Of a stretch of 64,000 nt of DNA, positions 1-64,000 are shown one piece after another. Where the stretch lies: NCBI GenBank assembly GCA_964188305.1, contig OZ076903.1; one strand, 5' to 3'. The translations under genes and the position numbers were made by a program. Each line of letters starts with the position of its first letter. Position 1 is the first letter of the stretch. Origin of the DNA: Podarcis bocagei. Its lineage: Eukaryota. A model generated the notes under the pieces. It was not told the DNA's origin. It searched no databases and saw only the letters and a program-made list of their open reading frames with translations.

Positions 1-1417
1 AAAGGAGTCTGAGATGGCTTTCCAGGATATTGCTGCAATATGCATTTTGTCATGTCCTAGCTCGTCTTCCAAGCCAAACTGTCATGTTTAGGTGAATGAG
101 AGCAGGATGAGGCAGGACTGAGCCTAGGATGCAACATACTTTACAGTCTGTAAGCATGGTAAAACGCTGAGAAGCCAGCTGAGCAGGACCTCTGGTATCA
201 ATGAGAGGAGTGTCCTGCTGCTACAGGATGCTGTCTTCCATTGAAGGAAAACCTAGCCCCTCCTCTTCTGCCATTCTTGTAAAGTGGGTTCTCTTGTTAC
301 AGTTACAGCTCTTTTGTTTCATTTCTTTGTGAATTTTGTGTATTTGTTTGTATTCACATTTGAAAGTGAATATATAGGCTGTTGATTGAAATGCGCATCT
401 TTGATTTCTTTTCCTCTTATTTTAGAAATATTTGTTTTGTTTTTCTTCCACAAAGAGAATTCAAAGTAGCTCAAGGCAATAGAATACAAATAATCCATAC
501 AACATCAAATAGCATGATAAAACATTTGAATAGAATCAGCAAACAGAACAGTTTAGCTTTCCCTAAAGGCCTCTTTAAAGAGCCAGGTATTCTTTGTATA
601 TCAGAGGGCACATGGGAGAGAAGGTGGTCTTTAAACTACCCAGGTTGCAACCTGCTTAGGGCTTTAAAATTAAGAAACAGCACCTTGATTTGAGCTGGTA
701 ACCAATGCAGATCAAATGGTATCGGAGGACATATGGCAACCCTAGCTTAGCCCACATCCAATCCTTAACTTCCTATGTTACTATATATCCATAGATCCTA
801 CTTTTCTTCTTCTTTTGCCTAACACTCCTCCACCCTGTTATGGCTCATAAGGCCAACTTTTCCCCCACGGCACTCCCGGAGGCTGACCCTGAACCACTTC
901 TTCTTAGTCCCATATTCTGACCCCCCTGTCTTGCTGTTTCATCCACTCACCCTGCCATCTCCCTTGAATTTTCCCAGGGCCCACCCAGTTTTTATTGCTT
1001 CCCAATAGAGGGGACTTTGAAGATGAGAGAAAGCTTATTGTTCTATAAAGGGAGAGAGGGTGCTGTAGCTCAGTAACTCAGGTGAGTAAAACAGATACCC
1101 CTAAACGTGGTGATGCCTTGGCAGCCAAACATTTCTATCTGGGCAACTTGCAGGGGAAGTCACTAGTATATCCCAGGTTTCATAAAAGCCACCAGTGATC
1201 CCAGGAAGCAGAGTGTGCCTGTTTTGTAATGATGGCAAGCTGTTGCACTCAGCGTGATGCGTTGGAGTGGAGGTGTAACAGTAAACACACTGCACCTTCT
1301 GCTCTTTCCCTATAAAATGATTGCACTAGAAAACGGGGGGGGGGGGGAGGTCACAGTGCCTTTGTGGAGCAGGAAGCAAGGCAGCTAAGCATCACTGGTT
1401 ACAGGAAAAAAAGGGAT

Positions 1418-2413
1418 GGTTATGAAGTCCAGCCCCAAATATGCAGACCCTAATCAAGCAGTATATCACCTGTATGTGATTTTTAGCTTTGCCAATTCCA
1501 AAAACCCTCCGAACCCAGGTCTCAGGAGAATTTTTAATAGGTATGTGCCAGCAGTTACTGGGTCCCTCAGCCTTCCTTGTATAAACCCAAGTTTAGGTAT
1601 CTTTACTACTTCAATTTTCTGGTGCCACCAGTTCACTCAGAATACCTTTGAAACCTTCAGGTAAAGTAGGCTTAGGCATGAAGTGGACACCAGCACAAGA
1701 GAAAGGATGACAGTTAAACTAAAATGGTTGGTTTATTAAAGGGATACTAACTGTATTCATAAGGGAATGCTGGTACTTATAACTGGGTCTTAGATGTGCT
1801 CGATGGCTATTTCTAAAAACTCAAGAGACACTGTTGCTAATCCTCACCTCTTTTAGCTCAGATCAGATTGCCTAAACCTCTGCCCCAGCCAGTTACTCCA
1901 CAGCCAAGTTGAGCTCCTGGGGACAATCTGTCCTGTATCCCAAAACTCCTCTGTACACCGGCTGCCTGGACCAGAAACCACTGTGTCATCTTCCTCTGGT
2001 GGGACCTTTATGCATTTCAGCCTCTCTGACTAACTCTGCCACCAGACACCTTCCCTGATCTTCCACAGACAAATAGCAGTACCGGACTGGATATTAATAC
2101 ATGGGCCTCAGTTTTTCCTTCAGCAGTTCTCTGGTCGTCTTCATTGACCCAGCATCTCAGCTGTTCCCCTCCCAGCTGTCTCTCTGGCTGACTCTTAACT
2201 CCCAAGGGACAGTTAGCTTCACACCTGGTGTCTCTAGCCAATCAGAGTCTGCTGTCACCCCGACCAATCAGACTGAATTTACCTGGCTCAGGCACTGCCT
2301 GATAAAATCTTAAAGCAATACTCCCTCTCTCTCCCCTGTCAGAACCTGTCACCAAGAACTACTGCTACACAGGCTTGCAGCAGCATAACGACACGAGGTT
2401 TCAAACTGTCACA
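1418..2413 (-). mobile_element. Possible solo LTR (Gypsy/ERV-like), degraded
   Basis: About 1-kb segment ending ...ctgtcaca and starting (g)gttatg; flanks ggat/gaat could be a mutated 4-bp TSD; minus-strand AATAAA near 1732-1737. Inference only. Confidence 0.35.
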
Positions 2414-2995
2414 GAATGATTTTCCATTCCAAACAGGAACATAAGCATTTTTCCATGCCATGCTCCACATCATATCTGTTTACCCTCATCTACATCACTT
2501 ATATGATGTATGACATCAGATCTCTTTGGGAGGTGGAATTCCACTGTGCTTGTATTTTACAGGTGTTGTAGGCAATTAGCTCAAGGTCAGGTAGGGCAGA
2601 ATTGATTGTTGCTGACAATTTTGCTTACTGTTCTTGGGAATCAGAAACCCAAGCTGAAACATGGCAGATCTAACAGAGATCTTCCAATAGATCTTGATAT
2701 TCTGCCCAGCAGTGATGCATGCCATTCTTTTTCTTATTTCTACTCTGATATTATGGTACTAAAGTGTTTTTTTTTAAAAAAAACACACATTTAAAGAGCA
2801 CATGTTTGTCCTTAAGAGGTTTTAGTAAGCAGTGCCCTCTTTAAGGAAAACACAATCTTTTAAGAAATATATGTATTTATGTTTCAAACAGAATGATAAA
2901 CATTTAATTATCTACCCATATTTGACTTGCATGATGTGTAAATGAGGCTATCTTAAACTTTCATGGTTTTGCTATTTTTTTTCTTGCTGTCTCTC

Positions 2996-3014
2996 TTCTG
3001 CCACCTGGTGGGCA
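2996..3014 (-). promoter_or_regulatory. Candidate CTCF site
   Basis: Minus strand reads gcCCACCAGGTGGCAGaa, matching the CTCF core CCACCAGGTGGCA. Confidence 0.5.
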
Positions 3015-5267
3015 AATGTATAATTTTATCTCTCTAATAGAATCTTACTGCATTTCTATTGTTTATCAGGGGCTGCTATTAGGTACAGTTTTGTTCTACC
3101 GGTAATCAGTTTTATTTTTCCATCTTAAATAAGCGATCACATTTTGTTACCAAACTATCTGCGTCAGTGTGATTGTTTAATATGACTATGTTGCCTATGT
3201 TATGTGGTTGCAAAACTACCTTGTAATACTCCTGGAAAGTTCTTTTATTAGCATTTCACTGAAGCTGTTAACAATTAGAAGGGTTAAATAACTGTTTCTG
3301 ATTGAATATGTATAACAGTTCTAAATATAGCATTAAAATTATATATCCTCTCTAGATAGGACCAACGTATAAAAAATTTATAACAGAATTGCAGTCTAAT
3401 CTTATAATTTAGTGGAAGATCTGTTTTAAGAAAATCTGATTAAATCTTGTCTCTGTTTTCCACTGAAAATCTACTGCAAAAATGAATTTAATTGCACTAG
3501 AAATGGAATATGGCCAGCAGAGTGGTTTTGAGAGTTCTGTAAAATTAAGCAATTAAACAAAATGTATCTGATTCGCGCACCACCACCCCCAGCTCACATT
3601 GGTCGTTCTGTATTAAGTGAGGGTGATAAGATGATGAAATGTTGGAGCATTCTTATTTTTAGACATTTTTCTTTAAGAATACCTCAAGGTTCATACTACA
3701 CATTAGACCTATTGAATTCTTCAAGAAACAATTCCATGACCAGATTAGTTAATATTTTCATTTGAAGCTTTTATAGTAGGAGTGGTTTTGGTGAAACTTA
3801 ATGGGTTTGCCAACTTTGAGTTGTTACCAACACTGCTGAGGACTGGGGAAATTATCATAGATAAACAGAACGGCTGGGATCCAAAGAGCTATTTTAGGAA
3901 CACCATGGGATTTAGTCTACACAGTGCTCCTTCAAAAACAAAACGCTCCCACACCACAAACTGCTTTTGAAAGGCTGCTTAGTAGAAAAGTAGTTTGAAC
4001 ATAGCCGGTTAGTGGGTATGAATCAAACTGGTATTTGGGAAAAGAAGTCCATTCGCCCTTGAATATCTCAAACTAGTTTCATAGTTCTTTAGCTCTCAGC
4101 CAGTGACTCCATGGTTTGATCTAGTGGAAATGGGGCTAGCGGTGTTGTTTTTAAACCAATCAAACAATTTATTGTTGTAACTAAAATGAGTCCCCACAGC
4201 CACAACAAGGATAAAGCAACCTCTTGCAAATGCACTGTTTACAGTATAGGCTTCTATGAACCTGATCAGTGTCTTGATGGCTACCACAAATACTGTCGCT
4301 CATAATGATTGAAAGTCTGTCTTAACTAAATCATCAGATTCTCCTGTAGCTGAGAATTGGGATCCATGATATGGGATTGTCTCCGCCCATCTCGCCACTG
4401 ACAGGAACTCTTTTTAAAAAAAACTTTGAGGATACTTCCGGGGAGAGACAAACCCCTTGCCTCTGTTCCATTTCCGGCCTTCACCAGAAGGGAGGGTTAC
4501 AGGATAGAGTTCGACCAATTCCCTCCCCCTCACTTCATTTCCTCCCCACATTCCCCAAAAACACAAAAGCCTCAGCAAAGGCGTCCTTTGGGAGAAGAGT
4601 GCTCAAGGAGGAGGTTGGGTCCACAGGGGCTCCCACCCATAGCTGTCAACCGTCCCTTATTTGGCGGGAAACTCCCTTATCCCAGCGCCGTGTCCCGCTG
4701 CTGTCCCTTATTGATGATGTTCCTTAAATTTCCCGGGTTTCAAAGGAAGCAGCTCCTCTCCCTCCCTCCCTCCCTGCCGGCCAGGGAGGAGGGAGGCTCC
4801 AACTGTGTTGCTTGGCTGCGTTGCTCACCCAATAAGGAGTCTAAGAATGACTGGGGGGTGGAGCTTGCATGCCTTGTGCCGATCAAATTGGCCGCATTGC
4901 CTGGGGACTCGCCTTTGCTCAGTGCTTTCCAGCGGAGAGGTGATGGTGCTTTTCCTTGCTGCATCCCCTTTGCTGGGTTGCTGCGCTGTGGGAACCACTG
5001 CTTGAGGCTTCGTTTGGCTGCTGGCTGGGCTTTCTGCCTTTGGCTCGGAGGGGTTCAGAAGTTGAACATACCTGTGCTTGGAAAATCCCTTATTTTGGCT
5101 GCTGATCCCTTATTATCAAGGCTGCTGGTCCCTTATTTTCAAATTTGTAAGTTGACAGCTATGCTCCCACCTGACCTGGACATTGCAGCGATACATCCCA
5201 TATCATGGATCCCACTTACTGTGATAAGTTTCTTCTCTGTAGGGAGAATTGGGATCCGGCCCTCCCA

Positions 5268-8200
5268 GGTGCGGCTGTGTGCACAGGGGAGGGAGGTATG
5301 GCGGTGGGGGCAGATGTTATAGGCGAAGGGGATCGAGATATGGATACGCTCGTACCCCTTCCAATCTGCGCCCCATCCCGAGGGACGATGGTAGGGTGAG
5401 CAAGGATTACTCACCTCTGTCACTGGTGCTGTGCAATGCCATGTCTATAGGCAATAAAACTGCCACCCTGCGGGATTTCTTTATCTCGCAGGGGGTCGAC
5501 CTGGCTTGTGTGATGGAGACCTGGGTGCGCGAAGGGGCAACTTACCTTACGAGAGATGGCGCCCCCGGGTTTCTCCGTCCTCCACCAGTCGCGGACTGTG
5601 GGCCGGGGGGAGGGGTGGCATTATTAATCTGGGAAGATTGTCCTTTCAGGGCTCTACCATCGCCATCGATCCCTGGCATCGAATGTATTGGCCTAGTGTG
5701 GGGCTCCGAGGAGGGCTTGGCTATCTGGCTGGTGTACCGGCCACCTAGCGCACCAGCAGCCACCCTGTCAGGCCTGCTGGAGGCGGTGGCCGGCTGGGCC
5801 TTGGAGTTCCCTAACCTATTGGTATTGGGGGACTTTAACATCCATGCTGATGCCACTCCCTCCTCACAGGCTCTGGACCTGGTGTCTTCCATGGCGACAC
5901 TAGGGCTATCCCAGTTTGTTTCGGGCCCCACACATCAAGCAGGCCACACGCTGGATTTGATCTTTGGCATAGGTATAGATGTGATCATGTCTCCTTCGAT
6001 GAAGGTGCCATGGTCTGATCACTATGCTCTGAAAACCAGGATTGACTTTCCACCCCCACCCTGCTTAGGTGGCGAGCCGATTTGGGCTCGCCCGCAGAGG
6101 CTGATGGACCCTGATAGATTCCGTCAAGCCTTGCGGGACCTTGCTTCCCCTGGCGACTCATTGACTGAGCTTGTTGAGGGCTGGAATACCCAGCTCCTGG
6201 CAGCCATCGATGAGATCACACCTAAGCGCCCTCTGCGACCCCGCAGAAACCGGGCTCCCTGGTTTACTGAGGAGCTCCGGAAAATGAAGCGGGATCTCAG
6301 ACGGCTAGAGCGAGTATGGCGGGGTGCCCGTGACGGAACCTCAAGAACACCTTATAGGGCTTTTGTGAAAACCTATGAGATGGCGGTGAAGGCTGCTAAG
6401 AAGTCATACTTCTCTGCCTCCATTGCATCTGCTAGCTCTCGCCGAGCGCAATTATTTAGTATAATCAGGTCTTTAACGTCCCTTGTGGGACAGCCAAATT
6501 TAAATAACAATTTGACACACAGCTGTGAGGCATTTGCGAGCTTTTATGCGGAGAAGGTCTTGTTGCTCCGCCATGACCTCCCTGCCAATTTGGATACAAT
6601 AAAGGAACTAGAGGCCCCTCGATTGTCCTCGGGTCCAGTATTGGACCATTTCAACCGGATATCCTCAGCCGATGTGGACAGACTCCTCCGAGCTGGAAAG
6701 CCCACCACCTGTCCTCTCGACCCGTGCCCGTCTTGGCTGATTAGAGCGTGTCCAGACGAGGTGCGGGCCCTCCTGGGGGATATCATCAATTTGTCCCTTG
6801 GCACGGGGACATTCCCAGGGGAACTGAAGGAGGCAGTGGTGTGCCCGCTCTTAAAGAAAACATCATTAGATCCTTTAGATCTATCCAATTACCGCCCGGT
6901 TTCGAATCTTCCGTTCCTGGGTAAGGTGATTGAGAGAGCGGTTGCTGAACAGCTTGGTGGGTTTCTGGATGAAACATCGGCTCTGGATCCATTCCAGTTC
7001 GGCTTCTGCGCTGGTCATGGGACCGAGACGGCTCTGGTTGCCCTAACAGATGGTCTTCGTAGACAGCTGGATCGAGGCGGGTCGGGGCTGCTGATTCTTC
7101 TAGATCTGTCAGCAGCTTTCAACATGGTCGATCACGAACTTCTGGACCACCACCTTGCCGACGTGGGGATTCAGGGCACAGTCCTTCAATGGCTGCGCTC
7201 GTTTCTCTCTGGTCGGGGACAGAGGGTGGCGCTTGGGGGGGAATTGTCATCGCGCCACTCCTTGGGGTGTGGAGTACCTCTCTCTCCCCGATACTCTCCC
7301 CGATGCTTTTCAACATCTTTATGCGCCCCCTCGCCCAGCTTGTTCGGAGTTTTGGGCTGGGTTGCCATCAGTATGCCGATGACACCCAACTCTATCTGTT
7401 GATGGATGGCCATCCTGACTCGGCCCCAGACACACTGACCAGATGTTTGGAAGCTGTGGCTGGATGGTTACGTGGGAGCCGGTTGAAGCTAAATCCTTCA
7501 AAGACAGAGGTCCTGTGGCTGGGACGGGACGATATGGGATTGGGGGGGGCAACTCCCATCTCTTGCGGGGGTGCAATTAGTGCCAGCACCGTCCGTTAAG
7601 AGTTTGGGTGTAATCTTCGACACCTCCCTTTCCACGGAGGCGCAGATTGCAGCTATAACAAAGGCGGCATTTTCCCATCTCCGCCAAGCTAAGCAGTTGG
7701 CTCCTTACCTCTCTCGCCCTGACCTAGCCACTGTGATCCATGCGACGGTCACCTCCAGACTGGATTATTGTAACTCGCTCTACATGGGGCTGCCCTTGAG
7801 ACTGACCCAGAAACTCCAGCGGGTGCAGAATGCTGCAGCAAGACTCCTTACAAGGTCTTCGCTGCGAGATCACATTCACCCGGTGCTATACCAGCTGCAC
7901 TGGCTCCCGGTGGAGTACAGGATCAGGTTTAAGGTGCTGGTTTTAACCTTTAAAGCCCTATACGGCCTAGGACCCTCGTACCTACGGGACCGCCTCTCCT
8001 GGTATGCCCCACAGAGAAACTTACGGTCTTCAAATAAAAACATCTTGAAGGTCCCAGGCCACAGAGAGGTTAGGGTGGCCTCAACTAGAGCCAGGGCTTT
8101 TTCGGCTGTGGCTCCGATCTGGTGGAACACTCTGTCACAAGAGACCAGGGCCCTGCGGGACTTGACATCTTTCCGCAGGGCCTGCAAGACAGAGCTGTTC

Positions 8201-8405
8201 CACCAGGCCTTTGGCCAGGGCACAGCCTGACTCCCTCCCTCGGCAATTTTCGCGGCGCTCTGGCCCAATGGTTGCCAGTGGCTTGAATTAATTAATTTTA
8301 TAATGAATGATTTTAGAATGTTGTTTATGCTGTACTTTTGTGCTGTTTTATTGTTGTTAGCCGCCCTGAGCCCGGCTTCGGCTGGGGAGGGCGGGATATA
8401 AATAA

Positions 8406-8472
<67 letters not shown>
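5268..8472 (+). mobile_element. L2-clade LINE, 5'-truncated near the ORF2 start; near-complete ORF2 (APE endonuclease + RT) with frameshifts, 3'UTR and (TTA)n tail
   Basis: APE motifs ETW, YRPP, GDFN, HTLDL, SDH; RT motifs NYRPVSNL, LDLSAAF, YADD (7372-7383), LKLNPSKTE; L2 C-terminus SRLDYCN and LHWLPVEYRIRFK; stop at 8228-8230; ORFs 5249..7402, 7189..7599 and 7571..8230. The 5' boundary is approximate. Confidence 0.93.
8408..8472 (+). repeat. (TTA)n microsatellite, tail of the L2
   Basis: About 21 TTA units directly after the L2 3'UTR. Confidence 0.95.
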
Positions 8473-9284
8473 GGACGCTGCATCTCAGAGGGTTGCCCAG
8501 AGTGGCATGAGACTTTGCCCCAAGGTCCGGGGGCCTCCGATCTTTCCTTCCCAGCTTTTCTTCCTCTTCAACCCATATCGGGGTTATTTCCCTTCTCCCC
8601 TTCACCTGTGCTAGTTACAGGGGCCAGTAGGAATTTTTCCTTTCATGCAGTGAACAGAGGGGCATGTTCCATTGAAATCACTGTATTCCTCTCCTGTTCC
8701 TTAGTTGTTATTTATGGCTGTAACTACTTGCTTAAGCAGGAGCGGCACTGGAACAAGGGGCTTGTCTCTCCCCTGAAATATCCTCATAGCTTTTTTTTTA
8801 AGACTTCCTGCCACTGGTGAGATGGACGGAGACAACCCCATATCATGGATCCTAGTTCTCCCTACAGATAAGGAACTTATCACGATAAGTATCAGCGTTC
8901 ATTTTATCTTGATATAGGATCAGAACAAATAGAGTTGTGAAGCACATAATTTCATACCATGTCAATTTTCCATGTGCCACAAAGACATAGCAAGTATATA
9001 TCAGAAATTTTGAAATCTTCAGATACAGGAAGGTTTGGAACCTTAAAGGTTGCTATGGTATTTAAAAATGGGGGGGGGGCGTTATACTAGAGCAATGGAA
9101 ATCAGTCATCACCAGTAAAGGGAACTTCGTTGTACAGAGGCAGTATATGTTGAGAAAGGCAAGAGTGGAAGGCTGTAGCCTTTGTGGTAACCCCTGTGCT
9201 CTTCTGCCAACAAGTCTGGGTGTTGTGCTGCAAAGGAACAAAAGGGACTGAGTTGGGCTCCTGTTTTGCACCCTGAGCTGGAGA

Positions 9285-9743
9285 ATAGTGGACATCCAGT
9301 GAAGCCACTAAGCCAGACAACTTTAAAAGAGGATTAGACAGATCCATAGAGGAGAGGGCTGTCTGTGGCTGTAGCCAAGATCAGTGGCGTAGCGTGGGGG
9401 GTGCAGGGGGAGCCGGCCGCACCAGGCGCAACATCTGGGGGTTAGGGTTAGGGGGCGCAAATCCACGGGTTAGGGGGTGCAAATTACTTGCCTTGCCCCG
9501 GGTGCTGACAACCCACGCTACGCCACTGGCCAAGATGTCTCGGCTCTGTCTCCACAGTTGGCAGCAGCAGAGCTTCTGAATGCCACTTGCAGGAAACCGC
9601 AGAAGGGAAGAGTGCATTTGCGCTTGTATCCTGTGTGCAGGTTTCCCACTGGCTTCTGGTTGGCCACGGTGAGAACAGGATGCTGGGCTAGATGGGCTGT
9701 TGGTCTGATCCAGCCGCCTCGTCTTCCGTTCTTGTGTTCTTAA
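9285..9743 (+). mobile_element. CR1-type LINE 3' end, interrupted by a hAT MITE
   Basis: tttaaaagaggattagac...gagaacaggatgctgggctagatggg...ggtctgatccagc...ttcttgtgttctta, typical of squamate CR1 3' termini. Confidence 0.65.
9382..9528. mobile_element. hAT-type MITE with internal TTAGGG motifs
   Basis: 17-bp perfect TIR CAGTGGCGTAGCGTGGG; perfect 8-bp TSD GCCAAGAT (9374-9381 and 9529-9536). Confidence 0.9.
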
Positions 9744-11289
9744 TTGTTATGGTCTCCCTTACCAGTCTTCAGGGCCGCATGCAAAGATGTCTCTAAGTTT
9801 GTATTTGTTTGCATTAGAAAACTTCTAATTAAAGGATGTAATCTTGTTTTAGCATCTGAAAATGTGAGGCATGTTTCACATAAATGTGTAACGGTGAAAC
9901 AAAGCTTATGTTTAGCTTTACACGATAACATTCTATTTTTCAGCAGAAAGCAATCTATCATGGCAAAATATTAGAATGTTTTGCATTGTCCAAACATAAT
10001 ATTGACATATAGGTCATCTTAGTTGACTGCTGAAGGTAATTAGCTTTCTCTGTTTTTTAGAAAAACAGATAAGACATTCATTGCATTTTCAGTCATCACA
10101 ATAATATAAAATGTGTCTAACTTCTGCAGTTCCTTAAACTGATTTAGTGCCAATTGCTTACAGTACAAGCAATGAAAGTGACAAGCATTTTTGTGCTGCA
10201 AAAGCAGGCATGATTGACAGCCAAGCTCTTTTTTTTCATGAGAGGCAGCAATATTGGAGTACTTTAAAATGGCCTAGCTATATAAAACTTAAAACTGCCA
10301 GGTCCTGGTAATATTTGAATAATGGTTGTCACTTGAACTTTTCTTAGGGGTGAGAACTAATGTCATTTTCCCCTGTCAAAAAACTCCAGGTACAGAAGCC
10401 ATGTAAATACACTTGTCAGATGTAGCATAACACATCCCCTTGAGTGGCTGTAGCACTTCAATCTCTGCTTCCCTGCCTTCTCTCCTCCCATCTTTTATTA
10501 AACTCATACATCGTGGATGTGGTTGCATACCTGCATAGAAGTGGGCCTGAAAGTATGTAATCAGCATAACAGTTTGTGCATGAAGTGACAAAAAGTGTTG
10601 TGGCAACTTAAAAATGAGTGAGATAACAGGAATATTTTGTAGGCAATAACCTAGTAAACTAATTTCTCTGCTTTGGAAACTGCTACAAAGCTTAGCAGAG
10701 TGGTGACATAGTACAAGGTGATTTGTTTGGTGAAAATTGGAATCTAATAACATGATAGAGCAATGATGCAGTTGCTTCATCCACATGACCTGAGAAAGGA
10801 AAAAAGCTCACTGTATTCACTCAAGCTGTATTTCATAAGATCGTTGTCCCTCTTTAGGGACAACCTAGAAATGGCATTGGAGATGGGGAATGCATTTGTC
10901 TTGTGCTGTGTTTATTTTGTTGCTAAAAGTAGCTGCAAGTGATGGGAGGAATTTAGCTTGGACTGGCAGCAGAGGGAAAAGGATAGGCTGGAGCTGGTAT
11001 CACCTTGTCCCTCAACACTGGTGCCCTGATGCAAATCTCCCAGTCCAGGAGCTGCTTTTAGCAGTAAAGACAAACACATATAACCACCTATTGTGTCTGC
11101 ATGTTCCCCCCTGTGCAGCTGGCAGCAGCTGTCATTGGCATTTGATGGAAGCTATATAATGAAGGTGCCAGACATACTTCTGTGCTGACTGAATGTGACA
11201 ATGTATGGGCTCATCTCTGTGCTAAAGGGGCTATAGGTGCCAAACCAGCCAGGATTGGGAACAGGCACTCATTGCCACCAAGGCCACCT

Positions 11290-11470
11290 GAACATCTAGT
11301 GACAATGTTGGACCCAGGAGTATTCTGGAGCTATGGACTTCTCCTTCCAGGAGAGGGCCACTCTGTCCAGAACAGGCTCTCTTCCCACCTCCTGTTGGTT
11401 GAGAATATGTAGCCCCTGTACCTTTTCCGGATTCAGCTTCAATTTACTGGTCCACATCCAGCGCATCACC
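11290..11470 (-). mobile_element. Old L2 RT fragment
   Basis: Minus-strand peptide WM...KLKLNPEK (ORF 11296..11478). Confidence 0.6.
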
Positions 11471-11480
11471 ACCTCCAAGC

Positions 11481-11690
11481 GGTGGGAAGGTAAACGGCAT
11501 TTCCGTGCGCTCTGGTTTCCGTCACGGTGTCCTGTTGTGCCAGAAGCAGTTTAGTCCTGCTGGCCATATGACCTGGAAAGCTGTCTGTGGACAAACACTG
11601 GCTCCGTCGGCCTGAAACGAGATGAGCTCCGCACCTCATAGTCACCTCTAACTGGACTTAACCATCCAGGGGTCCTTTACCTTTACCTTT
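11481..11690 (-). mobile_element. Sauria SINE, partial, older subfamily
   Basis: Ends ggggtcctttacctttacct (reverse complement of the AAAGGTAAAGG start); contains gctggccatatgacc and ggaaggtaaacggc motifs shared with the other copies. Confidence 0.75.
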
Positions 11691-11728
11691 TTACCATTCT
11701 TACCTAATAGGACAGCTCACATAATATA

Positions 11729-11942
11729 CAGTGTTCCCTTGGTACTTGAACGGGTTGGTTCCTGAACCAATCGGTTCCCAAACGCTGCAAACCCGGAAGT
11801 GAGTGTTCCGGTTTGCAAACATTTTTCAGAAGCCGAACATCCTGCAGCTTCCGCGGCTTCTGATTGAGTGCAGGAAGCTCCTGCAGCCAACCAGAAGCCA
11901 TGTCTCGGTTTTCGAACAGTTTTGGGAGTCAAGGTACCACTG
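11729..11942. mobile_element. Tc1/mariner (Tigger/pogo-like) MITE
   Basis: TA-cagtgttccctt...aaggtaccactg-TA; imperfect TIR and TA TSD. Confidence 0.75.
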
Positions 11943-12763
11943 TAACTGAAATTGTTTTAGTTGTGCATGAACAATAGGTCATTAACAAATAAATAATATG
12001 TAAAACTTTGTAAATAGACTTTTTTTATTGGATAACCCAAACTGATTCCATTGATATTTTTGAAACTGAAGAAAGTGGATGTGGAACTGGAAATTTCTAT
12101 TATAATATACAGATTTATTTTTGCATCTTATGCAACTGTCTGTAGCTAATTTTGAATACACATCTGCTGATCATACAATCAGAATCCTGTAACTTCCTAT
12201 GAAAGTCACCACTGGAAGAACTGAAACTTCTTTTTCATATAATTTGATCAGCACATTAGGCACTCCATTGGCAGCTTAATTGGTGGGGACCCTTGAACAA
12301 TGTATATTTATCACCTTGCAGAACTGTTCCCACTTCTAGGGGATTAGCATTGGCAATCTAGTATTCTAGAGAGAACTTCCCTTTTTTAATGTGACATAAT
12401 ACAGTAAAGCATACTCTCCATCCCAACCCCAACACGCCACCATTTATTGAAGAATAAGAGTATCTTAAGTCAGTGGCGTGTACACCTGGAGGGCTACAGG
12501 TTTCCTGTTCCTGCTTTAGTACCCCTTTCATCAGTGCTGTGCTACTCCTTCCTTTAAAAAATGAAGTCTCTCTTTCTTATAATCAGAATTTTTAAAAATT
12601 TAAAAATTAAGCTTGCAGGTTAAAGAATATTCTAAATCTGTGTCTGTACAGCAATTCTGCAAAAAGAAATATTTTGGTCCTTTTTTCTAGGATGGGGAAT
12701 TCAAAATATTATAAAACTGTTCTCTATTGGGCTTGGTTGGAAGGGACATAAAGTTGCCGCCTT

Positions 12764-12880
12764 GCTGAAGCAAAGCAGGGCTGTTGTTGTCTGATCAGTG
12801 CCTGGATGGGAGACAGTTTTGGGGTCCCATGGATGCTACCTTGGTTTACATGACAGAAGGAAAGTGGGATAGATTTGTCA
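12764..12880 (+). mobile_element. 5S rRNA-derived short retroposon (SINE3-like), degraded
   Basis: gaagcaaagcaggg...cagtgcctggatgggagac resembles the 5S internal control region (gaagctaagcaggg...tagtacttggatgggagac). Confidence 0.5.
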
Positions 12881-13668
12881 TAATTTAAATAATGTGGTTT
12901 CTGCTGATTCTGTTGTATACTGAATTACCTAATTTGTGTTTTAGCATACACTGTAGTTTATTTGTTCTTTATTTTGATCTCTGTTAGCATCTCATTTAAA
13001 ACAATTTTTAAAAGAACTGGATTTTAAATAACCTTATGCAGGACAAGTGAGTACAAAATATATTTCCTGTTGAAAGGAGTTATTCAGGCAGCTTCTCATG
13101 TTACCAGTACACAGCCAATTACTAATTGCCAGTATTAATTACTACTATCTCTTTTTGTAGAAGGATAACTATGGAAAGTCTACACAATTACTATTCTCCT
13201 TTTTGACTCTAAAAATAAGCACAAGTACTTAAAGGAAATCTTAGCAATTTAAAAACATAATTTTAATGCAGTTTTCTAAGTGTGTGGATGTATTTAACTT
13301 TATTTTCCCCCCACTATACAAGGGAACAACCCATGGGTGTAGCCGGGGGGGGGCAGGGAGGGGCAGCTGCCCCCTCCTAAATCAATAAAAATACATAGCT
13401 AGCTGAGTTTCTGCCCCCCCCATCTTGACCAGTCCCCTGTTGCTTGCCCCAGTACACTGAACCAGTAAGAAGGACCTGGAAGAGGTCTCCTCCTCCCGCC
13501 CCTAGCCCAGCTCCCTAGGCTGAGACCAGGCCATTCCCTCTCCCTCCTCAGCCTCCTTTGTCCTGCTGAGTTTGGGAGTTATGGGGTCATTCCACGCCAA
13601 ATCACCCAGTGCCATGTGCTCTGATGACTTAGATTTTCTCCCAAGAAAAATTATGTGTAGATAGTTAT

Positions 13669-13976
13669 GGTAAAGGTAAAGGGACCCCTGACCATTAGGT
13701 CTAGTCGTGGCAGACTCTGGGGTTGCGGCGCTCATCTCGCTTTATTGGCTGAGGGAGCCGGCGTACAGCTTCCGGGTCATGTGGCCAGCATGACTAAGCC
13801 GCTTCTGGTGAACCAGAGCAGTGCACGGAAATGCTGTTTATCTTCCCGCTGGAGCGGGACCTATTTCGAACTGCTAGGTGGGCAGGAGCTGGGACTGAGC
13901 AATGGGAGCTCACCCTGACCTTCTGATTGGCAAGTCCTAGGCTCTGTGGTTTAACCCACAGCGCCACCCACGTCCC
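13669..13976 (+). mobile_element. Sauria SINE with internal deletions
   Basis: ggtaaaggtaaagggacccctgaccattagg...gctcatctc...ggccagcatgactaagcc...ttaacccacagcgccacc. Confidence 0.9.
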
Positions 13977-13989
13977 AAGATGAGATAAC

Positions 13990-14720
13990 CTCAAATCAAT
14001 TTTTAAGGATTTTTTGGTCCAAAATTGGGCACAGGAGATTTTTTTTTTATTTTTTTTTCAATATTCGCGCAATATAGGCTAATGCAATTTCTGCGTCAGT
14101 TTAGAAAAAACCTCCCGTTTCGCTTATTTTTCAACCAATTGGGCTTATTTTGGTATCAAAATAAAGCTAATTGTGGTCTCTTTCAAAAGAAGGCATACGA
14201 ATGGTATTAAGTGCCACAGAAAAAGGTCATCAACCATTCAAAGTGAATATTTGTCATTCCCGGTAGGTTTGATAAGCCATTGTGCGCAAACCACAACTAA
14301 CACGTGTATCATACTTTTGTGTGTATTTGTGTAGAATGGGCAAACCATGTATTTGTTATGTTTTAAAAATAAAGAGGGTGTTTTTTGTGGTTATAAAATA
14401 GATTTTGAAGTAATTTTTTTGATTTTGTACATGTTTAAGGTCTCTTTGAGCCTGAAATAACTCACACATTTGTGAGGATAGTTAAAATTGTACCCTCTTA
14501 TGTTACAGTGTCATCTGATATATCTTAAAAATTAAGTTTTATTGATTATTTAATAAAACAAAATACGTCTCAGAGATCCTTGTTCATTTTATTGTGTAAA
14601 ACAGTTCTGCAATGATATGGTCAAAGCTATTTTGTTTCCCATACAAGTAATACGGTCAAGGAATCTGTTTTGACCACTGTATGCAATACGACCTTTCTGA
14701 ATCAGCAAGAAAAAAAGTAT
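13990..14720. mobile_element. AT-rich DNA-transposon remnant (Chapaev/CMC-like?)
   Basis: Distinct composition with motifs ttttggtatcaaaataaagc and cgacctttctgaatcagca reminiscent of old DNA transposon ends; family not confirmed. Confidence 0.3.
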
Positions 14721-14779
14721 TTGTTTATTTGTTTACTTTAAAAACGTCTAACAAGTTTCTTGTGAATGAAAGCAAAGGA

Positions 14780-14965
14780 TTCAGTGCAGATTTCTGAGCG
14801 GAGGTGTTCTGTGCTCATTGGGTGTCCCTCCTGTCAGCAACCCTGCGGCCGTGCTCTGCACTCGGGCTGTTTCCGGGTCAAGCCCAAGGGAAGTCCCACT
14901 CGGAGTGCATTGCAGTAAACCAATCTTGAAATCACGACTGCCTGAACTGCTCTGGTCAAGCTCTC
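14780..14965 (-). mobile_element. Old L2 ORF2 C-terminal fragment
   Basis: Minus strand gives RVQSTAAGLLTG...HRTPPLRNLH and an SRLxYCN-like stretch. Confidence 0.6.
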
Positions 14966-15283
14966 CTGGTCCAGGAATGGCCATCGCTTTCAGGATAGGC
15001 GCCATTGCCCGGATTGGCTGGGGGAACTCATATAAACAATAAAATTATTGTTATTATCTAGCTATTGAGACAGACCTGGATCTGCAAGCACTCCCAGGCT
15101 GCATACCTGAAACCCATCCAGGACAGGCAACTGACCAGTTTCTCTGATACATCTATGAAATGCTAAGCCATTTAGTTTATTTATTTCATATTTATAAAAT
15201 ACTTCCCCAGTTCTCATAAAGGTTTTATTGTTGATCTTAGTAATCCATTTGTTTTATAGAATAGGAAATTAGTGCTTTGTATT

Positions 15284-15284
<1 letters not shown>

Positions 15285-15328
<44 letters not shown>
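15285..15328 (+). repeat. (GT)22 microsatellite
   Basis: Seen directly. Confidence 0.95.
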
Positions 15329-15332
<4 letters not shown>

Positions 15333-15578
15333 ATGCACTCACTCACTCACACAAAGACACTGCTTAAAAAAATTAAGAATTACGCTGTTCAGAAACAAAT
15401 CCACCATATGAAAATCTGGCCATTCACATTTACATAGGCAAGTTATTTTTAAAAGTCCCTTCTATAAGATCACTTCCTAGCTAGAGATATTTTTCTTGGG
15501 AGGAAAAAAAGCAAAGCAACCTTCTTTAGGGAAGCTTTTAATGTTTAACAGATTACTGTATTTTAATACTTTGTTGGA

Positions 15579-16190
15579 ATTATTATTATTATTATTATTT
15601 GGTGATCCCTCGTAGCCGAGTAAGATTGTCTTCCATGAACACTGTCTTAACAGTAAGTCTGTACTTGACTGTGGAGGCCAATTCTGGATCCACACATCCT
15701 TCCACAGTGGGGACATTGGTTTCCGAGTGGGAGTTGATCACGGTGAGGGTTTGCCAAGCATGCCTTCCTCTTAGCACATTTCTCCCTTTTGTCCTGAGTT
15801 TGAGCGTCTTCAAAGCCCATGACACCTTTGGTCAAGGCTGTTCTCCAGTTGGAGCGCTCGCAGGCCAGTGCTTCCTAGTTGTCAGTGTTTATACTACACT
15901 TTTTTAGATTTGCCTTGAGACAAGTCTTTAAACCTCTTTTGTTGACCCACCAGCATTACGTTTTCCATTTTTAAGTTCGGAATAGAGTAGTTGCTTTGGA
16001 AGACGATAATCAGGCATCTGCACAACATGACCAGTCCAACAAAGTTGAGGCTGAAGAATCATTGCTTCAACACTTGTGATCTTTGCTTCTTCCAGTACAC
16101 TGGCTTTAGTTAATTCACCTGTGTTCCCAAGTGATACGTAAAATTTTTCGGAGACACCATTGTTGGAGTGTTTTGAGGACTTGGAGATAG
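15579..16190 (-). mobile_element. RTE-clade LINE 3' fragment with C-terminal zinc finger and (TAA)n tail
   Basis: Minus-strand CPHCGRMCGSRIGLHS; upstream L(C)WTGHVVQMPDYRLPKQLLYSEL-like RTE sequence; (taa)n at 15579-15600. Confidence 0.8.
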
Positions 16191-17118
16191 CTTGATGTCT
16201 TGAAAGTAAATTACAGGCATGTATGTTTTTGTACTGAATTGTACTGAATTAAGAACATGTGACATCATTTTGTGCAGACATTAAAGTAGATGCAGTGTAA
16301 CAAGATTTTGCAAACTGTAGTGTTTGGAATAGCAAATTAGTTGCTGATGAAAGTGCTTGCTAAAAATAGTTACTATTAAGATGGCATATTTGCACTGTGT
16401 GATTTGCTAGGTAATTGATGGATCAGATTGTTAAACCATTCATTCTGGTATGCGCAGCACAGAAGACAGAAGGAGCCCTACTGTGCATCTAGAGCGTATT
16501 AAATAACCCTGAACAACTTTTGCAAAGAACATTGGGGGAAGATAAATTTTGTAATAAATGCTGTGTTCTAAACACTATTTCTTAAATTGAAGAAATGCTA
16601 ATCTTGTCACAATCAGCAGCTGGGTTACTGCAATATTATTTTCCTCTCTTAGAGGTTAATTAGGCTTCTTTCAAAATGTGCCCTATTTATCTGTAGATTC
16701 ACATGATTCAGCTAGTGCTGGTTGTATAAAGCAGACCCGTTAACAGGCGGGTGTGTCCAACTGCTTAATTAGCCAGAATAAAAAGGTCCTTTGTCAAACA
16801 AGCATCTGTTGTTGGTGACACACCTGACAGTCACATTAGGCAAGGATGGCTAGACGGAAGTTGGGCCCGTCTCTCCTTCCGTCATATACAGTTCATTTCC
16901 ATAGGGGCAGTGTTCTTATAAGGCAGCAGAGGGCTATTTAGTTTTTCAGAAGAGATTAATCTGACTGCCTTTGTTGTGTGATAAGCAAATCACTTGAAAA
17001 GAGCACTGTAAAAGTACTATACTACAATTACTTTGAAGCACGACATCTTGGTATCCGTTGATGGATCAAGCAGGTATATGGAAAATGTTGAGCATGCCAC
17101 GTTCTGTCTTCTGCAGTA

Positions 17119-17360
17119 CAGTGGTACCTCAGGTTACATACGCTTCAGGTTACATACGCTTCAGGTTACAGACTCCGCTAACCTAGAAATATTACCTCAG
17201 GTTAAGAACTTTGCTTCAGAATGAGAACAGAAATCGTGCAGCGGCGGCGCAGCGGCACCAAGAGGCCCCATTAGCTAAAGTGGTGCTTCAGGTTAAGAAC
17301 AGTTTCAGGTTAAGAACAGACCTCCAGAACGAATTAAGTTCTTAACCCGAGGTACCACTG
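17119..17360. mobile_element. Tigger/pogo-like MITE
   Basis: TA-CAGTGGTACCTC...GAGGTACCACTG-TA; internal tcaggtta repeats. Confidence 0.9.
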
Positions 17361-18221
17361 TATTACTAGCACACAGAATGTCTTTAACAATCATTGTGAT
17401 ACACACAAAAATAAAGGTAGCCATGTTAGATCCAGAGAAACACCCACTGAAGGGCCATGCCGGAATATTATCTTTCTCCCCCTCCCCGCCAACGTTCCTG
17501 AGCCCCTCCTCAGCCTCTTCTGGAGGCCAGAGATGGTGACCCTGCCAAATGAGGTGGGCTGCAACATAGGGGCTAAGGAAAAGGAGGGTTTGCTGAAAAT
17601 TGGGCACCTTCCACTCTTGAAAGTTGCCTCAACCTGATTTTTAGCAATCCCTCTCCTCTGTAGCATCCTATACAAAACCCACCCCTTTCAGCAGGTCCCC
17701 CAATCCTTAGGGAAGGCTTTTTACCAGGCTAAGGTAGCTACCAAGAAGAAGAATTTTCCATCCATCCCCATCTACTGATGGTTTTCTGGATCTATCGCTT
17801 TAAAAAAAGATCAGTTGATCCAAACAACTGAAAGTGCATGTTGCTATTAGAGTTAAATTTTATGTTTTAATAAGAAATACCAAGAAGGATTTATGGTTTA
17901 GTATTTTGATGTGCTAAAGAAGCCTTCAAAACAATCAAACAGTTAAAATACTATTCAAAATGTAACTTTTTTTGTTACTACAATCAGTCATTTACTTAAT
18001 TAAACTCAGTCATTCATTTCATGACTTTTATTTTTCTTGCTGAAAATGTACAAATTAGAGAAATATGCCTGTATCTGTATTGTCCATGTGCCATCCTTGG
18101 CTGGGAGTGAGGTGAAGAATTCCTGTAAACTCCTCATTACTTTTATTTTATTCTCGGTTTTTAGTCGTGAGTGCCCCTGTGAGCCACCCAACTGTACATT
18201 TCTTAAATGCTGAGCTATGAA

Positions 18222-18620
18222 CGCTTCTGTGATACCGTGGACCATGGTATCCTTCTGGACCATCTAGGGGAGTTGGGAGCCTCATTAGGCAATGGTTTTG
18301 CTTCTTCCTCCTGGGTCATGTCCAGAAAATGGTGTTGGGCGGCGAGTGTTTGGCCCCCTGGGCTCCCACTTGTGGAGTACCTCTCCACCATGCTATTCAA
18401 TGTCTATATGAAGCCACTGGGAGAGATCACCAGGGGGGGTGGGCTGGGTGTTCACCAGGATCCCTACCTCTTCTTTAAATTGGAACCAGCGAAGGTGGTG
18501 AAGGTCCTGTGTGAGTGGAGGCAGTTGGAGGAGGAATGGAGGTTAGCAGATTGAGGTTGAATCCTGACAAGACAGAAGGGCTGTTTCTGGGGGACGGGGT
18601 AGGCAGGAGTCCTGAATGGG
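18222..18620 (+). mobile_element. L2 RT fragment
   Basis: DTVDHGILLDHL...MLFNVYMKPLGEI...LRLNPDKTE; same subfamily as 47993-48945. Confidence 0.8.
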
Positions 18621-18629
18621 GAGTGTGTT

Positions 18630-19545
18630 CCATGCTTTAACTGTGTCTTATATGAAGGAGTTCTTTCTTTTGTCTGACCTGAAGCTTCCAACATTCATAT
18701 TCATTGGATGTCCCCAAAATTCTCGTGTTATGAGAGGGGGAGAAAAGCTTACCTCTGCTTTCTTCGCACCATCCATAATTTGATATACCTCTTATCATCT
18801 CCACGCCGCCCCCCCAAAAAACACACATCTAAACTCAAAAGCCCCCCAATATTCTAACCTTTCCTCACAGGGGAATTGCTCCAATCCTCTGATAATTTTT
18901 GTTCCCCTTTTCTGAACCATTTTGAGCTCTCCAATATCCTTTTTGAGGCAATGGGACCAGCAATGTACGCAGTGCTCCAAGTGCAGTATTGCCATATATT
19001 TATATAACAGTATTATTTTCAGTTCCTTTCCTAATGATCCCTCATATGGAATTCACCTTTTTCGCAGCTGGCACACTTTGGGTTGATATCTTCATGGAGC
19101 TATCCACTACAAACCCAAAATCTTATTCCCAGTCACTAACTACCAGTTCAGACCCCATGAATGTTTTTGTGGAATATAGGGTTATTATTATTATTCATTT
19201 TGTTTTGGCCCAATGTGCATCACTTCACATTTGCTGACGTTGAATTGCATTTGCCATTTTACTGCACATTCACTAAGTTTGGAGAGATCCTTTTGGAGCT
19301 CCTTGCAATCCCTTTTTGTTTTAACCACTCTGAACAATTTGGTATCATCAGTTTGGTATCCAGATCACACTAGATCATTAAAGAACAAGTTAAAAATCCC
19401 AGGTTCAAATATGTGTCCTTGGGAGGGTCCCTGTTTTACATTTCCCCATTATTCATCCCTTTTGTTTCTTCACCAGTTACTGCTCTATAGTCGGACCTCT
19501 TCTCTTCTTCCATGTCTGATAAGCTTCCTCAGGAGTCTGTGGTGA
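18630..19545 (-). mobile_element. CR1 LINE ORF2 fragment
   Basis: LEHCVHCWSHCLKKDIGELKMVQKRGTKIIRGLE..EERL corresponds to the degenerate CR1 motif LEYCVQFWSP..KKD...LE.VQ.RATK. Confidence 0.85.
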
Positions 19546-19668
19546 AGTTCTCACAAGAGGAGGAAGCTGCTGGATTATGAAGGGAACGTGGCCATTTGAA
19601 GTGGCCAGTCTTTAAAAGAGAGCACAACCCTTAACATGCTTATTTTTCAATTTCATGCAGAAACGACA

Positions 19669-19785
19669 ATGCAGACATCAGAGACTGGTTCGGACACAGG
19701 TTCGACAGTGACTTTACAGACTTCTGTAGCTGGCCAAGCAGCCGTGCCCACCCAGGTGGTACAGCAATTACCAGTGCAACAACAG
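19669..19785 (+). CDS. RFX3: RFX3 first coding exon (exon starts 19661, 8 nt 5'UTR): MQTSETGSDTGSTVTLQTSVAGQAAVPTQVVQQLPVQQQ
   Basis: Acceptor tttcatgcag|, ATG at 19669, donor cag|gtaaag; 117 nt, phase 0. Confidence 0.96.
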
Positions 19786-19879
19786 GTAAAGTGCTTGTTT
19801 GTCCGATATGGATGAAACATGGAAAACAAGTCATTTTCGTGCAAAAGCCAAAGTAGTCTCTCTATCCATCTATCTATCT

Positions 19880-20219
19880 AAAGGTAAAGGGACCCCTTAC
19901 CATTAGGTCCAGTCGTGGCCGACTCTGGGGTTGCAGTGCTCATCTCGCTTTATTGGCCGAGGGAGCCGGCGTACAGCCTCCGGGTCATGTGGCCAGCATG
20001 ACTAAGCCGCTTCTGGCAAACCAGAGCAGTGCACCGAAATGCCGTTTACCTTCCGCCGGAGCGGTACCTATTTATCTACTTGCACTTTGACGTGCTTTCA
20101 ATCTGCTAGGTAGGCAGGAGCAGGGACCGAGCAATGGGAGCTCACCCCATCACGGGGATTCGAACCGCCGACCTTCTGATCAGCAAGTCCTAGGCTCTGT
20201 GGTTTAACCCACAGTGCCA
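19880..20219 (+). mobile_element. Sauria SINE, near full length, about 95 bp downstream of the first coding exon
   Basis: aaaggtaaagggacccc...ggcggagcggtacctatttatctact...gggattcgaaccgccgacc; possible TSD atccatcta. Confidence 0.92.
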
Positions 20220-22300
20220 ATCCATCTAGATCACCAAAAAAAGTTCTGTGCTTCAGTTTTACTCCAGCTAAAATGGCCCCCTTACAGCCTTTATTCAGGA
20301 TGTTGCTGCACCTCTTCTCCCCTCAACCTGGCTGCTCCCTCCCCAAACGCAGCCTCCCTACCAGCCTCCTGTCTTCAGCTGCGGAGTCATGGAGTCCAAG
20401 CGCAGGGTTAGAACCATCTGTGTTTATCACAGCTCTGTATGGAGCTCTAGAGGGAGATTCATAATTAGTATGTAAATGGTGTTAGCTTCATACAAAGGCT
20501 GGGTGGGTCAAGGGTTGAAGGAAAATCTTTTAAAAATGCACCCTAATTGGCCCCAGCTTCTCCAGTGTTGGTTCATTCGCAAAATGTGTAGAATGAAGAA
20601 GGGAAGGACTTTGTTCCCTTACAATATTCTAATCCGTGTGTACTAAATCTCATTGTGACATGAAAAGGGGGGCTTCATTGATTTATTGTCTGTTTGTGGA
20701 ATATTGTATGGAGAATGCAAAAGGTTTATGTTTAGTATGGGAGACCAAAACAGGCAAAGAAATGAATGAAAATAAGTGAAGGCTTGTGAAGGACCCCACC
20801 TTAAAAAACCATTTTGACTTCATGAAGCTTCTCTGAAGGTCTTTCTTGGGTGACATTGGACTCTGGTTCACTTAACAAAAATCAATAAATCCTCTTTGCT
20901 GGAGGGATGTGGGAATCTTGGAACCTTTTTCCATGCTAGGCAGAATACCAGGGTCTTTGATACCATTTCTAAAATAATTGAACAACAACTCTTGCCAAAT
21001 CCAGCTTTAGCGTTCTTTCATTGAACATAGATTATGACCTCATTATTTGACATCAAGATTTAGGGTTTTTTTACCCCCTATTGATAACTGCACGTTTGGT
21101 GAAAGCATCTGTTTGGCATTCTCAGGCTGAGCTACCCTTTTTGGGATGTGACTGTCTCAGAGCGACTCACTAGTCTTAGAAGAGGGGCAGAAGGTATAAC
21201 AAAGAGAAATACCTTTGTGGAAATTTGGTCTCCTGTCTTTTCATATGTAATGGGGAAGAAGATAACAATTCTCACCCAGCAACTACTCAGATTTGTCTTA
21301 TATTAGCCATTAATACCTTAGGAATATGCATGAAATGACACTACATGCTCAATGTAATGTTAGTTGTGGAGATTGTATTACATAACTAGACTTGTACCCA
21401 GTTTTTGTTGTTAAGAGTTTTATTATTCTCTACATGTTTTTGCTACTTGAAAAAATACAGTATTTAGTCTGCTTTATTTGAAAGTGCTATAATTAAAATT
21501 TCAAACTGGATTTAAAAATCTGAATGAATCGAGCTGGTTTAGCTTCTCTCAGTCTTCTGTTTGAAAAGCATATTGTCTGGAGCAATACCTTCCCTTGTAT
21601 AATGCTTCGTTTTTCTCATTCAGGGTGGCTTTTAATTTTGCGCTGAATGTTTTTATCCACTTTTGATGTTGTTGACAAACATTGAATAGCAGCATGCTGT
21701 ATAAATTGATGCTCCATTTGTTCCTGTGAGGCAGCAGATTTTACAGACGCATGTAATTTGTTTTGTTATGCCTTTCTTCTGCAAATGACAATGAAAATAA
21801 TGACTAATAAAAGACAGCGTTTTGAGAGGCGTTTCTTCAGCTACCACACTGTGATCTCTTTTGCCTCATCTGCCCTCGAGCCCTTGCTGTTCAACTGGAT
21901 ATCTCAGTGCTCAAAGGAAACTCTTACAGTTGTGTGTTGCGTCTTTCCTTACTCTCTTGGAAACCCGCCAGAGGGTCAGGCTTGAAAAGTTGAATGGTGT
22001 GCTGACCTTGGTCACCAACTTACATTCTGATATTTCAACCTTTTCATTTTGGTTCATTTGTTCAACATTTTCTATAACCTCATGGAAACGGCTTGTGGTC
22101 GTTAAACGGGAATCTAAGACTGAAACGCAGGTTAGGTTCCTAAATGTGCTGGATCATTAATTCTGATGTCTCCATTTTAAAAAGAGGGGCTGAATTGGGA
22201 TGTGTGCCACATCTTTCCTGACCTTGAAAATGGGTGCAGGAGCTTTAACTTGAAACATAGAATGGTGTCCTGCACATATTTACCAGTGGTTACTGTAATA

Positions 22301-22436
22301 CAGGCTTCCTCAACCTCAGCCCTCCAGATGTTTTTGGCCTACAACTCCCATGATCCCTAGCTAGCAGGACCAGTGGTCAGGGATGCTGGGAATTGTAGTC
22401 TCAAAACATCTGGTGGGCCGAGGTTGAGGAAGCCTG
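22301..22436. mobile_element. Palindromic hAT MITE
   Basis: TIR CAGGCTTCCTCAACCT; the whole element folds back; TSD ctgtaata/ctctaata. Confidence 0.88.
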
Positions 22437-23531
22437 CTCTAATATCTCCATCTTCAAGGCAGATGTCCCATGAGAATGTATTTTGCATTTTCTTTCCCCC
22501 ATCCTTTGAAAACATATGAAGACTATGCTGGTATTCAGACTTGAATCATGTATCTGCCCAATTTACTTTTTCTATCTCAATGTTCAACAGAGTTTCCGCA
22601 TTACGTAAGTAGGGACTTTCCGGCTAAGTGGAGAGTGCTCCTCCAAATTGGGTTTCTTTAGAAAATAAAGAACCAGTGAAGATGAGCTAAAGATTTACCT
22701 GCAGCACTTCTTACCTTCAGGGATACTTCTCATATAATACAGGAACCAACCTGCTTGACCCTCTTCTCTTGGGGGGCATCAGTGGGGAGCACAGTCACTG
22801 TCAGTTTTTGGCACTGGCGTTTCTTGCTCTGTTCACTTGTCTTGCTTGAAGGGCTGTCGCTTCTTTCGTTTCTCCTCTGCTGTCTTCCATTTGTCGGCTT
22901 GCTGCTTTTGAAAACCTGGTGACATTTTTGTCTTAATCAGAGTCCCCCCTGCTCAGTTTTTAATTCTCATTCTACTCTCATTTCTATTCCATGTAGGTTT
23001 TCCTGCATCACATCTTCTTGTAGGGGGTCTTTGAACTGTCATTTGGTGTTCAATAAATCTGAAGTTTTTAGGATCTTTTTATTTCAAAACATGTTTCTTT
23101 TTGCTGGAAAGAAAGAAGATAACTTGGTTATCTTCTTTTGAAACAGTTACCCCTGCTGCTCTTTCTTTTGGTATTTCTTTTTGACATTCTGCTTTCCCTG
23201 ACGACTGTGGTGGTGAGGTTGATCTTGTTCTTTCATTATCTTGCCAGTCTTGTAGTGCTCACTTTTTCCTTTGTAAATTCAGGTTATTTATCTTTCCTTG
23301 CTGCTGTTTACTGTACCATTGGATGTCTTCCTTTTTTGCATTTGGGTTTTGACCTTAAATGGCATAGGAAGCTGCATTATACTGATTCTGACCCCTAGTC
23401 CATCCAGAGGTGCCAACAGGATTGTTTGGGCCTCATAAACTGTGTGTTGACTGGGTCTCCTGCTGCACTTACAAAACACACACATTTGCATAAGATTTAA
23501 ACACTGTTTATGTTCTACTGCTTAGGAGTGC

Positions 23532-24102
23532 CTAGCTGTGCCCAGGAATTCAAAGAAATGGGTTTTTATATGAGTAGTGTTTTTGTGAGTTTTAGGGCTA
23601 TGTGCTCTCACACACTATGCCAAGGCTCCAACCTAACCCAGGAAATGCTTGACACAACCCCAGTTGGGGGAGATGCTAATGTTTAATTGTGGTCCACCAT
23701 ATTGATTCAACATGGCATCAAGCATCCAAAAGTAGATGAAGACCACCTCATTAACCTTCATGCAGACTTGGGCAACAATATCTTCAGAACCATCCATATT
23801 GGTGCAGGTTGGGCCTGTGATGCCAAATTTGTCAAAATCACAACAAATGGGGTAACAGTATCTTCAGAGGTGTCAAAATCAATGCAGTTTGGACCAGTCA
23901 TGCCAAAAATCAGGCAATGGCATACCAAACTCATGTTTCAGTCCACCATCTTGGTTCAGAATGGCAGCAGGTGGCCCAGTGTTGATGAAAATCCATGCTC
24001 CTGTGTCAGAAATCCCAGTGCCAAGTTCAGCGGCAATATCTTGAGAGGCATCAGATTCATAGAGAACACACAGACAAATCAATTCCAAAAATAAATAGTA
24101 GA
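23532..24102 (-). mobile_element. Possible non-autonomous Helitron-like element
   Basis: Minus strand begins A|TCtactattt and ends ...gggcacagCTAG; repeated gccaaatt/cataccaaa/gtgccaagtt motifs. No clear 3' hairpin and the 3' flank is not T. Confidence 0.35.
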
Positions 24103-24445
24103 TGCAATTTTGTACCCTCTTTTGCAGATGGGAATGGAGGGCCCAAAAATAAATTGAACCCCACAAACAGGTAATAAGATGTACTGACGCTTAGACTGAC
24201 AATAGGTGAAGCTTTCTATGTAATTGTATTTCTCCACAATAAAAGTCTTGTCCTGCTTAATTTCTGCCTTCCACACAGCTGTAAAAGGCACAAGAGCACA
24301 TCTCTCCCCAGTGCCAACCCTAAACAATGTGAAGGACTCAAGTTAGGGTAAGAACAATAACAGTAACAAAACATTTTGGCAGTTTGATAATAGATTTTAA
24401 AGGAAAAATATTTAAAACGACCACCTGTAGCTAAATAAATGTAAT

Positions 24446-24726
24446 GAATCCCCGTGATAGGGTGAGCTCCCATTGCTCGGTCCCTGCTCCTGCCAACCTA
24501 GCAGTTCGAAAGTACGTCAAAGTGCAAGTAGATAAATAGGTACCACTCCAGCAGGAAGGTAAACGGCGTTTCCGTGCGCTGCTCTGGTTCGCCAGAAGCG
24601 GCTTAGTCATGCTGGCCACATGACCCGGAGGCTGTACGCCGGCTCCCTCGGCCTATAGAGCGAGATGAGCGCCACAACCCCAGAGTTGGCCACGACTGGA
24701 CCTAATGGTCAGGGGTCCCTTTACCT
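24446..24726 (-). mobile_element. Sauria SINE, 3'-truncated
   Basis: Reverse complement closely matches 19880-20160. Confidence 0.92.
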
Positions 24727-25297
24727 AACGTGTGTATATCAGTAGGGAAAGGTAAGGGTCTCCCACCAAACTACCCCAGTCACCCCGACTGAGTCAGGAG
24801 CATCGTGGGCTTGTCTCCTGCATTCGTCAACCAGCAAGACATGAGGCCAGGATGATCTCGCCCCAGGCCACACCGTCTGCCGTCTGACTTGTGGTCTTCC
24901 TTTATAGGGTTCCTTTATAGGGTTATCCATTGGTGGTGATGTTCTATGAGTGTGTGGTGAATTATGCCACATCCTGTGTTCTGTCATGGCAGCTCTGGCA
25001 AATTTTCTAATGCAGAGTGACTACCCTATGTACACTACCTAATTTGCGTAGGACTTTTCCCCCCCGGAATACCCATGTCACTAGAGGTAGCTTGAGAATT
25101 TGAGGTGAAGGGCTTGTTCAAATGAGGTTGCTAGAAGAAGATTGAGATGTGCTAGGATGCCCACCTATACCTCATTTACTTTGGTTCTCCAAACTAATTT
25201 TGTGAGTTTGATTCCCACCCCCCACCCCAAATATCTAGAACTGCGTCTTTAAAATTTGATATTTAACTGGTTTGCCCATGGGATATAGCTAAGTGGT

Positions 25298-25300
<3 letters not shown>

Positions 25301-25374
<74 letters not shown>
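25301..25374 (+). repeat. Compound (TG)17(AG)20 microsatellite
   Basis: Seen directly. Confidence 0.95.
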
Positions 25375-25376
<2 letters not shown>

Positions 25377-25404
25377 TCCTAGTTACAATAACAACTACAA
25401 ATAC

Positions 25405-25630
25405 AGCTTATTTTGGGTTGCCCCAGCCACTCTGAGCAACTTCCAAGAGAATATGCAAAAGCACAACAGAACGTCGCTCATTAAAAGCTTCTCAATGCAA
25501 GGCTGCCTTCAGATGTCTACAGAAGGTTGTATAATTATTTATCACCTTGACATCTGACTTCTTGACTACCAAGAAGGCCCTCTGTCTGGTTCCCTGTAAC
25601 TTCACTTCTCGCAGTGAGGGAACCACCATT
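25405..25630 (-). mobile_element. L2-related 3' end fragment
   Basis: gggttgccccagccactctgagcaact is approximately the reverse complement of the motif at 28930-28955. Confidence 0.55.
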
Positions 25631-26736
25631 ATACAATTCTTGTTTTAGAAAATAATCCTAGCATGGCGAGTTCTCTTAAATCAGGTCTTTTAGGGGGAAT
25701 AAGTTTGGGGGTTTGTAAAAATACTTAGGATATTAGTACCGTAATTCCATTTTGTCTTTTTTCAGAAATCTGTTAAAGGCTCACGTTTTTCCCATTTACT
25801 GATTTACAGATTGAAAACCTGTTTACTTGATTCACACAATTAACAGAATTTTATATTGAAATTGCCCATACAGTCTTGCCATTTATAGACATGTAAACAG
25901 AAAACACACCTGTTCAACTCCTTTCATATATTAAGATCTTGTGCATTGTACAGGCAAGCTGGAGATGGAAAATCTTACAGTTCTAAGTCTGGCTTGGTTA
26001 ACTTAAAACCTGTTGATGAGTCATTAGGTTTAATGCAGTCTGAATTGGGAACTACAACGACAAATATATTCATGCCTCATTAAATTTCAGCTGCACACAT
26101 TCACCTGCACTTACAAATGCACAAATTTCCTCACTCTCAGTAGTTACTAGTCCCAACAACCCCCTAGGTACATATATTGCATATATTGTTTATTGTATGT
26201 AGCATACACAATTTGGGGTGTATGAGAGGCTGAATGCATGATATACATAGGTTTTATGCCTTCGAGAGTTATATCCCCTGGGTGTGCAACAGGGTAGAGA
26301 AGAGATGGTTTATACCCTGGATGGTGTAGAATGCCCAAAGAATAAATCACAGGGGTTTTTTGCTTAAGTGGGTGGTGGGCTAATTTACAGTGAGCCTTCT
26401 GTGATCTGACTATTGTGGATTGATGCTGGCCAGGCCTGGTGGTGAGATAAATTGTCTACATAAATTGTATCCATGATGTGCCTTGGGGAAATGAGATTGG
26501 GGAGGGGGGTGTTGGATGACCGATCTCATTGATGGGCGAGAGGAAGAAGTTGCCTTCTGGTTGCCCTCTGTCTCCTGCTGCCTCTCCTGCTCTGGCAACG
26601 CTGCTTCCTGACTCCTGCTGGCTGCTTGCCCTCGTCTGAGGTGGGGAGGACAAACGCCTTGGTACTCTCCCCCCGTTGGCTTGTGCCCTTGCCAAGTTGT
26701 AAGTCTTAGATGACCTAGACGGGGAGGAGATCATCA

Positions 26737-26830
26737 TGGATGCCTTAGTTGAGATTCCTGCATTGCAGGGGGTTGGACTAGGTGACCCTCAAGCTCCCTT
26801 CCAACTCTACAAATTAGGATTTTATGAATT
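26737..26830 (+). mobile_element. CR1 3' terminal fragment
   Basis: cctgcattgcagggggttggactag...cccttccaactct...attttatga. Confidence 0.75.
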
Positions 26831-28869
26831 CAGCCCCAGCTGGAACGAAGTAGTCAAAGCACCTTATAGTTTCCAGAAGCTCAAAACTGCAAGAATGAAA
26901 ATGGCCTGGTGTTTTTAAAAAGCACATTGTGACAATTCTTAAACCCTCACATAGGTTTATAAGCATTTTCAAAATGGGAAGACTTCACAGTTGAGAATAA
27001 TAGAAATAAATTAATATAATTGCACAGAAGTCATTCCCTACAATATCTGGGTTAGTGGATGACAAGGCCTCAGTTTTTCACTAAAAGTATATGATTTGTT
27101 TTTAAAGTGAAGGTATTTGTATTGATTCAAATGAAGAATTTGTACTGATGGCTTTTCAAAGATTTATGTGACTAGCAAAAAAAGAAGATATTTAATTTGC
27201 TGGTAACAGCTTTGCACAGTCCAATTAGAGTAGCAGAGACATATAATTGAAAAGCACTTAAGGACTAGAATATCTTTCATCCTCTCTCAATGTGTGGATA
27301 AACAGTACCCCCTGCCAGTCCCCAAAGTAGTGTGAGTAATAGACTACTGGCAGTTCTGCTTCATATTTACTCATTCTATTATCTTCAAGGATAACATCTG
27401 AAGATCCACATATAAATCTATAGAATGTATAAATATGGACATAAATTCCAGGGTAATTTTGTTTGAAAACAGATATCATGCAGCAGAGCGGTCAGGATTA
27501 AAGATAGCGTAAGCTGCATTTTTGTTATGTTATCAAGAGTTCAGAATTCAGTTGACAGGAAATAGCATGAATTTGTCCAGACATCTGCAATACACCTGAA
27601 GGAAATAGACAATTATTCAAAGGCAGAATTTGCTGTCAGAATTAAGTTCCAACTTGCAGCAAACCATGCTTAGGGAAGTAGAACTGTTGTTTGACACAAA
27701 CCATGCTATGCAATAGGCTGGCAAAGGAGTATTGGAAAACAAGCTGTGGTTTGTACAAGTTACGTTTTGGTATGCGGTCTGAATAGAAAACCCATAGTTA
27801 AGTCCCTTGCTTCCAGAGGCCATTGCATCCAGGGACAAGATTATTGAGCAGGGAAGTAACTCTAAACCATGGTTTGCTTGATTGTGTCAGCACTTAAGAT
27901 ATTGCTGTGTTAGACATAGGAATGAGTGTTGGCCTCGGCAGTGCTTTTTCTGGTGCTACTCAGTAGCACACAGTCCCGCCACCACCACCCCCCAGAGATG
28001 CTCAGCTGCATGGGGAGCCATGGCATGAACAAAGCCCCTCCGGTGCCTGGGCACCTTCTCCCCGGGGCTGACCGGAGTACCCAAGTCCCACTCCCCAAGG
28101 GGTGCAAGAATGGGGGGGGGGTGCAGCTTGTGATGTGCTTCTGGACTCAGCTGCTGGCTGGGTGCCCCCTGGTCACCTCACTGGCGGTGCTCACAGTGGC
28201 TGTTGCAGGGCAGGGGGAGAAGCTGCCGGTGAATACCGTCCCCCTCCCGTCCCCCAAAGGCACTGGGCCTCAGCTTCACCCTCTCTGGTTTTGTACTGTC
28301 CTGCTCTTCCATCACAGCCTGAGGAGGAGAGGAGAGGGATTCACTTCCATTTCGGATTAACAGCAGTCTGGTGTTGCATCTGAATCATAAACTGGGGTCA
28401 TACTATGATTTATTGAAACAAGCCAGCTTCATAAACCACAGTCTGCAGTTGGCTTGTTTCAGCAAACCATAATGAAGACTGTCCACGGCTTGCACGGCTT
28501 CGTGTTTCCTGCTGAATGGTGCTTTCGTCAAAAAGGCAAACAGAATTCTTTGAGCTCCTTGCAGCCATAATGGAAGCGGAGAGGAGAGGGGAAGATACAT
28601 GAGCCCAAGGCTTGACTGCACTCATTCCTGTAACAATAAACCTTAGTTCATTGTTCTGCCCAAGCACAGCCTATAGTTTGGGTTTAAATTATTATTTTAG
28701 CAGAAACCATGGTTTGCCATGGCAATTGAACAGTTCACAATATTCTTTCCCCCTTCTTTAAAAATTTTTAGCCATGAAGCTAACATTGCTAAGTCACTTT
28801 TTGATAATTCAAGTATATTTACAGAACCAGATTGAATCTCTTCTAAATGTTCTGTTATGTTATGTGGAC

Positions 28870-29000
28870 ACCTGCTGAAAAGTGACTTTTTAATGTTTCA
28901 TATTTTACTATGTTTTATATATGCTGCAAGTTGCCCAGAGTGGCTGGGGGAACCCAGTCAGGTGGGCAGGGTATAAATAATAAAGTTATTAGTATTATTA
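28870..29000 (+). mobile_element. L2-related 3' tail
   Basis: ...gcccagagtggctggggaacccagtcaggtgggcagggtataaataataaa followed by a tatt-rich tail. Confidence 0.6.
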
Positions 29001-29208
29001 CTTTAATATTGTACAGATAAATAAGGCAAGCATGCCATGGGGAGCCTGTCCTCAGTCACCCTACTGTGGGTTTGTTTTGCAATCTGTTTAGGAAGCTTCA
29101 CTGCTTCACTGTTTGTTTATTGCTCACTAATAATTAGCAACAGTAGAGATTAGGTTCTGAATGGCCGAGAGGGAAACGCATCTCATCATGTGACTGATTT
29201 CTTTGCAG

Positions 29209-29306
29209 GTTCAGCAAGTGCAAACGGTGCAACAGGTCCAGCATGTCTACCCAGCCCAGGTGCAGTATGTGGAGGGAAGTGACACCGTCTACACAAACGG
29301 AGCTAT
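29209..29306 (+). CDS. RFX3: RFX3 coding exon 2: VQQVQTVQQVQHVYPAQVQYVEGSDTVYTNGA(I)
   Basis: ctttgcag| ... at|gtaagt; 98 nt. Confidence 0.96.
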
Positions 29307-29460
29307 GTAAGTCCTTCATCTTGGACATCCCACTCATACATGCAGGTCTTCTACATGCAGGCTGCACATAGGACCGAAGATGGAAACATGTGTGAGAAAG
29401 TGAACATATGAAACTACCCTCACCAATTGTGAATGATGGACCCCCATCATTCATTCCGTG

Positions 29461-29493
<33 letters not shown>

Positions 29494-29696
29494 GCTCCAT
29501 CACGGTTGACACCTGGTGGTAGCTAATGATCTTTTGTGGTTGGCGTGGATCTTGAGGGGGTGGTGGGTGTTTCTTTGTCACATGATATAGGTGAAGCCCA
29601 TGTTGAGATAAAAACCATGGTTGGTATTTTTCTTTTCAGTAGACACAGGAAACATAAATAAGCTAATGCCACAAATAAGCTGAACAGTTCTGATTA

Positions 29697-29750
29697 TGGG
29701 AGTGTGTGATAATTACACAGTCTTGGGAGTATGTGATAATTACACAGTCT
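29697..29750 (+). repeat. 27-bp tandem duplication
   Basis: tgggagt(g/a)tgtgataattacacagtct twice. Confidence 0.9.
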
Positions 29751-32222
29751 AGGAATTTTGAAAGGAGAGAGAGAGCGCAAGCAAGCAGTGTCCTTAAAGT
29801 GGTGCATACGTCATTACAATACCGGGAGATAAATAAAACTGCCTTATGGTAGAGAATCTTTGCCATGCTCATATGGAAATTTTCAGTGAGGCGGGAGCAG
29901 CATTCTAGTCAGTATATTATGCGCATCACAGATCTGTGAGTTTTCAGACAGTTGATCTATGAGTAGTGAGGTACAAAGAGTACAATTTTAAGTGGATGAC
30001 TCTTGAGGTTGTATTGCCTGTTCTCTCCCATTATAATGTACTTCTCATGGATGAATGTGACCATGATATGTCACCTGCAGTGTGCAGACAGAAAGAGATT
30101 AGTTTAGCGCCTGAATTTTTATAATTATCATTTTGAGTGGAAGAGTAATCAAGTTTACTACTTCAGGTTTATGTTAGATATCTCTAATTAATTATAGGTC
30201 TCTAGTATTGTGACTCTTATGTTCCTTATTTCTCATACAGCCAGCCTTCTAGATGCATTTGTTCATTCCCTGTGTTGCAAAAGCTGTTTCCTAAGGGCAG
30301 AATTAGACATTTGCCTGGCTTGCACGTTACCGTGAACATGCAAGCATGCAGGCTCTGGGAGAGGGGAATGTGGCCGTATTGCTGCTTGGTTCTGCTGCTG
30401 TGCTGAGCCAAGCCATGTCATCTAAGCCCAAGGCCATGGTTTAGCTCTCTCTAAACTAGCTCCAAGCTGTAACCATGGTTTGTCCTATGGTTTAGGCAGC
30501 ACACTAAATCAAACCACCAGCAGAATAACTGGGGAGGAGCAAGGTGGCTGCCATTTCCCTTTGAGAACTTGCACCCTCATGCATTTGCACAAAGTGCTGG
30601 TTTGGCCTAGTTAATGTAATGTGTGAACCAGACCCTCCGGAAGGACATGCGGTGCTGCTAAAAACGAAAGCCCAGGGTTCTGTTATCATTCTCCCATCTC
30701 CTCTCCATAATAATTCCAAATATATTGTCTTCAAATTACATTGTGGTTAATGTTTTCAACATCTCTGCTTTGCAGGAATAAATAATTTAAAAACCTATAA
30801 AAACTTGTGTTAGTTCTCATAAATATTGATGGGTGTAAGCAGCTTTCTTAATTTTTAGCTAAGAAATCTTGTCTACTTTCCCCACAGTAATATTATCTAA
30901 TATGATTAAATGTATTAATGTTATTGAATTCTATTACTATCACTACATACTGTTGAAATAACAATAATAAATGAACCCTATGTAAATAGATGGTGAAGTT
31001 AAACACTACAGTAGTAAGAACAGGTGTTTGAATCGAGGTTCTTCTGTGCATTCAAATTTTTATAGCAATTAGGCTGCCTGTAAGGAAATAACACTTAACT
31101 GAGTAGAAAATAATTAATTGCAAGGAAAAGCCTTTTCTTGATGGAGTGAAAAGCACCTGTAAAACAGTACTAAACCTAAGAGCAACTTTTGCATGGAAAG
31201 ATCAGTGTGTTCCAGGTAAACGAAGCCTATTGAATGAGCAGATGAAAGAAAATTTAGGGTCGCATTCAGCTCAGGTACACGCTGAGGCAAGATGAGGTGG
31301 CAGAAGTACTAATTTATAAAAGGTGACAGATCATTGTCATGACATTTCCATAGAACCTAATAGAGTCAGCTGGGAATAAATCAATGTGTGGGAGTGTGCC
31401 ATGTGCACACCACCTTTGAAACCTCAGAAAATATAAAAGATTTACCCTTTCAATGCCATTCTCTTTCATCAGAATTACTGCTACCTGACTTCTTTCCCAC
31501 AGGGAAATGTCGGAAAGACACAAAACATCTTGAGCACATGAAAATGGTAACTGGCGTTGGACAACTCTATGGTTTTATGTTTGTGTCCACAGGGACACAC
31601 ACACACAGAGCCCAGTTCCTGTATAAATCGCTTGTGCTTTCCCTTGGACATGCTGATATCTGGAGAATCTGCTTTTGTTTCTTTTTAAAGTTATTGTATA
31701 GCTCTCGTGATTTCACACAGAAGTTTGAATACATATGGGCAAACACGGCAACACACTTTCCGTGCTTGATCAAGTTTTCAGCATCTAAGCTGAGCCATTT
31801 TTTCTGCCCGTAAGTGTATGTCATCTTTCTACTGTGAATTCATATTTTGTATTCTGAGCTCAGAAGTACTTGGAGTTGACATCACTGAGAGTGAGCATTT
31901 GAAACAGATGGACTCGGTAGTTACACGCTTGTTGTGTTTTTCTCTTAGCAAAGGGTGTGTCTTCTCCACTTCTAAACATTGGGAATAACAGTTTGCTGTG
32001 TTGCTACTTTTGTAGTAAATAATTGATAGTTTTTTTCCAGGAAAAGAGATTCATCTTAGAGTATAAGCCAATAAATTTAAAAGACTTTGTGCAATAGAAA
32101 ATGCTGTTAGAAATGAGAAATAATATTTAGCTCGATGCAAGCCATTGTGGTGAAACAGTTGTCTTCCTCTAGTAAAAGGATGCATCTAAACAACTTTGTC
32201 TTTTCTCTCTTTTTCCCTGAAG

Positions 32223-32481
32223 ACGAACAACCACGTATCCTTACACAGAAACTCAGATGTACAGCCAAAACACTGGAGGGAATTACTTTGATACCCAAGG
32301 CAGTTCTGCACAGGTGACTACTGTGGTCTCTTCTCATAGTATGGTGGGCACTGGAGGCATTCAGATGGGTGTCACGGGAGGACAGCTCATCAGCAGCACG
32401 GGAGGCACCTACCTGATTGGCAACTCCATGGAGAACTCTGGCCATTCAGTGACGCACACCACACGCGCCTCCCCAGCCACA
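32223..32481 (+). CDS. RFX3: RFX3 coding exon 3: RTTTYPYTETQMYSQNTGGNYFD...HTTRASPAT
   Basis: Long polypyrimidine tract plus gaag|, donor aca|gtaagt; 259 nt; overlaps ORF 32257..32628. Confidence 0.96.
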
Positions 32482-34225
32482 GTAAGTAGCGCAGACGCTT
32501 CTGTCTCTCTTGTTTGTTTTCAGGAGCAGAAATTCCAGGTTTGCTTAATGAAGGCATGGACTACCTGGCCCTGTTGCCATGCAACTTCTATTCATTTCCG
32601 TGTCGCTTCCACAAGGACATTGAAATGAACAAAAGGTTCACAGCAATGGTTCGCAGGGGTTTTTGCCCCAAATAATTGACGCCCACCATGCAAAAAAAGA
32701 AAGGGGAAAGTATGAGTCTCATTCTCTTCCATGGTTTTACTCAGATTTATTCGAACGGATTCAGACTTTCAGATGGCTTTCTCTCAAACCTATGTTCAGT
32801 AAATTTACTTTGTGGGGAAATAAAATTGCAGAAATTTAGTTAAATATAATGACAGTATCACAGCTTCTTTCACTGCATTCTTTTCAGTTCTGGATTTCAT
32901 GTCTCCTGTATGGGTCACTCTAGATAGTTCTCCATGCGGTTGTCATTCATATTTTAGCTTTCTTGATAGCAGCTTCAGTCACAGTAGTTTCCATGTGAAC
33001 AGGCATTTGACTGCATTAGAGGTATGTATCACAGAGATTAGCAACTGCATGTAAAGTTGCTAAATGGCAAGTGGATGCAAATGAACTCAACGTTTGAGAA
33101 CTTTTTATTCCTTAAAACCAACCAAGCCTATTCCTGGTTAATATAAATTGTAGCAGTAAATGATAGTTAGTCTTAATCATGGTTTGTTGAATAGTCCAGG
33201 GTCCAGCTTACTGATACTCAGCCAAACCATGGCTTGTTTTGTCTAGTGTTGGCTTGCTATTCCTTGAGCTCCTCTGCAAATACCCTGCTGCTACGCTGAA
33301 GCCCTTTGTGGCATCTGGGGACTAACAAGGCATCACCAGCTGCCTTACCATTGGCTGGTTACAGAAACTGGGCAGTGAACATAAACACTCGCCTTGGAGC
33401 TCTTTGGCCTCTCCAGAAAGCTCCTAAGCAGTAAAACATCCTCCTCCCACCCACAATCCTTTTGAAGAAAAAGTCCTTTCCTTCTGAAAGTCTTCTGTTT
33501 GTACCCAGATTATGTAGTTTGCTATCAGGCGAGGCTGTCTTTTGCTCCTCTCAGCGGTGATTGTTCAGTGGGGAAGAGAGACATTAAACTTCTCCGTTTC
33601 ACATTCACCCACCCAGCACACTTGCTCTGACAGCCTCCTCACTCTGCCCATGTACAACTTGGGTGATCAGCGGAATCGTGTAATTTGCTCCAAACAAACC
33701 ATGATCAGTTTAAGACATACAAACAAACCAGTGTTGAGCTTGACAAACCATGGTTTAACATTGCATCTGTACAAGGCCATTATGTTATGAGAAGCTGTGG
33801 TGTTCTAGGTGTTATTGAACTCATATCAGCTCCAGCCAGCATGGCTAATGGTCAGGAGTGATGGGAGTTGTGGTCCTGCAATATCTGGAGAACTGTGCAA
33901 AATGGAGGAGAACATGCAAATTAAATAGACCTGCTTGTAACAGCCATGTTAAAATACAGAGGCAGTGAGGAAAGGAGAAAAAAAACCCCAAAATAAACAG
34001 CATTATGAGATTAATGAGAGAAATATTAAACATTGGGAACGAAACACAGAAAGCCTTGTAGGGAGCGAAAGTTTCTGAGGTTCCTTTTCTGCTCTCTCTG
34101 CCTTGCCAGAAAAGCCACTCTGTAAAGTCAGTGGATCTTGTAGATTGGCATTCAAGAGAACTTAAATTTAAAGAGGAAATGTCATAAGGCATTGTGTAGT
34201 TATGTCAAGTTCAGATTATAATGTA

Positions 34226-34465
34226 CAGTGGTACCTCGGGTTACAGACGCTTCAGGTTATGTGATTTCGGGTTGTGCACCGCACCAAACCCGGAAGTACC
34301 GGAACGGGTTACTTCCGGGTTTTGGTGCTCGCACATGCGCAGAAACACTAACTCACGCTTTGCGCTGAATTGCGACCCGCGCGTGCGCAGACTGTGGGTT
34401 GCGAACGGTGCGGGTTGCGAACGTGCCTCCCGCAAAGATCACATTTGCAACCCGAGGTTCCACTG
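34226..34465 (+). mobile_element. Tigger/pogo-like MITE (family A)
   Basis: TA-cagtggtacctcgggtt...aacccgaggttccactg-TA; internal aacccggaagtaccggaac. Confidence 0.9.
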
Positions 34466-35599
34466 TATAGGGATTTTGGGATGCAGACTAGGAAAGGCAA
34501 GTTTTAAGAAAGGAAATGACATACATTTCAAATGTTGACCCCTTGATGTAGAAGGTTCACCAACCATGAATATACTGAAAATCAGATTAATTTTTTTAAA
34601 TGAGGGTTTTTAATCTCTGTGTGTATTTTCTTTAGGGTTTTAAAAAATAGTTTATTACATAATACATATAAATTGTAGGTACATTGCTCTTCCTCTTTAC
34701 AGCTAGAAACTTTTATTTAAAAATACTTCTAGTTTTGTTTTGTTTTTTTAAATAACTCTTAAATTGTAGGAATTGTAGAGCATACTTTTCAACTGCTGAT
34801 GCCATACACAGCAATATCCATAATTGTTGCATGTACCATCTGTTTTGGCAAATTAAAAAGAGAGAATTTAAAAAAACTGAAGAGCTTGAAAGAGAAACTT
34901 TCAAGCAGCTTGTGTGCTTTTTAATATTATGACTAATTGCTGTTAAAATAGCAAAAGACAAAAGAGTGGCTGGTAAATTCAAATTTTATATTTGTTCTGT
35001 AATGTGAAATACTGTCCCTATTTTGAACTGCATAATTACTGTATTCTTCCTCATTATTTTTGCAACAGCAACCCCCCCCCAAAAAAAAACACACACACCC
35101 CTATGATGTAGTGGAAAATAAGCTGTTTCAAGATTCCAGAAGTTCTTTGCGTATCTTGTTCTAACAATATGCCATGGAAGCTTACTCTGCTAAGTGTTTT
35201 ATTATGCATTTACAAGAAAAAGAAATCCGCCAAACTCTCTGTATGCCAGTTTCACTAACCACTTGATGACATCAGTATTATATTTGGAGATTGATGACAG
35301 TATTTCTGTCACCTATCACAAGTTCATTTTTTGAAAATCCAAATGTGAACTAGTTACAAAATGGGAAAAGCTGTTGATTTATACATAGAAACGAGTGACA
35401 ATCAATATGAAAGACAAGGCTTCTGTTGAAATCAGATGTTTGAATTCATTGATATTATGATAGTCTTTTATTCCATTTTGTCACTGTGAACCAGATTAGA
35501 ATTGTATTTACTTTAGAAAGGATGGATTTCTCTTGAGTTAGTTCTCAGCGTTGTATTTCAGTATTGCTTAATGGTGTTAAAAGTACAATATGCAGGTTA

Positions 35600-35989
35600 C
35601 AGCGGTGTAGCACGGCGGGGGGGGGGGGCTGCCAGGGTGATGGCCCTGGCACATTTTTCTGGGATGCACTGCTCACCCCACCCTGCCAGCTCTGCATGGC
35701 ATTGTGAGGCTGAGTTCTGAGTTTTGCCGATCAAATAATTCAGATCAGATCCCAGCCTTGTAAAGTGGAGCAGGGCAGGCAGGGCGGTGTGAGAAGGGCC
35801 GCGTCCGTTGGCCTGCCTGCCCCCCCCCCCAGCACAGACAGGTAGGTGGCACAGCACAGCCCCGCTTGGCTCTGGGGTGTGTGGCGCTCTGACAGTAGCC
35901 AGGACTGGGTTGGCGTGGCAGGCTCCGTTCACCCTCTGAGCCCTGCCGCCTCCTGGCGTGTGCTGCTGGCAAACCATACTATGCCACTG
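35600..35989. mobile_element. hAT MITE, GC-rich, degraded
   Basis: cagcggtgtagca...tactatgccactg; TSD gcaggtta/gagggtta. Confidence 0.65.
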
Positions 35990-36755
35990 GAGGGTTACAC
36001 AAGATTTTTCATTGGTGGTTAATTCAAGAATGCCATCCTGAATAAACAGACCTTGATGAATCTAGGCAGAGGATTTAGCAAGATTCCCCTGTTCGCTTTG
36101 GTCACTCTCAAAATCAATGTGAGTTTGCAATCAATGTTTCACTTCATTTGCATACCTAAGATAATGATAGTGATATTGAGTGGTAACTGCCCACTGATGG
36201 AAAGGAATCCATTTGGCCACACACACACCCCTGGGGGACTGGGAGCAGATTGGACTGGACAGATTGAGAGAATGCATGGGCCACAGCAGGGCAGAGGGCG
36301 ACTGCTGAAATTTGCCTCACTTCCTGCTCTGCAGACAGATTCTCATCTATCAGTGAGCAATCACTTGTCACCCAGTGATCACCGATTTAAAACAGGCCAG
36401 ACAGGAGCCCATATTTATGAAGGTGGGCTTCAAAAATTATTTCAGCTTCCTTCTCTGCTGATTACGTTTGATCAGAAAAACTAATCAAGGAGTCAAGTAA
36501 GACATTGATACATCAGGAATAACTGTATTTACTATTTTGAGAATTCTGTGTGAATATTGACACAAGCTGACATTTTAACTAAGAGTCTTTTATATATTTG
36601 TGTTTCGGAAAGATTCTACGTTGGGGTTTTTTCGGCTTATGCATGTGGCACTAAATCATGGTTTCGCCTTGTGTGGAAACTGGACAAAAGAGAGGGATCG
36701 CTAAGGGCTCCTTAAATTAAACTGGCAGGATGGGAAGGGTAGCTTTGGTGTAAAG

Positions 36756-36943
36756 CACTGGTTCCCAATTAGCTAAGTGCTGCAGGCCCCTTGTTTTTTC
36801 AAAAGCCAAGCCCTAGACCCCCTACTTGTGAAAATTTTGATATCTCTCTGGTAGTTTTTGTTATGTGGATGGTGCCACAGGCCCCTTGGGTGGGTTATGC
36901 AGGCCCCCCAGGGGGTCCACAGACCACCCATTGGAAACCACTG
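36756..36943. mobile_element. hAT-Charlie-like MITE
   Basis: cactggttcccaa...ggtccacagaccacccattggaaaccactg. Confidence 0.6.
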
Positions 36944-39900
36944 GTACAGAGGGAAGCCACAGTTTGGTCTCTTTCTGCATTTCCCAAGACATTTATTGGT
37001 GTGGGGAAGAGCAAGTCTTTTTCAAATACAAATGCCGCAATTACTTCCATGTCACCAGAGTAATGCAAGAAAAGGCCCTTAAAAAAGCAGTGAAATGGTT
37101 GCTTAGACATACTAGAAACAAATTATGCAAATTTTCTTAATTTGCATAATTATATGCCAACTCCATAATTATGAGTTACTGTAGCACAACATTTGCCTTT
37201 TCAAATGCAAGATATTCCATGTACCACCCAATAACTAAACAACTGTTCTGTTGAGAACATTTTTTTAAAGCAGAAAGCACACTATTTTTGTCCTAAGCAG
37301 AAAGCACATTGTACATACTGATAATATAACACACACAATTTGTAGTGAATTGTTTCCTTAACATGTGGTGGTATGTTGTGCACAAATGTTAAATCAATGT
37401 CTCTGTGTGGGGAAAAAATATTTGTTCACTCTCCTGTTTGAATAGGCATTCATATTCTCTAAAACAATGTCTGTGAGGTGGGGAGAATAGGGACTTGATC
37501 ATTAAAAGACGCAATTAGCACATTCATACAGTTGCATATTCTAATACATTGTTATCCCAACTTTCCGCAAACGTTTGGAAGAGTAATCTTAAATAGAGGC
37601 TGTCTTTTGTGAGAATATGGAAAGTCAACATGACAGGCACATTTCAATTGCTTATTTGCCATTGTAGCCTTTTATTGGCAAACAGAAGATTTATTTGTAT
37701 TTGTGCACATTGCAGGTCTAAACAGATTATTATTAGGAGGAGATTATTTCTGGAGATCTAAAATGATTTGTACACTTGCATCAGTCCTGTTTTAGACTGA
37801 AGGTTTGAGTATGGACGATTCATGCAATGCTTCATGTGTACTGAGTTTGCAACCATTTTAGTCTGCATGAATTTAGATAAAACTATGGTGTATAGTTATT
37901 AGTCTATTAATACAGGCTTAGTGATATGTTATTTGATAAGTCATTTGTTTACTTCAGAGTATAGTACAATACTTTCTGTTACTGTGTTCTCATCTATTTT
38001 AAACTTCTCCTCCTCCTCTGTCCAGTACATGACTGGGGCTAAAACACTCCCCAGAACAATTAATTTTCCTTTGATATAAAATGCTATTAAGAATACAAGA
38101 ACATTAGAAGAGCTGTGCTGGATCAGGAAAGAGGTTCAAATCTGGAATCACTTGCATTTAAAGGTTCCTTGTATCTTTGGCGTTCTAGGTTAGACCACTG
38201 TACAATACAGTACTTTACATGTGTCTCCCTATGGTGTATGTTCTGGAAATGGCAGCACATACAGCACCAATTTTGCAATTACATCGTTGGTGGCCAGTTG
38301 GCTTCCAGGCTCAGCTTGAAGTGCTGCTTTTGAGCTATAATACCTTAAAGTGTCTGGGTCCCTAACGCCATAAGGACAAGGTGTTGGGATCTTGATTGCA
38401 GTGAGTTGCAACGTGCAGGCAATTTCTTCTCTAAAGCTGCAAAATTCTCTCTAGGGAAGTTCATCTCGCTCCCCTCTTTCTGTTTTTTTAGACAACACGC
38501 CAAAGTGGTCCTCTTCTGGCAGGCTTTTGAGTTGCCCTGATTATCTTTTTCCTGCTTCTGCTTTTCTGATCAACGTCGCTGCTAATTTGTTTCTCTGGGG
38601 TGTTTTTCAAATTTGACTTGATTTCCATGTTTAATCTACTTTGTTAGAGACCTTCACGATTCTTCACTGAGATCATGGTTTAAAATAATAAAAATAATAG
38701 TTAAATTGATTTCCTGGAGAATGTTATACTAAATAAAGTATTTTACAGTTTTCTGTGTCCTATGAGAAGGGCCTGAAGTTCAGTGGAAGGGGACATGCTG
38801 TACAGGCGTAAATGGTCACATTTCAACTCCTGGCATTTCTAGTTAAAAAGGTAGAGGGCTAGGAAAGACTTCCACTTGTTAGAATAGACAAGATTTGGCT
38901 GGATTGGACAATGATTTGACACAGACAAATACTATCTTCAATTGGTCTCTTCTTAATCCGATCAGTGTAGAATGCTCTCTAAAAAGACTCAATTCATAAA
39001 GATAAAAACATGTTTATGTTTTTGTCCATTCTGTAGTGTTTCTTTCCTCAACCACTAATTAATTTCATGCTGTTTTTATTTCACTCAGAATCATCACAGT
39101 AGCTCATTTGTTACTATCTCTCTGAGCAACTTAAGAGAGAAATGGAAAGTTCTATCAAAATGCTTCTGTTTTTATATATTCCCACATACAGAATTTATTT
39201 ATAAGTGCAAATGCAAATATTCTACGTAAGGACATCTACACAAGGCCGGGATGCAAAGAAAGAACAGATGTGCTTGAAACATATGTTCCATCAGGCACAT
39301 CGGGAGATTTGTCTTGTGTTTCCCCCCCTTTTCGGAACCCATCACCCTCTTTAAACTGAGCAGCGGCCTACATTTCTGCATTGGTAACTGCTCTTGCAAA
39401 AGCATTTCAGCAAAGGGCCAGATCTGAGTGTAGTTCTCTCCTGCTCATCTGCATTTGTTTTTGGAAGGCCAGGGTGCTAGCCCAGTGAATAAATTGTTGT
39501 GGTTTGGTAGCCGTTTAAATCATGAGATTAATTAAAGTTGTTCAATCATTTTTCAAGTATCAGCAGGCAAGAGACACACAATATGAAATTGCAGGTCCAA
39601 AGAATAAACCCTCCTGGTGCCACCCTGTTCATGTTTACTTGGAAGTATGTCTCACTAAGGTCAGGGAGACCTGCTCCCAGAACAGAGCAGAGGGTTGCAG
39701 GCTCAACCAAGTGCTTCAAGTTCTTTGTATACTTATTTTCTAGGATGCTTGACTGTTTTCTATGGATATTATACCATACTCAGGATTCTGAAATGTTTGC
39801 ATTGTGGCTTAACAATAAACCATGTTTTTCTTTCTTTCTTTTTATGGAATGAGCAGGAGTGGGGGGTGGCCTTTTTGATAACTTGCTCTTTCAGTTTTGT

Positions 39901-40081
39901 TGAAGCAGTTGTTGCTGCAAAATTTGCTGGGGTAAAGATTTGAAGACTATGCCCCCAATAAATTGTAATAGCTTTGAACTAAAGTTTTCTTTTGAACTTT
40001 GGCAATCTATCAAAATTTCTGTGGTCAGTCTTTTATTACTATCTTGTCTTGAGCCCTTTTTTTAATGACATCTATTATCAG

Positions 40082-40156
40082 ATTGAAATGGCGATTGAGA
40101 CACTGCAAAAGTCTGATGGTCTGTCCACTCACAGAAGCTCTCTTCTCAACAGCCAT
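40082..40156 (+). CDS. RFX3: RFX3 coding exon 4 (75 nt, symmetric phase 0/0): IEMAIETLQKSDGLSTHRSSLLNSH
   Basis: tatcag| ... cat|gtaagt; peptide visible in ORF 39992..40180. Confidence 0.95.
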
Positions 40157-41583
40157 GTAAGTTGCCTCTTCTTCATGTAAACTAATCCCTTGCTTGATTT
40201 GCATGCCTAGCTTGCCTTCTAAATGCTTGTTTTGGTTGCTGCTTTTTTTCTTTTTATTTTCTTTTTCTGCCTCCTGAATCTTCCTTTCTACTTTTAAGCT
40301 CTCATAGCAACTTCTCACTATCTTTTTTCAGACACAATGACAGTGCAGCAAAATTGTTGAGTTGTTTGATTTCCTCGCCCTTATAGCATTGCTCAAACCA
40401 CCATGAGCATTTTATTTAAAAAATAACCCAGTTTTATTTGGATTGTTAACATAGGCTTCATAGTGTCAAACAAAATGTGTATTCTGTTCTCATTTGACAA
40501 GAGTAAGATGTCACAGTGGTGACTTAAGATTTTTTTAAGCAAAGAAATAATTTCACTGCTTTATGCTTCTTTGTTGCCAGTTCCTAATACTCCACCGTGC
40601 TCCAGTACGACCAAGAAACACAATATGACTCTTTAGGCGAAGACCTAGATATAGATAAGAGCAGATATGACTTTCAGAGCTGACACTACTAGAGGGAGGA
40701 AGCAGATTTGGCCCCTGTCACAGCCATGTTCTGAGTATCTCTATTATTTCCCATGCAGTCTCCCTCCCATGCAGCCAGGTGGGGATGCTCTTGTAGTGGA
40801 GCAAAAGCCTCCCCTCCAAGCCAGACAAGGGTCACCTGGAATTCTGTAGTGGGACTCCAATATCCCTCTGCAGAGAGTCCTTGCCATATGAGGACTGTCT
40901 TCATATACAGCCTGCCTCTCGAAATGGCAAGTGTTTTGCCACTTTGTAAAATGGCGTTAATTCCCATATATTCATTACACAAAAGCCAGGTCTTTTAATC
41001 CGTTGGCATCTTAAACACTTTCTTTTTATATATACAAAATTGTGCACCTGGAGGAGAGCATGTCTGGTGTCTCACAGGTACACCAGCTTCTGTTTCTTCA
41101 GGAAGAAATGCGTTGTTGAGCTTTGGTGACCTAGCTTCAGGTTCTGTACCTCCTGATGCCTCCTCTGAGTGTCGGACTGAGCCCAGGGTAACATGGCCTG
41201 GGCTGCCTCTGGGGAACAACCAAGGAGAGTCAAGGGCTTGGTTCATGGGGTCAATATGCTTGTCGTTTCTGTATGCTCATAAACCCATGACCTTTTGAGT
41301 CGGCCTAACTTATTTTTATCCTCAGTGCTGTTTTCGTACCTTTGTGTTTTCCCACTCCTCCATCCCACAAGTTGGCCCCACTCAAAAATCTGTAAATATT
41401 GTTCAGCTCTCATCATGCCATCTCATTATTGTTAAATCACAAAGCTTGTATGTTTCAAGTCTTGCAGATGAATGAATGCTTTTCTAACATGTGTGTGCAT
41501 GAAAAAGTATCTTAAAAGAAGCATAACTATGGAAATGAAATTTCCAAATATGTGATTATCTCAAAATTAACTAATTGTGTATA

Positions 41584-41836
41584 CAGTGGATGCTTGGGTT
41601 GCGAACGTGATCCGTGCGGGAGGCACGTTCGCAACCAGCAGCATTCGCAACCTGCAGCGCCGTGTCTGCGCACACGTGGGTCGCACTTCTGTGCATGCAC
41701 AAAGCGCGATTTAGTACTTTTGCTCATGCGCAAGCGCCAAAACCCAGAAGTAACCTGTTCCGGTACTTCCGGGTTCGGCGCGGTGTGCAACCTGAAAACG
41801 CGCAACCTGAAGTGTCTGTAACCCGAGGTATGACTG
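41584..41836 (-). mobile_element. Tigger/pogo-like MITE (family A), opposite orientation to the 34226 copy
   Basis: TA TSD; reverse complement acctcgggttacagacacttcagg...aacccggaagtaccggaac matches 34226-34465. Confidence 0.9.
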
Positions 41837-44800
41837 TATATAAAAAGCTGGTTCAATTCATTCAAGAATTTACCTGCTGGCGTATAAGTAAACTGCAACC
41901 ACATTTCCTGAAATCTGTTGGTAAATCTGACAAAAATATATTATTTGTTATTTTTCTGTGTTTCCTTGTTTCACAGAATAAGTATGCAGAAAAATAATTA
42001 TACCCTGTGCCTTGCTGTGCTATTTCCAGGCTAAAGTAAAGCAAAGCTAAGTCATTGTTCCAAAGCAGGGTATTTTGTGAAGTTCTGTTTTGTAGTAGTG
42101 TGGCCCATATAATCCATGACTGAAAATCTCATAGCTTTATGTGAACATATATTTCCAGAAAAATAAAGCAATATACCTAACATTACATTTCATAGTTTAC
42201 ATAATCCATAGAGTTTTCAAAATTCTTTGTTTAAATAGTATTTGAATGTTTCCTTTTGGAAATGGACCATTAGGATATATAAAAAGGATGCCATTTTTAT
42301 TAGTGAAAGAATGGTTACTTGTCTCAAAAATACAACATGTATGAAATAAATACTCCCCCCACCCCGCCAGTTTTATAATTCCAAAATTCAGTAATGTGTC
42401 TACAAACCTGATCCAGACCCCTCCTTAAAATCAAGTTTTGAATGTAGAGATCTTTTAGACTTAGCGGTTATACTGGGATGACATTCAGTAGATGGGATAC
42501 TAGCACTTAGTTTAATAGTATTTTAAATCTGTTTTTATCTCACCTCACCTCTTTTTATGTGTATGGTAATTACCAGTGTGGCTGAGAATTAGGTGGAAGG
42601 GTGAAGGTTGAAATTGGGTATAGGGAGGTAAATGTATTGGATTAACTTATTTTTGCACATCATAACAATATTTGACTAAAATTTAAATTCAAAACTTCTT
42701 TGAAACAGACTTTCATAATGGTGACTTATAATGCCAATGCTTAGCACTTTATGGTTGTATGGCATGGTTTTACAACATGGTCTTAATGCTGTTAGCTTGT
42801 GTTTTCTTTAAATTATTTATATGTTGGGCCAAGTATTAATGCTTTCTTATTTTTGTGGCTTTCTCATTATTTTGATGCCCATCCCCTGTTTGTACCCAGC
42901 ATCAGATATTTGGAGGCATAGGCATCTGAGCATGAAAATTCTGTATAGCTATAATGCTAATGGTCATTGCTAGACCTATTCTGCATGAATTTGTGTCGGA
43001 GTAGTTGCTGGTTACTAGAGAGGCATCATCTCTTACTGTTTCAAAGGCAAGTTTAAGCTTTTTATGCTACATACCGCCCTGTGATCTTCAGATGAAGAGC
43101 GGTATATCAAAATGATCATCATCATAATCCTGTCCACCCACTACTAGCATACATGCAAGAGAGCTGTTGCCTTGCTCATTTTTGGAGGTCCATGCTTCCA
43201 AATATGTAGAACTTAACATTTTCTGTGGCCTGAATCACCATCCTCTGCTCCACCCCCAGTTTTATAATCCAAAACAACTGGACCTTTGTCAGTGAAATGT
43301 GTGTGTCCTAAAGCAAAAGTCTTTATTCAGAACATTGACTGCACTGCCAGCAATGACTATTGCAAGTAACCGTTATATTATGTCAAAAGTAAAGTTTTTT
43401 TGTAAAATGTATTTAAAATTAATCATAGTATGTTGTAATTCATCTATGGGGGGAAATGTCAAATGTTACATTTATAATTTAATTGGGAAGTGTTCTGTGG
43501 TTTTTGCAATTCCATTTCGGTATTTCCCTTTGGGATAAATAGCAATAGAATATCTGCTTTAATCTATGCTGATTAATTCTAATGAGTTAAGTGCAAAGTT
43601 TGAAAGCTATGATGGTTCCTGTCCTCAGATATGCTTATGTTAGCTCATTAGTGAAATAAATAAGTGTTTTTAATACACCAAGGTAAAGGTTACCATTTCC
43701 CTTGACATACCGTCATAAGTTATATGATCATAGTGGTACATAACTAATTTGAAAGAGATTTGTGACAAATGAGATATCTTGAAATAATATTGGGTACATG
43801 AACTAAAACAAGGAAGAAAGAACGGGCCGGATCCAGAGTTCCCCTCTGCAGAGGCTTGCTTGTGGAGTGCTCCTGGCCATGTCCCCACTTCCCTCCCTCT
43901 CTGTTTCCTAAAACACTGCTTTGGGGGCACAATCCAGAACAGTGGGGGTGTTTTAGAAGGCTGCAGCGGAAAATGGTAATTGTGGGAAATAGCCTGCCCT
44001 CCCCGGGATCTCAGTTCTGTTCGTGAAAGGGACACTCTGGATCTCTTGTTTGACAGGCTTTGAACAAACAAACAAGCCATATCTCAGTTGCGTGAAATTC
44101 CCAGGCACAGCATAACTATTTCCATTTTTATATTAGCAAGAACAGCAGCAGTAAGAACAGCATCAAGAAATATACAATGTATACAGCTTTTTAGAGGGTT
44201 CGTAGTGTTTATAACATTCTTTACAACAGCACTGTAACTCAGGTCAGTGTTATTATCCTTTGATAATAATGAGTGGCTGAAGCTGAGAGTTGGTGGCATG
44301 CCTTAGGTCTAAGATGAAATTTGAACCCAAAAGCAGATTTATGACTAACTTCTGGGTGTCATCTGCCTCTACTTTTTGTGGAAACATCTAATCCAGTCTG
44401 ACATGGCAACAGGGTGTCAAGGAAGAGGGTGGGTAGCACAGTGGAACACCACTTAGGATAAAAAGTGGACCGGCCAGCATCCTTCATTTTGTTGCTGTGT
44501 TGGCTGGGAGACAAGATGCCAGGCATGATGGGCCAAATGGAGAGAGCAGTCCTTCCTGTCGCCCCCAGTACCCCCGGGACCTCTCATCTGCCTGCCCTGT
44601 TAACTTGATTTCCATGTGAAAGTCTCATTCTGGCTGCTGGTGGCCAGAAGAACCTTTCCTTTGTCAGCTGATCCTGATAGCTTTTCCACTGTCTTCATTT
44701 ACAGCAGCACTGCAGGAAGATTTTAACCTCTGGATAGTCATTGCAGGAGGCATTTCTTGGGGTCTGCTGAAGGTTTCTGGTGGGGCTTTTGTCATTCAAG

Positions 44801-44924
44801 CTGGTCTGGTAACTAGAGGGCACTAATAGGGAGATGGATAATGACAGGGGGCATGTCTTCTGCTTGATTTATAGTTTGTTCAGCAGATGGCCTGGTTACA
44901 GCCCCAAAACCTTGCTGTCTACAC

Positions 44925-45300
44925 CAGAGGTTTTCAACCCTTCTGAGTCCATGACTCCCTTGACCAGCTACATTCTTTTTTGCAGCTCTCCTGTGGGGCT
45001 CAGGAATCCAGTTGTGCCTGCAGGGCTGGCAGCCTCTCACCCTTTTTCAAACACCTTCCCTTGTGGAGTGTTTCCTCAGCCTCCTCTCCTCTCCCCTCTC
45101 CTTGGGAGTCCTCTGAGCAGCCACTGGAGATTATAGCAAGGGCTGTTGAAATAAACGGCTGTCTTGGGGAGGCAGAGACACCAGAGGGCATCAGAGGAGG
45201 GAGGGAAGGGAAGAGGGACAGAGACCAGTGTTGCCATGACACCCCTGACCATCCTTCAAGGCACCCCAGGGTGCCACAGCACACTGGTTGAAAATCACTG
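44925..45300. mobile_element. hAT-Charlie-like MITE
   Basis: cagaggttttcaacc...ggttgaaaatcactg; TSD gtctacac/ttctacac. Confidence 0.8.
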
Positions 45301-46409
45301 TTCTACACCAAACAGCTTGGAACAGCTAATCAATAAGTATACCTAGCCATGTGTACCTCTCCCATTCCTATATATCTTACTAAAAACTACCAATCCTCAA
45401 AGACTGGTTGAACATTTCCCCCCTCCACTATAATGTAAGCTGGAAAGCTAATCCAAGGTTTCCTAGTGGAGTTTACTTCTAAATAGGAATGTATAAATTT
45501 GTGCTGTAAAAGTTTTTTTTCTTATTGAAACTGTCTAACAAATTTAAGTGGTTTGATTATTTGGAACACGATACTTTGTTTCTGTCTCAGTACTTGCAAT
45601 CTGCTCTGCGTACATTGTATAATTTTGACATAGCTGCCATGTGCCCCTCAACAGAGGACTATGAATGATTATGTAAATCCCAAATAAAGTAGCCTAAAGC
45701 AGGGATAGGGAAACCTCTGGCCCTCGGGATGGACTCCCAGCTCCCACCACCTCAAGCCAGCAGGGCCAATGGAAAGGGATGGGGGGGGGAGTTGTACATT
45801 GGTTGCCCATACTTGGTCCAAAGGAAGCCCAGCTTCTTCACAAGACCCAGTTTGGTTTTCAGTGAAATTGGACCTCTCCCTCTCCCTTTCCCCCTCTCTC
45901 TTTCACTAGTAGGAGCAGGATCTGATCCAGAATCTTCAGCAGTTATAAAAACAAAAGTTATTCAAGTAAATACTGCAATATTTGTTATCTTGGTAATCTA
46001 ATGATACAGAAGCATGGATAAATGTTACCAGTACTTCATAAGAATATTTTCCTTTTTGATTGTGTGACTTATTTTCAGTGTTGCTCTTATTCTCTCAAGT
46101 GCTAACACTTTGCCTGAAAGTCTAGGTCAGTGCACATGGAATTAACATGTTGCTACTTAAAGTAATTTATATTGCCTGAAGCCACAAGTCTTAAGAATTC
46201 TGCTGTTTCTCTATTTGTAAAGCTATTTTAAGATGATGTAATGCTTTTAGAATTTCTGTGGAGAATTACCTGGAGCTAAAGAAAGATGTGTCCAGCTAAA
46301 CAGACAGAATTATTTTTGTTCTTACATTATTTCAATACTAATGAAGGCATAACTGTTCTGCAAAGTTATGTTGAGCTCATTTTTCTTCTTTGTTCCCAAT
46401 TTGAAATAG

Positions 46410-46591
46410 CTCCAGTGGCTTTTAGACAACTATGAAACAGCAGAAGGAGTGAGTCTCCCCAGAAGTACCCTCTACAACCACTACTTGAGACACTGTCAGG
46501 AGCATAAATTGGACCCAGTCAATGCTGCCTCTTTTGGAAAACTAATAAGGTCAATTTTCATGGGCCTACGAACCAGAAGATTGGGAACCAG
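46410..46591 (+). CDS. RFX3: RFX3 coding exon 5, DNA-binding domain part 1: [60 protein letters not shown](R)
   Basis: aaatag| ... ag|gttagt; 182 nt; signature RFX winged-helix sequence. Confidence 0.98.
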
Positions 46592-47992
46592 GTTAGTGTA
46601 AGGAAGCAAAGTTCTGAGTTAACGGGACAGAGTGTACTCCCTCTAATAGCAAATTTAGTGCTCCCGTGACAATAGACATGAAGCTAAAACATGATCATTG
46701 AGAAACAAAAGGTGGGAATCTGCATGTTCAAGAAAACTCCAAATTGCAGAAGTACAAAAAATGTTGTTGGTTTGTTTTTGTTTTTGTTTTAAAAAAGACC
46801 TAAAGCCCCACTTCCCTCCAGTCTCAGTTTGCAGTGATTGGCCAGTGATTGGCAGTCTGGTGGTTAGTCAGAGGAGACGTGATAGAGCTTTATAGATGAG
46901 TGGAGAAAGTGGATGAAGAGATGATTTTCTTGCCCTCATAATATTAGAGCAAAGGGCAATTCTGTGAACCTTATGGTGGGAGATTCAGGACAGGCAAGGT
47001 CTTTTAACATAGCACAGAATTAAACCATGGAATTTTCAATCACAGTATCTGTGTTCACCACCACTAATTTGTTCTTGCAGGATAAGGCTATTAATGACTG
47101 CTTATTAACTGTATATTAATTGTAATATTACTTATTAGCTATATATTCCTTCTTGCTCAAGGTAGTTTACATGGTTCCCCCTCATCCTTCTTCCTTTTTA
47201 TCTTCACAGCAACCCTGTGAAGTAGGTTAGACTGAGAGATAGTCCACCTAGAACTCTAAACTAGAACACTGCTGTTTGGAATAAGGTTGTGGTTCAACTC
47301 CCACAACAAAGTGCTGTAAAAACAAAGTTTGTGCAATTGTCTAAATGTACTGCCCAATTCATTAAAATGTGTATTAAGCACTTTCTTCTCCCATATTGCT
47401 CTTTAAGACATTGCCAAAGCACCAGCTTCTATCAAGCATTCTAAGAGGTACATATATTAATTAGTACATGCAAGCTATATTATTCATTGCAGCATGTAAG
47501 GTGCTTCATTTAACAAATGGACTTAGATTAAATACGGACAAAATGCTTCTGTCCATTTTTCCAAATGTTACACCTCATTTTTCTGAATGAATCAGCCCCC
47601 TTTCAAGCAAGCTGTCCTTGGAACAAAGGTGTACGGTTTGCAGATTCAGCCTGTGTAAGAAACGTCAACAGCCCAGATAACACGCATTTCAGAATACAAG
47701 GGTACTTTGTGTATTGTCACAGCTGATTGTATGCCTTGAATGCTCTACAGTAAATGCTTCAAGTGCTGCCATATGGATGAAACCAGCAGCATGTGGAATG
47801 TGAACAAACTTACATAGAATAATAGTGAAGGACTTATGAGCTACTGGTGCCTGTAGTGCCAGATTCAGGCAGGATCATTAACTGAAGAAAGGCAGCCCAC
47901 AGCTTCTTTGGATACAGCTGGTTGCAGAAAGGCATGGCACACAGACAGGGATTCTACTTCTGATAATAGGCATGTCCTAAGATGTGCTTTGC

Positions 47993-48945
47993 TCAGCCTG
48001 CCTGTGGGTAGAGCACATTGCAGTAGTCCAAGCTGGAGATAACTAGAGCATGCACCACTCTGGCGAGACAGTCTGCGGGCAGGTAGAGTCTCAGCCTGCG
48101 TACCAGATGGAGCTGGTAAACAGCTGCCCTAGACACAGAATTGACCTGTGCCGCCATGGACAGTTGTGAGTCCAAAATGACTCCCAGGCTGCGCACCTGG
48201 TCCTTCAGGGGCACAGTTACCCCATTCAGGACCAGGGCGTCCCCCACCCCCGCCCACCCCCTGTCCCCCCAAAACAGTACTTCTGTCTTGTCAGGATTCA
48301 ACCTCAATCTGTTAGCCGCCATCCATCCTCTAACCGCCTCCAGACACTCACACAGGACCTTCATCGCCTTCACTGTTTCCAGTTTAAAAGAGAGGTGGAG
48401 CTGGGGATCATTCACATACTGATGAACACCCAGCCCAAACCCCCTGATGATCTCTCCTAGCGGCCTCATATAGATGTTAAAAAGCATGGGAGAGAGGACA
48501 GAACCCTGAGGCACCCCATAAGTGAGCGCCCAGGGGTCTGAACACTCATCCCCCCCCCCACTTTCTGGACACGGCCCAGGAGGAAGGAGCTGAACCACTG
48601 TACAGTGGTGCCCCGCAAGACGAATGCCTCGCAAGACGGAAAACTCGCTAGACGAAAGAGTTTTCCGTTTTGGAGGTGCTTCGCAAAATGAATCTCCTAT
48701 GGGCTTGCTTCGCAAGACGACAATGTCTTGCGAGTTCCTGCGTGGTTTTTTTCCTTCCCCCCCCTTTTTCTAAGCCGCTAAGCCGCTTATCAGCTGATCC
48801 GATAAGCCGCTAAAAGCCGCTAATAGCGCTAATCCTTCAATGGGCTTGCTTCGCAAGACGAAAAAACTGCTAGACAAAGAGAATCACAGAACGTATTCTT
48901 TTCGTCTTGCGAGGCACCACTGTATAAGAGTGCCCCCAGCACTGT
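47993..48945 (-). mobile_element. L2 RT fragment interrupted by a MITE
   Basis: GVPQGSVLSPMLFNIYMRPL...LRLNPDKTEVL...SSLDYCN; sequence continuous across the MITE (GGTLIQWFSSFL). Confidence 0.9.
48603..48922. mobile_element. Tigger/pogo-like MITE nested in L2
   Basis: TA-cagtggtgccccgcaagacgaa...ttcgtcttgcgaggcaccactg-TA; internal cgcaagacga and taagccgc repeats. Confidence 0.9.
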
Positions 48946-49884
48946 AACTGAACACTTGAGGACATGGCACTGGTCTCGGAGCAGACCTCTTGACTAAGGT
49001 GGCTCTTCTTGAGTTAGAGGGTGGTGTGCTCACCCCACACCTCTTTAAGGATCCAGACTGACACCTGGAGATGATGCCCCATATCCAGAACATAGCAACA
49101 GTTATGATTATATAGGCAGTGAGTAAATCCCCCTCTGGTCTCCCAGGCTCAGTCCCTCGTACCATCCTCAGAGGAGAGAGAGAGGAGACCTGTGCCAAGT
49201 ATATGCAAAGGTGGCTGTCTTTGGGTGGCCACCATATACACAGCATTTGTTCATCCCACTTGGGGGGGGGGCACAAAGTGGGTCCCCGTGAAAATGGTGT
49301 CCTTCCATTATTGCTTGCGAATTTTTTGCCCAGTGTGAGCAACTTCCTTTTGATCTTAAGTTTTTGTCACGAAAGGAAACTTACAATAAATAGTTAAAGA
49401 CAAAATAATTGCAATTTCTCTCCCCCGCTCCATCCCTTCTCTTTCATAAATCAGTAACACTGGTTGAAATCCTATACGCACTTAGCCTCCTTAAATTCTA
49501 TTGACATTCTGAGATCAAGCCAACTAACTATGTATAAAGCTAAATACATTCCTTAATCATTAGAGTAATCTACAGTCCCCTGCTGTTTGGGCCATTTTCT
49601 ATTTGAGTGGTAAAAACCTTGTCAAGAGACCAATATGTGAAATGATTGTGAAATATTTGCAGTTGTAACTAAGTGAATATCTAATACTCAGCTAGCTTTC
49701 CATTCTGTGGGACTAAATTGGCTGCATAGGATTATTTTTGCACAGTTCAGAGGAAAGCAGCCAAATTGAACAAAGGTCTGAGATACAATTCAGATATAAA
49801 ATATTTAAGAACAACCCAAAGGGATCACATTTGCGTTTCGGTTGTGTACATTCCCTTGTTTTTAATATTTGCTTTTTCCCAAAG

Positions 49885-50004
49885 GGGGAACTCCAAATAT
49901 CATTACTATGGGATTCGTGTCAAGCCAGACTCCCCTCTAAATCGGCTACAAGAGGACATGCAATATATGGCTATGAGACAGCAACCCATGCAGCAGAAAC
50001 AAAG
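49885..50004 (+). CDS. RFX3: RFX3 coding exon 6, DBD end: GNSKYHYYGIRVKPDSPLNRLQEDMQYMAMRQQPMQQKQ(R)
   Basis: ttcccaaag| ... ag|gtacag; 120 nt; in ORF 49766..50134. Confidence 0.97.
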
Positions 50005-51365
50005 GTACAGTCCTGCCAAGCTGACCAGACCCCTTAGAAACCAGCATCTTTTTCTGCATCTCTCTATCGCGGGAGTGTTTAGTCAGGGAGCAGTAACCTC
50101 TCCTTTTATTAGACCACATAACTTCTCTAGCTGAAAGTTTACCTGCAGTTGCCTCAATCTTACACCCTTTTAGACACTATGTAAAACCTTACCTTTTGGG
50201 TTGGGCTTTTAGATGCTGATGCGTTAAGTGGTTTTTGTAATGTTATTAATTATGTAATTTCTGAGAATTATTTTCATATTTCTGTTTATTTTGTGTTAAG
50301 TTTTTATATTACCTTATTTTCAAAAGCTGGCCTGTGACTATTATTCATGAAGGTTGGTATAAAAACAAACAAACAAACAAACAAACAAACCACCTTTTAT
50401 CTGGAGAGAAATAGTTTTGCTTAAGGGCATTATCTCATATTTTTATATCAAAATTGAGTGAGGAGTGGTTAAATGTAAAAGTGTTTGTGTTTCTAGAATC
50501 TCCTAAACTTAAGAAGAGAATTTGGCCTTTAATGAGAGGAGATAGAATTATGTGTGCCACCCTATGGCTAAGTTTGGAATGCTATTTTTTTTTTAAAAAA
50601 AAAAAAAAAAGCTGAGATCCAATGCCATGCCGGCAGACATGACAACATTTCCCTTCCTCCCTGCCCCCCCCGATGAAAAAAATCTGTTGTGGAAGGTCTT
50701 CCAGTGCTCCAGAGCAGATTTTGGGGGTGCCTGGGGGGCTGCAAAGCAGGAGGGCAGGGAGGGTAACTCTCATTTGCACAAGTGGATGTTCGTTGTGGAA
50801 GCAGGATGGGTCGGGAAGGAAGTAAAGTAAACACGACTTTATGAATGCTTTGTGCTGCTTTTAACTTAGAGCATTAATGCACAGTATACAAAATTTGTGA
50901 TGCACCATTTGAAATTATGAAGGATGAGTGGAATTGCTTGTTGTGTTGTGGAATAAACTGCTTACATCAAAAAGGGAAATGTTATTCAAAACAAGTCCTT
51001 TGAACATATTAATTCCAGGTCTGGTCAGAAGTCTCAATGCAGGGTGTGGGAATGAAGGAGAGATCCATGTATACAACCATAATTTTTTTTAGCTTTGTAA
51101 AAGAGCAGCATGACTCCATCCTACCTAAAGTGGTCACTGGATTCTGGCCAGAATCTCCACTTGAACGCATCTGGTATAGCCGTGGGCGAATCTAGTGTAA
51201 TTCCTCACATTATTTCCAAACTGAGTTGACGTACGTCTGAGCCAGTTCCCTTAGTGAGCTGAGGAGCACTTTCTGAACATTTTGCTTTTTTCAAGTAGCA
51301 CATATCCATTTACTTGTCAAATTATTATTTTTTAAGATACTCTTACAAAGCAACTAGAGACAGCA

Positions 51366-51413
51366 TGTAACATTTGTAGGAAGGCAAATTGTAACATTTG
51401 TAGCAAGGCAAAT
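51366..51413 (+). repeat. 24-bp tandem duplication
   Basis: tgtaacatttgtag(g/c)aaggcaaat twice. Confidence 0.9.
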
Positions 51414-52651
51414 AGGAGGATTGCCATTTTCCGTGTTTTAAAAGCTAGCACCCACTTCTCTCAGCCATACTTGTGCACTTCCACTATGTTTCTAGAGTGA
51501 ATAAATATGCAGCAATAACACCAAATAACATTTTCAAGTGTTCCTTCCTGTAACTGGTTTGTCAGAGGAACTAAGAAACAGAACATGCCTAATGGAACAA
51601 TTGGGTCTAGAGTGTATCGAAACTCAAGTTTCTAAAAACAAGGAATGCTTAAGACATTAGCACTTTGAGAATTCCAGTAAGAACTTAGCTGCATCTCCCA
51701 CACGAGTAAATATCCTTCAAAGTTTGCACATTTCCCAATTTTGTGATGCAGCTCTCAGCTCAAAAAACATGCAGAGAAACATTTTAAAATTAATATTTTA
51801 AGATAGAATAAGTTTAGAAATGTTGTTGTTATTTATTGAATTTATATACCGCCCTAAACCTGGGGGTATTTCATGAGAAAATACATGCAAGTATGTATTT
51901 AAATGCACCTTTTTCCGGGCAGATTTCAATTGCTGACTTACAAACCAACACATGCAAATGTCATCTTGACTGAAAGTAGGCAAATCTATCCATCTCTTTT
52001 TTGCAGGTCAGCCCTGTTCAGCAGATTATGCCATGGCAGTTTTATTGGGCAGTAGATATTTTCTTTTGGGATGGTATCTCACTAGCCATTGCTAGAAAGG
52101 CAATGCTGTAAAGAGCTGGGCGTTTTTAGTCTCTGTGTTGTGGGGATATCTGATGAAACCCCAGTGCATGGATTGACTTTATATTTGAATCTACTTAAGT
52201 GTCACAGAGCAGGGAAGGAAGGAAGGAGGAGAGAAAGGTCTTCATTCTTGTGCAAGTGTTGCATTCAGTGTTGCTGCAGGTAGGAAGAAGAGTCTGAAGA
52301 TGAAGGGGAAAGGGAGCTTTTCATGAGGAAGTTGAGAAAAACAAGACCAGGATGCCTAGTGACTGAAGGAGCAGAGAAACGTCAGGCCCCAGTTGGAGGT
52401 ACAAGAAGGAAGCCAAGGCAGAGTGGAGAAACGAGAGATCCCAGAAAGACCAGCAGAACATCCAGAGAGTGGAAGGAATGGGGAGAATGAGATGGGGATG
52501 CAAACATTCTTCCATGGGGGTTATGGGGAAATATTGGTGGAACCTGAAAGCTCACGGAGGCCAAGGGCAGATCAGATCGATTTGCAATGGCCACTTCAGG
52601 CAGGGCTTTAGTAAGACTGGAATAGCCATTAGGTGGAAGATAAAAGAAGTG

Positions 52652-53051
52652 AGAGCTGGACCATAAAGAAGGCTGATCGCCGAAGAATTGATGCTTTTGA
52701 ATTATGGTGCTGGAGGAGACTCTTGAGAGTTCCATGGACTGCAAGAAGAACAAACCTATCCATTCTTGAGGAAATCAGCCCTGAGTGCTCCCTGGAAGGA
52801 CAGATCGTGAAGCTGAGGCTCCAATACTTTGGCCACCTCATGAGAAGAGAAGACTCCCTGGAAAAGACCCTGATGTTGGGAAAGATGGAGGGCACAAGGA
52901 GAAGGGGATGGCAGAGGACGAGATGGTTGGACAGTGTTCTTGAAGCTACCAGTATGAGTTTGACCAAACTGTGGGAGGCAGTGGAAGACAGGAGTGCCTG
53001 GCGTGCTCTGGTCCAGGGGGTCACGAAGAGTCGGACACACTAAACAACAAC
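52652..53051 (+). mobile_element. BovB (RTE) LINE, 5'-truncated
   Basis: ESWTIKKADRRRIDAFELWCWRRLLRVPWTARR...LQYFGHLMRREDSLEKTLMLGK; (caa)n tail; 10-bp TSD aaaagaagtg (52642-52651 and 53052-53061). Confidence 0.95.
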
Positions 53052-54711
53052 AAAAGAAGTGCATTCTGAAACCAATGATCTGTTTGGGAGAACATTATTT
53101 TTTATTTCTTCCTGCACTGCTGGGAGCAGCATCTTCAGTGGAAAGTGCACATGTTCTTTTGTGTCACTGGAGAAAGCAAGCACAACTAATTTAAATTTGG
53201 AGCATTTTGACTTTCTTTCTCAGCGACTCTGCAATTAGAGATCACCTTAATGTGCATAGGAGACAAATTCCACATGCTTCTTTCCAGCTGTTTCTTAGAA
53301 AATTTACTGGAAAAGGCATTTTAATTTACTACTCCCAACTTTTTAAATTGTTGTAAGTAGTCAAAATGCCTGGAAAATAATCTGAATAATAGTTCTTTCA
53401 GATTAGTTATATAGAGATCTCTCATTATTTAAATACTGCACTTCCTGATGTTCAGGTGCTACTTTACTGTAATAATAAATCTGTACATATTGAGAGCTAG
53501 CGTTCAGTAATTAACATCTTAATATCTACGACAACTGCAAATGATGACAAACATTCTTTTGTGCCCTACTTGTGAGAAATAGTTCTGAAATGATGATTCA
53601 TTGCTAATTTAGTTTCTGTCTTCCCACAAAGATTCATATTGAGTCAACATTGTTTTATTGATCACTATGCTTCGCTCTAATGTTTTTCCTCAATGTTGCT
53701 AAATTACTAAAATTAGCTGCCTGTTTCATTTGACGACCACCAGTTTTTATCTGTGTGTGCCTTTAATTTGCAAAGTTCAGAACGTTCCTAACATAGAGAA
53801 AGATGTGAGGTGGAAGGAGTGGGATGGGCATGCAAATGTACAAGATTCAGCTGACTGTGGTACTGCAAGTCACTTTTATTCCATTATTAAAAACCTTCAT
53901 TGTGATATATAGCTGTAGCCCTCAGACAGTTTTGTTTTTATTTCATGGTTCCTGTTGCTGAGTTCATGTTCATGGGTTGACTTCCTTATTAGACTAACTA
54001 CATTAATCAGTAAGTCAGATGATGGAAAGCAGTAAATTGTATAGCACCATCCTTTTAAAATAAACAGCCCAATGATGTTTGTGTTAGAATCAACATGTGC
54101 AATTTGGGCGGCTGCCAAAAATCTGGACTCATTCAGTACTATGTTAATTAAGTAATTGTCCATATGTATGTAATATAGTGCAGAGTTAAGTGAATACAAA
54201 CTGTCATGTCTACACGCACTTTAAGTTATGTGTGTGTTGCTTCTTCCCAGATTTAATTTCCAGGAAATCAAATGCAGTTGCTTAGGTTAAACAGGCTAAG
54301 GAAAAGTGGTACAGAAAATGAGTGGGAATTGAGAAAACTGAGATAGTCACCTTTACTTTTACTGCTAACTTTGTGTACTAAAAAAAAAGTGAGCCAGAAA
54401 TACAAATCATCTATGCTTTTTGGGTTTTGTTTTTACCTAATACATAAACAAGTTCAGCATCCAAGTGTTTGGAGTGTTACTGAAAAAATTATGTAAGGTG
54501 CAGTTCTGTGGATTGATCAGAACATCAAAGTACGGCTTTGGATAATCATAATTCTCTCCCCTCCCCCCAGCATAAATTTGAGTTTCCTGATAAATTTTTA
54601 ACCAACGTCTGCCAGCTATGTCACAAGGTATTGCTAAAATCAACTTTATAGTCTGAGAGATGGAGAAAGAAAAGGACAATTTTGTGATTTGTTGCATGTG
54701 CTATATTCTAG

Positions 54712-54833
54712 GTACAAGCCTATGCAGAAAGTGGATGGAGTCACAGACGGTTTCACAACAAGTGGTCAACAGACAGGCACATCTGTTGAACAAACTGTAA
54801 TTGCTCAAAGTCAACATCATCAACAGTTTTTGG
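54712..54833 (+). CDS. RFX3: RFX3 coding exon 7: YKPMQKVDGVTDGFTTSGQQTGTSVEQTVIAQSQHHQQFL(D)
   Basis: ttctag| ... g|gtatgt; 122 nt. Confidence 0.96.
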
Positions 54834-55487
54834 GTATGTAGAAAGAATATTGTACTAGTGTCCAAAGAAAAATAACTTGTATAGTTGTTAGTTAAGAATC
54901 AGAACAAAGTTTCTCTTGAAGCTGATCCAGAGTTAACTAACTGAGGAGTGTAACCATTTGTATGAGTTTAACATTATGCAAACATTAGGTTTCTAACAAG
55001 GGTATTGAGCTTAATTAAAGCTGTCATTCATTCTAGAAACAAAGAAATTCATATCCTTACCATGACTTTGCAGCCAAGTCTCATACAAAGAATCGGTGGG
55101 ATTGTTGTCTTTGCACATACATACTATTTTGACAATATATGGGATGAAATACTTCAGACTTATTTATCTGTACCCTCAGCCCATGTGGCCTGATCACACC
55201 TCTGATAGAGAGCATCTTGGAATCCCTTGCTGAGCCAGGCTAGTGTCACAAGTGCTACTACATGGATATAGACTGGGAATATGTTCCAAAAACTACTACC
55301 ATACATACATGAAGTATACTTATTTAATATTGCTAACATAATTGTCATTGAATTAAGACACAATTGAACTTCACATGTAATAGTGAAACCACCTATAATT
55401 AGGTAAAATCCAGCTATAATTTGCTCGTTGTTTTCCCTAAAGACCTTGTATAATATGCAATAATACATAGATATGTCTGGAAATATA

Positions 55488-55746
55488 CCGTCTTTTTTGC
55501 TCTATAAGACTCACTTTTTCCCTCCTAAAAAGTAAGGGGAAATGTGTGTGCGTCTTATGGAGCGAATGCAGGCTGTGCAGCTATCCCAGAAGCCAGAACA
55601 GCAAGAGGGATTGCTGCTTTCACTGCGCAGCGATTCCTCTTGCTGTTCTGGCTTCTGAGATTCAGAATATATTTTTTCTTGTTTTCCTCCTCCAAAAACT
55701 AGGTGCGTCTTGTGGTCTGGTGCGTCTTATAGAGAAAAAAATATGG
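55488..55746. mobile_element. Tc1/mariner (pogo-like) MITE
   Basis: TA-ccgtcttttttgctctataagac...gtcttatagagaaaaaaatatgg-TA. Confidence 0.85.
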
Positions 55747-56427
55747 TAACTACATAGGCAATAGGCACTGTACTAAATTAAAAGAAGCAAATATCAACTG
55801 GTATATTAAAATGTGTGTATTCACTGCATTGGATCCATGTGCCTTATGTGAGCAGGCAGGAAAGCACTTACGGAAGGCAGCCATTTTGAATTTTCCCCAT
55901 GACACTGCCGCCTGCCCTTCCCCTGCCCCCTTCTAGAGGGACCCCCACCCTCCGGAGGGGCTTTTCAGGGGGTTACGGGGGGCAGGAAGTCCCATTGAAC
56001 CCACAGAGTTCTGCTCATCTATCTCTAAATTCAGGCCTCTTGTCTATTCACAGTTTTAACTAGGTTTTCAGACAGGTAAGTTATGCACCACTCGATCTTA
56101 GTATGATTACAGCTGGTTTAAACATTCAAAGAAGTAAGCTTCTCATTCAGTCAGAAATCCTAGAATTTGTGTAAGTATTTCTTAATTCCTATGGATCGAG
56201 CACATACAATTTAGCAGATCTGGCTCCCTTCGCTTAAGATTTTTAATTTAGAAGAATAAAATTTTGATTCCTTTTTAATTGCAACCTATTAAACATAAAA
56301 ACCTTACACCTTCTCAATTTTTAGTCCAACGCTTTGTGACCTTTCTGATATTTATTTCTTTGTATCATTAAATGTTTCCCTAATTAAAGTGGGATTGACA
56401 CACTCTACAATATTTTTCTTTCATTGT

Positions 56428-56441
56428 GTTGCCATGGAAAC
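56428..56441. promoter_or_regulatory. X-box (RFX binding motif) GTTGCCATGGAAAC abutting the 3' splice site of RFX3 coding exon 8
   Basis: 13/14 match to the palindromic consensus GTTGCCATGGCAAC; immediately followed by the acceptor AG (56442-56443). Confidence 0.6.
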
Positions 56442-56443
56442 AG

Positions 56444-56556
56444 ATGCATCTCGAGCACTTCCAGAGTTCGGAGAAGTTGAAATCTCTTCTCTGCCAGATG
56501 GTACTACTTTTGAGGATATTAAGTCATTGCAGAGTCTCTATCGAGAGCACTGTGAG
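56444..56556 (+). CDS. RFX3: RFX3 coding exon 8: (D)ASRALPEFGEVEISSLPDGTTFEDIKSLQSLYREHCE
   Basis: aaacag| ... gag|gtaaga; 113 nt; in ORF 56389..56613. Confidence 0.96.
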
Positions 56557-57067
56557 GTAAGAAAGGAGGATTTGACAATGGCTTCCTCTCATGCAAACCC
56601 TAAGGGCTCATGATGGGATGATACACAGGAATGCATCAGATACAGGAGGCTCTCCATTGCCTGCAAAGCAGAATATTGTGAAGAGTATTAACATTATGCT
56701 TGCTAAATTTGTGTGTGTTTGGAAAACGTGGTTGCGGGCCAAAATACAGAGCGTTTCTGTAGGCTTGCTTTCACCCACCCGGGACAGTTGAGAGTAGATC
56801 AGCAATATGCCGATGCCAAATATGTCCGTCTTTGGTTTGCTGTTGTGTTAAAATTTTGGTTATGAATATTCTATTAACTAAATTCAAAATACACAATCCT
56901 GGACAATTGATACGTCCTTTGATACATCCTAAGCATGTTTACTCAGAAAGAAGTCCCGCCGAATTCAATAGATCATGCTCCCTTAAGTATTCAGGATTGC
57001 AGACAGACTGCTCAATATTTTTCATGCATTCTGTTAAAGAATACCGGTATCTGTGTTGTATTTTTAG

Positions 57068-57183
57068 GCAATATTGGATGTTGTAGTGAACCTTCAGTTT
57101 AGCCTAATAGAAAAATTGTGGCAGACTTTCTGGCGCTATTCTCCCTCAACAACAACCGATGGCACTACCATTACTGAACCAAG
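57068..57183 (+). CDS. RFX3: RFX3 coding exon 9: AILDVVVNLQFSLIEKLWQTFWRYSPSTTTDGTTITEP(S)
   Basis: tttttag| ... ag|gttggt; 116 nt. Confidence 0.96.
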
Positions 57184-57612
57184 GTTGGTAATCTTTTATT
57201 CAAAGTTTGTGAATAGTTTTAGTGCTGTTTTCAAATAAAATAGAAATCTAAAATTTACATACTAAATAGGAATGCTATCTCTGCAGTTCGTTACTAGATT
57301 AAATTGCCGTGTTATGATAACTGCAGTTTATATTTGTACGCATACCATTTTATTTTATGGGAAGAGGCCCAGTTATTTTCTCATGAAATAATATCCAATC
57401 CAAAGACCATTCTTATCACTGCTGCTCTTTGACTAAAGCTCTGGAGGCCATGTACCAGCCATTATTACAACTCTAAGTGCCTCAGGGCAGTTGGATGCGT
57501 TTCAGACATTCCTAATGTTTATTTTTAAAAACTTTGAATTCCATTGTTCTTCTTTTTTATCTTCATGTAAATGCATTTTCATTTATTCATTTGATACATT
57601 TGTTCACACCAG

Positions 57613-57767
57613 CAATCTGAGTGAAATAGAAAGTCGACTTCCGAAAGCAAAGCTGATTACTCTGTGCAAAAATGAGTCAATTCTGAAATGGATGTGTAAC
57701 TGTGACCATGTGATGTACCAGACTTTGGTGGAGATTCTCATTCCTGACGTCCTTAGACCTATTCCTA
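57613..57767 (+). CDS. RFX3: RFX3 coding exon 10: NLSEIESRLPKAKLITLCKNESILKWMCNCDHVMYQTLVEILIPDVLRPIP(S)
   Basis: caccag| ... a|gtaagt; 155 nt; in ORF 57491..57796. Confidence 0.96.
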
Positions 57768-60700
57768 GTAAGTTGAATATAGATGACGTCTTGTAAGGAT
57801 TTCTTTTTCTTCTGGTGAACTTGTGACTTCAGTGCCTCCCAAGGAAACCTGTAGGTGTGACTTTAAAGACTTCAGAAGTAGCGTGGGTGTGCTCACTTTA
57901 TTTACATGTTATAAAGGTATACCTTAAAATAATAAATACTGCTTAAAATATAACTGTGGTTTTGAAAAAGTAGCTTTCAACATGCTTGTGGTATATATTT
58001 ATTTGTTTTTGGCTGCCCTGGCAATGCACGCTTTGTCATAACGAAAATCCCCTCATTTTTTTGAGCAATTCCTCTAGTCCGCATGATAACATTAAAGCGT
58101 TGAAGGCTTGAGTACGTAGTTCTGTTCAAATGACACGCTAAGCTGTAAGTTAAATGTGATGGGAATAAGCCACAATGAGCTCTGGGCTTGGGTGCCCAAT
58201 CCTCCTGCTTTGTGGTCATGGGATTCAGAAGCATTTGTTTCTTCTTTAGAGTAATTGCAGCTTTCCCTGTCATCCCAATCTGTTGTCAGTTGAAAATAGC
58301 AAACTTCAAACCATTTGTTCTTAAACTGGTATGTTTTAACAAGCCACAGTTTAGAGTTTGGATGACGTGCTAAATGGAGGTTAGTTGAAATTGGAAATAA
58401 AGGCTCCCAAACTCCCCCTCAAAGACACACCAGAGAAGCAGGAGAGAGTGCTAGCCCAAGGTCCATTGCCCCTCATTCTCACTATGATCTATGCATGATG
58501 TCCAGATACGGTCTGTGTCTATGTCAACTTTTGTTTTACACTGAATTCAGCAAGGTGAAGACCAAGCACATAGTAGCACTTGTGCAGTTGTGTAACATGT
58601 CAGGTTAATATGTAATCAGAACTGAAAAGTAGCTTTTCAGTGGCCTGGTTTTACTGACATATAACCTGATTGCACATTTGTCTCTCTGTATGGTTGTATC
58701 AGAGTTTGCCCTGGTGCCTGTAGAGAAATACCGTGCTAAACATGTTAGTTGAGCATTTGAATCCACTTGAACATATTACTTACAAAAGATTTACCAGAAT
58801 TAGTTGGTTGCAAATCTTATTAGTTAACTGTATCATAAGAAATGTGAGACTAACATTTTATTTTCCTCATTCATTTCTCTAGTCATTCAGTCTTTTATTT
58901 TAAAAAGCCAGGAGTGTCTCACAGGGTAGACTCACCATCTAATTGTAAATATTACACTTCAGCTAGACAGCCATTATCAAATAGTTATACTTATGAAAAT
59001 TTCCCTTTTAGACATAGAATTATTCAGATTGTTGCAGTGTAGTTTGTTCTTGTTTGGTATAGAAAGTGATTTACTTTGGGTTCTTGCAAAGCTGATTTCC
59101 ATTATAAAACATTATATGTGTTCTGGGCACTGTGATAAATACTTAGGAATTTATTTCCCATTAACAATAAAGGTTAACGGTTTCTGCGGGGGAGGAAATC
59201 CATATAACTGCACAAGCATTGTGTTCTTTCTGTGAACAATTATTTTGTAGTTCAGTTAGATGCACTCATGCCTCAAAGAGACCAGGAGCGAACAAAACTA
59301 CTTTCTCTTGAAGGGATTATAAAAGCTACTGAGTTGTTATAGTTGTTACAAAATGTTCAGAAAAAATGAATATCCAATTTTGCAAGAACACGCTACTGCC
59401 CTTCACCTGCAAACAAGACAGAAGGAACCTTACTATTTATATCACTTGTGGCGCAAACCTGAGTGTTCTTATAAAACACAGTCTAAATGTCAATAATGCC
59501 TTCTACATTTTTCTGAAATTCAGAGAGTTGATATATGCAGATGTGTGACAATTGCTTAGCTTTTGAAACATGCAGTGAAAGCAACAGGCATGAAAGGATT
59601 TTGTTTGAAATTTGTGTAGTAGCATGGGTTGTGAAATGGAGACTCTTCTAGGTGACAATTCAACACCCTCAGAACCGTTCTTGAATAAGACAAAGCCAAC
59701 CAGGTTTAATTCAGATAGCTACCAACAACTCCTCACTGGGGGCGGGGGGGGGGCGTCAATGTTCCTTGGGTATCCTCTCACTACTTATAGGTGGTTTGCC
59801 AACCTTCTGCTTGTTTCCTTTGTAAAATACAAAGCCATTTTCAGTAGTAGTCAGAAATGTCAAAGGAGAAAAGAGATTGATCCAAGAAAAGAATTTCTAG
59901 GATATTTGAAAGTTGCATTTTAACTACTGATTTGATTTCCTCTTGAATTATGAAATAGTAGTTTGAGTTCCTGTCTTAAAGATCAAAGAATCATAGTTAC
60001 CTCAATCACTATTGCAGAAAAAGCCCCCCCCCCCCATTTATAAGCAAGATGGATGTGTAATGAAATCAACATTGTCAGGCAAGACTCCATCCTTCAAGGC
60101 AAATTTCTTTTTCAAAATATTGGACTGTCATACCTATTTCTTACATCAGAGGGGTCAAATGTAAGGTTGGGAAGCACCGAGAGACCCTTGAAGTGTGCCT
60201 TGGACCACATTGGGGATTCCTGCCGCATTATATAAGCCAGTGAACTGTCTTCAAGGGTTGGACATTGGTGCCCTTGTAGGGCAAATGGGCTGGTTTGCAA
60301 ATGGCAGCAGCCTTTCTTCCTGCCTCTAGTTGAGTGGTAACAGTGCCAACAGGGGGTGTGGCGGGGGGTGCAGTGCCTTGGCATGGAGTGGAGTGGAGCC
60401 CTGGCCATTTGCCAGATGTGAAAGTGCATGGAGTAGATGGGGAAAGTCAGGCCAAGTTGCCAAGTGGTGGATGGAGGAGGGCAGTTGGTCGCATGTGGGC
60501 AGGGAGCTTAAACGGCAGGGCCTGAAGCCATTTTTCAGATGTTAGTGTCCAATGGAGATGGAATTTATAACCCTTTGGTGCTGAACTCAAGTGCAGTTGA
60601 CTTCTGTGGAAAGAGTACGAATGTGGCCTTTGGGTATTTCCCAGGTGGAGAGTTTGGTTCTACAGTCTATTTGAGTTTCACACTGTTGCATTTGGTCCTT

Positions 60701-63700
60701 TCAGGAAACTGAAGTCTTGTTAACTGAACCAAAGCTGCCATGATGGAGCATGTTTTTTTAAAATAATATGTTGTTTTCATTGTCGCTCTACTTCTAAACC
60801 ATCTCAAAGCAAAGTGATGGCTATTAAATGTTTTAAGTAAATGAGTTTCTGATAGAAAATACTAGATTAGATTCAAAGGTACAGCATAGAAAAATGGAGA
60901 ATTGTTCAGCATTGAGAGCAGAAGATAGTGTGGTCCAAAAATCACTGCCTTTTGACCCAATACTGGTTTCACCCTCAATATGGTTGCCTCATTTGATTCA
61001 CAATAAATTTGCATATGTAACTGAACCTTGCAAATGCGACAAAATATTGTCGAAAGCCATCACAAACATCTAGTCATGTTCCTAGGTCCCAAATACTGCT
61101 CTTTGAACACCAGAGAAGTAACTTTATTTGCTGCCCCGTTAACGTTTTTGAACTTTTTGTTGGTTCTAGCCTTAAGTCCTATTTCTGCATTCCAAAGAAA
61201 GCTTGAGAGCTTAAGCTAGAGGGAGGGCAGAGGCACATTGGGAAAGGGAGCTTGCAAGCATGTCCAGCTGAAGGTGCTTCAAAGCCCTGCTCAGACTCCC
61301 CCCCCCCAACGAGAGATGGCTGCTGCCAAAGGAGGCCTCCCTCTGTAGTTCTGTAGATCTTCCTCTCCTACATTTCTGACCAATTGTCCGTTACCATTAC
61401 AGGAAAATCTGTCAGTGTTCCCTGGCTATATTTTTTGAAGAATGCATGGCTAAAAACATTAGGGTATTAGAATGATTAAAAACAACAACAACCCTGAACC
61501 CCTCTAAATACCGGTAAATCGAAACCCAAATCCTGCAAGAGAGGTGGTTGGACTGTTAGACAACAATGGTGTGCAAGGAGGATAGTGAAATTGCACAGAA
61601 ATGAAGTCAACTCTTTTGGAGAAGAGATTGGCCCGATAAACATGTCTGAGCAGATTTTGGAAGAGCACCAGGGCACTAGTTTTCTCATGCAAAGGGGAGG
61701 GGGGCACACAGCCAAGTCCTGCCCCCCAGCACCCTCCTGTTCCTGCATTGAGAGCCTGCCATAAGTTAGAAGGCAAAGGTTAGCAGCAACAAATCTCCTC
61801 TTCTAGAGTCTCCCTGTGCAGTTTTTGACCCTGATTGTGCAGGGTTCTGTAGTCACTCCAGATAAACACTGTGTCCTGCAGTGTATCTTTCTTTCTAATA
61901 CTTAGCTTCATAAATGCTTAAAAGAAAACAGACCATTTTTCATATAGTTGTTACCGAAATAAACTTTTATTGTAAAGATTTGGTACAAATCTAGAGGAAT
62001 TATGAAATTCAAATTGGAACCCCTTCTGAAATCTTCAGAAACCTGGAAATTCAGTTTGTGCTTTTCGTATAGTTTATTTCTGGTAGTTGGGGGGGGGGGA
62101 CTTCTTTGTGAGTGCTAAAATCTTGATACAAATATTTTCTTGCTTTTTTGGTATCATATGTTAGTACCACTATGCAGGTACAATTTGAAATCACGTTAGA
62201 GATATTTTGTTCAGTACTCTCATATGTGTGGGGCTTAAATAATCCTCAACTAACTAACATTACCTGTGTGTTTGCTTATCTTTCTTTTGCATAGACAAAC
62301 ACACATCTAAAAACTAATTATTTCCCCTGCAGCGATTGAGGATAGTCACGTCTGCAGATTGTAATTTTGGTTGATTTATTTAAATATTTATACCCCGCTT
62401 TTCATCCCCAACACACACACTCCAGTTGAAATCAATTTAAAACATTAGAAAAGAACTGAAGAGCAATGGAAGCATGATTCCCTTATATAAGTCTGATATC
62501 TCTGTAGAAAGAAATGTGCTGTTTGTTTTAACAGACTGATTATTTCATAGGTAGGTGTTATGGAGCTGTTCAAGCCTCATTTGTAATTGAACTTCAATAT
62601 GATTCATGCTATTTTAAAAGAGCACAGAGCTTTTTATGGATAACTACTATGACCGGTTTTAGTACTAGTAATTAATATTTAGCTAGTGTTTCACATTTAT
62701 TTGGCACCGTGCGCTGAGGTGTGCAATTGACAGGATGCTGCCCTTGGTCATCTACATGAGCCAGAATCTAGAGAACCTCACGCATCTTCAGAGGTGCTGT
62801 GTGTGCCTGCTCTTTCGCTCAAATGGCTCTTGTGACTTATGGCGTGTTTATGAGAGCCCCCTCCCCACAGCCTTGGAGGGGGGCATGTGAGAAGAAGGAT
62901 GGAGAAGCTTGCCCTTTCCATTTTAGTCCTAGAAAGTTGCACAAGTCAGACATGCAACAAAATAGTGTTCCTGCTCTCTGTGCTAGTTAGTGAGCCATGT
63001 TGTCCTACAAGAGACCCCTCCCACCTCAGATTCATTTTTTTCACCCTAACAGTCACCATTCAATGGCCCATTTTCATTCAGCTTTTTGCTGCGGGGAGAG
63101 AGCTTGGTGTTTTTTCTCAAGCTTTCTTTTTGTGCTTCTACATACACCTGCAGCAGACTGATCCGTCCGCGTTATGCGTGGATGGTGTCATTTGAGCGCA
63201 TCAGCAATGGCTCTTATACAGGAAAGTTTGGAAAAGGGGGAATGATCTGCTTACCTTATTCTTTTGACATTGCTTCTTTCAGATGTTAAAACAGTAGTTT
63301 TACTAACTCCCATATCAATGAAAGCAAATAAGATACAGGGAAAGTCAAATTTTAATTACAAATTTCCTATCTCTTTATCCCAGTGCTAGATGTCTCAGCA
63401 TATATCCTTGCTCCACCACTATTCTTAAGCCAGAAACCTACTGAAAATTTTATAAACTTTCCCATCTCTTTAATTAAGACAGTGTACATGCTTAATTAGG
63501 GCATGACAAACAGCAAGGCAGATTCTAATGCCATTCTATGATGGGAGTTGACTCCCATTTCTATCAGTTGGGTGCATGGTTATAATTTTATAGGCAAACT
63601 GCATGCTTTATGCTGTTGACTAGATCTAGTTTATAAATGTGTCGTTAGTTAAAAGTGTCTGAATTGAAATCATGAAATATGTCCCCTTGTAGGCACATAA

Positions 63701-63731
63701 AGAGGCTCCCTAAATTGTGGTGAGGCAGAAA

Positions 63732-63745
63732 GTGTGTGTGTTTGT

Positions 63746-63777
<32 letters not shown>
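63732..63777 (+). repeat. Imperfect (GT)n microsatellite
   Basis: Seen directly. Confidence 0.9.
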
Positions 63778-64000
63778 TCCATAGATATTTAAAGAGTCAC
63801 TGAATAGGTAGGGTTAGTTTGTGTGTGCTCACTTTAAAAACAGAGTTTTTAAATGTGTTTTAAAGCATCAATAAACTCTAAGAAAAGCAGAGACTTTCAG
63901 TGAGGTTGACTGACATTCAAGCGACACCCAAAAATCTAACAACTGCCTGAGAATGTTAGGAGCGCTTGGTTTAAAAGAGTCACAATAAAAATTCAAATTA

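Follow-up and report, generated by a model that had tools for sequence, protein, structure and literature searches.

Can one short sequence serve both as a DNA-binding site for a transcription factor and as a splice acceptor in that factor's own gene? The question arises at the end of intron 7 of RFX3 in the lizard Podarcis bocagei, within a 64-kb stretch of contig OZ076903.1 that we analyzed as a whole (hereafter the window). The intron end and the start of coding exon 8 read ...ttcattgtGTTGCCATGGAAACAG|ATGCATCTCGAG (in longer view ...atatttttctttcattgtGTTGCCATGGAAACAG|ATGCATCTCGAG). An initial annotation, made from the letters alone, saw here an X-box, an in-frame ATG in Kozak context and a 3' splice site laid over one another, and proposed an autoregulatory switch yielding an RFX3 without its DNA-binding domain (DBD). 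X-boxes in ciliary-gene promoters are bound by RFX1-3 or DAF-19; their consensus is reportedly GTNRCC(N0-3)RGYAAC or GTHNYY AT RRNAAC, and GGAAAC, GGTAAC and GGCAAC are strong RFX half-sites.

The window holds the 5' part of RFX3 on the + strand, with coding beginning MQTSETG at about 19669. The first exon of the RFX DNA-binding domain lies at 46410-46592 (+; Pfam RFX_DNA_binding PF02257, E=2.1e-25), and the reading frame places the second (GNSKYHYYGIRVKPDSPL...) at 49886-50005 (+). Coding exon 7 (54712-54833, +, start approximate) ends ...QQFL plus a final G, which opens an Asp codon split G|AT over the junction with exon 8 (56444-56558, +; 115 nt, (D)ASRALPEF...YREHCE, GT donor at 56559); exon 9 (AILDVVVNLQF...) follows at 57068-57183 (+). 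Spliced proteins of a tamarin and a bat (P0017, P0065) read QQFL|DASRALPEF, so the acceptor had been assigned correctly. Exon 8 is in phase 1 and its skipping would shift the frame. A Pfam run on protein P0065 from residue 57 onward starts the BCD_RFX domain at the end of exon 8 and leaves the DNA-binding domain entirely upstream, as had been claimed.

Two other parts of the window drew attention. Intron 7 carries a MITE-like element (55486-55748) whose 29-nt terminal inverted repeats are 86% complementary and flank a hairpin with 35-nt arms (55583-55661, 91%); the hairpin gives sub-threshold matches to many unrelated miRNA families. Toward the 5' end, a GC-rich stretch at about 4300-8900 (GC 0.52-0.55) contains a reverse-transcriptase-like ORF near 7187 and has a moderate CpG ratio; it resembles a transposon more than an RFX3 promoter. 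No promoter X-box was found in the 64-kb window, and the RFX3 promoter probably lies outside it.

The acceptor AG of intron 7 (56442-56443, +; spliced-protein junction QQFL|DASR) is directly abutted by the X-box-type palindrome GTTGCCATGGAAAC (56428-56441, no strand assigned; GTTTCCATGGCAAC on the reverse strand), whose last C is the C of CAG. The palindrome is identical to GTTGCCATGGCAAC at 13 of 14 positions, which bears out to the base the match first reported for the last 16 nt of the intron, and it has the form of the X-box consensus, a 13-15 bp imperfect palindrome of two half-sites. Scanning the window, we found no other site within one mismatch of GTTGCCATGGCAAC, against a chance expectation of 0.0065 such sites per 64 kb. 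Nothing else in the window matches the looser consensus GTHNYYATRRNAAC exactly; the palindrome fits it on both strands, and 0.47 chance matches are expected per 64-kb window. At up to two mismatches three sites were seen against 0.26 expected, with TTTGCCATGGCAAT (28713-28726) and GTTGCCATGACACC (45230-45243) carrying two mismatches each; the latter lies about 1.2 kb upstream of the first DNA-binding-domain exon. X-boxes usually stand just upstream of a transcription start site, and this one lies instead at an internal acceptor, the surrounding intron being AT-rich and the RFX3 start codon about 37 kb upstream.

As a splice site, the sequence is atypical. The polypyrimidine tract atatttttctttcatt, read from the sequence, is displaced to 56409-56425 (+; positions -18 to -34), as first described, and pyrimidines make up just 50% of positions -5 to -20, versus 69% at the ordinary pyrimidine-rich acceptor of exon 9, which served as a control. 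No AG occurs between 56388 and 56442, a zone of 54 nt before the exon 8 acceptor AG. The used AG, the tract at -18 to -34 and a CTNAY at about -58 together fit a U2-type 3' splice site. Because no tract adjoins the AG, a U12-type intron was also considered and rejected: the donors inferred from translated exon 7 ends are GTATG or GTATT, not RTATCCTT, and the TCCTTAAT-like motif precedes the acceptor at a distance of about 58 nt, against the 10-26 nt needed for TCCTTRAY. An alternative upstream acceptor at about -55 was discarded as well, the AG there not being conserved across loci.

We compared 10 distinct vertebrate RFX3 loci, namely the window and nine others: a dolphin (Leucopleurus acutus, genomic HiFi reads), a second mammal-like locus, a skink (Prasinohaema, genomic HiFi contigs) and six further vertebrate loci. 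The query was the 74-aa frame left open across the intron end; a word search with it among ORF proteins of 41-243 aa called on public contigs yielded 17 short ones, nearly all starting with M at the ATG in question, and exon 7 was located in the fetched loci through peptide patterns. The 14-mer and its AG are kept without indels in all 10 loci, mammals and squamates included, with constant length and distance to the AG, and every 14-mer runs straight into AG|ATGCATC. The orthologous forms are GTTGTCATGGAAAC (L002, L010), GTTGTCATGGTAAC (dolphin L004 and mammal-like L011), GTTGTTATGGCAAC (L001), GTTGTTATGGAAAC (L008), GTTGTCATGACAAC (L007), GTTGTCATGGATAC (L003) and ATTGTCATGGAAAC (L013), the commonest form being GTTGTCATGGNAAC.

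Nearly all of these variants fit the X-box consensus. Nine of the 10 loci match GTHNYYATRRNAAC on one strand, and the tenth, L013 (ATTGTC), breaks the invariant G1. Changes fall mainly at degenerate positions: 5-6 (Y/Y: TC, TT, CC), 10 (R: G/A) and 11 (N: A/C/T). This combination of conservation and placement of changes is what a genuine X-box would be expected to give. The right half-site alternates among GGAAAC, GGTAAC and GGCAAC; the left half is GTTGTC or GTTGTT in most species, weaker than the GCC form, which among the 10 loci occurs in the window lineage only. Purines are retained at -4, -5, -7 and -8, where they suit a 3' splice site poorly. At the protein level, gene models of a gecko and a godwit add to the conservation, so that the motif and the ATG are kept in other amniotes, a point on which the initial annotation had staked its proposal. 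Any conservation beyond amniotes would rest on loci L001 and L002, the contigs L014 (teleost-like) and L016 (tailed frog) ending short of exon 8. Among invertebrates, the insect-like RFX ORFs P0073, P0076 and P0078, which come from genomic contigs, start MGDG[SN].AIP at the homologous boundary, and other invertebrate RFX proteins read [YF]LGD.

The paralogs, a comparison that had also been called for, have ordinary acceptors at this junction. An RFX1-like contig (with the DASRALPEFPDIDLQGK... version of the exon) shows the ordinary pyrimidine acceptor ttttctcatatcctgtgtttcag at the equivalent position, and a wolverine RFX2 gene model reading ...CYPIFLP|DVSH implies a pyrimidine-rich end with no ATG. 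On these comparisons the acceptor X-box is specific to RFX3.

Conservation extends well past the palindrome. An intron-end block of about 110 nt (56335-56443, +), defined by the 10-locus alignment and a three-species control, contains TTTATTTCTTTGTAT, TTAAAT, CCTAAT, ATTGGCAC/ATTGACAC, CACAAT, the pyrimidine tract and the X-box; its CCTAAT is branch-point-like (yUnAy) and supplies the conserved CTNAY at about -58. Aligned with the distant locus L008, the window shows an identity of 0.90 at -1 to -20, 0.45-0.55 at -21 to -60 and 0.70-0.90 at -61 to -100, falling to background level past -120. The intron downstream of exon 8 gives no alignment past its GTAA/GTAT donor, and the control flank at the exon 9 acceptor is weakly conserved. 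RNAalifold returned no conserved RNA structure in the block (-1.6 kcal/mol, essentially no covariation), and no Rfam family matched it.

A further conserved flank precedes exon 10, where the intron end at about 57568-57612 (TAAATGCATTTTCATTTATTCATTTG.T.CATTTGTTCA..CCAG) is 80-100% identical to L008 over about 45 nt; judged by this alignment, it is a second strongly conserved RFX3 acceptor flank. Third codon positions are also unusually conserved in exon 8 (56444-56558), exon 9 (57068-57183) and exon 10, and in exon 8 the window differs from mammals at 4-5 of 37 third positions (5 of 37 versus dolphin), which suggests that exons 8-10 are under nucleotide-level constraint. Given the exon 10 flank and these third positions, such constraint is not unique to the X-box site.

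The 10-locus conservation, the roughly 110-nt block, the consensus fit in nine of 10 loci and the ordinary acceptors of the paralogs are new observations. By its sequence, then, the element is a palindrome of X-box type, joined to a splice acceptor, deeply conserved and specific to RFX3. Our best reading of it, which we would put at slightly under even odds, is that of a conserved candidate RFX binding site with an incidental ATG. RFX1/2/3 dimers, RFX3 included, would bind the site as an intragenic auto- or cross-regulatory element. Being fused to the AG, the site would also have to double as the 3' splice site, and this would explain why the pyrimidine tract is shifted about 16 nt upstream and the long AG-free zone is kept. 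We infer RFX occupancy, together with whatever it may do to transcription or splicing, from several features: the strict X-box is unique in 64 kb, the 14-mer varies at degenerate positions while staying free of indels across the 10 loci, purines that splice poorly are retained where RFX1-like and RFX2 have ordinary tracts, and neither RNA structure nor Rfam explains the block.

The proposed site resembles ciliary-promoter X-boxes in being a 14-bp imperfect palindrome with an AT spacer, with variants inside the consensus and deep conservation; unlike them, it is a predicted site, intragenic and fused to a 3' splice site. An RFX gene bearing a site for its own family also has precedent. ChIP-seq in mouse cochlea placed Rfx3 at its own promoter and at an intron (bioRxiv 10.1101/2024.09.24.614849), although the text of the preprint gives no location for the intronic peak, which cannot be equated with the exon 8 site. 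RFX1 autorepression, as cited in PMC5838959, acts through sites at the RFX1 promoter. RFX3 autoregulation through the exon 8 site is plausible, and to this extent the proposed switch stands: the motif is conserved and specific to RFX3, and auto- or cross-regulation is conceivable, but a DBD-less RFX3 product has no support.

Several observations count against an RFX site. The whole 110-nt block is conserved, and a general pre-mRNA constraint could carry the motif along with it. The left half-site is weak in most species, L013 lacks G1, and a pyrimidine tract would be no less likely to show the Y-to-Y changes at -11 and -12. The site also lies some 37 kb past the start codon, while the centres of RFX ChIP peaks fall a little upstream of transcription start sites, and a promoter-motif analysis held autoregulation to be uncommon among RFX genes.

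These points lead to the main rival, a serious contender although rather short of even odds, in which the block is read only in the pre-mRNA and its likeness to an X-box is coincidental. Its elements would be a distal branch point, the displaced tract, an AG-exclusion zone and sites for regulators of exon 8 splicing, and it would resemble the conserved flanks of regulated exons, with about 100 nt of conserved upstream intron and a weak tract by the AG. Such a splicing element accounts directly for conservation that is contiguous with the exon, exceeds the X-box and ends at the donor on the far side, for the conserved CTNAY followed by 54 nt free of AG, for the similarly conserved exon 10 flank, and for the pyrimidines that persist at the variable positions -11 and -12; it also accommodates the broken G1 of L013, and chance alone would give 0.47 matches to the looser consensus per 64 kb. 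It does not explain why ATGGNAAC is kept where a canonical 3' splice site favours pyrimidines (-5 to -14) and where RFX1 and RFX2 use ordinary tracts. No nameable splicing-factor motif accounts for GTTGTCATGGNAAC, no conserved RNA structure was found, and by our own estimate a conserved 14-mer would fit the binding consensus of the gene's own product by chance with a probability of about 6e-4 per 100-nt block.

Binding and splicing could also be coupled, with RFX dosage read out co-transcriptionally at the exon 8 acceptor through exon 8 inclusion or use of the intron end; we consider this improbable. DNA-bound factors can alter splicing co-transcriptionally, as CTCF does at CD45 exon 5, and RFX3 similarly has a candidate DNA-protein site beside an exon whose skipping shifts the frame. 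In contrast to such cases, no alternative splicing of RFX3 exon 8 was encountered in this analysis, and an RFX roadblock effect is speculation. If the coupling were true, skipping of the 115-nt exon should trigger nonsense-mediated decay through the frame shift, and one 16-nt sequence would be both the factor's DNA site and an acceptor in its own pre-mRNA, in a feedback predating the split of mammals and reptiles.

The model put forward in the initial annotation went further: RFX binding would drive an internal start or retention of the intron end, and translation from the ATG at 56434-56436 (+), within the X-box core CCATGG and in frame with exon 8, would give a dominant-negative RFX3 without the DBD. 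We regard this as very unlikely. The ATG is the first in-frame one past the TAA at 56296, its context is good (G at -3, in most cases G at +4), and most orthologs sampled have it; a protein begun there would hold the whole BCD_RFX domain without the DNA-binding domain. The in-frame Kozak ATG had been presented as a coincidence in its own right, and this part does not hold: both the ATG and its context are inherent in the X-box core CCATGG and so are not independent of it. Because the ATG comes with the X-box, the three coincidences reduce to two, the X-box lying against the AG and a 1-in-3 chance of frame.

The frame is open and the start stands in a good context, but the added codons do not show the coding constraint, nor the ATG the conservation, expected of an alternative start. 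The residue after M varies among E, V, A, T, D and I (about 45 cluster members) while the third base of its codon is A in nine of 10 DNA loci; a third base fixed under a changing residue is a nucleotide-level pattern, the reverse of a coding one, and it matches RRNAAC. The ATG has become ACG in the P0019 group (65 contigs, in a 90% cluster that also has ATG members), and it is lost in P0006, whose cluster with P0036 (ENA and JGI metagenome assemblies, possibly including human DNA) was compared through short protein strings only; the 493-aa member P0043 of this cluster gave no match to the pattern used to find exon 8 starts. Within the 90% cluster P0019-P0034, near-identical members read MET (ATG) or VVTET (ACG) at the intron end, which suggests that a single species, or a set of very close ones, varies at this codon. 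The sample is itself skewed toward ATG-bearing loci, since gene callers require a start codon.

A gecko gene model (NCBI) does start at the homologous ATG and splices onward, but it is flagged UNVERIFIED_CONTAM and is the sole protein recovered that starts here and splices on; a complete DBD-less RFX3 would measure about 450 aa, above the 41-243 aa that the word searches covered. Among the listed runs that contain the stretch, none is on record as RNA. No CpG island occurs in the region, and given that RFX peaks stand a short way upstream of transcription start sites, transcription from a typical X-box promoter here would begin downstream of the ATG. In a FANTOM5 study most RFX start-site isoforms encode identical proteins, with exceptions for RFX1, RFX4 and RFX8; DBD-less forms were found for RFX4 and RFX8 only, and the RFX3 CAGE start-site isoforms give one identical protein (PMC5838959). 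The proposed RFX3 product would be like the RFX4 and RFX8 forms in combining B/C and dimerization domains without a DBD, but those arise from documented transcription start sites or splice forms. Our literature searches found no match for the exact 14-mer, for a DBD-less RFX3 isoform or for a dominant-negative RFX3 isoform. We therefore read the ATG as a by-product of the X-box core, incidental and not used as a start codon, a reading that shares the tentative standing given above to the RFX site.

That the palindrome is a neutral, functionless resemblance in one genome is hardly credible: the perfect GCC left half is confined to this lineage and the loose consensus is not rare, but from mammals to squamates the 14-mer and its AG are kept free of indels in an intron that otherwise cannot be aligned.

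RFX3 is described as dosage-sensitive, with heterozygous loss leading to autism and neurodevelopmental delay, and a conserved RFX site inside the gene would give a concrete handle on the control of its level. The placement is unusual in that the same 16 bases would serve a DNA-binding protein and the spliceosome, and sequence changes at -3 to -16 of exon 8 could accordingly hit two functions, which bears on variant interpretation. Should binding not be confirmed, what is left is a conserved acceptor of atypical sequence; if it is confirmed, the end of RFX3 intron 7 would be a clean natural case of a transcription-factor site sharing its sequence with a splice signal.
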